Shown: positions 1 to 64,000, counted from the first letter of the stretch. The stretch: 64,000 nt of DNA from Deltaproteobacteria bacterium (GCA_040218735.1 JAVJQW010000015.1:91779-155778); one strand, 5' to 3'. Translations and numbers: made by a program. Notes: generated by a model from the sequence alone, not told the origin.

Positions 1-1
1 G

Positions 2-847
2 GCCCTGCACGCCGCAGCCAAGCTCGCCTGGGATCACGCCGCGCGCGGAGGCCGTGCGCTCGACGCCGCGCAGCTCGCGGTGATGTCGATGGAGGCGGCG
101 CCGGTCTTCAACGCGGGGGTCGGCGCGGTGTTTCGCAGCGACGGGACGCACCGACACGACGCATCGATCGTCGACGGCGCGACGCGTGCGTACGGAGCGG
201 TCACCCAGATCACCACGACCTTATTCCCGATCGCCGCGGCGCGGTGGGCGTTCGAACACCGCCGAGATCGCGCCGGGCTCTTCCTCGCGGGCGCCGACGC
301 CGACGCGCTCGCGAACGACTGCGGTGTGCCCCAAGTCGACAACGCCGCGTTCGCCACGCCACACCGTCGCGAGCAGTGGGAGCGTGCGCGCGCCGCGGGC
401 TCCGTGCACCTCGACCACGACGGCAAGCTTGGCACCGTCGGTGCCGTCGTCCGCGATCGTTCGGGACGTCTCGCCGCCGCGACCTCGACCGGCGGGATGA
501 CCAACGCCGAGCCCGCGCGGATCGGCGACTCCGCGATCGTCGGCGCGGGGACGTGGGCCGACGCGCGCTGCGCGATCTCCTGCACCGGCGAAGGGGAGAC
601 GTTGCTCGCCCACGCGGTCGCCGCCCGCGTCGCGGCGCGTGTCGAAGCGGGAGACGCGCTCGAAGTCGCGGCCGGCGCCGTCCTGGACGCGCTCCCCGCG
701 GGCACCGGCGGCTTGATCGCGGTGAGCGCCGACGGGGTGCTGATCGATCCGCGCAACACCGGCGGCATGTACCGCGCGCGCGTGGACGGGCAGGGCCGGT
801 GCGTGGTCGCGATCTACGACGACGAGATCCCCCTGGGCGCGGCCTGA
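2..847 (+). CDS. iaaA: Isoaspartyl peptidase/L-asparaginase (Ntn hydrolase), 5'-truncated by window edge
   Basis: Motifs FNAGVG, DASIVDG, GTVGAV (nucleophile Thr), AATSTGG, RIGDS, TGEGE; frame is open back to base 2. Confidence 0.88.
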   Translation, partial: ALHAAAKLAWDHAARGGRALDAAQLAVMSMEAAPVFNAGVGAVFRSDGTHRHDASIVDGATRAYGAVTQITTTLFPIAAARWAFEHRRDRAGLFLAGADADALANDCGVPQVDNAAFATPHRREQWERARAAGSVHLDHDGKLGTVGAVVRDRSGRLAAATSTGGMTNAEPARIGDSAIVGAGTWADARCAISCTGEGETLLAHAVAARVAARVEAGDALEVAAGAVLDALPAGTGGLIAVSADGVLIDPRNTGGMYRARVDGQGRCVVAIYDDEIPLGAA

Positions 848-858
848 CCTGGCCGCGA

Positions 859-897
859 ACGTTTCGGCTCGGTGCAGCACGTTTCGCCGCGTGCAAC
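859..897 (+). promoter_or_regulatory. Imperfect 20-bp-period direct repeat (ACGTTTCG...GTGCA x2), candidate activator site
   Basis: acgtttcggctcggtgcagc / acgtttcgccgcgtgcaac, about 45-80 bp upstream of a sigma-54 motif. Confidence 0.35.
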
Positions 898-939
898 CCG
901 AACACCCCCGATGCAATCGAGGCTCCGGGCTCCCGCGTC

Positions 940-955
940 TGGCACGACTTATGCG
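940..955 (+). promoter_or_regulatory. Sigma-54 (-24/-12) promoter of the USP gene
   Basis: TGGCACGACTTATGCG = GG-N10-GC with TGGCAC, about 25 bp before ATG 980. Confidence 0.65.
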
Positions 956-979
956 AACCAGCGCCGCCGAGGGAACCCC

Positions 980-1528
980 ATGAAGAACGTCAAACAGATC
1001 CTCGTCGCGGTCGACTTCTCCGACTGCTCCCACGCGCTCGCCAACCAGGCCGCGCAGCTCGCGGCCAAGCTCGACGCCCGGCTCGTCTTCCTGAACGTCG
1101 TCGCGCCCCCCTCGGGCCTCGATCCGGATGCGATCATCTTCCCCAGCCAGGGCGACGAAGGGGTCGGCGTCCTGAGTTATCTGAAGACCGACGCCGAACG
1201 TAAGATGCCGCGTTACATCGAAGACGCGGCGAACCGCGAAGGTGTGCCGGCCACGTGCAAGGTGGTCGTCGGCTCACCCGTCGAGACGATCCTCGCCGAG
1301 GCGAGCGCCCTCCCGGCCGACATCATCTTCCTCGGCTCCCACGGTCGCACCGGTCTCAACCGTCTCGTCCTCGGGAGCGTCTCGGAGCGCGTTCTCCGGC
1401 ACGCCGAGGTCCCGTGCATGGTCGTTCGGAACATCCACCGCCACGAGTGCGAAGCGTCGAGCTGCGCCACGTGTGCGTCGGGGACGAGCGACCCCACGCG
1501 CCAAGCGCGCGCCGAGCTCGACGGCTGA
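980..1528 (+). CDS. Universal stress protein with Cys-rich C-terminal tail
   Basis: ILVAVDFSDCS and GSHGRTGLNRLVLGSVSERVLRHA motifs; start MKNVKQ. Confidence 0.92.
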   Translation: MKNVKQILVAVDFSDCSHALANQAAQLAAKLDARLVFLNVVAPPSGLDPDAIIFPSQGDEGVGVLSYLKTDAERKMPRYIEDAANREGVPATCKVVVGSPVETILAEASALPADIIFLGSHGRTGLNRLVLGSVSERVLRHAEVPCMVVRNIHRHECEASSCATCASGTSDPTRQARAELDG

Positions 1529-1548
1529 CGTGATGGCCCGCGCCCTGG

Positions 1549-2094
1549 TTGCAACCGACGCGACCGACCCCCTACGGTGTCCAGGTGATTCGCGCCGGCG
1601 TCGTCGTTCAATGGGCCCTTCCCCTCGTCTGCCTCGCGGCCGGGTTTGGCATCGCACGCCAGGCCGTGCTCGAGCGTCACGGCTGCCCCTGCGGTGACGC
1701 CGCTCCCGAACCACTCGCCGCCCCCACACCGCCCGAGGCTCCGGAGCCCCGCGAGGCGTTGACGTACGTCCCGCGTCGCACCGTCGAGGTCGACGAGAGC
1801 CTCCCGCGCCAGCTCACCGACTCCGACGTGCTCGGCGTCCTCCGTGAGCACCGCGTCGCGATCCGCAACTGTCTGCGGGCGCACCAAGCGTCCACGTCGA
1901 ACCTCGAAGGTGAGATGAAGGTGAAGCTCCTGATCCCCAGGAGCGGTCGCGCGACACGGGTGTCCGTCTCCCCCGCCAGGTTCCGTGCGTCCGTCGTCGG
2001 TCAGTGCGTAGCGCGCGAGGTGAAGACGTGGCGCTTCCCGGCGTTCAGCGGTCCGTGGATGCCGATCGACTTCCCGGTCACCGTTCGGCGTTAG
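1549..2094 (+). CDS. Membrane-anchored AgmX/PglI C-terminal (TonB-C-like) domain protein
   Basis: TM segment, Pro-rich linker, then IRNC...GEMKVKLLI..SG...VGQCV....KTWRFP pattern; start uncertain. Confidence 0.7.
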   Translation: MQPTRPTPYGVQVIRAGVVVQWALPLVCLAAGFGIARQAVLERHGCPCGDAAPEPLAAPTPPEAPEPREALTYVPRRTVEVDESLPRQLTDSDVLGVLREHRVAIRNCLRAHQASTSNLEGEMKVKLLIPRSGRATRVSVSPARFRASVVGQCVAREVKTWRFPAFSGPWMPIDFPVTVRR

Positions 2095-2621
2095 CTGCCG
2101 CGCGTGCGCTCCGCGGCGGTCGCGCGCATCGACTCTAGCAACCGCGCCAGCACGGGCGACGCGTTCCCCTCGCGGTAGATGCAACACAGGTCGATGTGCG
2201 GGCGCGGTTTGTCGTGCAGCGGCCGATACGCCACGCCCGGCACGTGGAGGTTCGTCGCCGATCGCGGCACCAGACACAGCGCCCCGCCGGTCGCGACGTG
2301 CGCGATGCCGTGCACCACGTCCGAGACCGCGGCGACGACCTCCGGCTCGAAGCCGACGCCGCGGCAGAGGTCGAGGAAGTAGTCGATGAAGCTCGGGCGC
2401 ACGCCGGTCGGGAACACGACGACGGGGTGCCCTTCCAGCTCGGCGAGATCGATCGCGGTGCGCGCTGCGAGCGGATGATCGCTCGGCGCCGCGACGAACA
2501 GCGGCTCCGTGAGCAAAACCTCCGAGGTCAACCCGGGGATGGGGCGCATCAACCGGTTGAAGGCGAGGTCGATGCGGTCGGCCTCGAGCGCTTCGAGTTG
2601 TTCGGCCTTGTTCATGTTGTG
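2091..2621 (-). pseudogene. LysR-family regulator remnant (partial substrate-binding domain, HTH missing)
   Basis: HNMNKAEQLEALEADRIDLAFNR, EPLFVAAPSDHPLA, GVAYRPL; upstream in-frame sequence is not LysR-like. Confidence 0.75.
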
Positions 2622-2696
2622 CTCTCTCCCGAGGCGTCCGCGATGACGGGTTCGACGATGATGCTCGATGCGGGGCGGCGACGGGGCCTCCCGTGA
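2622..2696 (+). pseudogene. C-terminal fragment of a short-chain dehydrogenase/reductase
   Basis: LSPEASAMTGSTMMLDAG matches the SDR C-terminal pattern (LxSxxASxxTGxxxxxDGG); stop overlaps the ferredoxin start (GTGA). Confidence 0.55.
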
Positions 2697-3055
2697 CGCG
2701 CTTCGTGTGTACGGTCGAGAGCGAAGATGGCGAACGCGTCGACGTCCGAGTCCGGCCCGACCAGCACCTCCTCGCCGCCCTCGCGGCGCGTGGGTTGGCG
2801 GTGGTGCCCGTCGGCTGTCGCGGCGGTGGGTGTGGTGTCTGCCGCGTACGTGTCTTGGCCGGCGACTACACCTGCCGGCCGATGAGCCAACGTCACGTCA
2901 GCGCCGAGGCTCGTGGGGAAGGTTATGCGCTCGCCTGCCGCGTGTACCCGCGAGGTGATCTCGTCGTCCGGTGCGCCAGCGCAGAGCCCGAGCGTGACCC
3001 CCTGGAGGCCGGCGAAGACGATGGCGGCGGTGATGATGCCTTTCACGCTGGGTGA
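2693..3055 (+). CDS. 2Fe-2S ferredoxin, XylT/DmpQ-like
   Basis: VPVGCRGGGCGVCRVRV...MS..HVS...ALACRVYP signature. Confidence 0.85.
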   Translation: MTRFVCTVESEDGERVDVRVRPDQHLLAALAARGLAVVPVGCRGGGCGVCRVRVLAGDYTCRPMSQRHVSAEARGEGYALACRVYPRGDLVVRCASAEPERDPLEAGEDDGGGDDAFHAG

Positions 3056-3104
3056 GAGCCGCCGCGCGTGAACAGGATTCTCGGAGCGGGGCGAAAGACT
3101 GGGC

Positions 3105-4334
3105 TCAGCGATTCGCGAGCGCAACGAGGGTGTCCGCGAGGACCTGCGCGCCCGCCGCGACGTCGCTCGGGCGCGCGGCCTCCAGCTCGTTGTGGCTGAT
3201 GCCGCGCTCACACGGCACGAAGATCATCCCGCTCGGGCAGCGTAGCGAGAGCGCCATCGCGTCGTGGCCGGCGCCCGACACCATGCGCATCCACGACTGG
3301 CCCGACGCGCGGGCGGCGCGCTCGACCTCGTCGACGACGATCGGATCGAAGATCGTCGGTGGCACGTCCTCGGTGCGTTCGACGCTCGCCTGGCACGGAG
3401 CAGCGTCGGCGCACGCGGCTTCGATCGTCGCGGTCACGCGATCCAGCGTCGCTTGCTCCGGGTGGCGGAGATCGATCGTGAAGAAGACCCGCGACGGCAC
3501 GGTGTTGGGTGTGCCGGGTTCGACTTCGAAGCGTCCGACGGTGAATCGGATCGTGTCGTCCTCGTCGGTGGCGACCGCCTCCGCGGCGGCGATGATTCGT
3601 CGCGCGACGACGAAGGCGTCGCGCTTCGCGGCGCGCGGGGTCGTCCCGGCGTGGGCGGCTTCGCCGAGCACTTCGATGGCGAACCAGCGCAGCCCCTGCA
3701 CCGAATCGACCACGCCGATCGTGGTGTCGGCCGCTTCGAGGCGCGGTCCCTGTTCGATGTGCGCCTCGACGTAGGCCGAGACGTCGAAGCCGGTGTCGCG
3801 CATGCGCACGTGAGGTGTCGCGCCGATCAGTCGTTGGATCTCCCCGGCGAGCTCGACGCCGTGGGCGTCGCGGAGGGGGCGGACCTCCTCGAGTGTGTGG
3901 TGGCCGCAGAAGAACTGCGAACCCATCATGCCGGGCTGGAAGCGGCTGCCTTCCTCGTTCACCCACCCGACGGCCTCGATGCTCCGTCGGGTCTCGACGT
4001 TGGCGTCGCCGATGGCTTCGATGGCTTCGAACGCGGCCATCACGCCGTAGGCGCCGTCGAACTTTCCGCCGGTGGGTTGGCTGTCGAGGTGGCTCCCGCT
4101 GATCACGGGGGGCGCGTCCGGGTCGGACCCAGGGCGACGCACGAAGAGGTTGCCGATCGCGTCGGTGCTGACCTCGAAGCCCAGGTCTTCCGCCCACCCG
4201 ACGATCAGCTGGCGTGCGCTCGCGTCTTCGGCGGAGAATGCCTGGCGGTTCACACCACCGGCGGCCGTCGCGCCGTGTTCGGCGAGGGTCATCAGCCTGC
4301 GCCACAGGCGTTCTTGGTCGACTCGAATCGTCAT
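3105..4334 (-). CDS. M20 Zn-dependent amidohydrolase (N-carbamoyl-L-amino acid hydrolase/allantoate amidohydrolase family)
   Basis: GSHLDSQPTGGKFDG, NEEGSRF, EAHIEQGP, HAGTTP, SGAGHDA, GISHN motifs. Confidence 0.92.
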   Translation of the reverse strand: MTIRVDQERLWRRLMTLAEHGATAAGGVNRQAFSAEDASARQLIVGWAEDLGFEVSTDAIGNLFVRRPGSDPDAPPVISGSHLDSQPTGGKFDGAYGVMAAFEAIEAIGDANVETRRSIEAVGWVNEEGSRFQPGMMGSQFFCGHHTLEEVRPLRDAHGVELAGEIQRLIGATPHVRMRDTGFDVSAYVEAHIEQGPRLEAADTTIGVVDSVQGLRWFAIEVLGEAAHAGTTPRAAKRDAFVVARRIIAAAEAVATDEDDTIRFTVGRFEVEPGTPNTVPSRVFFTIDLRHPEQATLDRVTATIEAACADAAPCQASVERTEDVPPTIFDPIVVDEVERAARASGQSWMRMVSGAGHDAMALSLRCPSGMIFVPCERGISHNELEAARPSDVAAGAQVLADTLVALANR

Positions 4335-4347
4335 GGGGCTCCTGTAC

Positions 4348-5712
4348 TCACCATTGAATGGCCACCGCGACGGCGATGAACAGCCAACTCACCCCGTAGA
4401 TCACGGCGATGAGTGGGAAGATGAATCGCAGCCACGCGCCGTAACTCACCCGACCCATCGCGAGCATCGCGAGGGTACCGCCCGACGTCGGGACGATGAG
4501 GTTGGTGAGGCCGTCCCCGACTTGGAACGCGAGGATCATCGTCTGCCGCGAGATGCCCAGCAGGTCACCGAGCGGGATGAGGATGGGCATCGTCACCATC
4601 GCCTGTCCGCTCCCGGACGGGATGAAGAAGTTGATGATGCCCTGCACGACCGAAGTGCAGATCGCAGCGAGCGTAACGGGCATCGATGAGAGCACGCTGC
4701 TGAGCCCCAGGATGACTGTGTCGATGATCCGCCCGTCCTTGAGCACGACCTGGATGGAGGCGGCGAGTCCGATGATCAGCGCGCCACCCGTCACGGCGGC
4801 GGCGCCGTCGACCATATGCCGCACGATCGTCTCCCCCGGCATCCGACACGCGACGCCCACGATGATCGCGATCGCGAGGAAGGCACCGGCGATCTCTTTG
4901 ATGTACCAGCCCTCCGTGAACACGCCCCACAACATGAAGACGAGCCCGCCCACGAAGATGCCGAGCACCTTGTAGTCGGCGAAGCCGAGCCGGTAGTCGT
5001 CCAGCGACTTGCTGAGCCCGGCGTCGTCGTCTTCGTCCCGTTCGGAGCGGTCGACCGCGCGTGACACGTAGGCGGCCACCGCAGCGAGCGCGACGACGAC
5101 CAGCGTCGCGCGGAGCAGCGCGCCCGAGAACAGCGGGAGCTCGGCGAGCTGCTGCGAGACACCGACGGTGTACGGGTTGATCGGCGACAACGCGAAGCCG
5201 ACGCCGATCCCCCCCACCGCCATGCCGACACCGACGAGGCGCCCGGCACCGATCGCTGCGCTGACGAGGAGCGCGACGGGCACGAGCGCGATGTTGTTCT
5301 CGAAGCCGACCGCGACGCCGAAGAAGCCGAAGACGAACGTCGTCATCCAGATGATCACCTTGCGGTTCGCGAGGCCGATCTTGCGGACGAACACCCCCAC
5401 CGCGTTTTCGAGCGCGCCGGTCTCGTCGAGCACGCGGAACAGGCCGCCCGCGATGAAGACGATGAAGAGGTAGCGTGCGGCGGCGAGCATCCCGCGGGGG
5501 ACCGCGACGAAGACGTCGAAGACGCCGGCCGGCGCGCCCGTGACGGCGTGGTAGGTGCCGGGCACGACGCGGGTCTTTCCGTCGACGAGCTCGGTTTCGA
5601 ACGCCCCTGCGGGGACGACGTGGGTGGCGATCGCGGCGAAGACCAGGACGAAGAAGATGAGGACCATCGGATCGGGGATCCGGAAGCGGGAGCGTGGGGA
5701 GGCGTCGTGCAT
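4348..5712 (-). CDS. YfcC/DcuC-like integral membrane transporter
   Basis: Many TM helices; INPYTVG, NFFIPSGSGQA, AFQVGDGLTNLIVPT motifs. Confidence 0.88.
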   Translation of the reverse strand: MHDASPRSRFRIPDPMVLIFFVLVFAAIATHVVPAGAFETELVDGKTRVVPGTYHAVTGAPAGVFDVFVAVPRGMLAAARYLFIVFIAGGLFRVLDETGALENAVGVFVRKIGLANRKVIIWMTTFVFGFFGVAVGFENNIALVPVALLVSAAIGAGRLVGVGMAVGGIGVGFALSPINPYTVGVSQQLAELPLFSGALLRATLVVVALAAVAAYVSRAVDRSERDEDDDAGLSKSLDDYRLGFADYKVLGIFVGGLVFMLWGVFTEGWYIKEIAGAFLAIAIIVGVACRMPGETIVRHMVDGAAAVTGGALIIGLAASIQVVLKDGRIIDTVILGLSSVLSSMPVTLAAICTSVVQGIINFFIPSGSGQAMVTMPILIPLGDLLGISRQTMILAFQVGDGLTNLIVPTSGGTLAMLAMGRVSYGAWLRFIFPLIAVIYGVSWLFIAVAVAIQW

Positions 5713-5814
5713 GTGAGGAGCGGCGGTCCTTCACGGCTCACACGCGACGGTCGCGGCTGTCAAAGACACTCGTCCGTTTACCGATCCCATCGCGGATGTC
5801 ATCCTCGGCCGCCG

Positions 5815-6717
5815 ATGACGAGCGGTGTCCATCGATCCGGAGCGCGTCCGTCCATCCAGACCGACGCGGCCTCCAACGAGGCCAAGGCTCCCCGCGCGCC
5901 CGGCGCGATGGTCATCGAGGCCCCGGAGCCGCTCCCCGGAGCGCTACGGATCGAGCTGCCGGCGCTGTTGCGTCGGGCGCTGAAGGCGGACGTCCCGCAG
6001 CGGCGGCAACAGATCGATCCCGAGTCCGGTGCTCGGGAAGGGACGTGCGGTCTGTACGCGCTCGGGATGGTGTTCGACTTCTGGCACGCGAGGGATTCGA
6101 AGGCGGCGGCGCCGCTCGTGAAGGACGAGGATCTGAAGGGCCCCGGCGTCAACTTCAACCACGCGCCCAACACCGACGAGCGCGTCTTCGACTACGCGCT
6201 GAGCGCCGGGTACAGCGCGACGGGCGAGATCTTCACGGCCTCGCACCTCGGCGCGATCGCCGAGCACTTCGGCTACGCATCGAAGGTGCACGACGGCGGC
6301 GATCTCGACGCGCTCTACCACATCCTCGACGCGGGGCACCCCGCGCTGGTGTGCTTCGACGTCGACGCCAACGGCAACCCGCACGTCGTCGTCGGCGACC
6401 ACGCGCACTGGGCCGTCATCACCGGGTACGTGGACTTCGAAGGTGAGCGCTACGTGGTCGCCAAACACGGATGGGACGTCGCCGAGCACCACGTCTGGCG
6501 CGCCGAGGACTTCGCGCGATCGTGGCGCGGGCTCGAGTCGACGGACTACTACGGGACGCCGGGGGACGGGGCGTCGCTGCCCAACGGCCGGCCGCGTCCG
6601 TCGCGCGTCGAGCTCCCGAGCGCCGGTGAGGGGCGCGCGGACATCGCCGCTTCCGTCGCCGGGAAGATCGTCGAAGTGTTTCCGCCGGGCGAGGCACCGG
6701 CGGCGACGTCGCGATGA
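5815..6717 (+). CDS. C39-like cysteine protease resembling eukaryotic actin maturation protease (ACTMAP/C19orf54)
   Basis: EGTCGLYAL (Cys), GYSATGEIF, GHPALVCFDVD.N..P....GDHAHWAVITG (His); start uncertain. Confidence 0.7.
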   Translation: MTSGVHRSGARPSIQTDAASNEAKAPRAPGAMVIEAPEPLPGALRIELPALLRRALKADVPQRRQQIDPESGAREGTCGLYALGMVFDFWHARDSKAAAPLVKDEDLKGPGVNFNHAPNTDERVFDYALSAGYSATGEIFTASHLGAIAEHFGYASKVHDGGDLDALYHILDAGHPALVCFDVDANGNPHVVVGDHAHWAVITGYVDFEGERYVVAKHGWDVAEHHVWRAEDFARSWRGLESTDYYGTPGDGASLPNGRPRPSRVELPSAGEGRADIAASVAGKIVEVFPPGEAPAATSR

Positions 6718-7625
6718 AACACCGGCTCGACCTCGGCGCGCTGCCCGAGCTCGGAGCGCCCGAGATCATCGAGGCGCCGCTCGAAGGCGCCGTCGACCGT
6801 GTTCGAGGGGAACGCGGCCTCTACTTCCGCGCGCGTGGCGGAGTGTACGGGCCGGGGCCGGAGCGCCTGTTCGCGGACCGTCGCGCCGGGGCCCCGTGGC
6901 CGTTCGCGGGGGGCGTCGGGCTGCGGTGGGGATCCGTGGTTCGCTTCGCCTTCGACGACGGCGAGCACGTCGATGTGCCCGGCGACGTCTTCACGCTCGC
7001 GTCGAACGCCCTCGTCGGGCTCGTGCTGGACCGCCGCGCGCGTGTGCTGCGTCGCGTCGATCTCACCTCGCGCGAGGCACGGACGATCGGCGAGGTCGCC
7101 GGCGGCCTGGAGCGCCAGGTGCCGGGGGTTCTGAGTTTGGATCCGACGGGGACGCGCGCGCTCGTCCTCGACGCAGATACCTCCGGTCAAATCACGATGT
7201 CGGAGCTGAATCTCGCGTCCGGCGCGTCGCGGATCGTCCACGGGCCTTTGCCGCCGCGCTCGTGGATCGTCGGAGCGTTCGGTCCTCACGGCGAGCGTGT
7301 GCTGCTCGAGCAGCGCTTCGGCCCGACGCGCGCACGCCTGATCCATCAATCACGTACTTCGCACGTCCTCTTCGAGCTCACGGTCGCCCAACCCATGTTG
7401 CGCCCCGCCTTCCTGCGGCGCGATGTCATCGCGGTGGTGCTCTCCACGGAGCCCCTCGGCCTCGCGACCTACGGCCCGCGCGATCTGTTCTTGGTCGCGA
7501 TCCCCGGTGGAACGCGCCGCAAACTCACCACCACGGGCGCGGTGTGCGGTCACCCGATCGTGCGGTCAGGTGAGTTGGAGGTCGACGCCGCGGAGGGCCT
7601 GATGCGATGGCGGTGTTCCCCTTGA
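6714..7625 (+). CDS. Hypothetical protein (possible beta-propeller)
   Basis: ATGA overlap with the upstream protease gene; beta-strand-rich, protein-like composition. Confidence 0.6.
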   Translation: MKHRLDLGALPELGAPEIIEAPLEGAVDRVRGERGLYFRARGGVYGPGPERLFADRRAGAPWPFAGGVGLRWGSVVRFAFDDGEHVDVPGDVFTLASNALVGLVLDRRARVLRRVDLTSREARTIGEVAGGLERQVPGVLSLDPTGTRALVLDADTSGQITMSELNLASGASRIVHGPLPPRSWIVGAFGPHGERVLLEQRFGPTRARLIHQSRTSHVLFELTVAQPMLRPAFLRRDVIAVVLSTEPLGLATYGPRDLFLVAIPGGTRRKLTTTGAVCGHPIVRSGELEVDAAEGLMRWRCSP

Positions 7626-7657
7626 TCGAAACTCAGGCGTGATCGCACTGTCCCCGT

Positions 7658-10600
7658 GTGGACCGATTCTGCCGAAGCGCCTTCGCCGCCGTCTGCCTCC
7701 TCCACGCCTTGGGCTGCACCGAGGCGGCGACCTTCGAGCTGACGATGTCGTGGGCGGACGGCGCACCCGAGGGCGAGACACTCTTCGTCTTCGTGCGGGT
7801 GGAGGAGGGCGGGCGAATCCTCGGACGCACGCCGGGCGCGCGCCTCGAGCGCGGCGTCGGGCTCGAGGTCCCTGACATCCCAATCGGCGCGGAGCGTGTG
7901 GTCGTCATCGAGCTGCGCGAGGCGAACGATCCTACGGCGCCGCTCCGCTACTACGGCGTCTCGGAGCCGTTCGATCTGAACGCAGGCGAGCACGTCGTGG
8001 TGGACGTGCGCGTCGCGCTGGTGGGGCCGCCGACGGTGACGAAGGTCGAGGTCGTTCCGGATCGCGTCGAGGGTTACGTGCGCACTTCGACGGCGCGCGT
8101 CGAGCTCTCGGCGGTCGGCGCTACGCGGGCATTGCTGTCGAACCTCCCGAGCTTCACCGAGTCGGCCAGCGCGCCGCTCGGGCTCGACGCGACGGGGGCC
8201 GCGAGCACGACGTGGGATCTCGATCGAGGCCTCGGCACCCCCTGTGCGCAGGGCCGCGTCTGCCCGCGGACGTTGTACGTTCGTTTCGTCGACGACGAGG
8301 GCGTGCGTTCGGAGCTCGTCGACGTGCCGGTGGTCGTCGACCGACAGCGCCCGGACGTGGTTCCGGGCTCGGTCGTCTTCTCGATCGGTTCGCCCACTCC
8401 GCTGCTGCCCGACGTCGAGCGAGCCGGCGATGGTGCGTCGCTCTCGATCTCGTTCACCGCGAACGAGGAGCTCACGGAAGCGCCGAGCGTCACTGCGGTC
8501 GGGCCGGGGGTGATTCGGTGGTCGGAGCTCTCCGCATCCGGGCCCTCGTACTTCGGAGTCGTGGACATCGACGACTCCATCCCCGAGGGGACCTACGCCA
8601 TTCGCATCGCACTTACCGATCGTGCGGGGCACCGCGGCTGGGTCGAGCCCGGCGTCGAGTTCGAGTTGGATCTACGTCGACCGTCGGCGCCCGACGTCAC
8701 GAAAATTCGACTCGAACGGTCTCCGTGGACCTCGTTCGCGCACGGCTTCGACATCTGGCTCGTCGCGGAAGCAGGCGCGGTCGAGCCGGGCTCGATCGTC
8801 CGCGTGGTGCATCCAACGCTCGGCGAGGTCGGTCGCGCGCGCGCCGCCGCCGACGGCGCCTTTCCGCTCCTGGGCCTGACGTCCCCCGACGCCCCCGTCG
8901 TGAGCGTCCAGTCGATCGACGACGCCGGCAACGTGTCCGAGCTCGTGCCGATTCAGGACGGTCTCTGGGTGGCTTCGCTCGAGGGCAAGGTTTCGGGTTC
9001 GGCCACACCCAATCCGCACGACGTTTGGATCGCCAACGGGGTGCGCCCCGCGCTGCACCAGGACTCGGAGGCGATCGGTACGCTCCCTTCCATCACGCAG
9101 CTCGACCGGCTCGCCGTGCTCGACGACGACGATCCTGTCAACCTCGTGAGCACCTATCGCTGGACGGCACTCGACCCCGTGACACCTCCCCCCGCACGAA
9201 CGCGTACGGGCCTCGCGTTCGACGGCGCGCGCGGGCTCGTGATCACCTCGGGCGGCGCGCGAACGGACTACCCCGCGCGCGACGACACGTTCGAATGGGA
9301 CGGACGGACGTGGCGAGAATTGCGATCGAGTCTGCGGCCGGCGCCGGGACGCGCGGCGATGGCCTGGGATGCCGTGCGCGGCGAGACAGTGCTCGTCGAC
9401 GAAGGCGGTAGCACGTACACGACGACGGGTGAGGGCTGGGTCGCGGCGGGTTTCGGTGGCCCGACGCCGTACCCCACGCAGATGACCTACGACACCGATC
9501 GTGGGTTGGTCCTCGCGGCCGACGCCTCCGGGTTGTGGGTATGGGATGGCGCGCGGTGGCAGATGGATCCCGAGATTCCACCGCCCCCTGATGGCCTCGG
9601 GGCGCTCGCCTACGACGAGACACGCGGGTGCCTGGTGAGTTTCAGTGGCGCCACGGTGTCCATGACCGTCGAGCACTGCGGGCAGGGGTGGGTAACGGGG
9701 CCGCCCGCCCCGACCTCACCCGTCCTCGGGGCGTCGAGCGCGCTGGTCTACGATAGGTCCGAGCGTCGTCTCATCACTTGGATCGGCGACTCGACGCACG
9801 TGTACACAAACGGTGCGTGGGTCGAGCTCGCCCAGAGCGTCCAGATCCGAAACGCGGGACTCACGTATGATCACCACGCCGGCCGCGTGTTCTCCTTCGG
9901 TGGAGATTTCAACTTCAGCAACTTCGACTTCTTCGGGCAGCTCCTGGAGAACCGCTGGACGCCCGTTTCCACCGTGGGGGGACCACCCGGGATCGGCGTC
10001 ACCGCCGCATACGATCCGACGCGTGACGTCGTCGTCGCGCTCGCGAGCTCGGGGACGGGGTTGTGGAACGGCGAAGTGTGGACGACCTGCAACGCGACCC
10101 GCCCCGTGGGGTTCAGCGGGCGGAACGCGGTCACGTTCTCCCCTTCGCTGAATCGCGTAGTCTACATGGCGGCCGGGCAGGTGTATGGGTTCGTCGATGG
10201 CTGTAGCTGGGCCTCGCTGGGGCCGGCGCCGACGCCGTCCTCGATCGCCTACGACGCAGCCAACGATCGCATCATCGCCGTCGGAGCCACACAGACGCAC
10301 GCGTGGACGCCCTTGACCGGTTCGGTCGTCATCGCGTCCGGTCATTCGAGTCTGTCGCTCGCGTACGATGCGGCGAGCTCGCGCGTGGTGGGTTACGACG
10401 GGCAAGCCATCTTGCAGATCGTCGGCGGCGCGTGGACGGTCGCGTCGACCTACGGGACGCCGCCGACGCTCACGAACCCACGTCTCTTTGCGAGGGGGAG
10501 CGGGGAGCTGATCGCGGCCGGTGACGAAGGCATGTGGCGGCACACCGCGGCGGGGTGGAGCCGGATCCGGATCCGCGGCGGTGCGCCGTCGTGGCAGCAG

Positions 10601-11083
10601 CGCAGCGCCGTGTACGATCCGGTTCGCGGCGACCTGCTGATGTTGCCGGGTGGCGGCAGCGCGCTCGGAACGTATCGTCTTCCGCTCGGACAGCCCGAGG
10701 CGGCCGTCGTCGTGCTGCGCGTGGACCCGCTGTCGATCGGCGTCCCGGTCACTTCGCTCGGTACGCTCGAGGTTACGGCGCGCGGCGGCGCGGTGGGGTA
10801 CGTCGACGGCTCGACCTCGCCCGAAGCGGGGCTCGCGATCGAGCGATGGGACACGACGACCTCGACCTGGATCGAGGTGGTCGCGAAGGACGCCTCCACG
10901 CCCGACGCCGTCTCCACGGTGACCGGCTTCGTCTCCGCCGCGGATGTGTCTCGATCGCTGTTCGGGCGGGACCCGAAGATCTACCTGCGCGTTCGCCCGC
11001 GTCGGGCCGAGACGAACGGCGCCGGCCCCGCGCGTTTGGTGCTGGACGGGATCCAGGTCGCCGTCGCGTACACGGCCGGGTGA
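7658..11083 (+). CDS. Large lipoprotein with Ig-like domains and kelch-like beta-propeller repeats
   Basis: Lipobox LLHALGC; TDRAGH/DDAGNVS Ig-type strands; repeated AYD...RG.V...W.WDG..W blades. Confidence 0.8.
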   Translation: MDRFCRSAFAAVCLLHALGCTEAATFELTMSWADGAPEGETLFVFVRVEEGGRILGRTPGARLERGVGLEVPDIPIGAERVVVIELREANDPTAPLRYYGVSEPFDLNAGEHVVVDVRVALVGPPTVTKVEVVPDRVEGYVRTSTARVELSAVGATRALLSNLPSFTESASAPLGLDATGAASTTWDLDRGLGTPCAQGRVCPRTLYVRFVDDEGVRSELVDVPVVVDRQRPDVVPGSVVFSIGSPTPLLPDVERAGDGASLSISFTANEELTEAPSVTAVGPGVIRWSELSASGPSYFGVVDIDDSIPEGTYAIRIALTDRAGHRGWVEPGVEFELDLRRPSAPDVTKIRLERSPWTSFAHGFDIWLVAEAGAVEPGSIVRVVHPTLGEVGRARAAADGAFPLLGLTSPDAPVVSVQSIDDAGNVSELVPIQDGLWVASLEGKVSGSATPNPHDVWIANGVRPALHQDSEAIGTLPSITQLDRLAVLDDDDPVNLVSTYRWTALDPVTPPPARTRTGLAFDGARGLVITSGGARTDYPARDDTFEWDGRTWRELRSSLRPAPGRAAMAWDAVRGETVLVDEGGSTYTTTGEGWVAAGFGGPTPYPTQMTYDTDRGLVLAADASGLWVWDGARWQMDPEIPPPPDGLGALAYDETRGCLVSFSGATVSMTVEHCGQGWVTGPPAPTSPVLGASSALVYDRSERRLITWIGDSTHVYTNGAWVELAQSVQIRNAGLTYDHHAGRVFSFGGDFNFSNFDFFGQLLENRWTPVSTVGGPPGIGVTAAYDPTRDVVVALASSGTGLWNGEVWTTCNATRPVGFSGRNAVTFSPSLNRVVYMAAGQVYGFVDGCSWASLGPAPTPSSIAYDAANDRIIAVGATQTHAWTPLTGSVVIASGHSSLSLAYDAASSRVVGYDGQAILQIVGGAWTVASTYGTPPTLTNPRLFARGSGELIAAGDEGMWRHTAAGWSRIRIRGGAPSWQQRSAVYDPVRGDLLMLPGGGSALGTYRLPLGQPEAAVVVLRVDPLSIGVPVTSLGTLEVTARGGAVGYVDGSTSPEAGLAIERWDTTTSTWIEVVAKDASTPDAVSTVTGFVSAADVSRSLFGRDPKIYLRVRPRRAETNGAGPARLVLDGIQVAVAYTAG

Positions 11084-11122
11084 GCGCGTGAGTTTCCGGG
11101 GGGGCGCGGCATATCCCCCCGC

Positions 11123-12079
11123 ATGAGAACCACCTTCGTCACTACCTTCCTCGTGCTCTCTTCGTCCTCCGCCGCGTTCGCGGCGGGGGGAAACTGTCCG
11201 ACCGCGCCCCTCAACTACGACGCTGCGTCCTGCAGTGCCTTCTGTGCCCGCAACTCGTCGGACAACACACAGTTCCTCTGCGACATCACCGCGCAGCCGG
11301 GAGACAACGCCGTCGTGGTCGTGAAGAACTACCGACCGATCCTCATCGCAGGTACGCAGCGATACTCCGCGTGGGGTTCGGCCAACGGCGCCGCGTTCTG
11401 TTGCACCACGGACTCGACCGCCGCAGCTCCGGTCAACTCGGTGAAGGTCCTCACCGGCGACGGGGACGACGAGATCTGGTTCACCGCCTTCCATACGAAC
11501 GGAAGCGTGCGCAACCTGAACAGCAACACGAACCAGACCGTCGCCGGCCGGTTCACGGGGTACGCGTACCCCGGTGAGGGCGATGACTACGTGCAGGGCT
11601 CCAACAGCAAGGCGAGTGACTATCGTGACTACCTCACCGGTGAGGACGGCCGCGACACGATCCACGGCAACAAGGGCCCCGACTTCATCTCCGTCGCGCA
11701 GACCCGCGTCCCCGGTGTCTACTCGGCGAACAACGACGGTGAGTCCGTCTACGGTGACAACGGGCGGGACGAGATCGAAGGCGCCACGAACAGCATCACG
11801 GCGGCCGACACGATCATCGTCTCGGGCGGCGCCCAGAATGACCTGCTCTGCACGGGGCCGGTGAGTTACCTGACGGGGCAGCGCGTGATCTTCCTCGGCG
11901 GCGACGGCGACGACGAGATCTACAGCTACTCGTCGTTCATCGCCGGCAACGACGGCGCGATCTACGGGGAAGCGGGGAGCGACGGTTGTGACAACCCCGG
12001 CGGCAGCCCGGAGACGACGTGTGAGCGTCCGTTCACGCCGTCGAACTTCACGGCGTGGTCGCCCCTCGTCTGCAACTAA
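11123..12079 (+). CDS. Secreted Cys-rich protein with RTX-like Ca-binding motifs
   Basis: Signal peptide ending AFA; GDGDDEI, GEGDDYV, GEDGRDTI, GGDGDDEI repeats. Confidence 0.75.
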   Translation: MRTTFVTTFLVLSSSSAAFAAGGNCPTAPLNYDAASCSAFCARNSSDNTQFLCDITAQPGDNAVVVVKNYRPILIAGTQRYSAWGSANGAAFCCTTDSTAAAPVNSVKVLTGDGDDEIWFTAFHTNGSVRNLNSNTNQTVAGRFTGYAYPGEGDDYVQGSNSKASDYRDYLTGEDGRDTIHGNKGPDFISVAQTRVPGVYSANNDGESVYGDNGRDEIEGATNSITAADTIIVSGGAQNDLLCTGPVSYLTGQRVIFLGGDGDDEIYSYSSFIAGNDGAIYGEAGSDGCDNPGGSPETTCERPFTPSNFTAWSPLVCN

Positions 12080-12990
12080 CTCTTCATGCGTCCGAGCGCG
12101 TGGTCGACGACTTCGACCGCGGTCTGACCGCCTTTGATGCCGAAGTCGAGGGTGCGGATCGGGAACGGGATCGTGATGTCGTGGGCGTCGAACGCGCGCT
12201 TCACGGCCTTCATCGCGGACGACTTCGACCGGTTGTAGACGGACTGCTCACTCGACGAGACCCAGAACTTGGCCACGATGTTGATCGAGGAGTCGCCGAA
12301 CTCGTCCCAGTCGGTCTGGATCGCGGTGTCCGGCATTCTGTCGGGGAGCTTTTCGAGCGCCGCCCGGATGAGGTCTTCGACCGCCTGCAGGTTGGACGCG
12401 TAGGAGACCCCGACGCTGAATTCGACTCGGCGTCGCGCGTCGAGTGAGTAGTTCGTGAGCGCGTTCTGGAAGATGTCCTTGGAAGGGATGATGATGTGCT
12501 GCCCGTCGAGGTCCCGGATCGTGACGGAGCGTAGACCGATGCTGTCGACGTGCCCCTTGTAGCCGTTGGTCAGCACCAGATCGCCGACGCGCAAGGGGCG
12601 TTGCAGCGTGATGAACAGTCCCGAGATGAAGTTCGACGCCAGGTCCTGGAACGCAAAACTCAGCGCTAAGCCGACGACACCCGCGCCCGCGAGGATCGAC
12701 GTGACGGTCTTGTTCAGGTCCATCACCGACAGCGCGATGAACAAACCGACACACACGATCCCGAGGTTCGCGACGCCCGCGACGATGCGCGCGATCGGGT
12801 CGGGGAGCTTCGTGCGTACGAGGACCTTCCGCAGGGTGTTGCGGACGATCTTGCCGACGACGAACGCAAAGATGAGGACGAGGACGGCGACGACGAAGTT
12901 GGGGAGGTTCTTCATCCCCGCCTCGAACCATTCGACGAGGGTCGATTGAATCAGCTCGTAGGAGCGCCCGAAGGTCTCGGACCAGTTCAT
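12076..12990 (-). CDS. mscS: Small-conductance mechanosensitive channel
   Basis: GAGVVGLALSFAFQDLASNFISG, PLRVGD, FGDSSIN, ITIPFP motifs. Confidence 0.92.
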   Translation of the reverse strand: MNWSETFGRSYELIQSTLVEWFEAGMKNLPNFVVAVLVLIFAFVVGKIVRNTLRKVLVRTKLPDPIARIVAGVANLGIVCVGLFIALSVMDLNKTVTSILAGAGVVGLALSFAFQDLASNFISGLFITLQRPLRVGDLVLTNGYKGHVDSIGLRSVTIRDLDGQHIIIPSKDIFQNALTNYSLDARRRVEFSVGVSYASNLQAVEDLIRAALEKLPDRMPDTAIQTDWDEFGDSSINIVAKFWVSSSEQSVYNRSKSSAMKAVKRAFDAHDITIPFPIRTLDFGIKGGQTAVEVVDHALGRMKS

Positions 12991-12997
12991 CGGTACC

Positions 12998-14569
12998 TCA
13001 TACCTGCTCGACCTGACCGTCGGGCGTCACGTACTGCACGCGGTAGAGATCGCTGCGGCGCTGCGTGAACGGGCGCTCCGTGCCGTCGAGGCGGTTGCGT
13101 CGGATCAGCTCGAGGTCCAGGTCTTGGATGATGACGTTCTCGATGTTCGGCGGGCACTCCGACGCGATCGCGTCGCGCGAGAACGGGAAGTCCGACGGCG
13201 TGAAGATGCCCGACTGCGCGTAGTGGAGGTCGGCGTTGTCGACGAACGGGATCGTCCCGGTGCCGCCGGAGATGGCGACGTACAGCTGATTTTCGATCGC
13301 GCGGGCCTGCGCGCAGTGGCGCACGCGCAGGTACGCGTAGCGCTCTTCCGCCGAGAAGGGCACGAAGACGATGTTCGCGCCCTTGGCGGCGACGACGCGG
13401 CACAGCTCCGGGAACTGCACGTCGTATCCGACGAGGATCGCGATCTTGCCGCGGTCGGTGTCGAAGACCTGGAGCTTGCTGCCCGGCGCGACGCCCCACC
13501 ACCACGCTTCGTTCGGGCTGATGTGCAGCTTGTACTGGCTCTCGCGCGTGCCGTTGCGGCGGAACAGCCAGCCGACGTTGTACAGCTCCTCGTCCTCTTC
13601 CACGACGAGCTGCGAGCCGCCGATGATGTTGACGTTGTACTTCACGGCGAGGCCCGTGAAGAGCTCGAGGTACTGCGGCGTGTAAGCGGCGAGCCCGCGT
13701 GCTGCTTCGGCGGGGCGCTTCGCCTTCACGATCGACATGACCTGCGCCGTGAGCAGCTCGGGGAAGACGACGAAGTCGGACTTGTTGTCGGAGGCGACAT
13801 CGACGAAGTGCTCGCACTGCGAGGCGAAGTCTTCGAAGTCGTCGATCGGGCGCATCAGATACTGCACGACGCAAATGCGGACCGGCATCGTGCGTCGCAT
13901 CTGGCGGGTTCGAGCGTTGGCCGGCAGGTGCTCGATGTTCGGCCACTCGAGGAACGTCGCGTAGCCGCGCGACTCCGAGTCGGTCGGGAAGTAGTCGGGG
14001 ATGAGTCGTACGAGCTGAAAGCCGTTCGATGCCTGCACGGTGAGCACGGGATCGAATAGGCGCTTGCTCATGACTTCTTCGACGTAGTCGCGCGCCGACA
14101 TCTCGTCCGCGTACGTTCCGTACCCGGGGATGCGTCCACCGATGATGATGCGCTTGAGGTTGAACTCACGCGCGATCTGTTTGCGCACTTCGTACAGACG
14201 GCGCGCGAGCTTCATCCCACGGTGACGCGGGCTCACCATGATCTCGATGCCGTACATCGTGTCGCCGTCGTAGTCGTGGTTGCGGATGTAGCCGCTGTCG
14301 GCGATCTCCTTCCAGTTGTGCCACTCGTCGTACTCGGTGAAGTCGACGATCAGGCTGCACGACGACGCGACGATCTCCCCGTCGATCTCGATGACCACCT
14401 GGCCCTCTGGGAACATCTTGGTCTGGCTCTCGATGTGCCCGCGGAGCCACGGGGCCATCCCCGGGAAACACTCCAGCTGCAGCGCGGTCACGGCGTCGAA
14501 GTCGTCGAGGGTCATCTTGCGGACGACGATCTCGAAGGGGATCGGGGTGGTGCCATCGGCGGCGGTCAT
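12998..14569 (-). CDS. Bifunctional GNAT acetyltransferase / carbon-nitrogen hydrolase (nitrilase Cys replaced by Gly)
   Basis: GNAT: VSPRHRGMKLARRLY, GGRIPGY; nitrilase: FPEL, QYKLH, LVGYDVQFPE, ARAIENQ. Confidence 0.9.
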   Translation of the reverse strand: MTAADGTTPIPFEIVVRKMTLDDFDAVTALQLECFPGMAPWLRGHIESQTKMFPEGQVVIEIDGEIVASSCSLIVDFTEYDEWHNWKEIADSGYIRNHDYDGDTMYGIEIMVSPRHRGMKLARRLYEVRKQIAREFNLKRIIIGGRIPGYGTYADEMSARDYVEEVMSKRLFDPVLTVQASNGFQLVRLIPDYFPTDSESRGYATFLEWPNIEHLPANARTRQMRRTMPVRICVVQYLMRPIDDFEDFASQCEHFVDVASDNKSDFVVFPELLTAQVMSIVKAKRPAEAARGLAAYTPQYLELFTGLAVKYNVNIIGGSQLVVEEDEELYNVGWLFRRNGTRESQYKLHISPNEAWWWGVAPGSKLQVFDTDRGKIAILVGYDVQFPELCRVVAAKGANIVFVPFSAEERYAYLRVRHCAQARAIENQLYVAISGGTGTIPFVDNADLHYAQSGIFTPSDFPFSRDAIASECPPNIENVIIQDLDLELIRRNRLDGTERPFTQRRSDLYRVQYVTPDGQVEQV

Positions 14570-14630
14570 TCCGCGTCATGTGAATGAAGTTGCGCCTGCT
14601 GTCGAGGTGTCTCGCGCGGATTGCGATACA

Positions 14631-15281
14631 ATGTCCGCCATGGCGCGGCCCGTGAACGCCGACACCGAAGCCACCCAGGCCCGTATCCGCGACGCCGCGC
14701 TCGAGCTGTTGGCGGAGCGGATGACCGGGGACCTGTCGATTCGGGAGGTGTCGAGACGCGCGGACGTCAGCGTCAGCCTCATCAACCACTACTTCGACAG
14801 CAAGGAAGGGCTGCTCAAGGCGTGCATCGACACGATGTACCTGGAGCTGGAGTCGGCCCGCGACCAGGCGCTCGCCCACGCGATGGAGTTCGCCGACGCG
14901 TACGCGTTCATCGAGGCAACCGTCCGTGCCGGCTTCGTTTTTGCCTGTGAGCACCGGCCGATCATGCGCGCGCTGGTGGGGCTCGTTCTCCACAACGGCG
15001 AGCTCCCGGAGACCGGCAGAAACCGAATCCAGGTGCCCTTCCTCGACCAGTGGTCCGAGCAGATCGCGAGCCTGCTCGGGTGCACGAAACACGAGGCGCG
15101 GCTGACGCTCCAGAGCATCGCCTTCCTCACCTCGCGCTACTCGATCGCGACGACCAAGGAGCTCGTCCCGATCGTCGGCCTCGGGGAAGGGGTGCCGCCG
15201 GAGAAGCTCCGCGAGGAGGTCGCCGACCACCTCGCGATGGCGTCCCGCGCCCTCCTGCGCAGCCTCGACCGCCGCGCATGA
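14631..15281 (+). CDS. TetR/AcrR family transcriptional regulator
   Basis: TQARIRDAALEL...SIREVSRRADVSVSLINHYFDSKEGL HTH; ATGA overlap with the next gene. Confidence 0.9.
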   Translation: MSAMARPVNADTEATQARIRDAALELLAERMTGDLSIREVSRRADVSVSLINHYFDSKEGLLKACIDTMYLELESARDQALAHAMEFADAYAFIEATVRAGFVFACEHRPIMRALVGLVLHNGELPETGRNRIQVPFLDQWSEQIASLLGCTKHEARLTLQSIAFLTSRYSIATTKELVPIVGLGEGVPPEKLREEVADHLAMASRALLRSLDRRA

Positions 15282-16297
15282 AGGAGCGGGTCGAGGAGGC
15301 CGTCCGGCGGGCGCTCGCGTACCTCGCGGCCGCCCAGCTCGACCACGGGGAGTGGCCGGTCCTGCAGAGCCCCGAGCCGACGCTGCAGCGCGAGGCGACG
15401 CTCGACAGCACGCCGTTCGCGACCGCGCTCATCCTTCACGGGCTGCGGTTCGCGGATCCTGCTGAGGCCCGGACGGCGATCGACAAGGGGTGTGCGTTCC
15501 TCCTCGCCGAGATGCGCGGCGAAGGGTTGTGGACCTACTGGTCGTCGTACAACCCGGCCTTTCAGGAGGCGCCGCCGGACATCGACGACATCAGCTGCAT
15601 CTCGTACGTCCTTCGCCACTACGGACACACGTTCGCGAGCGCGCGCGAGATCATCTTGGACCACCGCAACGAGGAAGGTCTGTTCTACACGTGGCTCCTC
15701 CCGCGCGCCGAGTCTTCACCGCGACTCAAGGCGGCGCTCGAGGCCGAGTGGCACCCCAGCCTCGCGCAGGTGATGGCGTCGATGTCCCTGCGCGACGTCG
15801 TGGACACCGCGGTCAACGCCAACGCGCTGTTGTTCCTCGGCGAGTCCGATCCGCGAACGCACGCTTCGCGCGACGCGGTGGTTCGGCGCGTCCTTGCCGG
15901 AACCGAGGTCGACGGCGGTGACTACTATTTGGGGCCCGTGATCATCTGGTACTTCGTCGCGCGCGCGTTCGCGAACGGCGTGCGTGGGTTCGGGGCGGTG
16001 CGTGACCATGTCATCGCGCGTGTCCCGGATGAGTTGTCCGACCCGACTCCGCAGACGCTGGCGCTGGCGATTTGTACACTGTTCGATTTCGACGGCGCCG
16101 TCGAGGAGCCGTGGATCGAATCCTTGCTCGACTCACAGGCCGACGACGGGAGCTGGCCGCGGGAGACCGCGTACATCTACGGGGACCGCGAGTCGGGTTC
16201 CGCCTATTTCTACGGGTCGGAGTCACTCACGACCGGCTTCTGTCTCGAAGCGTTGGCGCGTTATTCTCTCGCGCGTGGAGCGCGGAAGCACGCCTGA
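15278..16297 (+). CDS. Single-domain class II terpene cyclase-like (prenyltransferase/squalene-cyclase repeat) protein
   Basis: QW motifs QLDHGEW and QADDGSW; acidic DxDD motif PPDIDD; 339 aa, consistent with one alpha6/alpha6 barrel. Confidence 0.72.
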   Translation: MKERVEEAVRRALAYLAAAQLDHGEWPVLQSPEPTLQREATLDSTPFATALILHGLRFADPAEARTAIDKGCAFLLAEMRGEGLWTYWSSYNPAFQEAPPDIDDISCISYVLRHYGHTFASAREIILDHRNEEGLFYTWLLPRAESSPRLKAALEAEWHPSLAQVMASMSLRDVVDTAVNANALLFLGESDPRTHASRDAVVRRVLAGTEVDGGDYYLGPVIIWYFVARAFANGVRGFGAVRDHVIARVPDELSDPTPQTLALAICTLFDFDGAVEEPWIESLLDSQADDGSWPRETAYIYGDRESGSAYFYGSESLTTGFCLEALARYSLARGARKHA

Positions 16298-17525
16298 TGC
16301 ACCGGACCCGTTCGACGCCCTCGCGGCGGACGTCCGGCGACGCTGGGCGAAGGCGGGATTCGGTACGGACTGTTTCTGCGAGGTCGCGAGCGAGGCGCTG
16401 GACCAAGCGGAGCTGCATCGCTTGGGCAAGACCGCGCTCCTGAACCTGGCGATCGCCCGGATCGATCGCGGCGCGCACCGCGCTTGTTTTCACGGGGCCG
16501 ACAACGTCGTCCCGATCTTCGCGGACGACAAGTTCATCATGACGTTCCACCTGTGGCGTCACACGTTCGGCAATCCGCATTCGCATGAATGGAATGGCGC
16601 CTTTCAGAACCTCACCGACCCCGTCGTCTACGCGGACTACGCCTTCGAGACGACGTGGCGACTCAACCACGACCTCGAGATCGGCCGCCTGACGCAGGAG
16701 CGCCTCTCGGTCCTGCAGCCGGGCGCGATCGTCAGCGTCGAACGCGACCGGAGTGTGCACGGGTTCGGGCACACGGGGTTGCCGGGGCTGACGGTCGCCG
16801 TTCGCTCCCGCGACGCGTACGGCCACACCTACGACTACTGGGGCGACGCGCTCCGCGTGACGAACGGCGCGACCGACGAAGTCGACGAGGGCGCGACGCT
16901 GCGCGCCCGATTGCTCACCAACCTCCGGAGCGTCTTGGAAGCGGACTTCGAAGTACGCCTCGTCGAGAGCGTTCGCGCGGGGGGCCTGCGGGAGAACGTC
17001 CTGCTCGCGCTGCGCCTCGTGGAGCGTGACCCGCAGCTGCACACCGAGGTCTTCGCGGCCTTCATGAAGACGGAGCCGGCGGCGTCGGTCGCGTCGAGCG
17101 TCGAAGCGGCGCTCGTCGACAAGGCGCGGCACCACCAGGCGCTGTCGATGTTCGAGGATGCGTCTACGCCGGCCGAGCGTTTCCTCGTCTCGCTGCTGCG
17201 TTTTGCTCCGGACGGCTCACGCCTTCGCGCGCTGGTCGCCGAGCACGCTGCGCAGCTCGGTATCGAGCCCTCGGGTTTTTCGGCGGCGCTGGGTCAGGTC
17301 GCTCGCCGATCCGGTGCGCGTTACCTCACGGGACCAGAGCGACTCCGCAATATCGCCTTCGACGTACTGGAGTCCCTGCTCGAAGGAGATGCTCACGAGC
17401 GAACCGTCGAGAAGCTTGGCGCGCTCTACCGGATCGAGAACATCGACGACGTGGTTCGCAACATGATGAGTTGGCTCGCGTCGATGCCGGTATTTCAGAG
17501 TGTGCTGGGCGAGGTGAGAACTTGA
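16275..17525 (+). CDS. Cupin-fold (cysteine-dioxygenase-like) metalloprotein
   Basis: PHSHEWNGAF (HxH) plus distal VHGFGH; helical C-terminal half; start uncertain (GTG 16275). Confidence 0.55.
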   Translation: MERGSTPDAPDPFDALAADVRRRWAKAGFGTDCFCEVASEALDQAELHRLGKTALLNLAIARIDRGAHRACFHGADNVVPIFADDKFIMTFHLWRHTFGNPHSHEWNGAFQNLTDPVVYADYAFETTWRLNHDLEIGRLTQERLSVLQPGAIVSVERDRSVHGFGHTGLPGLTVAVRSRDAYGHTYDYWGDALRVTNGATDEVDEGATLRARLLTNLRSVLEADFEVRLVESVRAGGLRENVLLALRLVERDPQLHTEVFAAFMKTEPAASVASSVEAALVDKARHHQALSMFEDASTPAERFLVSLLRFAPDGSRLRALVAEHAAQLGIEPSGFSAALGQVARRSGARYLTGPERLRNIAFDVLESLLEGDAHERTVEKLGALYRIENIDDVVRNMMSWLASMPVFQSVLGEVRT

Positions 17526-18376
17526 AGGCCACGGTCCGTGAATATCTCGACGCGCTCATGCCGCAGGCTCTCGCGTGTCGACTTCAGGTCATCCAGCCGG
17601 TCGCCGCCGCGATGGTGGAAGCCATCGGCGATCGCCCCCTCCTCGAAGTCACCGCGTGGGAGCTGGAGGCGCCCCTGGGACGCGCGGGTTACGACCTCGC
17701 CGAGTATCTCGAACACCGCCGCGACTGGAACAACAGCTACGTCGAGACGACGACCACGCCTTGGATCCCGGCGGACGACGGAACCCAACCACACCCGCTC
17801 CTCGAGGAGCACGCGCGTCGTGGGTTCGGAGGTGCCGGGCGTGTACTCGAGCTGGGTTGCGGTGTCGGCGCGAACGCGGCGTTCCTCGCCGAGCGCGGCG
17901 CCGACGTTCTCGGTGTGGACATCGCGGCGAGCGCCATCGCCTGGGGTAAGAACGCGTTCGGCCCGGTGGGAGGGAGGCTCTCGCTCGAGGTCGGTGATTC
18001 GCTCGGGCTCGACGTCGCCGCGGGGTCGTTCGACTTCCTCCTCGACAGCTGGTGCCTTCACCACATCCCGGTGCACCTCATGCCGCGTCACGTCAGTCGT
18101 GCGGCGGAGGCGCTCCGGCACGCGGGGGAGCTGCTGCTGTTCGTTCACTCCCCCAAGTACAACCGGACGGAGGGGCTGCTGTTCTTGTCGACCGGTGTCG
18201 TCGGAAAGGCGTTGCGCTACGTTCTCGAACACGACTCCGAGTCCTGCTTCTCGGCGGCGGAGCTCGAACGGCTCCTCGAGCCGAAGTTCCTGGTCGAGTC
18301 GATCGACCATCACTACGACCATCACCTGAACGCGGACCGGCACTACAGCTTCGTCGTCCGTGCGAAGCGGCGTTGA
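17522..18376 (+). CDS. Class I SAM-dependent methyltransferase
   Basis: VLELGCGVG (motif I), GVDIA, SFDFLLDSWCLHH; TTGA overlap with the upstream gene. Confidence 0.88.
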   Translation: MKATVREYLDALMPQALACRLQVIQPVAAAMVEAIGDRPLLEVTAWELEAPLGRAGYDLAEYLEHRRDWNNSYVETTTTPWIPADDGTQPHPLLEEHARRGFGGAGRVLELGCGVGANAAFLAERGADVLGVDIAASAIAWGKNAFGPVGGRLSLEVGDSLGLDVAAGSFDFLLDSWCLHHIPVHLMPRHVSRAAEALRHAGELLLFVHSPKYNRTEGLLFLSTGVVGKALRYVLEHDSESCFSAAELERLLEPKFLVESIDHHYDHHLNADRHYSFVVRAKRR

Positions 18377-18379
18377 TAC

Positions 18380-19696
18380 TCAGAGCGTGTGGAGCAACCC
18401 GGCTGCGGTGAGGCGCTCGACGATGGTGTTCAAGCGGTTCGAATCCACGTCCGGGTGATCACCCGCCACTTCGTCGACCGTGCGCCCCTTCGCGAAGCTC
18501 AACAGCGGCGCGACCAGGTTCAATGGGATCGGGAAGACACGCCCGTCCGAGCCTTCGACCCTCGCGTGCCGTTCGTCGTGGGACGTGATTCGCACCGCGT
18601 CGTCGAGGCGATGGCGGGGACCCGCCGATGCGTCGACCTTCGGCTCGAGGAAACGACGGAACAGCGGGGCCCCGAAGTCGACGCTGTCGACGTAGCGATC
18701 CGCGCGAACGTCGATGCCTAGATCGTCGAGGCACGACCGGAGCGTCGTGCGGATTCTGTCGTAGGCGCGCGGCGCGGTGCGCCAGGGCTCGGCGACGACA
18801 CCTTCGACGCGTTCGAGGCAACGCCGTCGGATCGGCTCTTCGGGCGCGCGGAGGATCTCGGACGCCACGAGCTGCAGGAGATGGTTCGCCGGGATCTCAT
18901 CGAGCACCGCGCCGAGACGAGGCGGCGGCGAGACACCACGGACACCCACGGAGAACGAGGGCTCGAGGTAGTCGACGTGGTGCCAGAAGAACGGCGGGAT
19001 GTAGACCGCTTCGCCGACGTCGACCACGAGCTCGACGCCACCTGCGTACCGCAAGAAGCCGGCGCGCTCGTCGTCGGACAGGTCACGGAGCCGCACGCCG
19101 CCGAAGTACATGATCGGATCGAGTCGGGGGCCCGAGCGCGGCGGGAACAGGAGGTAGCGCTTCCGGCCGATAACGGTGAGGTTGAAGACGTGCCGCCCGT
19201 CGCGGTCGAAGTGAAGGTCACTCGCCTGCCGGGCGGCGGCGAGGTACGCGTACACGAGCGCCGCGTGATCAGCGGCCTTGGCCTGTCCCGGTTCGAAGTC
19301 GAGGCCGAGCCGCTCGAGCAACGGGCCGCGTGACCCCAGGGTTTCGAGAAGCGCCGAGCTCGGTCGCAGCTCCACGGCCGGGGGTGTCGACTCCGGGGAC
19401 TCGTGCATGCGCGTGAGGTAGTCGTCGAGTGGGAGCGTCTCCCCTGCGTCGGCGTCGAAACGTTCGAGGGCTTCGGCGTCGTGGGTTCGCAGGAAGTCAC
19501 CCGCCGCACCGAGCAGCCGTCGCGCGTAGCTCGGTTCGATCCGGATGTCCCACGGCGCGGTGCGCTCGGCGAGCTCCGCAAAGTCCTTGGCGATCGGCGC
19601 GCCCGTCCGGAGCACGGCCTCGTCCACGAGGGCAGGGCGGTGCTCTTCCATGTGACGGAGGACTTCGTCGCAGGAAGTCAGGCGGCGGATGTTCAC
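18380..19696 (-). CDS. JmjC/cupin-like Fe(II)/2OG oxygenase with C-terminal winged-helix-like domain
   Basis: SDLHFD (HxD), GRKRYLLFPP, GEAVYIPPFFWHHV (distal His). Confidence 0.85.
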   Translation of the reverse strand: MNIRRLTSCDEVLRHMEEHRPALVDEAVLRTGAPIAKDFAELAERTAPWDIRIEPSYARRLLGAAGDFLRTHDAEALERFDADAGETLPLDDYLTRMHESPESTPPAVELRPSSALLETLGSRGPLLERLGLDFEPGQAKAADHAALVYAYLAAARQASDLHFDRDGRHVFNLTVIGRKRYLLFPPRSGPRLDPIMYFGGVRLRDLSDDERAGFLRYAGGVELVVDVGEAVYIPPFFWHHVDYLEPSFSVGVRGVSPPPRLGAVLDEIPANHLLQLVASEILRAPEEPIRRRCLERVEGVVAEPWRTAPRAYDRIRTTLRSCLDDLGIDVRADRYVDSVDFGAPLFRRFLEPKVDASAGPRHRLDDAVRITSHDERHARVEGSDGRVFPIPLNLVAPLLSFAKGRTVDEVAGDHPDVDSNRLNTIVERLTAAGLLHTL

Positions 19697-20841
19697 GGGG
19701 TGTCCGCCCGCGTGAGGAAGCCGCGCTCGCACAACACGGTGAGTAGACGATCGGTGTAGGTCGGGGGCAGCGATGGGTTGTGCGCGCGCGCGAGGTACCC
19801 CGAGAACGGTAATTGCCGTGTACCGATCCACCGCAGGAGCGGGACGAGCGCCTTCGAGACGAGTTGTCCGCGCGCGTCGCCGGTGGCGTCCCGGATCTCG
19901 ACCCACCAGTACCCCCCGGCGCGTCGTGTGAGGCGGAGGTTCTTGTCGTCGCGCGGGACGAACATCGTCGTGGGCGGGACGAGGCCTTCCCGAGGGTCGT
20001 CCAGAGCGTCCGCCTTCACTTCGTGCCAGCGGCGGTCCAGCTCTTGGTCGAGTGACGCTCGGTCGTATGGTTCGACTTCGGGCCATCGCTCCGTCGGATC
20101 CACGCTGCGGTCGAGCGCCGACCACGCGCGCGAGGCGTAGTCACCCCGTCGGACGGTGAAGACGAGGCTCCATGACTCACCGAGGCCTTCGGTGCGGTGC
20201 CAGTGATACGGGGGGACGTACGCGAGCGTCCCCGCCGTGAACACGACTTCGCGGGACCGCGCGGCGATCGCAGTGTCGAAGGCGGTGCGCTCGTCCTCGG
20301 TCATCGGGTTGTCCGCGAGCCAGTTGCTCGAATGCCCGGTTTCGTGGGGCCCGATCGCCCCTTCGGCCGGCGCTATCCACCACCGCTTCTCACCCGAGAG
20401 CTGCAGGACGAGCAGGCCGGTCGTCAGGTCGTGGTGCCAGTCGAGGCCGAGCCCCGCGGAACCCACGCTGAGAAGCGCGCTGACCGCGTAGCGCTGACCG
20501 TTCGCGAGCTCGTCCGCGAGGGCGTGTTCCCACGCGATGACTTCGGGGATGGGTAGCGGGCGAATGAGTATCTGGCCTCCACGCTGGTGCGTGGTGATGG
20601 CTGTCGAGTGAGGGACCGGTGACTCGCCGAACGGTTGGAGCGTGGCGGAGCACTCCGCCGCCGGGAACTCACCGAAGAAGTCGGCGAGGGACGGTGCCCT
20701 CGGGTCCGGCCACTGCGTACGGATCTCTTCGGCGACGACGGTTTCGAACCCGCGGTGCTCCTCGAACGCCGCGCGAAGCCGGTCCGCGGTGCCGCCGGCG
20801 AGTCGCTCGATGCCTTCGGCGCGGAGCGCTTCGGAGCTCAC
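19693..20841 (-). CDS. JmjC/cupin-like Fe(II)/2OG oxygenase with C-terminal winged-helix-like domain
   Basis: LDWHHD (HxD), LQLSGEKRWWI, GTLAYVPPYHWHRT; GTGA overlaps on both sides. Confidence 0.85.
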   Translation of the reverse strand: MSSEALRAEGIERLAGGTADRLRAAFEEHRGFETVVAEEIRTQWPDPRAPSLADFFGEFPAAECSATLQPFGESPVPHSTAITTHQRGGQILIRPLPIPEVIAWEHALADELANGQRYAVSALLSVGSAGLGLDWHHDLTTGLLVLQLSGEKRWWIAPAEGAIGPHETGHSSNWLADNPMTEDERTAFDTAIAARSREVVFTAGTLAYVPPYHWHRTEGLGESWSLVFTVRRGDYASRAWSALDRSVDPTERWPEVEPYDRASLDQELDRRWHEVKADALDDPREGLVPPTTMFVPRDDKNLRLTRRAGGYWWVEIRDATGDARGQLVSKALVPLLRWIGTRQLPFSGYLARAHNPSLPPTYTDRLLTVLCERGFLTRADTP

Positions 20842-23048
20842 GGTTCGTCCTCCTTCGCCGAACGTAGCTGTGCGCGAACGAGTGACGCGTAGACTCCGTC
20901 GGTCGCGAGCAGCGATGCGTGGGTCCCGCGTTCGACGATACGCCCGCGGTCCATGACGAGGATCTGGTCCGCGCCGACGATCGTGCTCAGGCGATGGGCG
21001 ATCACGATGCGCGTGCAGTCGAGCTCGGAGAGCCGATCGAAGACGGCCGCTTCCGTCACGGCGTCGAGGGCGCTGGTCGCTTCGTCGAGGACCACGACCG
21101 CGGGAGGCGAGACGAGCGCACGCGCCAACGCGAGGCGCTGTCGTTGGCCCCCCGAGAGTGACGTGCCGCCGTCCGCGAGGACGGTTTCGTAGCCCATCGG
21201 CATCTCGGCGATCTCGTCGTGGATGCACGCGCGCTTCGCGGCCTCGACGATCTGCGCTTCGTCGAGATCGGGCTCGGCCATCGAGACGTTCGCTTTGATG
21301 CTCCCGCTGAAGAGGTGCGGTGTCTGCGGCACGAGACGGACCTGCTTGCGGAGCGCCACGAGGTCGAGCGAGGGCAGCGCGAGGCCGTCGAACGCGACCT
21401 TGCCCGCGTTGGCGTCGCGCAGCCCGACCAGCACACTCGCGAGCGTCGACTTGCCGGAACCGGATCGTCCGACGATCGCGATGAGCTCACCGCGGCGCGC
21501 TACGAACGAGACGTCGTCGACGACCGCGGGGCTGTGGCGTGAGTACGCGAACGTGAGGCCTTCGACCTCGATCGCTCCCGTGAGCGGCGGTGGTGTTTCG
21601 ACCGCGCTCGGATCTTGATGTGGCTTGGTCTCGAAGACGTCGTCGAGGCGCGCCAGGTAGCTCGACAGGAACTGGACCTGCCCGACGGTCGAAGTCAGGC
21701 CGGAGAGCGGGATGAAGAAGGCGACCGCGAGCGCGTTGAGGGCGAGCATCGTGCCGAGGCTCATCGTTCCGTCCAGCACGAGGAGCGCGCCGTAGCTCAG
21801 CGCGACGAGGGGCGACGCGAGGCGGATCGTGGAGACGATCGACTGGAGGAGCGCGTCGAGGCGATCGCGTTCGATGGAGGCGTTGAGGACGTCGACGAAG
21901 AGGTCGCTCCAGCCCTGCACGGAGCGTTGCTCGCCGCCGATCGCCTTGAGGGTCTCGATACCGCTGATGAGCTCGACGAGGCGACCGTCGGCGCGCGCCT
22001 GCGCTTCGAGGCTGAACGCCATCAGCTCGCGTTGACGACGGTAGCCGAGCACGATGACCAGCATCTGGAGCCCGCCGAGCACGACGACGAGCGCGCCCAT
22101 CGGGACGCTGATCGTGAGCATCACGGCGAGGAAGGAGACGGCGAGGACGGCGTCGAGGAGCCCCGAGAGGACGCCGGAGGTGAAGATCTCGCGCACCGTG
22201 GTGTTGCTGTTCACGCGCGCGAGCAGGTCGCCGGTCGAGCGGGTCTCGAAGAACGCATACGGGAGGCTGACGAGGTGCTCGAGGAGATCCAGCGTCATCC
22301 GGGTGTCGAACTTGGCGCGGATGGCGATGAGCACGTGGGCGCGGACCATCGAGGTGAGGAACGACAGCAGGAGCACCAACAGGAGCACGCCGCCGAGCTG
22401 CACGAGGAGGTTTGCGTCGCGCTGGGGGATCACGCGGTCGACCACCAACCCCGTCAGCAGCGGAGTGGCGAGCGCAAAGCCCTGGAGGAGCGCAGACGTG
22501 AAGAGCACCCGCGCGAGACCTCCGAAGTGCGCGCCGATCTGTCTACCGTAGTGCCAGATTCTGCCGTGGCGACGCGCGATGGGTTCGAAGCGCTCGCCGG
22601 GTTCGAAGGTCAGCGCGACGCCGGTGAAGTCGCGACGAAACTCGTCCATGGCGACGCGCCGACGACCGAAGGCGGGGTCGACGATGTGGATGGCGTCGCG
22701 CCCGACGCGTTCGAGGACGACGAAGTGGTTGAAGCCCCAGTGGAGGATCGAGGCGGGCGGGAGTTTTTCGACACTCGATACGCCCAGCGTGAGCGCCCGA
22801 ACGTTGAGCCCCTGCTGCTCGGCGGTTTCGAGGATCGTGCGTGCGTCGATCCCGTCGCGGCCGACGCCGCTCGCTTCGCGCAGCTCGCGCAGGGGGATGT
22901 GGCGCCCGTGGTAGGCGAGGACCATCGCGAGGCAGGCTGCGCCACACTCGGTATTGGTGAGTTGTTGAACGACCGGGACGCGACCGCGCCGCCGTTGGGG
23001 TCGTTCTCGTATCGGCGTGACCGGGGCGCTGGAGGACTCGGCGGTCAT
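20838..23048 (-). CDS. Peptidase-containing ABC transporter (C39 + TMD + NBD), RiPP/bacteriocin exporter
   Basis: QQLTNTECGAACLAM (Cys), HWGFNHFVV...DPA (His/Asp), GRSGSGKST, LSGGQRQR, LDEATSALD. Confidence 0.95.
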   Translation of the reverse strand: MTAESSSAPVTPIRERPQRRRGRVPVVQQLTNTECGAACLAMVLAYHGRHIPLRELREASGVGRDGIDARTILETAEQQGLNVRALTLGVSSVEKLPPASILHWGFNHFVVLERVGRDAIHIVDPAFGRRRVAMDEFRRDFTGVALTFEPGERFEPIARRHGRIWHYGRQIGAHFGGLARVLFTSALLQGFALATPLLTGLVVDRVIPQRDANLLVQLGGVLLLVLLLSFLTSMVRAHVLIAIRAKFDTRMTLDLLEHLVSLPYAFFETRSTGDLLARVNSNTTVREIFTSGVLSGLLDAVLAVSFLAVMLTISVPMGALVVVLGGLQMLVIVLGYRRQRELMAFSLEAQARADGRLVELISGIETLKAIGGEQRSVQGWSDLFVDVLNASIERDRLDALLQSIVSTIRLASPLVALSYGALLVLDGTMSLGTMLALNALAVAFFIPLSGLTSTVGQVQFLSSYLARLDDVFETKPHQDPSAVETPPPLTGAIEVEGLTFAYSRHSPAVVDDVSFVARRGELIAIVGRSGSGKSTLASVLVGLRDANAGKVAFDGLALPSLDLVALRKQVRLVPQTPHLFSGSIKANVSMAEPDLDEAQIVEAAKRACIHDEIAEMPMGYETVLADGGTSLSGGQRQRLALARALVSPPAVVVLDEATSALDAVTEAAVFDRLSELDCTRIVIAHRLSTIVGADQILVMDRGRIVERGTHASLLATDGVYASLVRAQLRSAKEDEP

Positions 23049-23635
23049 GGTGTCCTCGCAGAGATCGAAGCCAAGAGCCACGACGCGGCGGGGGTGGGGT
23101 CGAGCGTGATCTCCACGTCGAGCGTCGTGCCGTCGATCATTCCGTGGCGTGCTTCCTCATCGAGGGGCGCGCGGACGATGACCGAAGGCCCTTGCGGGAC
23201 GATGGTGTCCGCGACGCGGGGCGGGAGTCGTCGCGCGACGTCGCGGCTGCTGACCACCTCGGACACGTAGTCGATCTGCGCCTCGCGAACGCCGGCGCTG
23301 CTGTGAAGCGTGAGCTTCATGCCCGGGGCCAAAGATACATCGTGCTCGGCGGGCAGGATCGCGAAGGCCGTCCAGGCGGGGCCTTGGCTACGGTCCGCGT
23401 GAACCACGGCGGGCCCGCGCGCGGCGCTGCGCACGGGGAGAAAACCCATGAAGACAATGAGTACCGCCGTACCTACGAGGAGGGTCCAGAACCCACCCTT
23501 CGTCCACCAGGTGTCGAGCGCGAGCAGACGACGACGCTCCTGCGCCGCGGCGCGCAGCGCGTGCGCTTCTTTGCGGAAGATCCCCGCCGGGACTCGGGAG
23601 GACAGGTCGTCCGTCGGGGTCGTTCGTTCGCTCAC
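23045..23635 (-). CDS. Short HlyD-like membrane fusion/accessory secretion protein
   Basis: IFRKEA N-terminal motif, single TM, beta-barrel-like C-terminus, ATGA overlap with the PCAT gene; helical hairpin appears absent. Confidence 0.6.
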   Translation of the reverse strand: MSERTTPTDDLSSRVPAGIFRKEAHALRAAAQERRRLLALDTWWTKGGFWTLLVGTAVLIVFMGFLPVRSAARGPAVVHADRSQGPAWTAFAILPAEHDVSLAPGMKLTLHSSAGVREAQIDYVSEVVSSRDVARRLPPRVADTIVPQGPSVIVRAPLDEEARHGMIDGTTLDVEITLDPTPAASWLLASISARTP

Positions 23636-23682
23636 GTCCGACACCTCGGTGCGGCGAACGCGCACGCGGTGACGGCGGGACG

Positions 23683-24780
23683 ATGTTCGTCTACGGTGCG
23701 GCGCACGTCATGCCGGCAGGAGTGAAGGACGCGACCTCGAGTATGGCGGGCACCGTAGAGATGTTCGAAGATCTCCTCCCGGCGTCGGTCGTACAAGCCG
23801 ATGACTACCGGCGGATCCTCCGAACGCTCCAAATGCTGCCGCCGATCTTCGCGGGGAATGGGTTCGGAATCGAACACGAGATCCGCGACGATGGTACCGC
23901 TAAGGAGAGCTCCCTGTCCGTATCGTTGGCGCTTCAGTACGAAGAGCTCGGTCGTGTGAACCTCGCGCGCCTGGTCCAGCGCTACCTGGGTGACTGGATG
24001 CTCGACGAGGCCTTCCATGCGTGGTTCCTCGACAGCGCGGAGCGGCTCGCGGCAGAGCCGCTGTTTCCCATTCGGACGTACTTCGGCTTCGAGGTACCGG
24101 ACGTCTCTCGCTCCGAGCTGCGCGTGGCGGGGATCGTCTGGGCATTCGAGGAAGGTCACCCCGAGGCCTCCTTCGACGCGGCGATGCGGCTGCTCCTCGG
24201 CGCGCGATACGCACCCGAGCACCCGTCGCTGGTGACGCTCCGTGGCGTGTGCGGTGACGCGCGCGTTCGAGAGGTCGGGTACGGGCGCAGGGGCGAGCGA
24301 GAGGTCCACAAGGCGTACCTGCACCGTCCGTTGGCCGAGAACGTTGCGTTGCTCGAACATTTCCCGATCGGCGCGGCCGAGGCGCTGCGTGACAACCTCA
24401 TGGCGCTCGCGGAGGTCACGCCGGAGTGGTCTTGTTTGTGTGCGCTGGATGCGCTCGAGGGGGTGTTCGCACGGGTGGGTTTCGAGCTCAATTTCGAGCA
24501 CGAGGAGTCCCGGCGCTTCGTAGAGCCGTTCCTGGCGTCTCCGCTCGTGGCGCACCATTTCCCCGAACGGGCGCTCGAACCCATTCGAAGTACCCTGCTC
24601 GAGGGTGTGGTTCTACGGGATCGCGATGGACGTGTGGGGCGATTCGAAGTCACCCACGCGAAAGTTTCGTTGCGGCTGGATGGTTCGATCAATTGGAAGG
24701 TCTACTTCGCCTTCGAGGTGCAGAACGAGGTGCCCGAATCGCTCCCCATTCTCCTTCCGTGGCTCCGTGGTACAGCCTGA
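23683..24780 (+). CDS. Hypothetical protein, putative ABBA-fold peptide prenyltransferase
   Basis: Alternating strand motifs FGIEHEI, YFGFEV, EVGYG, KAYL, ALD, RVGFELNF, THAKVSL, WKVYF, reminiscent of ABBA prenyltransferases; start may be 23710 or 23743. Confidence 0.45.
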   Translation: MFVYGAAHVMPAGVKDATSSMAGTVEMFEDLLPASVVQADDYRRILRTLQMLPPIFAGNGFGIEHEIRDDGTAKESSLSVSLALQYEELGRVNLARLVQRYLGDWMLDEAFHAWFLDSAERLAAEPLFPIRTYFGFEVPDVSRSELRVAGIVWAFEEGHPEASFDAAMRLLLGARYAPEHPSLVTLRGVCGDARVREVGYGRRGEREVHKAYLHRPLAENVALLEHFPIGAAEALRDNLMALAEVTPEWSCLCALDALEGVFARVGFELNFEHEESRRFVEPFLASPLVAHHFPERALEPIRSTLLEGVVLRDRDGRVGRFEVTHAKVSLRLDGSINWKVYFAFEVQNEVPESLPILLPWLRGTA

Positions 24781-24827
24781 GCGGCCGCCGACGCCCTATC
24801 GGCGGCGCGCCCATTGTTACTTACATC

Positions 24828-25067
24828 CTAGGTCGGCCACTTGTGGGGGTCCGTGACGACCTTCGGTTTGCGTCGGCCGCCGCCGACCGCTTCCAGCTCC
24901 TCGGGGGAGAGCTCGACCATCGGCAGCTCGCCGTTGATCATGAAGTCCTCGAACTCCGCGAGGGAGCACCGCTGCCCGATCTTCTGGACCGCCGACCACT
25001 GATCGTGGCTCATCGAGCGAGTCGCCTGGTGGAGCTCGTTCAAGGTTAGAGAGTTCTTTTTCGCCAT
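24828..25067 (-). CDS. RiPP precursor peptide (79 aa) with double-glycine leader
   Basis: ELSPEELEAVGGG leader end followed by RRKPKVVTDPHKWPT; AGGA RBS upstream; close to the C39 transporter. Confidence 0.85.
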   Translation of the reverse strand: MAKKNSLTLNELHQATRSMSHDQWSAVQKIGQRCSLAEFEDFMINGELPMVELSPEELEAVGGGRRKPKVVTDPHKWPT

Positions 25068-25268
25068 CAGTATTTCCTGTTCGGAATCGCTTGGGTTCTT
25101 GGCCGAATGACTTCGACGATGAGTAGAATTATCAGAGCGCATCAGGTCGATCCAGATGCCTGAGGCGGTATCCTGCTGGAATACCGGGTTCGACGGGCTC
25201 TGCTTGGCGGGAAATTAACTGAACGATGTTCGAGACAATGTAGGCCGAAATTCGAACCGAACGGTGTT

Positions 25269-26690
25269 CTATTTTCTGGGCGCGGGCGTCGAGCTCGGTT
25301 GTCCACCGAGGCGAGCTTCGATGCCTGCGAGGCGTCGAGTCAGCGCGTCGATCGCGTCGGCTTGAGCGTCGATGATCGCCTGCTGCTCTTGGACCGCTCC
25401 GACGAGCAGCGGCAGGACCGGGCTGTGGTCCATCACGCGGAAGTCCGGGATGACTTGTCCACCGACGGTCTCCTTCACCTGCCGCACCATCTCCGGGACG
25501 ACCTGCTCGGCCTCCTGCGCGATGAAGCCGAAGTTGCGAACGGGTAGCCCGTCGTGGTCGGCGCGGTAGGTCTCGGTCCAGGCGTAGGTGACCGGGCGTA
25601 GCTGCTGGACGCGAGCGAGGGCGCTGTCGAGATCCTCGATCTGGGTCTTGATGCGTCGGTCCGAGCTCGTGGCCCACGTGGAGCTCGCCGAGCGCGCCAC
25701 GCCGTTGACGTGGAGGACGTGGCTCGGGTTGGTGGTTCCGATGCCGACGCGGCGGTTGCTGTGAACCATCGACATGATGACGCCGCTGGTCTGGTTGGGC
25801 GCGTTCGCGGAGAGGAAGACGAGCTTGCCGACGCCTTCGCCGTTGTTGGGCCCGGTGCTCAGTACGACGAACCAGCGTCCGTTGGTCGCGGTGTTGCCGA
25901 GGGAGAGCCAGGTCCCGATGTTCGAGGAGCTTTGGATCGTGGTCGCGGGGATCGTGTTGGTCGCGACGTGCAGGCGCGCGCCGGGGCTCACGGTGCCGAT
26001 GCCGACGTTGCCGCCGGCGCGGTAGGTGTTGTTGCCGGAGGTCGTCCAGACTTGGTTGCCGATGGGGCCCTGCGGTCCGGTCGCGCCTTGTGGGCCTTGA
26101 GGGCCCGTGGCCCCGGTAGGTCCGGCGTCGCCTTGGGGACCCGCGGGTCCCTGCGGACCGATGGAACCGTCAGCGCCGGCGGGGCCCTCGGGTCCGGGGT
26201 CGCCGGCGGGGCCTTGGAGGCCGGTGGTGTCGCCGACCCAGCGTCCGCTCGCGTCGATGACTTCGCCGTAGCCGCGGATGGCGATCGACGTCGGGTTGAT
26301 GTCACCGACGGCGTCTTCGCAGACGAGCGCGCTGGGGGCGCTGGTGATCGCGACGCGCGGGCTCAGCGTCTCGCCGTCCACGGTGATTTCGAGCCAACGT
26401 GATGGTGCGGCGAAGAGTTGTTGGTCGACGCTCGCGGTCGCGCCGAGCTCCACGGAGAAACGTCCGTCGAGGACGGCGATCGTTTGGGCTTCTTCCCACA
26501 GGGCGTCGCCGCCGTCGGCGGCGTCGAAGACGGAGAACGTCACGGGGAAGGTTCCTTCCACGGGGGTGCCGTCCGCGTCGTACAGGGTGCCGCGGTACGC
26601 GACGGTCGAGGGCACGGCGGCCCAGGCCGACGTGGTGAGCACCAAACTCAGAATCGAAATCACACAGCCGTAAGTTTTGAACATCTTCAT
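25269..26690 (-). CDS. Secreted fibre protein with collagen-like repeat and C-terminal S74 intramolecular chaperone
   Basis: Signal peptide ending AWA; GNVGIGT/RVGIGT fibre repeats; SSDRRIK and GFIAQE S74 motifs; coiled-coil tail. Confidence 0.88.
26052..26222 (-). repeat. Collagen-like (Gly-X-Y) x19 coding repeat
   Basis: [12 protein letters not shown]...GPQGPIGNQ within the fibre gene. Confidence 0.85.
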
Positions 26691-26932
26691 TCCTCTCCCC
26701 CGAGCACGCGCCCGCTTGCGGCGCTCGGCCGCACTGCGGTGTGCACGAACGCTCCCATCTGACTCTTCAAGACGAAGCGCGCCGAGCGCGCCTCATGGTT
26801 GCTTCCGGCCGTAGCCGCCCAAGTCACGGGCGGACCCGCGGCGTCCTTGGGCGGTGGCTCGAGGTCGCGCGGCGTAGATCCGCACGCCGCGACGACCACG
26901 CCGAGCAGCGCCGCCCCCATCCAGGTCTTCAT
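26687..26932 (-). CDS. Small lipoprotein
   Basis: [17 protein letters not shown] lipobox; GGAG RBS; ATGA overlap with the fibre gene. Confidence 0.65.
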
Positions 26933-27054
26933 GGTCTCTCCTTCCGCGAGGCGCGAGGGCCCCGACCGCCCCGGCGATGGCCGGGGCGTGCCCGAGGTTC
27001 GAGGGGAGGGCTGGAGATCTTGCGCGGGGAGGTGAATTTTCTCGGCGATTGCCG

Positions 27055-27465
27055 TTAGGTCTGTTGCGACCGCTTCCGATCGACCGCTCGGCGGAGGAGA
27101 TCGACCGCCTGCACGACATCGATCTCGGAACGGACGAGCAGCGTCGTGGCGCTGCTCGACTCCAGCTCGAGCCGGCTCCGCGGCACCTTCCATCCGCCCG
27201 TGACGTCGACCCGCACCCCGCGCAGCCGCGGCCGCGTCCGAACGAACGCGAGCGTTCGCTGCTCACAGACGACCCGGCGATAGGCCGGCGCCCCGGTGCG
27301 GTGGCGGACGATGCCCTCGGTGACCCCCTCGATCGTCTCGAGCTCACGGATCAGCTGCGTCGCGAGGGTTCTGAGGTAGGCGATTTTTCGGCCGTCGAAG
27401 ACGGATGTGTCGTGTTGGGGGCTTCGTTGAATCAAGGGTCGGTTCCTCCGGCCCGAAGCGTCCAC
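27055..27465 (-). CDS. Hypothetical protein
   Basis: Protein-like alpha/beta composition; no recognised motif. Confidence 0.45.
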   Translation of the reverse strand: MDASGRRNRPLIQRSPQHDTSVFDGRKIAYLRTLATQLIRELETIEGVTEGIVRHRTGAPAYRRVVCEQRTLAFVRTRPRLRGVRVDVTGGWKVPRSRLELESSSATTLLVRSEIDVVQAVDLLRRAVDRKRSQQT

Positions 27466-27558
27466 GTGGCTGTGACAGATGTGGTCAGGGCAGGCGCAAG
27501 TGGTAGAGACCTGAGCTCGAACCTACGGAACCGACGACGTCACTCATCGGCTGAGTTG

Positions 27559-27867
27559 CTAGCGCGTCTGGCGGGCTCGAACGTCGAGGAGATTCGCCCG
27601 CGGGCGGGGGCCCTTCGGGAGGGGGGACGTGCGCGGCGCAAGCGCGGGCTTCGTCGCTTGGAAGGCGGTGCGCGCGGTTTGCACGGCGTCGATGATCGCG
27701 CGCGAGGTCGTCTTGTCGCCTCGGCGGTCGTAGACGAAGGCGAGCTGGAGGAGCGCGCGGAGCGTCGGCTCTAGGGTGGGGCGTCCGAAGTGTTCCCGGA
27801 CGAGTGTCGCGAGGTCGTCGCCTCGGTCGAGGATGTCGACGGCGCGTGCGGCGACGTCGTCGCTCAT
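27559..27867 (-). CDS. Hypothetical protein
   Basis: ATG overlaps the stop of the upstream ORF; helical composition. Confidence 0.5.
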   Translation of the reverse strand: MSDDVAARAVDILDRGDDLATLVREHFGRPTLEPTLRALLQLAFVYDRRGDKTTSRAIIDAVQTARTAFQATKPALAPRTSPLPKGPRPRANLLDVRARQTR

Positions 27868-28427
27868 AGGTTTTCCGTGAGCTCGATTTTCGTCCACAGG
27901 CGTTCGAGGTCGGCGACGTCTTGGATGGGGTGATGGCTCGTGTGGCGTGCGCGTAGTGGGACGCCTTCGAGCTCCTCGTGGTCGAGGAGGTACCGCACGG
28001 CCCTGAGTCCGCCGGTCAACTTCTCGTACCGGTAGAGGCGGGCGCTGAGCTTCGTGCCGTCCGCGACGCGCTCCAACACGTCCGACAACGGCACCCGGCC
28101 GCGGGAGTCGAAGAACGCCACGCGCTTGCCCTTGGTTATCGACGCATCGTGAAGCTCCGCGTTCATGGTGCGGATGTTGGACAGGACCTGTCGTCCCGAC
28201 TGCGTGGTCGGTGCGGCGCCCACGAGCTCAGCCATCCAGGCGGTGTCCGGGGAGCCGGCCAACTCGCGCCGCACAAACGCGGCGAGCGCGCCTTGAACGT
28301 CGGGCTGCAACTGGCCCTGCAGCGCCTGGAGCTCGGCGAGGATCGCGGGACCGTCGGCCGGTACACGATCCCGAACCGACTGGACGAAGGTCCCGCCGAG
28401 GCTTTCGACGGCAGAGACGGGGGCCAT
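27864..28427 (-). CDS. Hypothetical protein
   Basis: Protein-like composition; translationally coupled to the next ORF. Confidence 0.55.
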   Translation of the reverse strand: MAPVSAVESLGGTFVQSVRDRVPADGPAILAELQALQGQLQPDVQGALAAFVRRELAGSPDTAWMAELVGAAPTTQSGRQVLSNIRTMNAELHDASITKGKRVAFFDSRGRVPLSDVLERVADGTKLSARLYRYEKLTGGLRAVRYLLDHEELEGVPLRARHTSHHPIQDVADLERLWTKIELTENL

Positions 28428-28736
28428 ACCGACGTTATCGGCAATTCCCGGACGGGCGTTGTGCGCGATGGCGCTGCGAAGTGGGTCGTTCGTCCTCCCG
28501 GGCCGGCTCGAGGCCGCGGAGGCGCGGACGCGGCGGGCTGGCGCCGACCGCCCGCGAGGGAGCTACGCGATTCGCGGCACGCGGAGGGCCGTAGATCAGC
28601 CCGCCGATATCGGCCGAGCACGGGGTTGGCCGGGTCTGGGGTCGGCTCCTGGAAGGCAACGACCCGGGGCGACTCGACGGGTTAGTCGGTCTCCGATTGA
28701 GCTCATCGCGCGGGATCGCTAGGGTCCCCGTGCCCG

Positions 28737-29987
28737 TTGATCCGCGCCGTCCCCGCTCTGCTCTTCCTCGCCGCGATCGTGGGCTGTGCCTCGCCGTCGC
28801 CGCCGACGATCGAGGTTGCGCCCGCAAGTGAACCGGACCCGCCCGAGGTGATCGACTTCGTCGAGGGGCTCGCCTCCGAGGAGGTCGAGGACGCACCGGG
28901 CGAGGAGGTCCTCGACGAGGTCTTGGACACCGACGATGTCGCGACGGCAAGCGTCGGCGACGTGCTCGCCGACTTGCGCGAAGTCGAAACCGCCTCCGCG
29001 TGCGCGTTCTCCGACGTAGCCCTCGCGACGCGTTGGCAGGATGCGCCCGAGTCGCTCGGCTCGATCTCGCTCGGCTTCACCTACGAGGGGCGCATCATCA
29101 ACGCGGAGCCGTTCCCCAGCGGCGGTGAGGACGAGGCGTGGACGGTCATCCTTCCGTCGCGTGCTTGGGCAACTTCGGAGACGATCGCGTATGTCGTCGC
29201 GGCCGCTCGGCAAGTGCGCGCGGTGCGACCGGACGCTCATCCGCTCCGCGTCAACGGCATCAGCCTCCGAGAGGGCGGATGGTTACGGCCGCACCGTACT
29301 CACCAGAACGGGCGTGACGTCGACCTCGGCTTCTACTACCCGACGCCCGAGGCCGTTCGGTGCAGAGCCTGTGAGAAACATATGGACGTGCCCGCAAATT
29401 GGGAGCTCGTGAAGGCTCTGGTGAGTTTGACGGACGTCGAAGTCATCCTCGTCGACCGCGCGGTGCAGCGGGTACTCATCGACTATGCGCTCTCCATCGG
29501 TGAGGATCCAACCTGGATCGACAGCCTTTTCCGAGCGGGCCGGCGGTCTTTGATCAAACACGCACGACGACACCGCGACCACTTTCACGTCCGCTTCTAC
29601 AACCCATGCGCGCAAGAGCTCGGACGGCGGGTGGCGCCACTGCTCGCGCAGCGCCCCGACGAGAACCTCCGAATGTACCGCGTACGAAACGGCGACAACC
29701 TCAGCATGATCGCGTACCGAAACAACAGCAGCGTCCGCGCGATTCAGAAGGCCAATCGAATGCGCGGCACGTTCCTTAGCGTCGGCCGGGTCCTGCGCGT
29801 CCCGATGCGTGGCCCGTGCACCCGCTGCCCGGTGCCTCCACCCGTCGAGGTCCCGGCGCGCCGCGTACCGCCGCTCGAAGTCGCGACCGCGACCACCTCG
29901 GCCGCGGTGGTCGCGTCGAGCGACGGTGATCCGAGCGCCGAGCCGCCGGAAGGGCAAACCGGTGACTCGGCGGCACCTGGGCTCTGA
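28737..29987 (+). CDS. Lipoprotein: penicillin-insensitive murein endopeptidase (MepA-like) with LysM domain
   Basis: IVGC lipobox; HRTHQNGRDVD and HRDHFHVR Zn motifs; YRVRNGDNLSMIA...LRVP LysM. Confidence 0.85.
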   Translation: MIRAVPALLFLAAIVGCASPSPPTIEVAPASEPDPPEVIDFVEGLASEEVEDAPGEEVLDEVLDTDDVATASVGDVLADLREVETASACAFSDVALATRWQDAPESLGSISLGFTYEGRIINAEPFPSGGEDEAWTVILPSRAWATSETIAYVVAAARQVRAVRPDAHPLRVNGISLREGGWLRPHRTHQNGRDVDLGFYYPTPEAVRCRACEKHMDVPANWELVKALVSLTDVEVILVDRAVQRVLIDYALSIGEDPTWIDSLFRAGRRSLIKHARRHRDHFHVRFYNPCAQELGRRVAPLLAQRPDENLRMYRVRNGDNLSMIAYRNNSSVRAIQKANRMRGTFLSVGRVLRVPMRGPCTRCPVPPPVEVPARRVPPLEVATATTSAAVVASSDGDPSAEPPEGQTGDSAAPGL

Positions 29988-30102
29988 CTCGGCGGCGTCA
30001 GGTGCGCCCGACGTCCAGATAAGGATCACGTTTGTGCGTCGCCGCCCGCGGAGAAGAGCGCGAGGCGCGGCCCCGATCGAGCCCCTGGACCCTCGCACCC
30101 AG

Positions 30103-30553
30103 GGGACTCGCGCTAAGCGCCGTGCGCTCGAGTAAGGGAGCGAAGCGACCGTTTCGAGCGGCGTCGCGTGACCGAGGAGCGTGTCACGCGCCGGAGGGAG
30201 CGAAGCGCCCGAGCGAGCGGTCTCAACGGCGAGCCGGCCCGACGGAGCGCCAGGGCCACCGCGCCTGGGGGACTCGCGCCAAGCGCCGTCCGCGCGAGTA
30301 AGGGAGCGAAGCGACCGCTTCGAGCGGCGTCGCATGACCGAGGAGCGTGTCACGCGCCCGAGGGAGCGAAGCGCCCGAGCGAGCGGTCTCAACGGCGAGC
30401 CGGCCCGACCGAGCCCCAGGGCCACCGCACCGCGGGACACGGGACTCGCGCTAAGCGCCGTCCGCTCGAGTAAGGGAGCGAAGCGACCGCTTCGAGCGGC
30501 GTCGCATGACCGAGGAGCGTGTCACGCGACCGAGGGAGCGAAGCGACCGAGAG
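30103..30553. repeat. About 2.6 tandem copies of a 166-172 bp tRNA-linked repeat
   Basis: Units start GGGACTCGCG at 30103, 30269 and 30441; 30432-30448 is identical to 17 bp at the 3' end of the adjacent tRNA. Confidence 0.9.
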
Positions 30554-30626
30554 AGCGGGACACGGGACTCGAACCCGCGACTTCGACCTTGGGAAGGTCG
30601 CACTCTACCAACTGAGTTAGTCCCGC
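30554..30626 (-). tRNA. tRNA-Gly (anticodon CCC), CCA not encoded
   Basis: Reverse complement GCGGGACTAACTCAGTTGGTAGAGTGCGACCTTCCCAAGGTCGAAGTCGCGGGTTCGAGTCCCGTGTCCCGCT folds as a cloverleaf. Confidence 0.95.
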
Positions 30627-30666
30627 TTAGGACGAATCCGGCAGGTAGCACCGCCGCCCAGCGCAG

Positions 30667-31194
30667 TCAATCGCCGAGCGCCAGGGGCGCGCCGCAGGCG
30701 TCGCAGGGGACCGTGGCGAGGTCTGGGCGGTAGTCCGAGCGGTAGTACGTCGCGCCGCAGCCGTCGCAGTGGCGGGGCGGGTCGTCGGCGGCCTCCGACT
30801 TGCGGACCTTCAGGACGTACGTCCCGGCCCACCGGTCGCCCCAGCGCTGCTGCGGGGTCTCGCGCTCGTGTTTCATGATCATGCCGGGGAGGGCGATCGC
30901 GTCGACGGCCACCAAGAGCGTGCGCTTCGCCGCGCGGAGGAGGCCCGGGCGACCGCCCGTCTCCGCGACGACGCGCAAACCGAACATCGACTTGAAGACC
31001 GTCGTGCCGATCGCGCTGCCCACGAACGAATGGACCAGCTCCGCCGCGAGCAAGCCCTCCTCGAACCACGCCTCGGACACCAAGAACCCCGTGACCGCCG
31101 CGACCAAGAAGCCGTCCAAGAACGCCGCGATCGCGCGGAGCTGAAGCACACTCGGCGGCTGCCCGCGCGCCAGCTTCTCGACGTCGCTCACCAC
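30667..31194 (-). CDS. RDD family membrane protein with C-terminal zinc ribbon
   Basis: RAIAAFLD, GTTVFKSMFGLRVV, QRWGDRWAGTYV; CDGC...CDAC. Confidence 0.8.
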   Translation of the reverse strand: MVSDVEKLARGQPPSVLQLRAIAAFLDGFLVAAVTGFLVSEAWFEEGLLAAELVHSFVGSAIGTTVFKSMFGLRVVAETGGRPGLLRAAKRTLLVAVDAIALPGMIMKHERETPQQRWGDRWAGTYVLKVRKSEAADDPPRHCDGCGATYYRSDYRPDLATVPCDACGAPLALGD

Positions 31195-31223
31195 CGCATC
31201 ACACGACCCGCGCCCGCGCCCCG

Positions 31224-31877
31224 TCAATCCAAAGCCAGGTGCACGTGATCCCAATGGCCCCCAATCGGCCCGATCTGCACCCCGTTCTTCACCCCACCCA
31301 ACGGGTCGTAGAACAACTCGCGCGGACTCCGGCTCGCATACCGCCGATAAAACGCCGCCATCTTCGCCGGGTCACCCGCCACGTCGATCGCATGCCCGCG
31401 CCCGTCCGCGTGGTTGTGGCGATAGTGAAACGACGTCGATGAATGCGTGCCGCCCGTCGTCGAAGTCACCGTCAAACCCATCCGCACCGCGTCCACCGCC
31501 GCACGCTGCAACGAAGGCGCGAGCTGATGGTAACTCGGGACCTGACGAATCTCCGCCGCCGTCGCCGCGCCCGCGTCGCGCTGACCCCACTTCGCCACCG
31601 CACGCTGCTCACGCCACGCACCCGACGGACCACCGCGCGCCTCACGCGCCTGCGACGGCGCCGCCTGCGCGAGACGCATACTCAACGCCTGCATCGCCTG
31701 AAGCTGCTGCATCCACTGCGCGATCACCATCGCCGCCGCCACGAACCCCGCGAGCTGCTGCTGCGGATCCGCGCGCGGCACGATCCCCAGGTCCTGCAAC
31801 ACACGTTGCGCGGGGGGCTGCGATGAACGGTAGGGCGAGAGCGCGTACGGCGTACGCGCCGAAATCGGGTTCCACAT
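31224..31877 (-). CDS. Putative M15/LAS-type Zn peptidase with Gln-rich N-terminus
   Basis: SFHY...GHAIDV and HWDHVH motifs; GGAG RBS before ATG 31877. Confidence 0.6.
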   Translation of the reverse strand: MWNPISARTPYALSPYRSSQPPAQRVLQDLGIVPRADPQQQLAGFVAAAMVIAQWMQQLQAMQALSMRLAQAAPSQAREARGGPSGAWREQRAVAKWGQRDAGAATAAEIRQVPSYHQLAPSLQRAAVDAVRMGLTVTSTTGGTHSSTSFHYRHNHADGRGHAIDVAGDPAKMAAFYRRYASRSPRELFYDPLGGVKNGVQIGPIGGHWDHVHLALD

Positions 31878-32019
31878 CCTGTGTCTCCTCCCGGCGCACG
31901 AATCCACGCGCCGGTGCTCAGGACGTCGACCTATGAATTACAGATCGACGCCGCGTCCGAAGACAGCGTTCCAACGTCGACCCACGACTGCCAATGATTA
32001 ACTCCAGGGTTAAGGGGCC

Positions 32020-32694
32020 CTAAGGTTCGAGACCGAGCATCCGATCGATCGCCTTCGGCCCACCGCGCGCCTTCGCTTCGAGCAACCACGCACGACCCTT
32101 CGCGCGATCCGATTCATCCCCGCCCAGCAACACCGACCCACCGAAGAAGTACGGCTGCCAACCCTCGAAGCCCTTGTCGATCGCACGCTGCGCCGACTGC
32201 ACCGTGATGCCCTCCAGATCCAAGTGCCACCCGACGTACGCCAGCCCCACACACAAATCGTCGCGCTGACACGGGCGCTTCGCGAAGTAACCCAAGTGCT
32301 CCGCGAGATCCTTCTCCTGCGCCTCGCTCCGCGACTTCGTTCGCGCCAGCGCCATGAGCAAGCTGACTTGCGCCGACTCCGTCACTCGAATCGCCAGCGC
32401 CGCCCGCGCGCTCTTTTCCGCCTGCGCGAAGTCGTCCTTCCCGAAACACGCCGCGCTCGTCTTCAGGTGGTACGCCTCGACGTCTCGCCCGCACGCCGCC
32501 AACGACACCAACGCCTCGCACCGCTCCGCCGGTGGCTGCGACGTCCCCGTCTGCCGAATCTTCTCCGCCTGCTTCGGACACCGCGCCAGGAGCGCTTTCT
32601 CCATCGCGACCTGGTCCACCTCGCGCCGCTGCTCGTAACCCTTCGCCCACGCCGGCGTCGCCACCAACATCGACAGAACCCAAACCCACTTCAT
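32020..32694 (-). CDS. Secreted TPR-like protein
   Basis: Signal peptide ending AWA; helical repeats; ATGA overlap with the upstream TPR gene. Confidence 0.7.
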   Translation of the reverse strand: MKWVWVLSMLVATPAWAKGYEQRREVDQVAMEKALLARCPKQAEKIRQTGTSQPPAERCEALVSLAACGRDVEAYHLKTSAACFGKDDFAQAEKSARAALAIRVTESAQVSLLMALARTKSRSEAQEKDLAEHLGYFAKRPCQRDDLCVGLAYVGWHLDLEGITVQSAQRAIDKGFEGWQPYFFGGSVLLGGDESDRAKGRAWLLEAKARGGPKAIDRMLGLEP

Positions 32695-33968
32695 GCCTGC
32701 GGCCCCCGCGCCAACAACTCTTCGAGGAGCTGCTGCGCCTGCGCGTGGTGAGGGTCGAGTTTCAACGCCGACTCCAACTCCTCCATCGCCCCCGCACGAT
32801 CTCCCTGGTTGTTCTTACACGCCGCGAGATACACGCGCACCTGCGCCTGGTCCGGCGCCACCTTCACCGCGCGCTCCAGTAACTCACGTGCCGCGACGTA
32901 CTCATCCTCTCGCATCCGGTGCAGCCCGAGGTTCGCGAGCGCCGGCCCGCACTCCGGGTCGGCCGTCAACGCCGCCTCCAGATCCGACGCCCCCTCCGCC
33001 AACGCACCGAGCTGCATCTTCGCGACGCCCCGGTTCGCCAGGATCACCGCGTGCCCCGGCGCGATCCGATCCATCCGCTCCAACACCGCGAGCTGCGCCG
33101 TCCACAGCTCGAGCTCGCCGAGCGTCACTCGCGCCTCCTCCAGCTCGTTCAGGTCGTGGCAGTCGAGCGCGAGCAACGCCTCCACCGCCTCGTCGCGCTC
33201 GTCGTTCCACTGCCCGACGTGATTCACCCGAATCACCATCGCCAACGGCTTCACCTTGCCGGGACGCAGCTTCGACCACAGCTCCGCGCGGTCCCGCGCG
33301 AGTTGAAAGCTACCTTGCGCACCGAGCTCGAGGATCTCCTGCTCGATGCGGTAGTCCGACAGCAGCTGCACCTTGTCACTCGCGTCCTCGACCGCCGCCT
33401 CGGGCGCCAACTCACCGAGCCGCGACACCGGATCCGCGTCACGCCACGCCGCGTACAGCTCTGTCGGTTTCCAGCCCTCCGCGTGCAGCGGGTTATCCTC
33501 CGTCTCGGGCACCACGTACGCGTCCGCGAACGCCGCCACCATCCGGAACACCGCGCGCGCGCAGCCGCGCTCGTCCTCGAAGCCCGACATCTGCTCGTCG
33601 AGCCACGGCGCGAACCGCGGCGACTCCTCGAACTTCGCAGCGTCGTCGAACGCCGACACCGGCAAGAGCGACGCGCGGTCGGCGTGGTCGAGGAGTCCGC
33701 GCGTCCACAGATCGATCCGATGCATGCGCTCGATCAACACTCGCTCCGGATCCGGCACGCCGAGCTGCAGCGCGTACCGCGTCGCGACCGTCGCGAGCGG
33801 ATCCTCCGTCGCATCCAACACGATGCGGGCGAGGAGCGCCCACGCGAGCGCCTCCGTTTCGTCGAGCTCGACCGAGAGCAGCGCGAGCCAGGCGGCGTCG
33901 CGGGTCTGACCGAGCTCGAGCTGGGCGCGGGCGTGGCGCGCGGCGCGGCGGGGGAGGCCGTCGGACAT
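32691..33968 (-). CDS. Tetratricopeptide repeat protein
   Basis: C-terminal TPR-like repeats (LANRGVA, ALANLG, ALKLDPHHAQAQQLL). Confidence 0.8.
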   Translation of the reverse strand: MSDGLPRRAARHARAQLELGQTRDAAWLALLSVELDETEALAWALLARIVLDATEDPLATVATRYALQLGVPDPERVLIERMHRIDLWTRGLLDHADRASLLPVSAFDDAAKFEESPRFAPWLDEQMSGFEDERGCARAVFRMVAAFADAYVVPETEDNPLHAEGWKPTELYAAWRDADPVSRLGELAPEAAVEDASDKVQLLSDYRIEQEILELGAQGSFQLARDRAELWSKLRPGKVKPLAMVIRVNHVGQWNDERDEAVEALLALDCHDLNELEEARVTLGELELWTAQLAVLERMDRIAPGHAVILANRGVAKMQLGALAEGASDLEAALTADPECGPALANLGLHRMREDEYVAARELLERAVKVAPDQAQVRVYLAACKNNQGDRAGAMEELESALKLDPHHAQAQQLLEELLARGPQA

Positions 33969-34048
33969 CGTCCGAGCATGCCACGCCTTCGTCCGGCCAC
34001 CTCGGACGAATCACGGACGAATCACGGCGTCCGGGTGCGCGATCGGGC

Positions 34049-34064
34049 TGGCATCCCGTGTGCT
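34049..34064 (+). promoter_or_regulatory. Sigma-54-type promoter
   Basis: TGGCATCCCGTGTGCT = GG-N10-GC; preceded by an 11-bp tandem repeat CGGACGAATCA x2 (34003-34024). Confidence 0.5.
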
Positions 34065-34086
34065 TTGGACCGCTGGCGTGGACGCG

Positions 34087-34419
34087 ATGAAGACGCCCGG
34101 TTCGAGCCTCCCCCTGGCGGTGGGAGGGCTCGTGCTCGCTCACCTGGATCGACGCGACCTGATGGCCCTGGCTTCGCTCAAGCTCTGGTCAGAGGTCGGT
34201 GTGCCGCACGACGAGAGCCTCGCCCTGTTGCGTGGATGTGATGAGGATTGGATGAGGACCTTTCTCGACAGTCGGCCCCAGGCGATCGGCGGGGCGCCGC
34301 TCGACGTCCGCCTCCTCGAGCGCGCACGCGCGCGGTTTGCCCGTCGGCAACGCCGCGCGCGTGTGCGCCTCGGGTTGGACCTCGACGAGACCCGCACCAA
34401 CCTCACCTCCGCCGCTTGA
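34087..34419 (+). CDS. Hypothetical protein
   Basis: Short ORF downstream of a sigma-54 motif; Leu-rich helical. Confidence 0.45.
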   Translation: MKTPGSSLPLAVGGLVLAHLDRRDLMALASLKLWSEVGVPHDESLALLRGCDEDWMRTFLDSRPQAIGGAPLDVRLLERARARFARRQRRARVRLGLDLDETRTNLTSAA

Positions 34420-34477
34420 CCGCCGACACAACCAAGCACCGCTTGAGGCATCCCCCCAACCGTTCTAAGGCTCCCGC

Positions 34478-35722
34478 GTGCTCGCTGCTGCCCTGCTGCT
34501 GGCGCTCGCCCAGCCCGACGCGCGCCCCGTGGTCGCCGTCTTCCCCATCCAAGACTCGAGCGGCCGCCTCCAGGCCGACGCGACGACGCAGCTCACCGAC
34601 TACCTCGGCGTGAAGATCGCCGAGAGCGGTGGCTACATCGTCGTGCCGCGCAAGGATATCGAGGCCGCGCTCGCGGCGGCCAAGGCCGAGTCGTACCAGG
34701 CGTGTTACGACCAGGCCTGCCAGATCGAGATCGGCAAGGAGCTCGCCGCGCAGAAGATCGTGCACACGCAGATCGTCCAGGTCGGCGACCAGTGCGCCGT
34801 CACCGCCACCCTGTACGACCTCCGCATCGCCGCGACCGATCGCGCCACGTCGGAGAAGGGCGGGTGCGGCGACAACGAGCTCGTCGCTTCGATCGAGGCG
34901 GTCGCGCGAAAACTCGCGCCTTCCTCCGAACCGCCGCCGCCGGATCCGAACGCTCCGAAGTTCGGCGTGAAGCTGACGAGTGAACCCTCCGGCGCCGAAG
35001 TCATCCTCGACGGGCGCTTCGTGGGTAAGACACCCGCACGTCTCAGCGTCGACGCCGGCCGACCGCACCGCCTCACGCTCCAGTACGACGGCTACGTGGA
35101 GCACACCGAAGAGGTGACGCTCGAGAAGGACGAGCAGCGCCACGTCGACCTGCGCCTCACCCGTTCGTCGCGTGTGAACCGCGACGAGTGGTTCGGTTTG
35201 TCACTCGCCGCCGCGGTCACGTTCGGAGGCGCCGCGGGCGCCGGGTTCTGGGCGCGCATCGCCAACCTGCACTTCGGTGACTTCGCGTGGACGGTAGTCG
35301 AAGCCTACCTCGGCGTCTTCTCCGGGCCTGACTACGATCTGGGGTGCCCACTCTCGGAGCTCGGTCCGCGTGGGTTCTGCGAAGGGAGCAGCGAACACTT
35401 CGGCGTGTTCCTCGGGACTCGACCGGGCTGGACGTTCTCACTCGAAGACTCCGGCGAGCACGCGCTGGAGGTGAGCGTCGGCGGCGGGCTCTACGCGATC
35501 ACGAGCGGCAACGACGAGTCGTCCGCGTTCGCGGTGACTCCGTCCGTTCGCTACCTGCGGCGCGGCGACGGCGCCTTCGTGTACGGCGGTGGCCTGCGCT
35601 TGATTCTCCCCGTCGTCACGCCCGACTGTGACCCGAGCGGGAGTATCGACCGCTACGTCGGGTGCCGGCACGGCAACCCCGTCACCCTGCAGCTGGAGGT
35701 TCCGTTGGGATGGTACCTGTGA
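34478..35722 (+). CDS. PEGA domain protein with N-terminal CsgG/TolB-N-like domain and C-terminal beta-barrel-like region
   Basis: Signal peptide; CYDQACQIEIGKEL; LTSEPSGAEVILDGRFVGKTP PEGA motif. Confidence 0.85.
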   Translation: MLAAALLLALAQPDARPVVAVFPIQDSSGRLQADATTQLTDYLGVKIAESGGYIVVPRKDIEAALAAAKAESYQACYDQACQIEIGKELAAQKIVHTQIVQVGDQCAVTATLYDLRIAATDRATSEKGGCGDNELVASIEAVARKLAPSSEPPPPDPNAPKFGVKLTSEPSGAEVILDGRFVGKTPARLSVDAGRPHRLTLQYDGYVEHTEEVTLEKDEQRHVDLRLTRSSRVNRDEWFGLSLAAAVTFGGAAGAGFWARIANLHFGDFAWTVVEAYLGVFSGPDYDLGCPLSELGPRGFCEGSSEHFGVFLGTRPGWTFSLEDSGEHALEVSVGGGLYAITSGNDESSAFAVTPSVRYLRRGDGAFVYGGGLRLILPVVTPDCDPSGSIDRYVGCRHGNPVTLQLEVPLGWYL

Positions 35723-36207
35723 AGCACTCCCTCAGCCTGGCTCTGCTGTGCGTCGCCTGCGGCGGCCCCGAGTTCGACGCGCTGACCCGCGCCGACACCA
35801 ACGACGCGATCGTCTTCACCTGTCCCTCCGGGGAGGTCGTGTCGTTCCCGATCGTGCGGGAGACCGGGATGCCGCAGACCATCCCCGACCTCGCCGAATC
35901 CGAGGGGTGCCTCGGCGTGGGCGCCATGTGTCCGGACGGCACGCCCTCACCGGGCGACGCGATGTGCGACGACGCGAACGTGAATCGCTTCCGCGGCACC
36001 TGCGTGGAGAGCTTCTTCTCCTGTTATCAGCCGTCCGGGACTTGCACGGACGTCGACACCAACGGCTCGCAGTCTTGGTCGAGCGGCGACCGCTTCGCGC
36101 TCGACATCGGCGGTCAGTTCATCCCGGCGGGTGCTGATACTTCGTGCATCCTCGTCGAATATGACTTCGGCAACGGTGAGTCGCGCATCTACCTTCGTGA
36201 GCGATGA
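35719..36207 (+). CDS. Cys-rich lipoprotein
   Basis: LLCVAC lipobox; overlaps with both neighbours. Confidence 0.7.
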   Translation: MKHSLSLALLCVACGGPEFDALTRADTNDAIVFTCPSGEVVSFPIVRETGMPQTIPDLAESEGCLGVGAMCPDGTPSPGDAMCDDANVNRFRGTCVESFFSCYQPSGTCTDVDTNGSQSWSSGDRFALDIGGQFIPAGADTSCILVEYDFGNGESRIYLRER

Positions 36208-36863
36208 GTGAAATGAAGCTCCAGGGCGTGACGGTCACGTCGCGCGTCGAAGGGCTCGCCGCGGGGATCGTCGTGGCGCGTGACGTCACGGTCGCGCCGT
36301 CGTCGGAAACGCTGAACGCCGAGATCGCCGAAGCCGTCGCCGCCGCGCCGGAAGATCCGGGGCCGCTGAAGAATCAAGTGCGCGACCTGCTCCGCTTCGG
36401 GAAATACAAACCCACCGGCCGAGGCAAGCCGGCGAGTGAGTATCTGTTGAAGGCGGCGAAGGAAGAACGCTTCCCCGCGATCAACAATCTCGTCGATATC
36501 AACAACCTCGTCTCGCTGAGTACGTTGCTACCCATCTCGTTGATCGACGTAGACCGCGCCGAGGACGACGCCTTCGTCCTTCGCCGCGGGCACGCCGGGG
36601 AGTCGTTCATCTTCAACGCCGGTGGCCAGACGATCGACCTGTCCGATCTCCTCCTCGTCGCGCGCGCCAAGGACGACCTCGCGTTTGCCAACCCGGTGAA
36701 GGACTCCCTGCGGACGAAGCTCCAAGACGACGCGTCCGCCGTGATGGCCGTGATCTACGCGCCGACGACGCTCGCCGATCGCGCGCGCGCCGCAACGGAG
36801 CTGTTCGTTCGGCTCCTCGAACGCGAGGGCGCGACCGTCGAGGCTGGCGTGATCTCGACCTGA
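36204..36863 (+). CDS. B3/B4 domain protein (PheRS beta-subunit editing-domain-like)
   Basis: GKYKPTGRGKPASEYL and INNLVDINNLVSL motifs. Confidence 0.88.
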   Translation: MSEMKLQGVTVTSRVEGLAAGIVVARDVTVAPSSETLNAEIAEAVAAAPEDPGPLKNQVRDLLRFGKYKPTGRGKPASEYLLKAAKEERFPAINNLVDINNLVSLSTLLPISLIDVDRAEDDAFVLRRGHAGESFIFNAGGQTIDLSDLLLVARAKDDLAFANPVKDSLRTKLQDDASAVMAVIYAPTTLADRARAATELFVRLLEREGATVEAGVIST

Positions 36864-36885
36864 CCCCCGTGGCACAATCGTCCGT

Positions 36886-37908
36886 GTGCTGCGCTGGATC
36901 CCGCTCCTCCTCGTCGCCGCACCGGGCGTCGCCGCCGCCTACCCGATCCCCCCGCAGACGCTCTGGGCGCTGACCACGAAGGCTGACCTCGTCGCGGTGG
37001 CGGAGACGAAGAACGTCGAGGTCGGCGACGAACACGGCTTCGCGACGCTGAAGATCCTCGAGACCTGGCGCGGGCCCAGAACCAAAGAGGTCCGCGTTCG
37101 CTACCGCGCCCAGGTCATCTGCCCCGCGCCCCCTCGCTTCGTCCCGAACGAGATGGTGCTCGTGTTCCTCGAGCGCGACGGCGATGACTTCGAAGTCGTC
37201 GGCCTCAGCTACGGGACGCTCTACCCGCACTTCGATGAGCTCGCGGCGTACGAGGCCGCGGTGCGCTCCGTGCGCGACGAGGCCTCACTCGTAGAACGCC
37301 GAAAGTGGCTCGTCGAACGCGCCGCGCGCCGCGCCACACGATGGCACGGGGTCTACGAGCTGACCGATCACGACCGACGGCGCTGGTACCCGCCGAGGCG
37401 GTTGGCGGCGCAGCCGTCAGCCGTCCGAAGGCACGTGCCCGCGGCCCGAGCGCAGCGAGGTCCGCAGATGGGGTATCATGGCGCGGAGCGCGAGCGCATC
37501 GTGCTGACGGACGCCGACCGGCAGACACTCGCGCATGGCCTCGTGCGCGAACCCTCCGCGGACGACGCGCTCTTCGCCGCGCTCACGTTGCTCGATGACT
37601 TCGTGGACCCGCGCCTCGACCGCGTCGCCGTCGCGGCGCTCGACGAGCTCGCGCGCGAACCGCCACCGTACGACTTCGCCGAGTATCTGGAGATCGTGCT
37701 GAAGCGCCTCGGGCACTTCGTCGAGTTGCCGGCGGAGGAGGAGCGTGAGATCGAGGACCCGCTCCTCGACGCCCCCGACGAACGACAGCGCTGGGCGCTC
37801 GCCTACTGGCAGAAGCTGAGACCGACGCTCGACATCGACACCGCAGACGTCGAGCTCGATACGCGCCTGCCCCGCGTGCTCGGTACCGGTTCCGATACGC
37901 CGCCCTGA
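36886..37908 (+). CDS. Secreted hypothetical protein
   Basis: Signal peptide; ADLVAVA...LVFL OB-fold-like N-terminus. Confidence 0.65.
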   Translation: MLRWIPLLLVAAPGVAAAYPIPPQTLWALTTKADLVAVAETKNVEVGDEHGFATLKILETWRGPRTKEVRVRYRAQVICPAPPRFVPNEMVLVFLERDGDDFEVVGLSYGTLYPHFDELAAYEAAVRSVRDEASLVERRKWLVERAARRATRWHGVYELTDHDRRRWYPPRRLAAQPSAVRRHVPAARAQRGPQMGYHGAERERIVLTDADRQTLAHGLVREPSADDALFAALTLLDDFVDPRLDRVAVAALDELAREPPPYDFAEYLEIVLKRLGHFVELPAEEEREIEDPLLDAPDERQRWALAYWQKLRPTLDIDTADVELDTRLPRVLGTGSDTPP

Positions 37909-37924
37909 TAGTAGGCTGTCGCCC

Positions 37925-39484
37925 GTGTCGAAGCCCGCCTACTTCGTGGCGCCGTGGGATCTCAACACGGCGTTGCCGTGTGTGCCCGACGATCCCGGGG
38001 CGGGGTCGGTTGTGTTCGTGGAGTCCGTCGCGAAGGGGCGGGCGATGCCGTACCACAAGAAGAAGCTCGTGCTCGTCTTGTCGGCGATGCACCACTTCGC
38101 GCAGCGCCTCGAGGCGGAGGGCTACGACGTCGAGGTCTTGAACGCGCCGACGTACGTCGAAGGCATCGAGAAACACGTCGCCGAGCGTGGCTCGAGCAAG
38201 GTCGTCGCGATGGAGCCGCGCGAGTGGGGCCTCGCGCGGGCGTTCGACCGAGCCGAGGCCGACGGTACGTTCGGCGTCCCGCTCGAGCGCCACGACGACG
38301 GCGGGGAGGGGAGCCACTTCTTCCTCGCGCGCGAAGAGTTCGCGGCGTGGGCGGAGGGCAAGAAGCAGCTCCGCATGGCGGACTTCTATCGCGTGATGCG
38401 CAAACGCACCGGCTACCTGATGGACGCGAAGGGCAAGCCGGTCGGAGGGAAGTGGTCGCTCGACGCCGAGAACCGAAACCACGCGAAGGGGGTTCAGCCG
38501 CCGAAGGCGCCGAGCTTCGAACCCGACGCGCTCACCGTTACGGTCATGAAACGCGTCGAGGGATGGAAGTTCCGCTTCGGTGACGTCGATGGGTTCGACT
38601 GGCCGGTGACCCGCGAGGATGCGCTCGCGCAGATCGATGACTTCTTCGGCGCGCGTGCGGGTGACTTCGGTCGGTACCAGGACGCGATGCTCGTCGGCGA
38701 ACCCTTCATGTGGCACAGCCTCGTGTCCCCCGCGATCAACCTCGGGCTGATCTCCCCGCGCGAGGTTTGTGATCGCATCGTCGCGGCCTACGACGCGGGC
38801 CGGATGCCGCTCGCGAGCGCGGAGGGGCTGCTGCGGCAGATCCTCGGGTGGCGTGAGTTCATCCGCGGCGTCTACTGGCTGCAGATGCCGGGGCTCCGCA
38901 CCGACAACCTCCTCGGCGCGAAGCGCAAGCTCCCGGATTTCTTCTGGGAGCCGGAGAAGACGGAGCTACGGTGCCTCGCGGAGAGCATCGGCCAGGTGAA
39001 GCAGTGGGGCTACGGGCACCACATCCAGCGCCTGATGGTGCAGGGGAACTTTGCGATGCTCGCGGGGATCGATCCGCTGGAGATCTCGCACTGGTTCTGG
39101 GCGGCGTTCGTGGACGCCTACGAGTGGGTCGAGCTCCCCAACGTGCACGGCATGGCGGTCTACGCAAACGACGCGTTCACGACGAAGCCGTACGCGGCGT
39201 CGGGCAGCTACATCAACAAGATGAGCGACTACTGCAAAGGCTGTCGCTACGACGTCAAACAACGCATCGGCGACGACGCATGCCCGTTCAACGCGCTGTT
39301 CTGGCACTTCCTGGACCGGCACCGCGAGCGCTTCGAGGCGAACCACCGGCTGCGGGTCCTGTACGGCAACTGGGACAAGACCTCCGCCGCCGACCAACGC
39401 GCGATCCTCGACACCGCCGACCGGTTCCTCGACGGGCTCACGCCGCCCGCCGAACCGTGGACGTTCGACGACGACGCCGGCTGA
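37925..39484 (+). CDS. Cryptochrome/photolyase family protein, FeS-BCP (bacterial 6-4 photolyase) type
   Basis: HKKKLVL..SAM.HFA, GGKWSLDAENR, FGRYQDAM, HHIQRLM, DAYEWVELPN, SDYCKGC/ACPF Fe-S cysteines. Confidence 0.93.
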   Translation: MSKPAYFVAPWDLNTALPCVPDDPGAGSVVFVESVAKGRAMPYHKKKLVLVLSAMHHFAQRLEAEGYDVEVLNAPTYVEGIEKHVAERGSSKVVAMEPREWGLARAFDRAEADGTFGVPLERHDDGGEGSHFFLAREEFAAWAEGKKQLRMADFYRVMRKRTGYLMDAKGKPVGGKWSLDAENRNHAKGVQPPKAPSFEPDALTVTVMKRVEGWKFRFGDVDGFDWPVTREDALAQIDDFFGARAGDFGRYQDAMLVGEPFMWHSLVSPAINLGLISPREVCDRIVAAYDAGRMPLASAEGLLRQILGWREFIRGVYWLQMPGLRTDNLLGAKRKLPDFFWEPEKTELRCLAESIGQVKQWGYGHHIQRLMVQGNFAMLAGIDPLEISHWFWAAFVDAYEWVELPNVHGMAVYANDAFTTKPYAASGSYINKMSDYCKGCRYDVKQRIGDDACPFNALFWHFLDRHRERFEANHRLRVLYGNWDKTSAADQRAILDTADRFLDGLTPPAEPWTFDDDAG

Positions 39485-39554
39485 CGTTTCAACCGCGCGA
39501 CAACGTTTTGGAACGCCCCGCGTGCCGAGGGCTGCGGTCGGGCGTCGTTCTCGT

Positions 39555-39570
39555 CGGCACGCCTGATGCA
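39555..39570 (+). promoter_or_regulatory. Sigma-54-type promoter
   Basis: CGGCACGCCTGATGCA = GG-N10-GC, about 33 bp before ATG 39603. Confidence 0.55.
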
Positions 39571-39602
39571 CTCTCATCGGGCACGACGAAGGGAGTCGAA
39601 CC

Positions 39603-40490
39603 ATGACCATCAAGACGTTCTTCCACGCACCTACTTACACGCTGACGTACGTCGTCTACGACGAAGCGACGAAGGACGCGGTCATCATCGACCCGGTCCT
39701 CGACTACGACCTGCTCGCCTCCCAGACGAGCACCGAGGCGGTGGAGGAGGTCATCGCGTTCGTGGAGTCGAACGGCCTGAAGCTCCACTACGTGCTCGAG
39801 ACCCACGCCCACGCCGACCATCTGTCGGGCGCGCCGATCTTGGCGAAGAAGTTCGAGGTGCCGGTGGTGATCGGTGAGGACATCCGCGTCGTCCAGGAGA
39901 CGTTCAAGGGCATCTTCGATCTGCCGGAGGACTTCGCGACGGACGGCAGCCAGTTCGGCAAGCTCATCGCGGACGGTGAGAAGATCGCGGCGGGCTCGGT
40001 CGAGGTCGAAGCCATCGCGACGCCGGGTCACACGCCGGCCTGCATGACGTACAAGATCGGCGACGCCATCTTCACGGGCGACGCGCTGTTCATTGAGGAC
40101 TACGGCACCGGCCGCTGCGACTTCCCGCGCGGGAGCGCCGAAGACCTCTACGACTCGGTGCACGGACGGCTCTACGCGCTGCCGGATTCGACGCGTGTCT
40201 TCGTGGGGCACGACTACCAGCCGAACGGACGTGACCTACGCTGCGAGACGACCATCGGGGCGGAGAAGAAACACAACATCCAGCTGAAGGCGGAGACCAC
40301 GAAGGAGGCGTACGTGAAGTTCCGGACGGAGCGCGACGCGAAGCTCAACCCGCCGCGGCTCATCTACCAGAGCGTGCAGATCAACGTGAACGCGGGGCAC
40401 CTCCCGGCGAAGCGCGACAACGGGCACCGGTACCTCAACATCCCGATCAACCTCTTCGGACCCACCGACGACATCGGCCGGCCGGCGTAG
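39603..40490 (+). CDS. MBL-fold persulfide dioxygenase (ETHE1/Blh-like)
   Basis: [39 protein letters not shown] motifs. Confidence 0.9.
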
Positions 40491-40541
40491 CCGAAGGGCG
40501 TTACTTCAGGGACGCGCGGGCGTCGTCCAGGGACATGGGCA

Positions 40542-41462
40542 TCAGTAGCCGCGTCGCGGGTCGAAGTTGCTCGCGCGCGCGAGCTCTTCGAACAGCTCGC
40601 GCTCCTTGGCGCTCAGGTTCTTCGGGACCACGATCTTCACGGTGATGTAGAAGTCACCGGGCGTGCCCTGGCGCCCCGGCTTCAGCGGGAGCCCCTGTCC
40701 TCGGAGGCGGAGCTTCTGCCCGGAGGACGTGCCCTCCGGGATGCGGAGCTTCACGCTGCCGCCGGGTGTGGCGACGTCGACGGTGCCGCCGAGCGCGGCT
40801 TCCCACGGGGTGATGTCGACGTGGGTCGAGACGTCACGCCCGTCGACTTCGAACTGCTCGTGTTTTTCGAGCTGCAGGACGACGGTGACGTCCGGGTCCT
40901 TGAGCTTGAGGCGGTCGCCGTCCTTCGCGCCCTGCGGGATCTTCAGCTTGATCTTGCGGGTCTCGGTGCGGCCGTCCTCCAGCGGGAGGTCGAGGACCAT
41001 GTTGAGCGTCGTGCCCTTGTAGGCGTGCTCGAGCGAGATGTTGAGCTGGACCTCGCGCTCGCGCCTCCGCTTCTTCTGTTCACGGCGCAGGAAGAAGTCG
41101 AACGGGTTCTTGAGGTCGTCGTTCTCGACGCGGATGTCGTCGAAGTTGATGTCGTTGAACCCGAAGTCCCGCGCCGTGTACTTGCGGCGCGGCTGGCCCC
41201 GCGACTGCGAGCGCGGCGGCGGGTCGGGGCGGCGGGAGCCGGAGATCCCGTACTTGTCGTACCGGGCGCGCTGTTTTTCGTCCTTGAGGATCGCGTAGGC
41301 CGCCGCGAGCTGCTTGAACTGGTCCTCGGCGTCCGGGTGTTTGTTCACGTCCGGATGCAGCTCCCGAGCCTTCTTCTTGTACGCGGCCTGGATCTCGGCC
41401 TGCGTGGCCCGGCTCGGGACCCCGAGGATCTTGTACAGGTTCTCTTCTTCGAGCGCAGCCAT
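40542..41462 (-). CDS. Class B J-domain protein (DnaJ/CbpA-like)
   Basis: J domain with HPD; ITPWEAALGG and GQKLRLRGQG C-terminal domain; no zinc finger. Confidence 0.92.
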   Translation of the reverse strand: MAALEEENLYKILGVPSRATQAEIQAAYKKKARELHPDVNKHPDAEDQFKQLAAAYAILKDEKQRARYDKYGISGSRRPDPPPRSQSRGQPRRKYTARDFGFNDINFDDIRVENDDLKNPFDFFLRREQKKRRREREVQLNISLEHAYKGTTLNMVLDLPLEDGRTETRKIKLKIPQGAKDGDRLKLKDPDVTVVLQLEKHEQFEVDGRDVSTHVDITPWEAALGGTVDVATPGGSVKLRIPEGTSSGQKLRLRGQGLPLKPGRQGTPGDFYITVKIVVPKNLSAKERELFEELARASNFDPRRGY

Positions 41463-41541
41463 CCGCCTACGGCCCCCGTACCCATAGGCGCCAAACGGCC
41501 GTTTGACAACGCCCTCGGCCGGTATGGAACATCCGGGCCCC

Positions 41542-42990
41542 ATGCGGAAGCCCCACGCGCCCGTGTCCCACGAAGTCCTGGTCGAGGAGGCCCGGTTCAT
41601 CCTGCGCACCCTGCAGCGCGACGATCTGTTCGGAGACCGCGTCCGGCTGACCGAAGCGGAGCGGGTGCTGTCCTCCTCCATCTCGCTGCCGTTCAAGGAC
41701 TACTGCGACTTCCTGAACAAGTTCGGGTACGTCCGCGAGGACCGGCTCAACCACACCGTCGAGGTGACGGAGGGCGGCAACCTCGTCGCCCAGGACCTCG
41801 ACGACGCCGAGTTCCACGCGCGCCTGTCGCGGCACTTCGCCCGGGAGCTGTCCGGGAGCTCGGCCCGTCCGCTGCCGCGCGGTGACAACGGGTCGGCCGT
41901 CGAGCCGGCGCCGTCGTTGGTGCCGGGGGGCCGCACCCGTCCTTCGATCGTGCGCGAGGCGCCGGCCGCGATGGACGACGTCCTCGATCGTCGCTACCGC
42001 CGCGGCGATCCGATCGGCAGCGGGACGATCGGCACCGTCTTCTCCGGGCAGCACGTGAGCCTCGGGCGGAAGATGGCGATCAAGGAGGCGCGGTCGATCT
42101 TCCAGTTCGCAAGTTACCTGCGCCGCGACGAGATCGTGCGGCGCCTGCGCTCGACCGTCGAGACACACGCCTCGCTCGTCCACCCGAACATCATCCAAGT
42201 CATCGACCAGAACCCCGAGCGCGAGTTCCCGTATTTCGTCATGGAGCTCGCCGAGGGCGGGAACCTGCGGCAGCGCCTCGAAGTGTCGGACGACGGGCGG
42301 CTCGAGCTGTCCGCGGCGATCCGCATCCTGCTGCAGCTGTCCTATGCGCTCGACTACGCGCACCAGCAGGGGGTCTTCCACGTGGGGCTCAAGCCGGAGA
42401 ACGTGCTGTTCGACGCGCTCGGCAACGTGAAGCTGTCGGACTTCGCGATGGCGCGCATCACGGATCGCGACGACGCCGACGGTCAGACGCCGGTGCTCGT
42501 GAGCGGCAGCGCGGTCGGTTACTCCGCGCCGGAGCGGCTGCAGCCGGGCGCGTCGCAGGAGCCGACGGCGTCGGCGGACATCTACGCGCTGGGGATGCTC
42601 TTCTACGAGATGATCACCGGCAAGCTGCCGGGGCGCCGCTCGCCGTTGCCGTCGCAGGCGCGCAAGGAGGTGCCGAGCGCGTTCGACGACGTCTTCGACA
42701 AGATGACGCGCGACGAGCTCGACGAACGTTACACGGCGATCGAGCAGGTGCTCGAAGGGGTCTACAAGGCGTTCCCGACCAAGGAGGTCTTCTCGCAAGG
42801 GACCATCCTGCAGTGGGCCAAGGACCCGAATCCGCTCCCCGCGCCGCCCGCGCCCGTCGAGCCGCCCAAGATGGAGGCCGACGCGAGTGACCTCGTGACC
42901 GGCGAGATCGAGGTCGCGGAGGCGGAGAAGATCCGCACCACGGTCGCCGCGCCCGCGAAGAAGAAGCGGCCGCCGCCCCCGCCCAAATAG
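41542..42990 (+). CDS. Hanks-type Ser/Thr kinase-like protein (probable pseudokinase)
   Basis: IGSGTIGTV, AIKE, HVGLKPEN (HRD to HVG), DFA (DFG to DFA), YSAPE, DIYALG. Confidence 0.85.
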   Translation: MRKPHAPVSHEVLVEEARFILRTLQRDDLFGDRVRLTEAERVLSSSISLPFKDYCDFLNKFGYVREDRLNHTVEVTEGGNLVAQDLDDAEFHARLSRHFARELSGSSARPLPRGDNGSAVEPAPSLVPGGRTRPSIVREAPAAMDDVLDRRYRRGDPIGSGTIGTVFSGQHVSLGRKMAIKEARSIFQFASYLRRDEIVRRLRSTVETHASLVHPNIIQVIDQNPEREFPYFVMELAEGGNLRQRLEVSDDGRLELSAAIRILLQLSYALDYAHQQGVFHVGLKPENVLFDALGNVKLSDFAMARITDRDDADGQTPVLVSGSAVGYSAPERLQPGASQEPTASADIYALGMLFYEMITGKLPGRRSPLPSQARKEVPSAFDDVFDKMTRDELDERYTAIEQVLEGVYKAFPTKEVFSQGTILQWAKDPNPLPAPPAPVEPPKMEADASDLVTGEIEVAEAEKIRTTVAAPAKKKRPPPPPK

Positions 42991-42995
42991 CCGGC

Positions 42996-44141
42996 TCAGA
43001 GCTCGAACAATCCGGTGCGGTAGCCGAGGCCGAGGAAGAGGAGCTGCCGCAGATACGACGCGTCGTTCGTGCTGAACTGCTGCACGTAGAGCGCGTAGCG
43101 CAGATCGATCGCGACGCTCTCCGAGAGCGCGTAGCGCAACGCGAGCGAGAGGTTGTTGCGGTTCTCGTCGTCCTCCGCCTGCTGCAGCGTGTCGGTGATC
43201 GCCGTCTGGTTGTTGAACTGGAGCACCGCGAGGATCGTGGCGGTGAGGTCGTCGACGATCTCGAACGTCGTGTCGACCGTGATGCGGTGACGGTCGGTGT
43301 TCTCGTAGTCGGAGGTGGAGCGCTGCGCGCGCAGGCGGTAGGCCGCGCCGACCTGGAAGGTGCTGACCCAGCGGGCGCCGAAGGAGACGTCGATCTCGGT
43401 GTCGCGGCGAACCTCGGGGACGCAGCTGTACCCCGCGGCCGGTGAGTTCCTCCCGTCACAGAACGAGGGGAACGGCGGGATGTCGCCGATCGTCGTCGGC
43501 GTGAGGCCGTTCCGATCGTAGTTGCGCCAGTGGTGGTTTGCGTTCGCGAACAGCACGAGCCGCGACAGCGGCGTGAACTGCAGGTCGAGCCCCGCCGAGG
43601 GCCCGCGGTAGTCGAAGTGATCGTCGAAGAGGAACCGGTATCCGGTGAAGGTCCCGCTCGCGCCGACGAACAGGTTGTCGAGCACTTCCAGCCGCACGAA
43701 CGCGTTGCCGCTCCCGATGTTGTAGTCGCGGAGCCCGCTGCGAATGCGGCTGAGCCGGAAGCTCCCCGCCACGCCGAACGTCAGCGGCGCGATGCGCCAC
43801 GCGCCCTGCCCGAAGAACTGGTGCGTGAAGAAGTCCTGCCCCCGCTCGCGGGTGAACCGCTTCGCGCCGAGTTGGTAGCCGAGGTACGCCGAGAGCCCGC
43901 GCGAGGAGACGATGCGCCCGGAGACGTCCGCCGTGACGCGCGCGAGTCCGTCGCCGACCTCGACGAGCTCGCCGAACTCGTTGATGGGCATCTCGCCCTC
44001 ACGCACGGCGCGCTGCGCGTTGGTGTCCCACTCGGCGCCGCTCGTGAAGCGCGCGCTGACCGTGCTCTTGGCGTTCGAGGTCGTCGCGGTCGACGCCTGC
44101 GTCACCACCGCGAGCAGGACGATCGGGAGCGCGCCGGGCAT
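42996..44141 (-). CDS. Putative outer-membrane beta-barrel protein
   Basis: Signal peptide; alternating aromatic/hydrophobic strands; LFLGLGYR near the C-terminus. Confidence 0.7.
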   Translation of the reverse strand: MPGALPIVLLAVVTQASTATTSNAKSTVSARFTSGAEWDTNAQRAVREGEMPINEFGELVEVGDGLARVTADVSGRIVSSRGLSAYLGYQLGAKRFTRERGQDFFTHQFFGQGAWRIAPLTFGVAGSFRLSRIRSGLRDYNIGSGNAFVRLEVLDNLFVGASGTFTGYRFLFDDHFDYRGPSAGLDLQFTPLSRLVLFANANHHWRNYDRNGLTPTTIGDIPPFPSFCDGRNSPAAGYSCVPEVRRDTEIDVSFGARWVSTFQVGAAYRLRAQRSTSDYENTDRHRITVDTTFEIVDDLTATILAVLQFNNQTAITDTLQQAEDDENRNNLSLALRYALSESVAIDLRYALYVQQFSTNDASYLRQLLFLGLGYRTGLFEL

Positions 44142-44153
44142 GCGGCCCCGAGC

Positions 44154-45395
44154 CTACTTCATGCCGCGCGCGCTCGCCTCGTCCGCTTCCAGCGCGCGGG
44201 CGCGTTTGCGGAGGCGCTCGGCCTGCGCCGCGAGGTGACGGTCGAGGGCTTCGAGCTCGGAGAGCAGACGCTGGAGCGTCTCGGGCGCGAGGTTCGCGCT
44301 GCCGAGCTCCTCGGTGCGCAGCTCGATGAGCGCCTGCGCGTCCATCCCGCGGACGATGGTCGGGGCCGTCGTGCCGCCCGAAGCCGCCGGCGGGGGCGCC
44401 GCGGCGGGGACACCCGTCGTGGGTCCGACCTTCACGCCGTCCAGCTGCGGCGTCGCGGTCGGCTCGGCGAACCCGGTCGTGTCGTCACCCGCGGTGAGCG
44501 TCGGCGAGTTCGGCGGGGGCGTGCCCTGGAACGATTCGCTGCCTCCCTCGGTGGGCGGGGCGTCGGTGCCGCCCTGGCGCGTGGGCGCGGGGGAGTTCAC
44601 CGCCTCGGACGCGTCCTGCGCGGCGAGGACGTTGGTTGTCCCGCGCGTGACGCGGACCGAGCGCGACTCCTCGTCGAACAGCGCGAGGTCGGCGCGGAAC
44701 TCACTGGCGGCGCGTCGAATGCTGCGCTCGCGCCGCGCGTCGGCGAGCATCTCGCGGATCGCGGAGCGCTTCTTCTCGAACTTGTCGCGCGCGTCCTCGA
44801 CGAAGTCGGCCTTGTCGGCGAGCTCGCCGGGGCCGTCGAGCGGGTCGATCTGCACGTCGACGTAGCGCGCCCACTTCGCGGCGTTGTCCGCGGCGGGCGT
44901 GTGGGCTTGTGCGTCGAGCTGCTTGCGCAAGGCGAGGAGCGCCTTGATGCGGCGCGCCGCTTTCTTGCGCGACTTCACCGGGCCCGACTTCATCTTCGGG
45001 ACGTTGCGCTTCACCGCGGCGTCGATCTGTTGCGTCGCCTGGCGCACCCAGCCCGCGAGATCCTTTTGCTTCGTCTCGACGACGCGCTGCCGCGCGGCGA
45101 GTGTGCGCTCGGCTTCGACGGACTCGGAGAGGAGTCGCTCGAGCTCGGCGGTGTTGGAGAGTTTGTCGTTCGCCTCGAGCCGCTTCAGCGCGTTGATGCG
45201 GTGGGCGAGGGTGGCCTGCTGATCGCGGAGGCTCGCGACGTCGCGCTCGGCGCGGGCGAGGGCGTCGCGCTTGGTCTGAGTGGTCGTCTTCAGGGTCGGG
45301 ATCGAGAGCGGCGCGGCGGCCTGGGCGGCCGGCGCGAACAGGACCGCGGCGGCCAACAGGCCCGCCAGTCCTAGGTTTTTCAGCCCTCGCGACAT
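44154..45395 (-). CDS. Secreted/periplasmic coiled-coil protein
   Basis: Signal peptide ending AQA; long heptad-like helices; Pro/Thr linker. Confidence 0.75.
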   Translation of the reverse strand: MSRGLKNLGLAGLLAAAVLFAPAAQAAAPLSIPTLKTTTQTKRDALARAERDVASLRDQQATLAHRINALKRLEANDKLSNTAELERLLSESVEAERTLAARQRVVETKQKDLAGWVRQATQQIDAAVKRNVPKMKSGPVKSRKKAARRIKALLALRKQLDAQAHTPAADNAAKWARYVDVQIDPLDGPGELADKADFVEDARDKFEKKRSAIREMLADARRERSIRRAASEFRADLALFDEESRSVRVTRGTTNVLAAQDASEAVNSPAPTRQGGTDAPPTEGGSESFQGTPPPNSPTLTAGDDTTGFAEPTATPQLDGVKVGPTTGVPAAAPPPAASGGTTAPTIVRGMDAQALIELRTEELGSANLAPETLQRLLSELEALDRHLAAQAERLRKRARALEADEASARGMK

Positions 45396-45411
45396 CGCTG
45401 GTGCCTAGCGT

Positions 45412-45427
45412 AGCAAAGCCCGTACCC
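45412..45427 (-). promoter_or_regulatory. Sigma-54 promoter for the coiled-coil/barrel operon
   Basis: Minus strand GGGTACGGGCTTTGCT = GG-N10-GC with TTGC. Confidence 0.6.
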
Positions 45428-45457
45428 GCCCGCGTGGGGCGAGATCGGGGCGCGGCG

Positions 45458-45473
45458 CGTCAGACTTCTGACG
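45458..45473. promoter_or_regulatory. Palindrome CGTCAGA-CT-TCTGACG, candidate activator site
   Basis: Perfect 7-bp arms about 30 bp upstream of the -24 box. Confidence 0.45.
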
Positions 45474-45537
45474 AGGATCCGCCAGACCGACACGACAGAT
45501 TCACGCCCGGGGAAATCCGAGGGTCCGAACCCGGCCC

Positions 45538-46983
45538 TCAGCCCTCCTCGGCCTCCTCCTCTAGATTGCGCCCGGCGACGGTCCCGATCCCGTACTTCTC
45601 GAGCTTGTAGTACAGCGCGCTCGTCTTGATCTTGAGCCGCCGCGCGGTCTCCGTCTTCACCCCGTTCGCGGCGTCGTAGGCGGCGAGGATCATCTGCCGC
45701 TCGGCCGCTTCGAGGAGCTCGTTGAGGCCGATGTCCCCCGCGGGGAGGCGGAACTGCCCCTCGGGATCCGGCTTCGCGCCCGACACCTGCGGCGGCAGAT
45801 CGTCGACGACGATCTCGGGCGGCGTCGCGAACACGAGCGACTGCTCGATGACGTTCTCCAACTCTCGAACGTTGCCCGGGTAGTGATAGTTGATGAGGTG
45901 CCGCTCGGCGTCGTCCGACAGGCGCGTGACGTTCGGGTTCGTGCGCCGCCGGAGTTTGTTCACGAAGTAACGCGCGAGCGGGATGATGTCGTCCGTGCGT
46001 TCGCGCAGCGGCGGCAGGTGCAGCGGCACCACGTGGAGCCGGTAGTAGAGGTCCTCGCGGAAGCGCCCCTCTTCGACCTCCGTCTTGAGGTCGCGGTTCG
46101 TCGCAGAGATGACGCGTACGTCGATCTTGATCGGCCGCTCGCCGCCGACGCGATCGATCTCCTTCTCCTGCAGCGCGCGGAGCAACTTGACTTGCATCGA
46201 TTGGGGCAGCTCCGCGACCTCGTCGAGGAACAGCGTTCCGCCGTTCGCGAGCTCGAAGCGACCGAGCTTCCGTTTGATCGCGCCCGTGAACGAACCCTTC
46301 TCGTGGCCGAACAGCTCGCTCTCCAGGAGGTTCTCCGGGATCGCGCCGCAGTTCACCTTGATCATCGGCCCGTTCGCGCGCTCGCTGCGCTGGTGGATCG
46401 CCATCGCGACGAGCTCTTTGCCGGTCCCCGACTCGCCGCTGACGTGTACGTTCGTCCCCGACGGCCCGAGCTTTTCGATCTTCTCGAACAGCCGCAGCAT
46501 CGGCGCGCTCTCGCCGACGATGCCCTCGTACTGTCCCTCTTCCTCGACCTGCGCCTGACGATCGCGCGCGCCGCTGAAGACCTCGGTCTGCCCTTCGAGC
46601 CGAGCGTTCTCGTCCTGCAGCGCCTTCCACTCCAGCGCGCGGTTCACCTTGATGCGAAGGCTGTCCGTGGAGAACGGCTTTTCGACGTAGTCGAACGCCC
46701 CCATCTTGATCGCCTTCACCGCGGTCTCGATCGTCGCAAACGCGGTGATGATCATGACCGCGATCCCCGGGTCTTTCTTCTTCACCGCTTCGAGCACGCC
46801 GATTCCGTCGAGCCCGTCCATCTTGAGGTCGGTGAGCACGAGGTCGACGCCGCGCTGCTCGAGCAACTTCACGCCGAGGTCGCCGGACGACGCCTCCGCG
46901 ACGTCGTGCCCCATGCGCTCGCAGACCGCCACCACGCCCTCGCGGATCGTGTCGTTGTCGTCGATGACCAGGATGCTTGCCAT
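45538..46983 (-). CDS. Sigma-54-dependent response regulator (NtrC family)
   Basis: Receiver (ILVIDD, DLKMD), [24 protein letters not shown], Fis-type HTH. Confidence 0.95.
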
Positions 46984-47002
46984 GGCTTCTTCCCGTTCGC
47001 GT

Positions 47003-48418
47003 CTACCCGTTGGGTAGGCGGATGACAAACCGCGCGCCGCCGCCCTCCGCGTCGGTCACTTCGATCGTCCCTCCGTGCTCCTGGATGCTCTTTCGTACCA
47101 GCGCGAGCCCCAGGCCGGTCCCTTTCTGTTTCGTGGTGAAGAACGGCGTGAAGATCTCGTCCCGCTTCTCGGGCGGGACACCCGGGCCGTTGTCGTCGAT
47201 CGTGATCCGAAGGCCGTCCTCGCGCTCCGCGGAGATCCGAACGAGCCCCTCCTCGGCCGGCGCCGCCTGAATCGCGTTGCGCACCAGGTTGAGCGTCGCG
47301 CGTTTGATCGCCTCCGGATCGAGCGAGGCCTTCAGGTCTCCTTCGACCTCCAGCTTCAACTTGGTGCTGCGCTCCGACGCGTCCTTGTCCGCGATCGACA
47401 CGACCTCGAACAGCATGTCGTTCACGTCGACCTCGCGCGGCTCCGGCGGGCGCCGCCGCGCGAAGTCGAGAAAGTCGTTCACCACCTTCGACAGCGTGCC
47501 GAGCTCCCGCAGGATCTTCTTCACGTGTTTCTTGCGCGGGTCGCCTTCCTCGAGGTCCTCGTCGAGCAACCCGCCGAACAGCTCGATGCCGCCGAGCGGG
47601 TTCCGCACCTCGTGGGCGATCCCGGCGAGCATCATCTGCATCTCTTCTTCGCGCGCTTCGAGGGACGCCGTCATCGCCCGCATCGTGCGCCCGAGGACCA
47701 CCGTCTCGTGCGGGCCGCCGACGGGGACCTCCGTGCCGAGCTCACCCGCGCCGACCCGCTCCGCCGCCGCCGATAGCTCCGCCAACGGATCCGCGAGCCG
47801 CCGCGCCAACACGATCGCGAGCACCGCCACCAGCAGCACCGCGAACAGCGCGAGGCCTCCGATGCTCGTGCGCAGCTCGTCGATCGCCGCCGTGTACGTC
47901 GCCGCCGCGTTCACCACGATGTAGCCGACCACGGCGCGCTCCTCGTCGTAGAACGGCGCGTACCCCGTCTTGAACGGCGCCCCGTCCGGGCCTTCGAACA
48001 ACACCGACGCCGCGCTCGACTTGCTCCGCACCGCCGACAGCTCCACCTGATCGAAGCGCGCGCGCCCGTACTCGTCGCCGACGCGCAGGGTCCTCGCGGT
48101 GTCGAGGAGCGCCTCGTCGCCGGAGGCGCGAACGAGGAGGATCCGCGCGACGCCCGTCGCCTCGCGGATGGCCTCGAGTTTCTGCATCGCGCTGCGCCGC
48201 GTGCGCGCGTCGTCGTCGCCGCGCTCCAGCACCATGATCCGCGGCGCCACGACCGTCGACGTCGTCTCCGCGATCGAGGTCAGCTGCTCGCCGAGCGCAT
48301 CGTCGAGCGCGCGCCGCGTCTGCCGCTCGACGAAGAACGCGAGCACCGCCACCGCCAGCACGACGGACGACACCAACGCCGCCAACAGCTGAGAGCGAAT
48401 CCGAATGCCGCCGGGCAC
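47003..48418 (-). CDS. HAMP-domain sensor histidine kinase
   Basis: Two TM segments, [36 protein letters not shown]. Confidence 0.95.
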
Positions 48419-48435
48419 GGCGTCGGAGACTACCG

Positions 48436-48987
48436 CTAAATCAGGCCGCTCGCTTCGGCGAACAGATCCGCGATCACCTTGGCACCGGCGAGGTTCGGCT
48501 CGATGACCTGCGTGAGGAGCTCCGATTCGCGCCCCTCGAACGCACCCTCGATGTCCGCGAGGCGCGCGCCGACCTCCGCGACGTTCTCGGCGATGACCGC
48601 GTTGGCCTCGCGGAGCTTCACGCGGAGGTGCTTACCGAGCGGCGCGTCCGGGGCGTAGACGTTGCCCACGACGAAGATCGCGTCGGGGTTGTCGTCGCGG
48701 ATTCGCTTCAGCACCGCGAGGTGCCTCCGCGCGAACGACGCGAGCCCGCGTTCCAGGATCTTCGACTGTTCGAGGAGGAGGTTGTTGCCGCCGATGGTGA
48801 GCGTGATGAGCTCCCCGGTGACGCCGCGCGGGACGCCTTCCATGACCTGACCGTCCTCCGTTCGGTCGTCGAGCGACCACGGGTCGCCGAGGCGCCCGAA
48901 GAGCTGCGCGACGGCGCCGCCGCCGTCCACGCCGGTGTAGTCGTCGATGCTCATGCTGTCGCCGAGCGCGAGGTACGTCGAACCCAT
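48436..48987 (-). CDS. SGNH/GDSL hydrolase
   Basis: YLALGDSMS, TIGGNN, IEPN..G (Glu at the usual His position). Confidence 0.8.
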   Translation of the reverse strand: MGSTYLALGDSMSIDDYTGVDGGGAVAQLFGRLGDPWSLDDRTEDGQVMEGVPRGVTGELITLTIGGNNLLLEQSKILERGLASFARRHLAVLKRIRDDNPDAIFVVGNVYAPDAPLGKHLRVKLREANAVIAENVAEVGARLADIEGAFEGRESELLTQVIEPNLAGAKVIADLFAEASGLI

Positions 48988-48994
48988 GCTCCGA

Positions 48995-49023
48995 GTTGAC
49001 AAAAGATATGATGTTAAGTCAAC
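48995..49023. promoter_or_regulatory. AT-rich inverted repeat GTTGAC-N17-GTCAAC between divergent genes
   Basis: gttgac aaaagatatgatgttaa gtcaac; TTGACA/TTGACT hexamers on opposite strands. Confidence 0.45.
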
Positions 49024-49078
49024 GCTGGGCATACGTTCCGGTTCGCGGTACGCGTCGCGCGTGCCTCGCAAGAGAAGG

Positions 49079-49432
49079 ATGGGGCGGCCGCCCTTCGAAG
49101 ATCCTGCGCTCGTCCGGTCCGAGAAGATGTCGATCACGCTGACGAGCGCGGAGAAGGCCGCCATTCAGTCCGCCGCCGCCGACCGCGATCTCACGGCGAG
49201 CACGTTCACGCGGCAGGCGGCGCTGACCGACCCCGGCGTCGTCGAGCACCTCGGCATCGAGTACGACTACGCGACGCTCCACCTGCTGGCGCACGACTGG
49301 ATCAGCCGCACCGACCACATGGCGACGTACTTCGAGCCCTACCTCACCACCGGTGAGCGTCGGCAGCTCGCGGACCTCCTCGACATCCTGCGCTCGCGCG
49401 TCGAGACGTTCGAGGATCGCTTCGGCGACTGA
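49079..49432 (+). CDS. Ribbon-helix-helix (MobC-like) DNA-binding protein
   Basis: MGRPP...RSEKMSITLTSAEKAAIQSAA...TASTFTRQAAL pattern. Confidence 0.6.
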   Translation: MGRPPFEDPALVRSEKMSITLTSAEKAAIQSAAADRDLTASTFTRQAALTDPGVVEHLGIEYDYATLHLLAHDWISRTDHMATYFEPYLTTGERRQLADLLDILRSRVETFEDRFGD

Positions 49433-49438
49433 ACAGCG

Positions 49439-50716
49439 TCAGAGGCGGCAGGGCTCTTCGAGGAACTCGAGCAACCCCTGCAGCGAAGTCAGGATCTCCG
49501 GCGAGCTGCCGTACTGCCGCTCCATCTGCTTCAGGTTGAACGCGATGCCGCAGATGATGTCGCTGTCGAGGATCTCGAAGGCGTCCTCCGGGCGTTCGCT
49601 GATCTCTTCGATCAGCTCCTCCGGGAACCCGAGGAACCGCTCCAGCGTCACGATGTCCCCGCGGAACGGGCCGCCGCCGCCGTTCATCTCGGCGTCCATG
49701 CGCTGCTGCTCGAGCAGCGCTTCGGCCTCGGCTTCGTCGACCGGATAGTACTCGACGATCGCCGTGCACATCTCGTCGTCGGCCTGCAAGCCGAAGTACC
49801 GCGGCGTCGCCGCCGAGTTGTACCACTCACACGTGAACTCGATCGGGTTGTCCTTCGCGAGCACGGTGCCGTCGTCGAAGCGTTTGTACTCGGGCTCCGC
49901 CCAGTTCTTGTCGTCGTAGACGAGCTCGTCGTCGATCGCGTACGTGAAGCGCCGCCCCATCTCGTGCAGGTGCGAAGTCATCCCGACGAGGTTCACGTCG
50001 ACGAGGAAAGAGCCCTTCGCCTCCACGCGCGACACCTTGTCCGGCTCCGCTTCGAAGTAGATGTAGTTCCACCACGCGCTGCGGACCGGGTGCTCGACCG
50101 TCTCGCGCGGGACGACGTGCAGGTTCACGACGACCTCCGCCGTGATCGGCTCGGTCGTCGTGTTGAGATAGTGGAAGTTGTAGAGGAGCTGCGTGCCGCG
50201 CGTCTGGCTCTCGTCGTCGCGGTTCTGCACGCGCTTCAGCACGCGCGCCACGCCCTCCGGATACTCGACGGCGTAGTTGTTGAGCGACGTGAAGAACAGC
50301 GGGTCGACGTCCCCGGTGAGCGGTCCACCGAAGAGGTCGACGGCGCACTCGAAGATGTGTCGGTCGTCGATGTCCTCGAGGTCGTTCTCCATCGCGAGGA
50401 TCTGGATGTGGTGCAGGCCGGGCGCGCCGCGCACTTCGATCTTCCCGATCGCGATCTCCTCGTCCGTCGGATCGAAGCCGTTGACGACGAGGTCCTTCAG
50501 GAGGAACGGCTGCCCGTTCGCGTCGTGGAACGCCTTGTCGTCGAGGTTGAAGTACGTGCAGAACTCGATGTCCTCACCGGGGGCGATCTCGACCGCCGGC
50601 ATCAGCAGCTGGTAGCCGGTCGGCGGCGGCTCGGGGATCTCGAACGGCTCCTCCGTCTCCCCACAGGCCGCGATGCTCAGCGCGGCGACGCTCCAGACGA
50701 GCTTCCTCCCGTACAT
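49439..50716 (-). CDS. Lipoprotein with type II copper monooxygenase (PHM/DBH-like) domains
   Basis: IAAC lipobox; GLHH, FHYLN, SHLHEMG and DEMC copper-ligand motifs. Confidence 0.75.
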   Translation of the reverse strand: MYGRKLVWSVAALSIAACGETEEPFEIPEPPPTGYQLLMPAVEIAPGEDIEFCTYFNLDDKAFHDANGQPFLLKDLVVNGFDPTDEEIAIGKIEVRGAPGLHHIQILAMENDLEDIDDRHIFECAVDLFGGPLTGDVDPLFFTSLNNYAVEYPEGVARVLKRVQNRDDESQTRGTQLLYNFHYLNTTTEPITAEVVVNLHVVPRETVEHPVRSAWWNYIYFEAEPDKVSRVEAKGSFLVDVNLVGMTSHLHEMGRRFTYAIDDELVYDDKNWAEPEYKRFDDGTVLAKDNPIEFTCEWYNSAATPRYFGLQADDEMCTAIVEYYPVDEAEAEALLEQQRMDAEMNGGGGPFRGDIVTLERFLGFPEELIEEISERPEDAFEILDSDIICGIAFNLKQMERQYGSSPEILTSLQGLLEFLEEPCRL

Positions 50717-50860
50717 GTCGATGACCTTGGCCCCTTCCCGCCCCGATGGCCATGGGCCGACCCGCGGGGCACTCCATGAGACCGCGCGGCGTGCCTGGAT
50801 CGGACGCCTTTCGGCGAGAATTCGACCGCGCGCCGCCACGCCGACGGTCGGCGTCGGGGA

Positions 50861-51583
50861 TTACGCGGTGTTCGCCACGATGCGCCGGCGGGCCTCCGCC
50901 GCCTCGCGCTCCAGGTGCACGCGGTCCTCGCGCGCCCGCCGGTCGACTTCGAGCAAGCGCTCCCGTCGGCCGGCGACGAGTCGCTCGTACTTGAGCTGCG
51001 CACCACGCACCGCGCCGAGCGCGGCGGCGTGGGCGGTGGCGAGATCCTCCTGCGCCTGCCGGTGCAGCCGCACCGCGAACGCGAGGCGGTCGAGGAGCTG
51101 CTGCCCGTCGCGCGGGCCGTCGTCGAGCGGCGGGCCCGGCGGGGAGAGTCCGAACGCGGCGAGCTCGAATTCGAGGCGGCCGTCGTCCTGGTGCTTGCCC
51201 CAGCCCACGACCAGCGCGCCGACGCCAGGGTGGACCCGATCCAACCCGTCGCGCGCGGCGTCCACGGCCTCCAGCGTGCGCTCCTCCCACTTCGACGCGC
51301 GCTCGACGCGCTCGTCCTGCACGCGCTGCGTTCGTCCGTGGTCGGCCCGTGCCTCTCGGATGCGGCGTTCGATCCGCGCCCGGTCGCGATCGCGGCGGGC
51401 GTCGAGTCTGGAGAGGTCGGCGTCGAGCGTGCGGTTCACGTCGCGAACGCGGGCCTGGTCGGCCGCGGACAACACGGGCCGGCGAACGGTGCTCGACCGC
51501 CGGGGGAGCACCGGCGGCCTCGCCCGCGTCGCGGTGCGCGGGGCGACCCGCATCGGGCGCGGACGTGACGCGGCGGACGGCAT
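50861..51583 (-). CDS. Hypothetical coiled-coil protein
   Basis: Charged helical segment in the 3' half of ORF 50861..52294; start uncertain. Confidence 0.4.
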   Translation of the reverse strand: MPSAASRPRPMRVAPRTATRARPPVLPRRSSTVRRPVLSAADQARVRDVNRTLDADLSRLDARRDRDRARIERRIREARADHGRTQRVQDERVERASKWEERTLEAVDAARDGLDRVHPGVGALVVGWGKHQDDGRLEFELAAFGLSPPGPPLDDGPRDGQQLLDRLAFAVRLHRQAQEDLATAHAAALGAVRGAQLKYERLVAGRRERLLEVDRRAREDRVHLEREAAEARRRIVANTA

Positions 51584-51742
51584 CACGCGCTTCTTTTGCA
51601 ACGCGGAGGCCACGCATCCTCGGCTCGGACCGGCGACCCGAGTGCCCAGGGCTTCTGTGCACGCGCTCCAACTTCGGTGCGTACCGCGACCGCGCGCACG
51701 TCGCTTGTGGAGCGCGGTGCGGATGGGCGACGCTCCCGCGCG

Positions 51743-52402
51743 ATGCGCCGCGCCCCGCTCGTGTTCGTGTTCCTCGTCGCCTGCTCCGGGGGCGGCGACG
51801 GCAGCGGTGATGACGACGGTCAGACCGGAACGCGCGACGCCGGGACGAGCACCGTCGAGGGCTGCGGTATCGAGGGGACGCCGGAGGGCACCGAGTGCGT
51901 CGGCTTCGACGAGTGCGGGATTCGCAACGCGCAGGTCGCGTTCAACTGCGACACCTGCCCGCAGGAAGCGGTGTCCGAGCTGTGCCTTTCCGGCCGGTGC
52001 ACGCCGTACGACTTGGACGCGACGATCCAGATCGGCTTCAACGTCTTCGAACACGGCGACGGCGCGAACAGCTTCGTCCTCGCGGTGATCGATCCGATGG
52101 GCGCCGACGGCACACGCGTGACGTGCGAGGCGCTCCTGTCGTCCTGCAATCTCGTCGACAACTTCAGCGTCAACGTCATGAACGTGCAGGTCACCGGCGC
52201 CGGCTCCGCGAACGGCTTCGAACAGAATCAACGGTACCTCGGCCTCATCGACACGCAGTCCGGCGAAAACCGCATCGCGTACCTGCGCCTGCACGCCCAG
52301 GGCCGCGGCAACGGCTCGGTCGTCGCGAAGGGCTGCTCCGAGTGGGCCTCCCTCGCGCCCGGCCAGACGGCGCAGGTGCTGATCAACCTGATTGCGCCTT
52401 AG
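51743..52402 (+). CDS. Cys-rich lipoprotein
   Basis: MRRAPLVFVFLVAC lipobox. Confidence 0.75.
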   Translation: MRRAPLVFVFLVACSGGGDGSGDDDGQTGTRDAGTSTVEGCGIEGTPEGTECVGFDECGIRNAQVAFNCDTCPQEAVSELCLSGRCTPYDLDATIQIGFNVFEHGDGANSFVLAVIDPMGADGTRVTCEALLSSCNLVDNFSVNVMNVQVTGAGSANGFEQNQRYLGLIDTQSGENRIAYLRLHAQGRGNGSVVAKGCSEWASLAPGQTAQVLINLIAP

Positions 52403-52404
52403 TG

Positions 52405-52716
52405 ATGTCGTACTTCGACGCGATCGAAGGTTACCGAGTCGGCGACACGATCGATCCCCGCATCATCGAGGACTGGTGCGTCGATCTTGGCGTCACACCG
52501 TCGGGCACGCTCCCCCAGACCGTCGATGAGCTCCGTGCGCAGATGAAGCGAGGCAACCGCGCGGCGACTCGCGCGGTGGGGGGCGCCTACCGAGCCATCG
52601 ACGAGGGCGACTTCGACACGGCGTATCAGCTCCTCTCGGCCGCCCTGGATTGCGAGACGGCGCCGTTCTTTCGAGCCATCTACGAACGCGAGCTCGCGGA
52701 GATTCCTTCGGGCTGA
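52405..52716 (+). CDS. DUSAM-like small protein
   Basis: C-terminal GDFDTAYQLLSAALDCETAPFFRAIYERELA resembles the myxobacterial DUSAM pattern. Confidence 0.55.
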   Translation: MSYFDAIEGYRVGDTIDPRIIEDWCVDLGVTPSGTLPQTVDELRAQMKRGNRAATRAVGGAYRAIDEGDFDTAYQLLSAALDCETAPFFRAIYERELAEIPSG

Positions 52717-52732
52717 GTCTGGGCGCTTGCGG

Positions 52733-53800
52733 CTAACGACTGATCCCGTAGCGGGACATCATCCGGTGCAGGATGTTGCGGTGGATGCCGGCGTCGCGGG
52801 CGGCGGCGCTGACGTTGCCGCCGTGTTTTTCGAGGAGCTCCGCGATGTAGCCGCGCTCGAAGTCTTCGAGGACCGCCTCCTTCGCGTCCTTGTAGGCGCG
52901 GCCGGCCCAGAGGGGGCGGGTGACGGCGCCGGTGGGGGGCTTGGGTTCCTTCGGGGCGGCCGACGACGGTGACGCGTCGGTGCCGCCGACGAGGCCCACG
53001 CCCGAGCCGGGCGCCGCGCCGCCGAAGCCGTCGATCTCGATCGTGCGGCCGAAGTCCTCGGGCATTCGGAAGTAGCGATCGGACATCGCCGCGCCGCGAT
53101 CGATCAGGTTCCTGAGCTCGCGCACATTGCCGGGCCAGGGGTGCGCGAGGAGCTTCTTCTTCGTGTCTTCGCGCAGCTCGATCGGGCCGAACGCCGCGAA
53201 GTCGCCGAGGAAGCGCTCCGCGAGGAAGAGGATGTCGTCGGGGCGCTCGCGCAGCGGCGGGAGCTTCAGCTTCACGACGTTGAGGCGGAAGTAGAGGTCC
53301 TCGCGGAACCGCCCCTCCTCGACCTCGCGCTGCAGGTCGCGGTTCGTCGCGCACACCACCCGCACGTCGATCTTCGCCGAAGTGTTCGAGCCGACGCGTT
53401 TGATCTCCTGCTTCTCCAGCACGCGGAGCAAGCGAGGTTGCAGGTCGAGCGGGAGCTCGCCGATCTCGTCGATGAAGATCGTGCCGCCGTCCGCTGCCTC
53501 GAACGCGCCGCGCCGGTCGCCGGTCGCACCGGTGAACGCACCCTTGGCGTGCCCGAACATCTCGGACTCGATGAGCTCGCGCGGGACCGCCGCGCAGTCC
53601 ACGACGACGTACGGCGCCGATCCGCGCTGCGACATCTCGTGGAGCACTTCACCCACGAGCTCTTTGCCCGTGCCGGTCTCTCCCTCGACGATCACCGACG
53701 TCTCCGTCCGAGCGACGTCGCGGATGTTCTGGAACAGCTGCCGCATCGACGGCGCGACCGCCCACAGTCGGCCGAGCTGCGCGGGTTGAGCCTCGGTCAC
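52733..53800 (-). CDS. Sigma-54 enhancer-binding protein (AAA+ plus Fis HTH) without a sensory domain
   Basis: GETGTGKE, GAFTGA, RFREDLYFRL, WPGNVREL, GNVSAAAR; AAA+ begins near residue 10. Confidence 0.92.
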   Translation of the reverse strand: MTEAQPAQLGRLWAVAPSMRQLFQNIRDVARTETSVIVEGETGTGKELVGEVLHEMSQRGSAPYVVVDCAAVPRELIESEMFGHAKGAFTGATGDRRGAFEAADGGTIFIDEIGELPLDLQPRLLRVLEKQEIKRVGSNTSAKIDVRVVCATNRDLQREVEEGRFREDLYFRLNVVKLKLPPLRERPDDILFLAERFLGDFAAFGPIELREDTKKKLLAHPWPGNVRELRNLIDRGAAMSDRYFRMPEDFGRTIEIDGFGGAAPGSGVGLVGGTDASPSSAAPKEPKPPTGAVTRPLWAGRAYKDAKEAVLEDFERGYIAELLEKHGGNVSAAARDAGIHRNILHRMMSRYGISR

Positions 53801-53878
53801 GCCCCCTAGTCTAGCGCGTCCGTCGCCGTTTTGCGCGCCTCGGGCTCGGTCTGCAAGCTCCCTTGCGTCGTCGAGCCT

Positions 53879-55678
53879 TCAGCGCGGGAGCTGGTCGCGC
53901 GATTGGGGCATACGCAGCGCACGTTCCAGCCAGGAGCGGTCGGGCGGGCCCTCGGTCCACAGCGAAGGGTGGCCCTCGAACAGCGCCCACGGGTGACGAA
54001 TCAGCTTCGCGCGGAAGCGGCCGGCGATGGTGCCGCCCGTGGTCGTCGTGGCCTCGAACGTGAGCTGTCCGCTCGCGATGAACGCCGGCTGGAGACATGG
54101 CAAGTCACCTTGCAAGCAGAGCAGGGCGTACGGCGGGCCCGAGCCGGGGCACCCGGTGTTGGGCGGGCCGAGGGGGATCGTCGCCCCGGCGCGGAGCTGG
54201 TCGCGGGGCACCGCGAGGAACAGCGCGAGGCGTCGGGTGGGGAGCTGCGCGGTGATGACGATCGACGCCGCGCCGTCCGAGGACGGCGGGATGGGGACGC
54301 CGGCGTCGAAGCGGGTCATGGGGCCCGCGTAGGCGCGGGGTTCTCGGACATCCAACGCGCCTTCGGTGAGCTGGACCTCGAGCGACGCCTCGCCGTCGCG
54401 GTCGGACGCGGTGGTCGCGGTCCAGGTCGTCGAGAAGCGGCCCTCGATCGAGCCCGCGGGGATCATGCAGGTGGACGCGGTGAGCTCGGCGGTCCACGCG
54501 GGGGGGCCGTCGGCGAGCTGTCGTTCGAGGACGGCACGTCGCTCCCGAACGAACGTCGTCATCGCCTCGGTGGAGCGGCGCTCGCCCGCGTATCTCGAGA
54601 GGCTGGATTCCATTCGACCGATTCGCTCCAGTAGATCGTCCTCGTTCCAGGACGTCCGAAGGAGGCGGCGCAGCGCTTCGACGTAGTTCGCGCGACCGCG
54701 ATCGTCGGCGTAGAGGCGACGCGTCAGGAGGCCGTGCGCGATGACCGACTCGGGTGCGTCGGGCCCCGAGAGCACCGGATCCTTCAGCCGCTCGAAGGTC
54801 GCGCGGTTGCCGCCCCACGGGATGAAGACGATTCGCCCCGAGTCGGGGTGCACGTAGAGGAAGTAGTTGTTGAGGTGCCCCGCGTACCCGTCCCAGCGCG
54901 CGATGAGGACCTCGGCCGCCCAGAACGTGAAGAAGGCGTCGAGGTCGACGATCTTCTCCAGCGTGCCGAGGGACGGGTCTCGCTCCAGGGCCTCCGTCAG
55001 TCGGTCGATCGCCGGCTGCCCGCGCGGTCCGCGCTTTCGTTCGAAGATCGGGCGATGGTCGGCGCGGAAGTCGTTGAGCTGGCCTTCGTAGAGCGCACCC
55101 GAGTCGTCGCCGAAGTGACGCCTCAGGAACCGCCGGTCGATCGACTCCACCACCGGGTAGATCCCGAGGTCCCGCCCGTTCACGACCACATGGGCGAATG
55201 CGCAACGCGGCGCGGGGAGCTTGGCGTCCGCGAGCACGTCGTAGGCGAGGCAGGTGCGGATCGGATCGTTCGTCGCGTTGAGGGTCAGGCGCTTCATTCC
55301 CCGCCAGCGCTGGCCGTCGACGTTCTTGTCGAGCTTGAGCTTCAGTCCTGGCCGGTCGGTCACGTAGGTCGAGCCGAAGCCCTTCTTCCGTATCGCGACC
55401 CTCGCGAGGGTCTCTCCGTCGATCGTCACCGTCGCGGTCTTCCAGGTGTACGGCGACGGAAAGTGTGTCGCGGCGCAGGCGTCGGACGCGAAGTCGGCGA
55501 ACAGGCACCGGTGCTGACTGCGCAGGTCGTCCCACGCCTCGGGAGCGAGCCGAATGTCCACTTCGACGACGTGGGTACGCTCGAACCTGAACGGGACCTG
55601 CGAGGGACCCGAGCGCGGCACGGTGGCGCAAGCGCAGCACGCCAGCACCAACGCGCCCGCGAACGCTCCTCGCCTCAT
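53879..55678 (-). CDS. CotH kinase family lipoprotein
   Basis: LACCAC lipobox; RKKG, LKLKLD, LTLN, APRC.FAHV.VNG..LG.Y..VE, WDGY...NNY motifs. Confidence 0.88.
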   Translation of the reverse strand: MRRGAFAGALVLACCACATVPRSGPSQVPFRFERTHVVEVDIRLAPEAWDDLRSQHRCLFADFASDACAATHFPSPYTWKTATVTIDGETLARVAIRKKGFGSTYVTDRPGLKLKLDKNVDGQRWRGMKRLTLNATNDPIRTCLAYDVLADAKLPAPRCAFAHVVVNGRDLGIYPVVESIDRRFLRRHFGDDSGALYEGQLNDFRADHRPIFERKRGPRGQPAIDRLTEALERDPSLGTLEKIVDLDAFFTFWAAEVLIARWDGYAGHLNNYFLYVHPDSGRIVFIPWGGNRATFERLKDPVLSGPDAPESVIAHGLLTRRLYADDRGRANYVEALRRLLRTSWNEDDLLERIGRMESSLSRYAGERRSTEAMTTFVRERRAVLERQLADGPPAWTAELTASTCMIPAGSIEGRFSTTWTATTASDRDGEASLEVQLTEGALDVREPRAYAGPMTRFDAGVPIPPSSDGAASIVITAQLPTRRLALFLAVPRDQLRAGATIPLGPPNTGCPGSGPPYALLCLQGDLPCLQPAFIASGQLTFEATTTTGGTIAGRFRAKLIRHPWALFEGHPSLWTEGPPDRSWLERALRMPQSRDQLPR

Positions 55679-55974
55679 CGCCGGGAGCCTACACCAACTG
55701 TAGCCGCGGGTGGGCGAACCCGCGCATACCGATTCGTACGACTGACCGTTCAGGTGAGGTTTCGTTGTCACGGGGGGCGTGTGCCGCCCGCGCGCATGTG
55801 GTTCGGATGCCGCGTTTGAGTATCTTCTACTGAAGCGATTCAAAGCACACACGAAAGCGAAGCGTTTTCCTTTCGGACGTGCGTCGGAGAGACGCGACCC
55901 CTCGATCCGCAATACAAGTTGCAAGGATGGGATCACCGTTTCGTTCTTTCGAACGGAACGTAGAGGAGAACGAA

Positions 55975-58900
55975 ATGAAAGTGCTCGCGCGAGGTCTTGC
56001 GGCTGGTTCGCTCATCGCTCTTGCGGCCTGTGTGCCGCAGAAACTGGAGCGTCGACCGGACGCCCCCGACCTCGCCGCCGAAGAGGCGGCGCAGCCACCG
56101 TCGGGCGAGCTGATCCACACGCGCGGCGGCACCTTCGATCCGACGACGCGGAACCCCGTCGCACCGATCGGCTCGCTCAACCGCATCATCGCGGACGACG
56201 CCGTGCCCTACATCGTGCAGTTCACCGGGCGCATCCAGGCGCAGTGGACCGACTCCCTCCGTGACCTTGGCGTCGAGGTCGTCGCCTACGTGCCGGACGA
56301 CGCGCTCCTCGTGCGCACCACCGAGGCTGTCGCGGAGCGCCTCGCCGCGCAGGACGGCGTCCGCGCGCTGTGGGAGCAGGCCCCCATCCTGCGCATCGAC
56401 CCGCTCCTCCTCGACGAGGACGGCGCGCCCTTCGCCGCCGACCGGGACGATCCGGTGGAGATCGACGTCGAGGTGTCCCCCGCCGCCGTCGTCGCCGTTA
56501 CGGCCGACGTCGAAGCGCTCGGCGGTGAGGTCCTCGCCGCCGACGGTGGCATCGTCCACGCGCGGCTCGGTCTGGGCCGAATCTTCGAGCTCGCCGCGCG
56601 CACCGACGTCGAGTTCGTCGCGCCGCACGAACACTTCGAGGTCGTGAACGACAGGTCCCGCTACACGATCCAGGCGGGCGGCAACGCGGTGAACCAGACG
56701 CCGGTCTGGGACCGCGGGCTGCGCGGGCAGGGCCAGACCGTCGGCTTCGCCGACACCGGGCTCGCGACCTTCTCCTGTTACTTCGGCGGCGACAAGGTCA
56801 CGCGCTACGAAGACCTCGCCGGCAACGGCGACGGCGACGGCGACGGCCACGGCACCCACGTCGCCGGCTCCATCGCGGGCGACCGCAACAACAACGGCGT
56901 CTACGACACCAACGACGGCATGGCCCCGGCCGCGCAGCTCTTCGCGCAGGACATCGGTCGCGGGCGCTCGCTCGTCGGCATCCCGTCCGACCTCGGCGAC
57001 CTGTTCGCGAGCCCGTTCAACCGCGGCGTGCGCATCCACTCCAACTCGTGGGGCAGCAACTCCTCCGCGTACACCTCTCAGGCGCGGTCGATCGACGCGT
57101 TCATGTCCGACAACCCGTCGTTCCTCGTGCTCGTCGCGAACGGCAACGCGGGCCCCGGAAGCGGCACCGTCGGCACGCCCGCCACCGCGAAGAACGTCGT
57201 GTCCGTCGGCGCCGCACAGAACGGGTCGTCGTGGAACAACATGGCGAACTTCTCGAGCCACGGGCCGACCGACGACGGACGCATCAAACCCACCGTCAGC
57301 GCTCCGGGGCAGTCGATCGTCTCCGCCGCGCACAACTCCCAGTGCGGAACGCGCACGCTCAGCGGTACCTCGATGGCCACGCCGACCACCGCGGGCGCCG
57401 TCGCGCTGATCCGCCAGTACTACGCCGAGGGCTTCTACCCGAGCGGGCAGGCCAACGCCGCCGACGGCTTCGCGCCGAGCGCCGCGCTGATGAAGGCGAC
57501 CCTCCTCGCGGGCACGCGCAACATGGGCGGCAGCAACACCCGCGCACCGATGCCTTCGAACGGACAGGGCTTCGGCATGATCAACCTCGACGACAGCCTC
57601 TACTTCACCGGTGACTCCCGTCGCCTCGAGGTTCACGGCAGCGACAGCGTCGCGCAGGGCGCCGCGCAGAACTACGACGTCACCGTGAACGGCGGAACGC
57701 TCCGCGTCGCGCTCGCCTGGACGGACCCGCCCGGCGCCACCTTCTCCTCACGCGCGCTCGTGAACGACCTCAACCTCGTCGTCTCCGGCCCCGGCGGCAC
57801 CTTCCGCGGCAACGTGCTCCAGGGCGCCGAGTCGGTGACCGGCGGCTCGTCCGACGATCGCAACGTCGAAGAGGTCGTGCACCTGTCGAACGCGCCGGCC
57901 GGCGCTTACCGCGTTACCGTCAGCGGCGCGAACGTCCCGTTCGGCCCGCAGGTCTTCGCGGTCGTCATCAACGGCGACATCTCCGCGGGCACCACGCCGC
58001 CGCCGCCTCCGCCCCCGCCGCCGCCGGGCGGCAACCACGTCGACTTCGCGCCGACCGCGGGCACGGTGGGTTGGACCCAAACCAACGACACCGCGAACAA
58101 CCACCTCGGTGACGACGACGTCTACGCCGGCAACTTCCAGGGCCAGGACTACCTCGGCGTGGTCGCGATGGACGTGAGCATCCCGTCGATGGCGACGGTG
58201 ACCGCCGCGACGCTCGAGCTCGTCGGCCAGACCACGCAGTTCCTCGGCGGCGGAACGTTCGCGGTCGAGGTCGTGGACGTGAACGTCGGCGCCGGCCTCA
58301 CCCACGCCGCGCTCGCCGCCGCGCCGGTGCTCGCGACGCTCGACGCCGCGGTCCCCGCGTCGGCGCTCGGCGCGAACGTCCGCAACACCTTCACCGTGCC
58401 GGCCGCCGCAATCCGCTCCGGGGCTCAGTTCGTCGTCCGCCTCCGCGGCAACGGCACGACGGGGTCGGTGATGAGCTGGGACTCGGGCTTCGGCACCGGC
58501 GGCCTCGGCATCCAGCCGGTGCTCGGCGTCGACTACACCGTGCAGAGCGGCGGCGCCGTCCTCGAGCCCGACGCGGATCAGGTCGGCTGGGCGGTCTCCG
58601 TCGAAGCGACGGGCAACCACGTCGGCGACGACGACGTCTACGCGGGGGTCTTCAACAACCAGACCTACGTCGGCGTCATCCAGGTCGACGCGACCGGCCT
58701 CGAAGGCCGCGCCGCCGAGCTCGCGCTCACGGGCCAGACGACGCAGTTCCTCGGCGCGGGGAGCTTCACGTTCGAGCTGGTCGCGCTGGGCGCCGCGAGG
58801 AACGCGACCTACGCGGACATCACGCAGGCGCCGGTCCTCGCGTCGCTCGGCACGGTGCCGGCGAGCGCGGTCGGCGCGCAGGTGGAGAACGTCATCGCGA

Positions 58901-59034
58901 TCGACGCCATCGCGACTTCGCAGGGCCTGATGACGATCCGCATCCGCGGCGCGACGGCCGACAGCGTGATGAGTTGGGACAGCGGGTACGGCACCGGCGG
59001 CCTCGGCATCGTGCCGGTGATTCGCGTCCCCTGA
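55975..59034 (+). CDS. S8 subtilisin-like serine protease (Kp43-like) lipoprotein with two tandem C-terminal domains
   Basis: LAAC lipobox; triad DTG, HGTHVAG, GTSMATP; IHSNSWG, TAKN; poly-Pro linker; GAGGAG RBS. Confidence 0.93.
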   Translation: MKVLARGLAAGSLIALAACVPQKLERRPDAPDLAAEEAAQPPSGELIHTRGGTFDPTTRNPVAPIGSLNRIIADDAVPYIVQFTGRIQAQWTDSLRDLGVEVVAYVPDDALLVRTTEAVAERLAAQDGVRALWEQAPILRIDPLLLDEDGAPFAADRDDPVEIDVEVSPAAVVAVTADVEALGGEVLAADGGIVHARLGLGRIFELAARTDVEFVAPHEHFEVVNDRSRYTIQAGGNAVNQTPVWDRGLRGQGQTVGFADTGLATFSCYFGGDKVTRYEDLAGNGDGDGDGHGTHVAGSIAGDRNNNGVYDTNDGMAPAAQLFAQDIGRGRSLVGIPSDLGDLFASPFNRGVRIHSNSWGSNSSAYTSQARSIDAFMSDNPSFLVLVANGNAGPGSGTVGTPATAKNVVSVGAAQNGSSWNNMANFSSHGPTDDGRIKPTVSAPGQSIVSAAHNSQCGTRTLSGTSMATPTTAGAVALIRQYYAEGFYPSGQANAADGFAPSAALMKATLLAGTRNMGGSNTRAPMPSNGQGFGMINLDDSLYFTGDSRRLEVHGSDSVAQGAAQNYDVTVNGGTLRVALAWTDPPGATFSSRALVNDLNLVVSGPGGTFRGNVLQGAESVTGGSSDDRNVEEVVHLSNAPAGAYRVTVSGANVPFGPQVFAVVINGDISAGTTPPPPPPPPPPGGNHVDFAPTAGTVGWTQTNDTANNHLGDDDVYAGNFQGQDYLGVVAMDVSIPSMATVTAATLELVGQTTQFLGGGTFAVEVVDVNVGAGLTHAALAAAPVLATLDAAVPASALGANVRNTFTVPAAAIRSGAQFVVRLRGNGTTGSVMSWDSGFGTGGLGIQPVLGVDYTVQSGGAVLEPDADQVGWAVSVEATGNHVGDDDVYAGVFNNQTYVGVIQVDATGLEGRAAELALTGQTTQFLGAGSFTFELVALGAARNATYADITQAPVLASLGTVPASAVGAQVENVIAIDAIATSQGLMTIRIRGATADSVMSWDSGYGTGGLGIVPVIRVP

Positions 59035-59178
59035 CCGCGCTCGATTCCCTCCGTTCCTCCGTTCGGACCTCTCCCCGAGAAAAGATCGCCACAGAAAAAG
59101 TGGCGCCATCGTCTTCGCGTAGGTCGGGGGGAGGCCGATCGCCGCCAATCTCGGCGGCCTCGGACCTTCGGAGGAATC

Positions 59179-59652
59179 ATGAACAACAAGAAATCCAAGA
59201 GCCCGTGGTGGGGCCTCGCGCTGGGCGCGGCGGCCGTCCTGTCCCTCGTGCCGGTCGCGGCGAACGCCGCCGACGCACGGATCCACGCCGCCGTCTGCGA
59301 CGGCTCGAACGTCTCGGTCGGCACCTACGTCATGGGGGCGGCCTTCGGCGGGACGGGGACGGCGATCTGCCCCATCCCCAGCAACACGGCGCTTCACCAC
59401 CAGACGGTGGATACGCTCAACCTGCACGGCTACAACGCCGGGTCGGTCGGCGCGCGCGCCTGCGCTTCGAACTGGTCGACGTACCAGATCGCGTGCGGCG
59501 TGACGAAGTCGCCGGCGTCCGGCAACTACGCGCTGAGCTTCTTCGGGAACGACCTCGTACACTGGGGCTCGAGCAAGGCGCACTGGTTCCCTTACGTCGC
59601 GGTGAACCTCAGCTTCGCGAGCCGTCTCCACGGGCTCTACATCGCGCAGTGA
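59179..59652 (+). CDS. Secreted hypothetical protein
   Basis: GGAGG RBS; signal peptide ending ANA; four Cys. Confidence 0.75.
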   Translation: MNNKKSKSPWWGLALGAAAVLSLVPVAANAADARIHAAVCDGSNVSVGTYVMGAAFGGTGTAICPIPSNTALHHQTVDTLNLHGYNAGSVGARACASNWSTYQIACGVTKSPASGNYALSFFGNDLVHWGSSKAHWFPYVAVNLSFASRLHGLYIAQ

Positions 59653-59659
59653 GTCGGCC

Positions 59660-60280
59660 ATGCTTCGCTACGTCGTCGTCACCCTCCTGATCCTGACCAC
59701 GGGCGCCGCGCTGTGGATCGGCGGACGGTTGTCGTCCCCGGACGAACCCGCCGCCACCGTCGAACGGGTCCGCATCGTCGAGCGCCCGGCGCAACGCCCG
59801 GTCGTCGAATCGGAGCGATCGTTCGCGCCGGTCTGGACGGCGGTGCGTGCGCTCGGCGCGCGCGTCGAAGCGCTCGAGACCGCGCCGGCCGAGGTCGCCC
59901 CCGAGGCGGATCCGGTCGAAGCCGCGCCCTTCGATCCGGAGGTGGCGTTGGTCGAGGCGCGCGAAGGACACTCCGACGCGCTCCACCGCCACGCCGAGAC
60001 GCCGTTCGAAGCGAGCTGGGCCGAACCGGCGGCGGCCGGGCTCCGCGAGGAGCTCGGCCGCATCGCCGAGGACCGAACGTTCACGGTCGCCGACGTCGAC
60101 TGTCGGTCACGCTCGTGCGTCGTGACGCTCGACTGGCCGACCTACGAAGATGTGATGGAGGACGCCGGCGCCGTCCTCCACCGGACGACGCTCCCGTGCG
60201 CCAATGAAGCGTTCGTTCCGCCGCCCGACGATCCGGCGGCGCCGTATCGGACGGAGATCCTGTTCGACTGCGGGGGGTGA
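59660..60280 (+). CDS. Membrane-anchored hypothetical protein
   Basis: N-terminal TM; WA...VDCRSRSC motif. Confidence 0.7.
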   Translation: MLRYVVVTLLILTTGAALWIGGRLSSPDEPAATVERVRIVERPAQRPVVESERSFAPVWTAVRALGARVEALETAPAEVAPEADPVEAAPFDPEVALVEAREGHSDALHRHAETPFEASWAEPAAAGLREELGRIAEDRTFTVADVDCRSRSCVVTLDWPTYEDVMEDAGAVLHRTTLPCANEAFVPPPDDPAAPYRTEILFDCGG

Positions 60281-60288
60281 GGCGAAGC

Positions 60289-61326
60289 TCAGCTCACCGT
60301 CCAGGTGTCGCCGGAGTGCAGGAGGTCGTGGATCGTGCCCTCACCACGCTTCTCCTTCGCCCAGCGCACCTGCTCGGTGGTCTGCTCCTCGTAGACCGGA
60401 CGATTCACCGCGCGGAAGACGCCGATCGGGACGGGGAACTCCGGCGGCTCCATGCGGGAGAGGAAGTACGCCATGACGCCCGAGTGCTGGGTCTCGTCGT
60501 AGACGAGGATGTCGTCCTCGGTGATGCCGTTCTCGCCGATGGTCACGACCTCCGGGGTCAGGCCGTTCTTGCCGACGAGCCGGACGCCGCGGTTGCCGTC
60601 CTTGCCGAAGATCAGCGGCTTGCCGTGCTCGACGTGCAGCTGCTGGTCCTTCTTCACGTCCTTCGCCGTGAAGTGCTCGAACGCCCGGTCGTTGAAGACG
60701 TTGCAGTTCTGGATGATCTCCACGAACGCCGCGCCCTTGTGCTCCGCCGCGCGCAGCAGGACGTTCTCGAGGTGCTTCGGCTCGACGTCGATCGAGCGCG
60801 CCACGAACGACGCCTCCGCGCCGAGCGCGACCGAAGCGGGCGAGAAGGGCTGGTCGACCGAGCCGAACGGCGTCGACTTCGTCTTCTTCCCGAACTCCGA
60901 CGTCGGCGAGTACTGACCCTTCGTCAGCCCGTAGATCCGGTTGTTGAACATCAGGATCTTCAGGTTCACGTTGCGGCGGAGCGCGTGGATCAGGTGGTTG
61001 CCACCGATCGACAGCCCGTCGCCGTCACCCGTCACGACCCACACCGACAGGTCCGGGTTGGAGATCTTCACACCGCTCGCGATCGCGGGCGCGCGACCGT
61101 GGATGCTGTGGAAGCCGTACGTCTCCATGTAGTACGGGAACCGGCTCGAGCAGCCGATGCCGGAGACGAAGACGATGTTCTCCTTCGCCACGCCGATCTT
61201 CGGCATCATGCGCTGGACCGTCGCGAGGATCGCGTAGTCGCCGCAACCGGGGCACCAACGCACCTCCTGGTTCGACTGGAAGTCCTTACGCGTCAGCTTC
61301 TTGTCGTTTTGTGCTGCAGTCACCAT
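60289..61326 (-). CDS. korB: 2-oxoacid:ferredoxin oxidoreductase beta subunit
   Basis: WCPGCGD, SGIGCSSR, HGRA, GDGD..SIGGNH, YGLTKGQYSPT. Confidence 0.95.
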   Translation of the reverse strand: MVTAAQNDKKLTRKDFQSNQEVRWCPGCGDYAILATVQRMMPKIGVAKENIVFVSGIGCSSRFPYYMETYGFHSIHGRAPAIASGVKISNPDLSVWVVTGDGDGLSIGGNHLIHALRRNVNLKILMFNNRIYGLTKGQYSPTSEFGKKTKSTPFGSVDQPFSPASVALGAEASFVARSIDVEPKHLENVLLRAAEHKGAAFVEIIQNCNVFNDRAFEHFTAKDVKKDQQLHVEHGKPLIFGKDGNRGVRLVGKNGLTPEVVTIGENGITEDDILVYDETQHSGVMAYFLSRMEPPEFPVPIGVFRAVNRPVYEEQTTEQVRWAKEKRGEGTIHDLLHSGDTWTVS

Positions 61327-61349
61327 CGTCGCTGTTCCTTCGCCTGGTC

Positions 61350-63221
61350 CTAGGCCAGTTCCTTCGAGATGCACTCGAGGATCTCGTCGATCTTGAACGG
61401 CTTGCCCTTGATCTTGTTGAAGCCGATCGCGTCGATCAGATACTTCATCCGGAGCAGCGCCTTCAGCTGCCCCATGTTCATCTCCGGAACCACGACCTTG
61501 TCGTACTTCCCGAGCACCTCGCCGAGGTTCTTCGGGAAGGGGTTCAGGTGCCGAAGGTGCAGGTGCGAGACGTCGTTGCCCTTCTCACGGGCGATGTGCG
61601 TCGCCGCGCGCACCGCGCCGTAGGTCGAGCCCCAGCTCACCAGCAGCAGCTTGCCGCTGTCCGCGCCGAACGGCTCCGCGAGCGGGATGTCGTTCGCGAT
61701 GACGTCGACCTTGTCCTGACGCACGTGCGTCATCCGCTCGTGGTTGTCCGGGTCGTAGCTGATGTGGCCCGAGTCGAAGTTCTTCTCGAGGCCACCGACG
61801 CGGTGCTCGAGCCCCGCCGTACCCGGGACCGCCCACACGCGCGCGAGCGTCTCGGGGTCGCGCTGCCACGGGTGGAAACCTTCGCCGGCCTCCTTGTGGT
61901 AGCGCGCCTGCACGTCCGGCAGGTCCTCCTCCTTCGGGAGGCGCCACGGCTCGGCGCCGTTCGCGAGGTAGCCGTCCGTCAGCAGGAAGACCGGCATCAT
62001 GTACTTCAGCGCGATCCGGCACGCCTCCATCATCATGATGAAGCAGTCCGACGGCGTCGCCGCGGCGACGATCGGCACCGGGCACTCGCCGTTACGTCCG
62101 AACATCGCCTGGAAGAGGTCCGCCTGCTCCGTCTTCGTGGGCAGGCCCGTCGACGGACCGCCGCGCTGCACGTTCAGGATGACCATCGGCAGCTCGGTCG
62201 AGACCGCCAGGCCGATCGCCTCGCCCTTGAGCGCGACGCCGGGACCCGACGAGCCGGTGATCGAGAGCTGACCCGCGAACGACGCGCCGATCGTCGACGC
62301 CACCGCCGCGATCTCGTCCTCCGCCTGGAACGTGCTCACGCCGAAGTTCTTGTGGCGCGACAGCTCGTGCAGCACGTCCGACGCCGGGGTGATCGGGTAG
62401 CTGCCGTAGAAGAGCGGGATGCCCGCCTTCTTCGACGCGGCCACCGCGCCCCACGCCGTCGCGACGTTGCCGGTGATGTTGCGGTACGTGCCGGGCTGCA
62501 GCGTCGCCGCCTTGATCTCGTACGTCTCCTGGAAGATCTCCGAGACCTCGCCGTACAGATAACCGGCCTTCAGCGCGAGCCGGTTGCCCTCGGCGATGGC
62601 GTCCTTGTTCTTGAACTTGGTGTCGATGAACGCGAGCGTGTGCTCGAGCGGACGGCTGTAGAGGTAGTACAGCAGCCCGAGCGTCCAGAAGTTCTTCGCG
62701 CGCCCGATCTCCTTGAACGACAGCCCGGTCTCCTTCAACGAAGTCTCGACCTGCGTCGTAATGTCGATGAGGAACGTGCGGTACTTGTCGAGCTCACCCG
62801 TCTCGAGCGGGTTCTCGGTGTAGCCGGCGCGGTCGAGGTTCGCCTTCGTGAAGGCGTCCTTGTTGATGATCAGGATGCCGCCGTCCTTCAGGTCCTCGAT
62901 GTTGACCTTCAGAGCGGCCGGGTTCATCGCGATGAGGACGTCCGGGCGGTCACCCGGCGTGTAGATGTCCCTCGACGCGAAGTTGAGCTGGAAGCCCGAG
63001 ACACCGAACGTCGTACCGGCCGGTGCGCGAATCTCCGCGGGGAAGTCGGGGAACGTCGCGAGGTCGTTGCCGACCACGGCGGACGTGTTCGTGAACTGGT
63101 TACCCGTCAGCTGCATCCCGTCGCCGGAGTCACCCGTGAAGCGAATGACGGCGGATTCGAGATCCCGGGACGGACGGTTGCCCTTCGGCATCGGTACGAC
63201 ATCGGTCGGCGCGGTAGTCAT
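61350..63221 (-). CDS. korA: 2-oxoacid:acceptor oxidoreductase alpha subunit (gamma-alpha fusion)
   Basis: GDSGDGMQLTG, FPAEIRAP, YPITPAS, QAEDEIAA, QRGGPSTGLPTKTEQ. Confidence 0.95.
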   Translation of the reverse strand: MTTAPTDVVPMPKGNRPSRDLESAVIRFTGDSGDGMQLTGNQFTNTSAVVGNDLATFPDFPAEIRAPAGTTFGVSGFQLNFASRDIYTPGDRPDVLIAMNPAALKVNIEDLKDGGILIINKDAFTKANLDRAGYTENPLETGELDKYRTFLIDITTQVETSLKETGLSFKEIGRAKNFWTLGLLYYLYSRPLEHTLAFIDTKFKNKDAIAEGNRLALKAGYLYGEVSEIFQETYEIKAATLQPGTYRNITGNVATAWGAVAASKKAGIPLFYGSYPITPASDVLHELSRHKNFGVSTFQAEDEIAAVASTIGASFAGQLSITGSSGPGVALKGEAIGLAVSTELPMVILNVQRGGPSTGLPTKTEQADLFQAMFGRNGECPVPIVAAATPSDCFIMMMEACRIALKYMMPVFLLTDGYLANGAEPWRLPKEEDLPDVQARYHKEAGEGFHPWQRDPETLARVWAVPGTAGLEHRVGGLEKNFDSGHISYDPDNHERMTHVRQDKVDVIANDIPLAEPFGADSGKLLLVSWGSTYGAVRAATHIAREKGNDVSHLHLRHLNPFPKNLGEVLGKYDKVVVPEMNMGQLKALLRMKYLIDAIGFNKIKGKPFKIDEILECISKELA

Positions 63222-63287
63222 CTCGGCCCGATACATCCTCCGGTTCGCTCAAAGACTCAAGGCGTTTCGAACGCGGATTCGGGTAGC

Positions 63288-63824
63288 ATGGCGCCCGTGG
63301 GGCCCCACGACTTCCGGGTTTGTCTCCTCGTCGCGGCGCTCGCGCGCTGCACGCTGCCGCCGTCACCGACGCCTCCCCCCGAATCGGACCACCGCGCGCG
63401 CCTCGAAGGCGTCGTCGTGGATCGCTTCGAGCACGACGATCTCGCCTCCTCCACCCACCTCGAGCGCGCCGTCGTGGATCGCGAGACCGGGAAGGTGGAG
63501 GGCGAACAAGCCACCGCACGCGTCCTCGGTGAAGGCCCCGAGCCTCGCGCCGTCATCACCGCGCCCCGCGCCGAAGCCGACCTCCGTGCGCGCACGGTCC
63601 GGATGTCCGGCGGCGTGCGGCTGGTCGACGACGAAGGCCGCGTGATGACCACCGACGTCATCCGTTACCGCGCCGCCGAGGACGACCTGCAGTCGGAGGG
63701 CACCGTCCGCGTCGAGGGTGCAGGGTTCACGGTGGATGGCGCGCGGCTGGTCGGCAAGCTGAAGGCCGGCCAGCTCGAGCTCGAGGGCCCGGTCGAGGCC
63801 CGGACGAAGCCGGCGTCCGACTGA
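63288..63824 (+). CDS. lptC: LPS export ABC transporter periplasmic protein LptC-like
   Basis: Membrane anchor followed by beta-jellyroll strands (ITAPRAE...GGVRL...TTDVIRY...GPV). Confidence 0.6.
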   Translation: MAPVGPHDFRVCLLVAALARCTLPPSPTPPPESDHRARLEGVVVDRFEHDDLASSTHLERAVVDRETGKVEGEQATARVLGEGPEPRAVITAPRAEADLRARTVRMSGGVRLVDDEGRVMTTDVIRYRAAEDDLQSEGTVRVEGAGFTVDGARLVGKLKAGQLELEGPVEARTKPASD

Positions 63825-63829
63825 CGCTG

Positions 63830-64000
63830 CTAGTCACCTGCGTCAGTGATTGCTTGCGTATCTCGCGGCCGCCTTTCGCGCCTGCTGCCCGCGCCGCCTT
63901 CGGCTCTCGTCGGTTGCGTACGCCCGGTATGCGCCCTCCTCACGCGGGCACCAGGCACGAAACTCGGCTCGCGACATACGCAAGCAATCACTGACGCAGG
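63830..64000. mobile_element. MITE-like element with terminal inverted repeats of at least 31 bp
   Basis: 63837-63867 matches the reverse complement of 63970-64000 at 30/31 positions; CTAG just left; no ORF; right arm reaches the window edge. Confidence 0.7.

What the first reader, a model, noticed from the sequence alone, without database searches (positions are those of the whole stretch)
14631..25067. Candidate new RiPP system: terpenylated, cyclised and oxidised Trp-peptide cluster
Seen: a 79-aa precursor with ELSPEELEAVGGG leader and core (G)RRKPKVVTDPHKWPT; a C39 ABC exporter with a HlyD-like gene; two JmjC oxygenases; and a TetR-led operon of overlapping genes encoding a DxDD/QW class II terpene cyclase-like protein, a cupin and a SAM methyltransferase. 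A putative ABBA prenyltransferase lies next to the precursor, and the two operons converge with only 3 bp between stops (18376/18380). No lanthipeptide synthetase, YcaO, radical SAM or lasso cyclase is present. Established: PCATs cleave after GG leaders; class II cyclases protonate a prenyl alkene via DxDD; ComX pheromones are prenylated on a Trp near the C-terminus. From memory (to verify), cyclised-isoprenoid RiPPs are reported from cyanobacterial clusters with fused prenyltransferase-cyclase maturases. Inference: a split-enzyme version with three oxygenases and a methyltransferase makes a cationic peptide-terpenoid hybrid, a combination I do not recognise.
Basis: partly seen in the sequence, partly recalled or inferred. 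Interest (0 to 1): 0.92.

Follow-up and report, generated by a model that had tools for sequence, protein, structure and literature searches.

The report
Terpene-decorated ribosomal peptide gene cluster
Ten neighbouring genes in a large high-GC bacterial genome most likely make a short, positively charged ribosomal peptide whose tryptophan carries a cyclised terpene, a hybrid natural-product type first reported in 2024, here built by separate rather than fused enzymes.

Summary
The genes are there as described, at 14631-25067. They are a 79-aa double-glycine precursor, a C39 peptidase/ABC exporter, two JmjC oxygenases, a TetR gene, a one-domain class II terpene cyclase with DxDD, a cupin-like protein, a methyltransferase and an unannotated 365-aa protein. 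Structure prediction shows the 365-aa protein has an ABBA prenyltransferase fold.

The decisive test was co-occurrence. A named Enhygromyxa salina contig carries the same set: precursor, prenyltransferase, cyclase, cupin protein, methyltransferase, both JmjC genes and the exporter. Identities are 38-58% and the gene order differs. The core keeps ...PHxWP[TS] at its end.

The best reading (0.68) is one pathway. The prenyltransferase puts farnesyl or geranylgeranyl on the Trp near the C-terminus. The cyclase folds the chain. Oxygenases and the methyltransferase tailor the product. The exporter cuts after GGG and secretes a cationic 15-mer. None of this chemistry has been shown.

The kind is known: Hubrich et al. 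2024 described fused prenyltransferase-cyclase maturases, which I know only through a review. This cluster is a split-enzyme variant with new tailoring and a new core.

Two trees do not help. This prenyltransferase and this cyclase do not group with the relatives that pair up elsewhere.

This scan had already noted similar split cassettes on other DNA.

The parts
14631..15281 (+). A: TetR-family regulator (216 aa). Its stop overlaps the start of B by 4 bp.
   Evidence: Pfam TetR_N 47.1 bits. Start and overlap. No TetR counterpart was found in the E. salina locus.
15278..16297 (+). B: one-domain class II terpene cyclase (339 aa) with P-D-I-D-D and two QW-type motifs.
   Evidence: PDB phmmer hit to drimenol synthase 9mhs_B, E 2.5e-5, with DIDD aligned to its DDLDTT. 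AF2 model pLDDT 80.5. Foldseek: AsDMS drimenol synthase TMq 0.74, E 6e-13; one-domain myxobacterial cyclases 8pak/8paj 0.67; MstE 0.65-0.67. P-D-x-D-D is invariant in 4 of 4 aligned homologues.
16275..17525 (+). C: 416-aa protein. N-terminal half is cupin-like (cysteine-dioxygenase/PCO_ADO type); C-terminal half is helical.
   Evidence: No Pfam, NCBIfam or PDB sequence hit. Atlas structural neighbours are CDO/PCO_ADO cupins over residues ~6-200. Homologues occur in 18 of 400 other genomes of the phylum. 7 of 10 fetched loci have a LanB-like dehydratase within 10 kb. 42% identical counterpart in E. salina.
17522..18376 (+). D: class I SAM methyltransferase (TTG start at 17522; alternative ATG at 17558).
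   Evidence: Methyltransf_25 55.3 bits. 54% identical counterpart in E. salina.
18380..19696 (-). E: JmjC/Cupin_8 Fe(II)/2-oxoglutarate oxygenase (438 aa) with a ~110-aa C-terminal extension.
   Evidence: Cupin_8 40.5 bits. PDB hits FIH (E 1.5e-4) and JMJD5, with H-x-D...H aligned to the FIH triad. 41% identical counterpart in E. salina.
19693..20841 (-). F: second JmjC oxygenase (382 aa) with a C-terminal extension.
   Evidence: JmjC_2 26.2 bits. PDB hit YxbC/1vrb 'putative asparaginyl hydroxylase', E 3.3e-5, with H-x-D...H aligned. 38% identical counterpart in E. salina.
20838..23048 (-). G: peptidase-containing ABC transporter (C39 peptidase + permease + ATPase; 736 aa).
   Evidence: Pfam C39, ABC_membrane and ABC_tran. 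Best NCBIfam match is the NHLP bacteriocin exporter TIGR03796, 621.6 bits, below its cut-off of 853.3. C39 Cys and His motifs are visible in the sequence. 48% identical counterpart in E. salina.
23045..23665 (-). H: small membrane protein (about 196-206 aa), translationally coupled to G. Possible minimal HlyD-type accessory protein.
   Evidence: ORF and 4-bp overlap. No family match. A 268-aa protein sits at the same place upstream of the exporter in E. salina but gave no BLAST match to H.
23743..24780 (+). I: ABBA-fold prenyltransferase. The ORF opens at 23683; the likely start is the ATG at 23743.
   Evidence: AF2 pLDDT 85.2, pTM 0.85, with residues 1-18 disordered. Every Foldseek row listed is an aromatic prenyltransferase (AmbP3, NphB/Orf2, EpzP, AmbP1, FamD1, AtaPT, IptA, CloQ, DMATS1, FunA; E 1e-7 to 2e-5; TMq 0.41-0.57). 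Invariant K-x-Y, R...E, H-x-K and W-K-x-Y on successive strands. 40% identical counterpart in E. salina.
24828..25067 (-). P: 79-aa precursor. Leader ends ...VELSPEELEAVGGG. Predicted core is RRKPKVVTDPHKWPT.
   Evidence: ORF and ribosome-binding-like site. Sub-threshold Nif11-like leader match, E 0.13. 58% identical precursor in E. salina with core NKPRKVVVVSNPHDWPS. Leader resembles the G113 precursor.
24778..24813 (.). GC-rich hairpin between the converging genes I and P.
   Evidence: 9-bp perfect stem, -31.2 kcal/mol, but z = -1.44 against shuffles and no T run. Not significant.

Best explanation
Genes A-I and P form one biosynthetic gene cluster for a ribosomal peptide-terpenoid hybrid.

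Proposed steps (all inferred unless marked):
1. The 79-aa precursor is made. Its leader keeps it recognisable to the maturases.
2. The soluble ABBA-fold prenyltransferase I transfers a farnesyl or geranylgeranyl group from the cell's diphosphate pool to the conserved Trp, third residue from the C-terminus (...PHKWPT).
3. The one-domain class II cyclase B protonates the distal alkene of the attached chain through its DxDD acid and folds it into a bi- or polycyclic terpene. This step does not change the mass.
4. The two JmjC oxygenases E and F hydroxylate side chains of the core (candidates Asp, His, Arg, Lys, Pro). The cupin protein C and the methyltransferase D add one further oxidation and one methyl group.
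5. The C39-ABC exporter G, perhaps with H, cuts after GGG. That register puts V at -4, L at -7, E at -8 and L at -12. G then secretes a 15-residue peptide of net charge about +4.
6. TetR (A) controls the B-C-D operon.

Shown by tools: gene content, folds, catalytic motifs, and co-inheritance of the whole set.

The likely role of a cationic peptide with a rigid lipid is membrane-directed antagonism or signalling. This is a guess.
For: (1) Folds and motifs.
- I is an ABBA prenyltransferase by predicted fold.
- B is a one-domain class II cyclase with DxDD.
- E and F keep the H-x-D...H triad.
- G has an intact C39 domain.

(2) Co-inheritance.
- On E. salina SWB007 contig L108, counterparts of G (48%), B (49%), C (42%), D (54%), E (41%), F (38%), P (58%) and I (40%) lie within 11 kb, in a different order. 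There the precursor heads the F-E operon, and the exporter pair sits upstream of B.
- The D/E stop-to-stop junction is kept: 7 bp there, 3 bp here.
- An 87%-identical B and an 85%-identical I each sit on one contig of 32,091 nt from the same sources.
- One 80,869-nt contig of another sample spans all 11 kb with 133 differences and no gaps.

(3) The two cores share KP+KVV...[DN]PHxWP[TS] with an invariant Trp.

(4) Pairing of this cyclase family with prenyltransferases. Among 66 loci with a B-family cyclase:
- 27 have a UbiA-type prenyltransferase fused or within 10 kb.
- 7 have a protein of I's wider family. Two of those 7 were used to build the profile.
- 5 of those 7 show RiPP features: L061, LanM, exporter and two precursors ending SCWA/SCWS; L058, NHLP-like precursor ending GWRPF directly before the prenyltransferase and cyclase; L074, radical SAM/SPASM enzymes, precursor ending DGWV and a 769-aa cyclase-prenyltransferase fusion; L064/L014, LanB, Cupin_8 and a Cys/Ser-rich small ORF; L068, by eye only.

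(5) An I-relative in G113 lies beside an MNIO enzyme and a precursor with the same leader type, ending GRCW.

(6) Precedent. NctPC puts geranylgeranyl on Trp and then cyclises it with an MstE-like domain (review PMC13290415).

(7) I is the only prenyltransferase-family hit in the window, and no UbiA-type gene is present.
Against: - No chemistry is shown for any step.
- In a tree of 19 family members, I groups with the G113 protein and with relatives that sit among glycosyltransferase, PIG-L and epimerase genes (L081, L085). It does not group with the deep clade of cyclase-associated prenyltransferases.
- G113 (98% complete) has no B-family cyclase by profile search, so this enzyme type can work without one.
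- None of 5 metagenome loci of the distant subfamily has a B-family cyclase.
- In a FastTree of cyclase domains, B is a long branch. It sits weakly (support 0.75) inside a group where 11 of 12 others are UbiA-associated.
- B's nearest solved structures act on free farnesyl diphosphate.
- B-C-D is a separate, TetR-led operon on the other strand.
- C resembles thiol dioxygenases, yet the core has no Cys.
- No polyprenyl diphosphate synthase is in the cluster: 3 in the genome, none on this contig.
- The codon GC3 of the cluster does not differ from its flanks.
Confidence: 0.68

Rival explanations
1. The peptide is prenylated by I, but on a residue other than Trp (His, Arg, Lys or Thr of the conserved ...PHxWP[TS] end). 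B then cyclises the chain. The rest is as in the main reading.
For: ABBA peptide prenyltransferases for Ser/Thr, Tyr, Trp, His, Arg and the termini are listed in the introduction of PMC10853753. His is as conserved as Trp in the two cores.
Against: Precursors beside family members in four other loci share only a Trp near the C-terminus: GWRPF, SCWA/SCWS, DGWV and GRCW. Both characterised cyclising systems act on Trp.
Confidence: 0.1
2. I and B-C-D make a small-molecule meroterpenoid: aromatic acceptor, prenyl transfer, cyclisation, oxidation, methylation. The ribosomal peptide is only hydroxylated by E and F and exported. The two products are co-inherited because they act together or by linkage.
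For: ABBA enzymes such as NphB, CloQ and EpzP, and the cyclase MstE, act on small aromatics (titles). B groups weakly with UbiA-associated cyclases. Relatives of I occur in non-RiPP sugar-gene contexts.
Against: No gene for an aromatic acceptor was seen in either cluster; Pfam covered the ten ORFs of the window and a custom panel covered L108. The precursor sits next to I in both genomes despite rearrangement. The Trp motif is conserved. Fused and adjacent pairs of these families occur in clear RiPP loci.
Confidence: 0.1
3. The peptide gets a linear prenyl group and hydroxyls only. The TetR-B-C-D operon serves another, non-peptide substrate and merely lies alongside.
For: It is a separate operon with its own regulator. 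G113 has the prenyltransferase type and a precursor but no such cyclase. B's nearest structures use free FPP.
Against: B, C and D stay with P, I, E, F and G in E. salina at 42-54% identity after rearrangement, with the D/E junction kept. B and I probably share the 32,091-nt contig of a third relative. C's family lies near LanB genes in 7 of 10 fetched loci, which come from 3 genera and are not independent.
Confidence: 0.07
4. Cyclisation comes first. B turns FPP into a cyclic diphosphate such as drimenyl diphosphate, and I transfers that ring system to the peptide.
For: The best structural matches of B are drimenol/drimenyl diphosphate synthases.
Against: From established chemistry, not from a call: ABBA enzymes need an allylic diphosphate to form the cation, and the diphosphate of drimenyl diphosphate is not allylic. 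The known systems prenylate first.
Confidence: 0.03

Closest known systems
NctPC/ChrPC-type RiPPs with polycyclic isoprenoid on Trp (Hubrich et al., Chem 2024, 10:3224). Paper not held; known to me only through review PMC13290415.
   Same: A ribosomal precursor with a leader. A peptide prenyltransferase (ABBA fold in NctPC) together with a one-domain, MstE-like class II cyclase. A long prenyl chain on Trp followed by cyclisation, which is the proposed chemistry here.
   Different: Here the two enzymes are separate genes 7.4 kb apart on opposite strands, not one fusion. The cyclase is closer in fold to drimenol synthase (TMq 0.74) than to MstE (0.67). There is extra tailoring: two JmjC oxygenases, a CDO-like cupin and a methyltransferase. 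The core is a short linear cationic peptide exported by a C39-ABC transporter. The host is in the phylum of Enhygromyxa and Corallococcus, not a cyanobacterium. I could not compare sequences with NctPC.
MstE and other one-domain class II terpene cyclases; AsDMS drimenol synthase cyclase domain
   Same: Single alpha/alpha-barrel domain of about 340 aa, DxDD-type acid, QW motifs.
   Different: MstE cyclises a prenylated benzoate. AsDMS cyclises free FPP and carries a fused HAD phosphatase. Here the proposed substrate is a peptide-bound prenyl chain.
ComQ/ComX and PalQ/PalX (Trp-prenylated peptide pheromones)
   Same: Prenylation of a Trp at or near the C-terminus of a ribosomal peptide. PalX uses an NHLP leader.
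   Different: ComQ and PalQ have the isoprenoid-synthase fold, not the ABBA fold. No terpene cyclase, JmjC or exporter-peptidase is described for them in the parts I read.
Cyanobactin F-family and other ABBA aromatic prenyltransferases (PagF, LimF, NphB, CloQ, DMATS)
   Same: PT-barrel fold, with basic and aromatic residues on successive strands.
   Different: No Pfam family matches I. Only 9 proteins at E <= 0.001 among 1.84 billion representatives, including I itself and one 988-aa repeat protein. No PatA/PatG proteases. According to the review, cyanobactin enzymes prefer C5-C10 donors.
Double-glycine leader bacteriocins with C39-ABC exporters
   Same: GG(G) site with hydrophobic residues at -4, -7 and -12 and Glu at -8. 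Exporter with an N-terminal C39 domain.
   Different: The leader is long (64 aa) with a sub-threshold Nif11-like match. The core is heavily tailored rather than unmodified.
Drimentines (recalled, no call): Trp-containing diketopiperazines that are farnesylated and then cyclised to a drimane
   Same: Prenyl transfer to an indole followed by class II-type cyclisation.
   Different: There the peptide is a cyclodipeptide made by a tRNA-dependent synthase, and the cyclase is membrane-bound. It is not a ribosomal precursor.

Membership tests
Terpene-cyclised Trp RiPPs (NctPC/ChrPC type) | Ribosomal precursor with a leader and a Trp-bearing core | tested here: met
   79-aa ORF with a GGG site and the core ...PHKWPT. 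The Trp is conserved in the E. salina homologue.
Terpene-cyclised Trp RiPPs (NctPC/ChrPC type) | Peptide prenyltransferase (ABBA or trans-IDS-like fold) | tested here: met
   ABBA fold predicted for I. Activity on the peptide was not tested.
Terpene-cyclised Trp RiPPs (NctPC/ChrPC type) | One-domain class II cyclase with a DxDD acid | tested here: met
Terpene-cyclised Trp RiPPs (NctPC/ChrPC type) | Prenyltransferase and cyclase fused in one polypeptide | tested here: not met
   Separate genes at 23743-24780 (+) and 15278-16297 (+). A fusion of the two families does exist elsewhere (L074).
Terpene-cyclised Trp RiPPs (NctPC/ChrPC type) | Product carries a cyclised isoprenoid on Trp | not testable with these tools
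   Needs MS and NMR.
ABBA aromatic prenyltransferases | PT-barrel of repeated alpha-beta-beta-alpha units | tested here: met
   The model has ten strands in five pairs alternating with helices. All listed Foldseek hits are ABBA enzymes, probability 1.00, TMq 0.41-0.57.
ABBA aromatic prenyltransferases | Membership in a curated sequence family (PTase_Orf2, Trp_DMAT, DUF5838) | tested here: not met
   No Pfam or NCBIfam hit. A profile search of PDB sequences found nothing relevant. Only language-model feature likeness was seen.
Class II terpene cyclases | DxDD general acid and QW repeats on an alpha/alpha barrel | tested here: met
   P-D-I-D-D is invariant in the family alignment and aligns to the catalytic motif of drimenol synthase. 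The QW consensus is recalled from memory.
Class II terpene cyclases | Score above Pfam's SQHop_cyclase_C gathering threshold | tested here: not met
   18.5 bits against 26.1 for B. Three of its four scanned homologues pass the threshold: 27.7, 36.3 and 39.7 bits. The fourth, L014:9615-10583, gave no Pfam family.
JmjC / Cupin_8 2-oxoglutarate oxygenases | H-x-D/E...H iron triad in a double-stranded beta-helix | tested here: met
   E aligns to the FIH triad. F aligns to YxbC/1vrb. Pfam scores are above the cut-offs.
Double-glycine leader peptides with C39-ABC exporters | GG site with the conserved leader register, and an exporter with a C39 Cys/His | tested here: met
   The register was read by eye, and the consensus is recalled from memory.
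Double-glycine leader peptides with C39-ABC exporters | HlyD-family accessory protein | tested here: inconclusive
   H has no HMM match. Only its position and a membrane helix speak for this role.
ComQXPA-type pheromone systems | Isoprenoid-synthase-fold prenyltransferase with a sensor kinase and response regulator | tested here: not met
   No polyprenyl_synt-type gene on this contig. No kinase or regulator pair among the ten ORFs.

The most novel reading that the evidence does not exclude
The cluster makes a new natural product: a +4 charged 15-residue peptide whose penultimate-region Trp bears a cyclised sesqui- or diterpene that is further oxidised and methylated. The enzymes are separate. 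Together with a cupin family that accompanies LanB clusters, they would form a movable 'Trp-terpenylation' toolkit. That toolkit would have been plugged into lanthipeptide, radical-SAM, NHLP, MNIO and double-glycine peptide pathways in at least five phyla and one archaeon. The product would act as a membrane-targeting antibiotic or a ComX-like signal in marine myxobacteria.
Probability: 0.45. Interest if true: 0.75.

Novelty: new variant of a known kind. Interest (0 to 1): 0.62.

Why it matters
Peptides carrying cyclised terpenes were first described in 2024, and only from fused maturases. A split, soluble prenyltransferase and cyclase pair with a short linear substrate would be easier to take apart and reuse for late-stage lipidation of peptides.

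The conserved ...PHxWP[TS] end gives a testable recognition motif.

The added JmjC, cupin and methyltransferase steps promise chemistry not yet seen on such hybrids.

The Enhygromyxa salina strain with the sister cluster appears in a published genome and metabolome study of isolated marine myxobacteria, so its product may be looked for directly.

Tried and rejected
- Complex prediction of I with the precursor gave no verdict: score 0.00, controls not run.
- The C-terminal ~110 aa of E and F look like a leader-binding winged helix (PqqD/RRE type) by eye. Pfam found nothing at E up to 10. hhalign against three PqqD-like ORFs of L068 found nothing. I make no claim.
- Locus searches with I, P0004, P0002 and alignment A4 in genome or metagenome collections found nothing. 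Alignment A1 was too variable to search with. The one success, A4 in the metagenome collection, returned only loci of the distant subfamily.
- I was not found in 40 relatives. It was found in only 1 of 400 other genomes of the phylum.
- A first look suggested lower GC3 in the cluster. With corrected gene starts this vanished: 0.78-0.93 against 0.81-0.92 in the flanks.
- No sigma-70-like promoter was found. Terminator-like sites numbered 8 against 4.6 expected. The hairpin after the precursor is not significant.
- One metatranscriptome run holds 151-283-nt contigs about 90% identical to parts of C, G, I and the precursor's 5' end. The tool warns that this does not show transcription.
- The primary paper is not held. 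Searches for NctPC, 'polycyclic isoprenoid', MstE+RiPP, steromaze, and Enhygromyxa+RiPP+prenyltransferase found no description of this cluster. That paper and all supplements remain unseen, so prior mention cannot be excluded.
- Earlier-findings look-ups by place and by sequence returned nothing.
Later loci (L098-L108) were annotated only with my own panel of queries.

Full report
WHAT IS THERE

The interval 14631-25067 holds ten genes.

On the + strand:
- A: TetR, 14631-15281
- B: 15278-16297
- C: 16275-17525
- D: 17522-18376

A/B and C/D overlap by 4 bp, and B/C by 23 bp.

On the - strand:
- H: 23665-23045
- G: 23048-20838
- F: 20841-19693
- E: 19696-18380

Each junction is a 4-bp overlap. 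The stops of D and E are 3 bp apart.

Gene I (the ORF opens at 23683; the likely start is 23743-24780, +) diverges from H and converges on the precursor P (25067-24828, -).

Pfam gives:
- TetR_N for A
- Methyltransf_25 for D
- Cupin_8 for E
- JmjC_2 for F
- Peptidase_C39, ABC_membrane and ABC_tran for G
- only a sub-threshold squalene-hopene-cyclase hit for B
- nothing for C, H, I and P

NCBIfam adds that G is nearest to NHLP-type bacteriocin exporters, but below the cut-off.

The flanking genes are ordinary. They are MscS and a GNAT/nitrilase fusion on one side, and a collagen-repeat/S74-chaperone protein on the other. Codon GC3 does not set the cluster apart.

THE UNANNOTATED ENZYMES

I is very rare. 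Only 9 proteins reach E <= 0.001 among 1.84 billion representatives. That count includes I itself and one 988-aa repeat protein that is probably spurious.

An AlphaFold model built from 8 sequences is confident (pLDDT 85.2). Every Foldseek row listed is an ABBA aromatic prenyltransferase, E 1e-7 to 2e-5. The family alignment keeps K-x-Y, R...E, H-x-K and W-K-x-Y on successive strands. That pattern fits diphosphate binding, which is my inference.

B matches the cyclase domain of drimenol synthase by sequence, E 2.5e-5. Its P-D-I-D-D lies on the catalytic DDLDTT. Its model (pLDDT 80.5, 4 sequences) matches the following:
- drimenol synthase, TMq 0.74
- one-domain cyclases from Cystobacter and Archangium, 0.67
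- MstE, 0.65-0.67

C has no sequence match. The ESM Atlas model has cysteine-dioxygenase/PCO_ADO cupins as neighbours for its first ~200 residues and helical repeats after that.

E aligns to the iron triad of FIH and to JMJD5. F aligns to the Bacillus YxbC 'asparaginyl hydroxylase'.

THE PRECURSOR

The 79-aa ORF has a ribosome-binding-like site and only a sub-threshold Nif11-like leader match, E 0.13.

Cutting after the third Gly puts V, L, E and L at -4, -7, -8 and -12. That is the classical double-glycine register, which I recall from memory. It leaves RRKPKVVTDPHKWPT, M 1844.053.

THE DECISIVE COMPARISON

B's closest relative with context is a 49%-identical protein of Enhygromyxa salina SWB007.

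On that contig my panel of queries found counterparts of most of the cluster within 11 kb:
- G, 48%
- B, 49%
- C, 42%
- D, 54%
- E, 41%
- F, 38%
- the precursor, 58%
- I, 40%

The order differs. There the precursor heads the F-E operon, I diverges from it, and the exporter pair lies upstream of B. No TetR gene was found. The D/E stop-to-stop junction is kept (7 bp).

The E. salina core is NKPRKVVVVSNPHDWPS. So KP+KVV and [DN]PHxWP[TS], with the Trp, are conserved.

Two further points agree:
- An 87%-identical B and an 85%-identical I each sit on one 32,091-nt contig from the same sources, so probably the same contig.
- In another sample, one 80,869-nt contig spans all 11 kb with 133 differences and no gaps.

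The two operons are therefore one inherited unit.

WIDER FAMILIES

A pattern search found 66 loci with B-family cyclases in many phyla, including archaea. With my own HMMs and queries:
- 27 of 66 have a UbiA-type membrane prenyltransferase fused or within 10 kb. One example is a 1228-aa dioxygenase-UbiA-cyclase-TPR fusion in Nostoc.
- 7 of 66 have a protein of I's wider family. Two of these 7 were in the profile.

Five of the 7 show RiPP features:
- L061: LanM, a C39 exporter and two precursors ending SCWA and SCWS.
- L058: an NHLP-like precursor ending GWRPF, directly followed by prenyltransferase and cyclase.
- L074: two radical SAM enzymes, a precursor ending DGWV, and a 769-aa protein joining a weak cyclase-like region to a prenyltransferase domain.
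- L064 (the same locus as L014): Cupin_8, a prenyltransferase-like protein (hhalign probability 50%, 290 columns), LanB, and a Cys/Ser-rich small ORF.
- L068: by eye only.

In L060 and L076 I recognised no RiPP feature.

A relative of I in G113 lies beside an MNIO enzyme and a precursor with the same leader type, ending GRCW.

C's family occurs in 18 of 400 other genomes of the phylum. I fetched 10 of the 21 matched places outside G000, choosing a spread of E-values on long contigs. A LanB-like gene lies within 10 kb in 7 of them. These come from only three genera and are not independent.

RESULTS AGAINST THE READING

- In a tree of 19 family members, I sits with the G113 protein and with a group whose loci hold glycosyltransferase, PIG-L and epimerase genes (L081, L085). 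It does not sit in the deep clade of cyclase-associated enzymes. The root is arbitrary.
- None of 5 metagenome loci of that distant group has a B-family cyclase.
- G113 (98% complete) has none either.
- In a FastTree of 66 cyclase domains, B is a long branch. It sits weakly (support 0.75) within a set where 11 of 12 others are UbiA-associated.
- B's nearest structures use free FPP.
- The core has no Cys for a thiol-dioxygenase-like C.
- No isoprenoid diphosphate synthase lies on this contig.

These points lower confidence in the order and target of the chemistry. They do not lower confidence in the unity of the cluster.

MECHANISM

The best reading (0.68) has five steps:
1. I prenylates the conserved Trp with a C15 or C20 donor.
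2. B cyclises the attached chain by protonation through DxDD.
3. E and F hydroxylate core side chains.
4. C and D add an oxidation and a methyl group.
5. G cuts after GGG and exports the peptide.

The rivals are:
- prenylation on another residue (0.10)
- a small-molecule meroterpenoid made by I and B-C-D beside a merely hydroxylated peptide (0.10)
- an unrelated B-C-D operon (0.07)
- cyclisation before transfer (0.03). This last is chemically unlikely because a cyclic homoallylic diphosphate is a poor ABBA donor (established chemistry, no call).

KNOWN RELATIVES AND LITERATURE

A 2026 review (PMC13290415; I read passages and part 1 of the reference list) describes two enzymes. NctPC is an ABBA prenyltransferase fused to an MstE-like cyclase that geranylgeranylates Trp and then cyclises. 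ChrPC is a trans-IDS-like version. Both are cited to Hubrich et al. 2024.

That paper is not held. From memory only, its abstract also predicts such units in proteusin, Nif11-like and lanthipeptide families.

I also read:
- PalQ/PalX: abstract, introduction and the first results section of PMC10853753.
- Passages only of PMC12715784 and PMC13647313.
- Passages of PMC6226438 on marine myxobacterial genomes. These mention 'bacteriocin' clusters and an indole prenyltransferase in E. salina, but no such hybrid.

Searches found no description of this cluster. Supplements were closed.

Earlier notes of this scan report split prenyltransferase-cyclase cassettes with Trp-ended precursors, one with an optional JmjC gene, on other DNA. 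They agree with this reading. None is close in sequence.

VERDICT

The cluster is a new variant of a known kind. It has separate enzymes, a new tailoring set, a new core motif and a new host group. All chemistry remains to be shown.

Noticed in passing
L108:6886-17205 (Enhygromyxa salina SWB007 contig NZ_PVNL01000063.1): Sister cluster with all biosynthetic genes at 38-58% identity in a different order, and a precursor core ending NPHDWPS. No TetR gene was detected. A P450-like ORF lies about 3 kb further on.
   Followed up: partly
L099-L102, L104, L105, L107 (handles G149, G296, G160, G145, G193, G327, G182): Homologues of the cupin-plus-helical protein C lie 2-4 kb from LanB-like dehydratases. 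Two of these loci also have a C39-type exporter (E about 1e-183). C's family may be an unrecognised RiPP tailoring or binding protein.
   Followed up: partly
L074:15327-17636 (-): A 769-aa protein joins a weak terpene-cyclase-like region (residues 243-325) to a prenyltransferase domain of I's family (residues 366-723). It lies beside radical SAM/SPASM genes and a precursor ending DGWV. This is a natural fusion of the two enzyme types.
   Followed up: partly
L058:2315-4839 (+): Compact three-gene cassette in an Acidobacteria genome: an NHLP-like 84-aa precursor ending GWRPF, then the prenyltransferase, then the cyclase.
   Followed up: partly
L004:13020-19918 (handle G113): An MNIO (MbnB/TglH/ChrH) enzyme, two TauD-like oxygenases and a 116-aa precursor with a lysine-rich core ending IDWCGRCW. 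A relative of I is cut by the contig end. The genome has no B-family cyclase.
   Followed up: partly
L081:8053-12576 and L085:3037-7615: A distant branch of I's family sits among glycosyltransferase, PIG-L deacetylase, sugar epimerase and 2OG-oxygenase genes, with no peptide genes seen. This branch may have another substrate.
   Followed up: partly
L019:7988-11674 (+) (Nostoc punctiforme NIES-2108): A 1228-aa fusion of a PhyH-like dioxygenase, a UbiA-type prenyltransferase, a B-family cyclase (PPDLDD motif) and TPR repeats, amid glycosyltransferase-like giant ORFs. 27 of 66 B-family loci pair with UbiA-type enzymes.
   Followed up: partly
L012:9601-18605 (-) (handle G139): A B-family cyclase homologue overlaps by 4 bp the end of a 2694-aa RHS/SpvB-domain protein. 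This is an odd partner for a terpene cyclase, unexplained.
   Followed up: no
window:25269-26690 (-): A 473-aa protein with collagen triple-helix repeats and an endosialidase-chaperone (Peptidase_S74) domain, like a phage tail-fibre end, directly beside the precursor's promoter side.
   Followed up: no
window:18380-18727 and 19693-20040 (-): Both JmjC proteins end in a ~110-aa extension that by eye resembles a strand-strand-strand-helix leader-binding domain. No tool supported this.
   Followed up: partly
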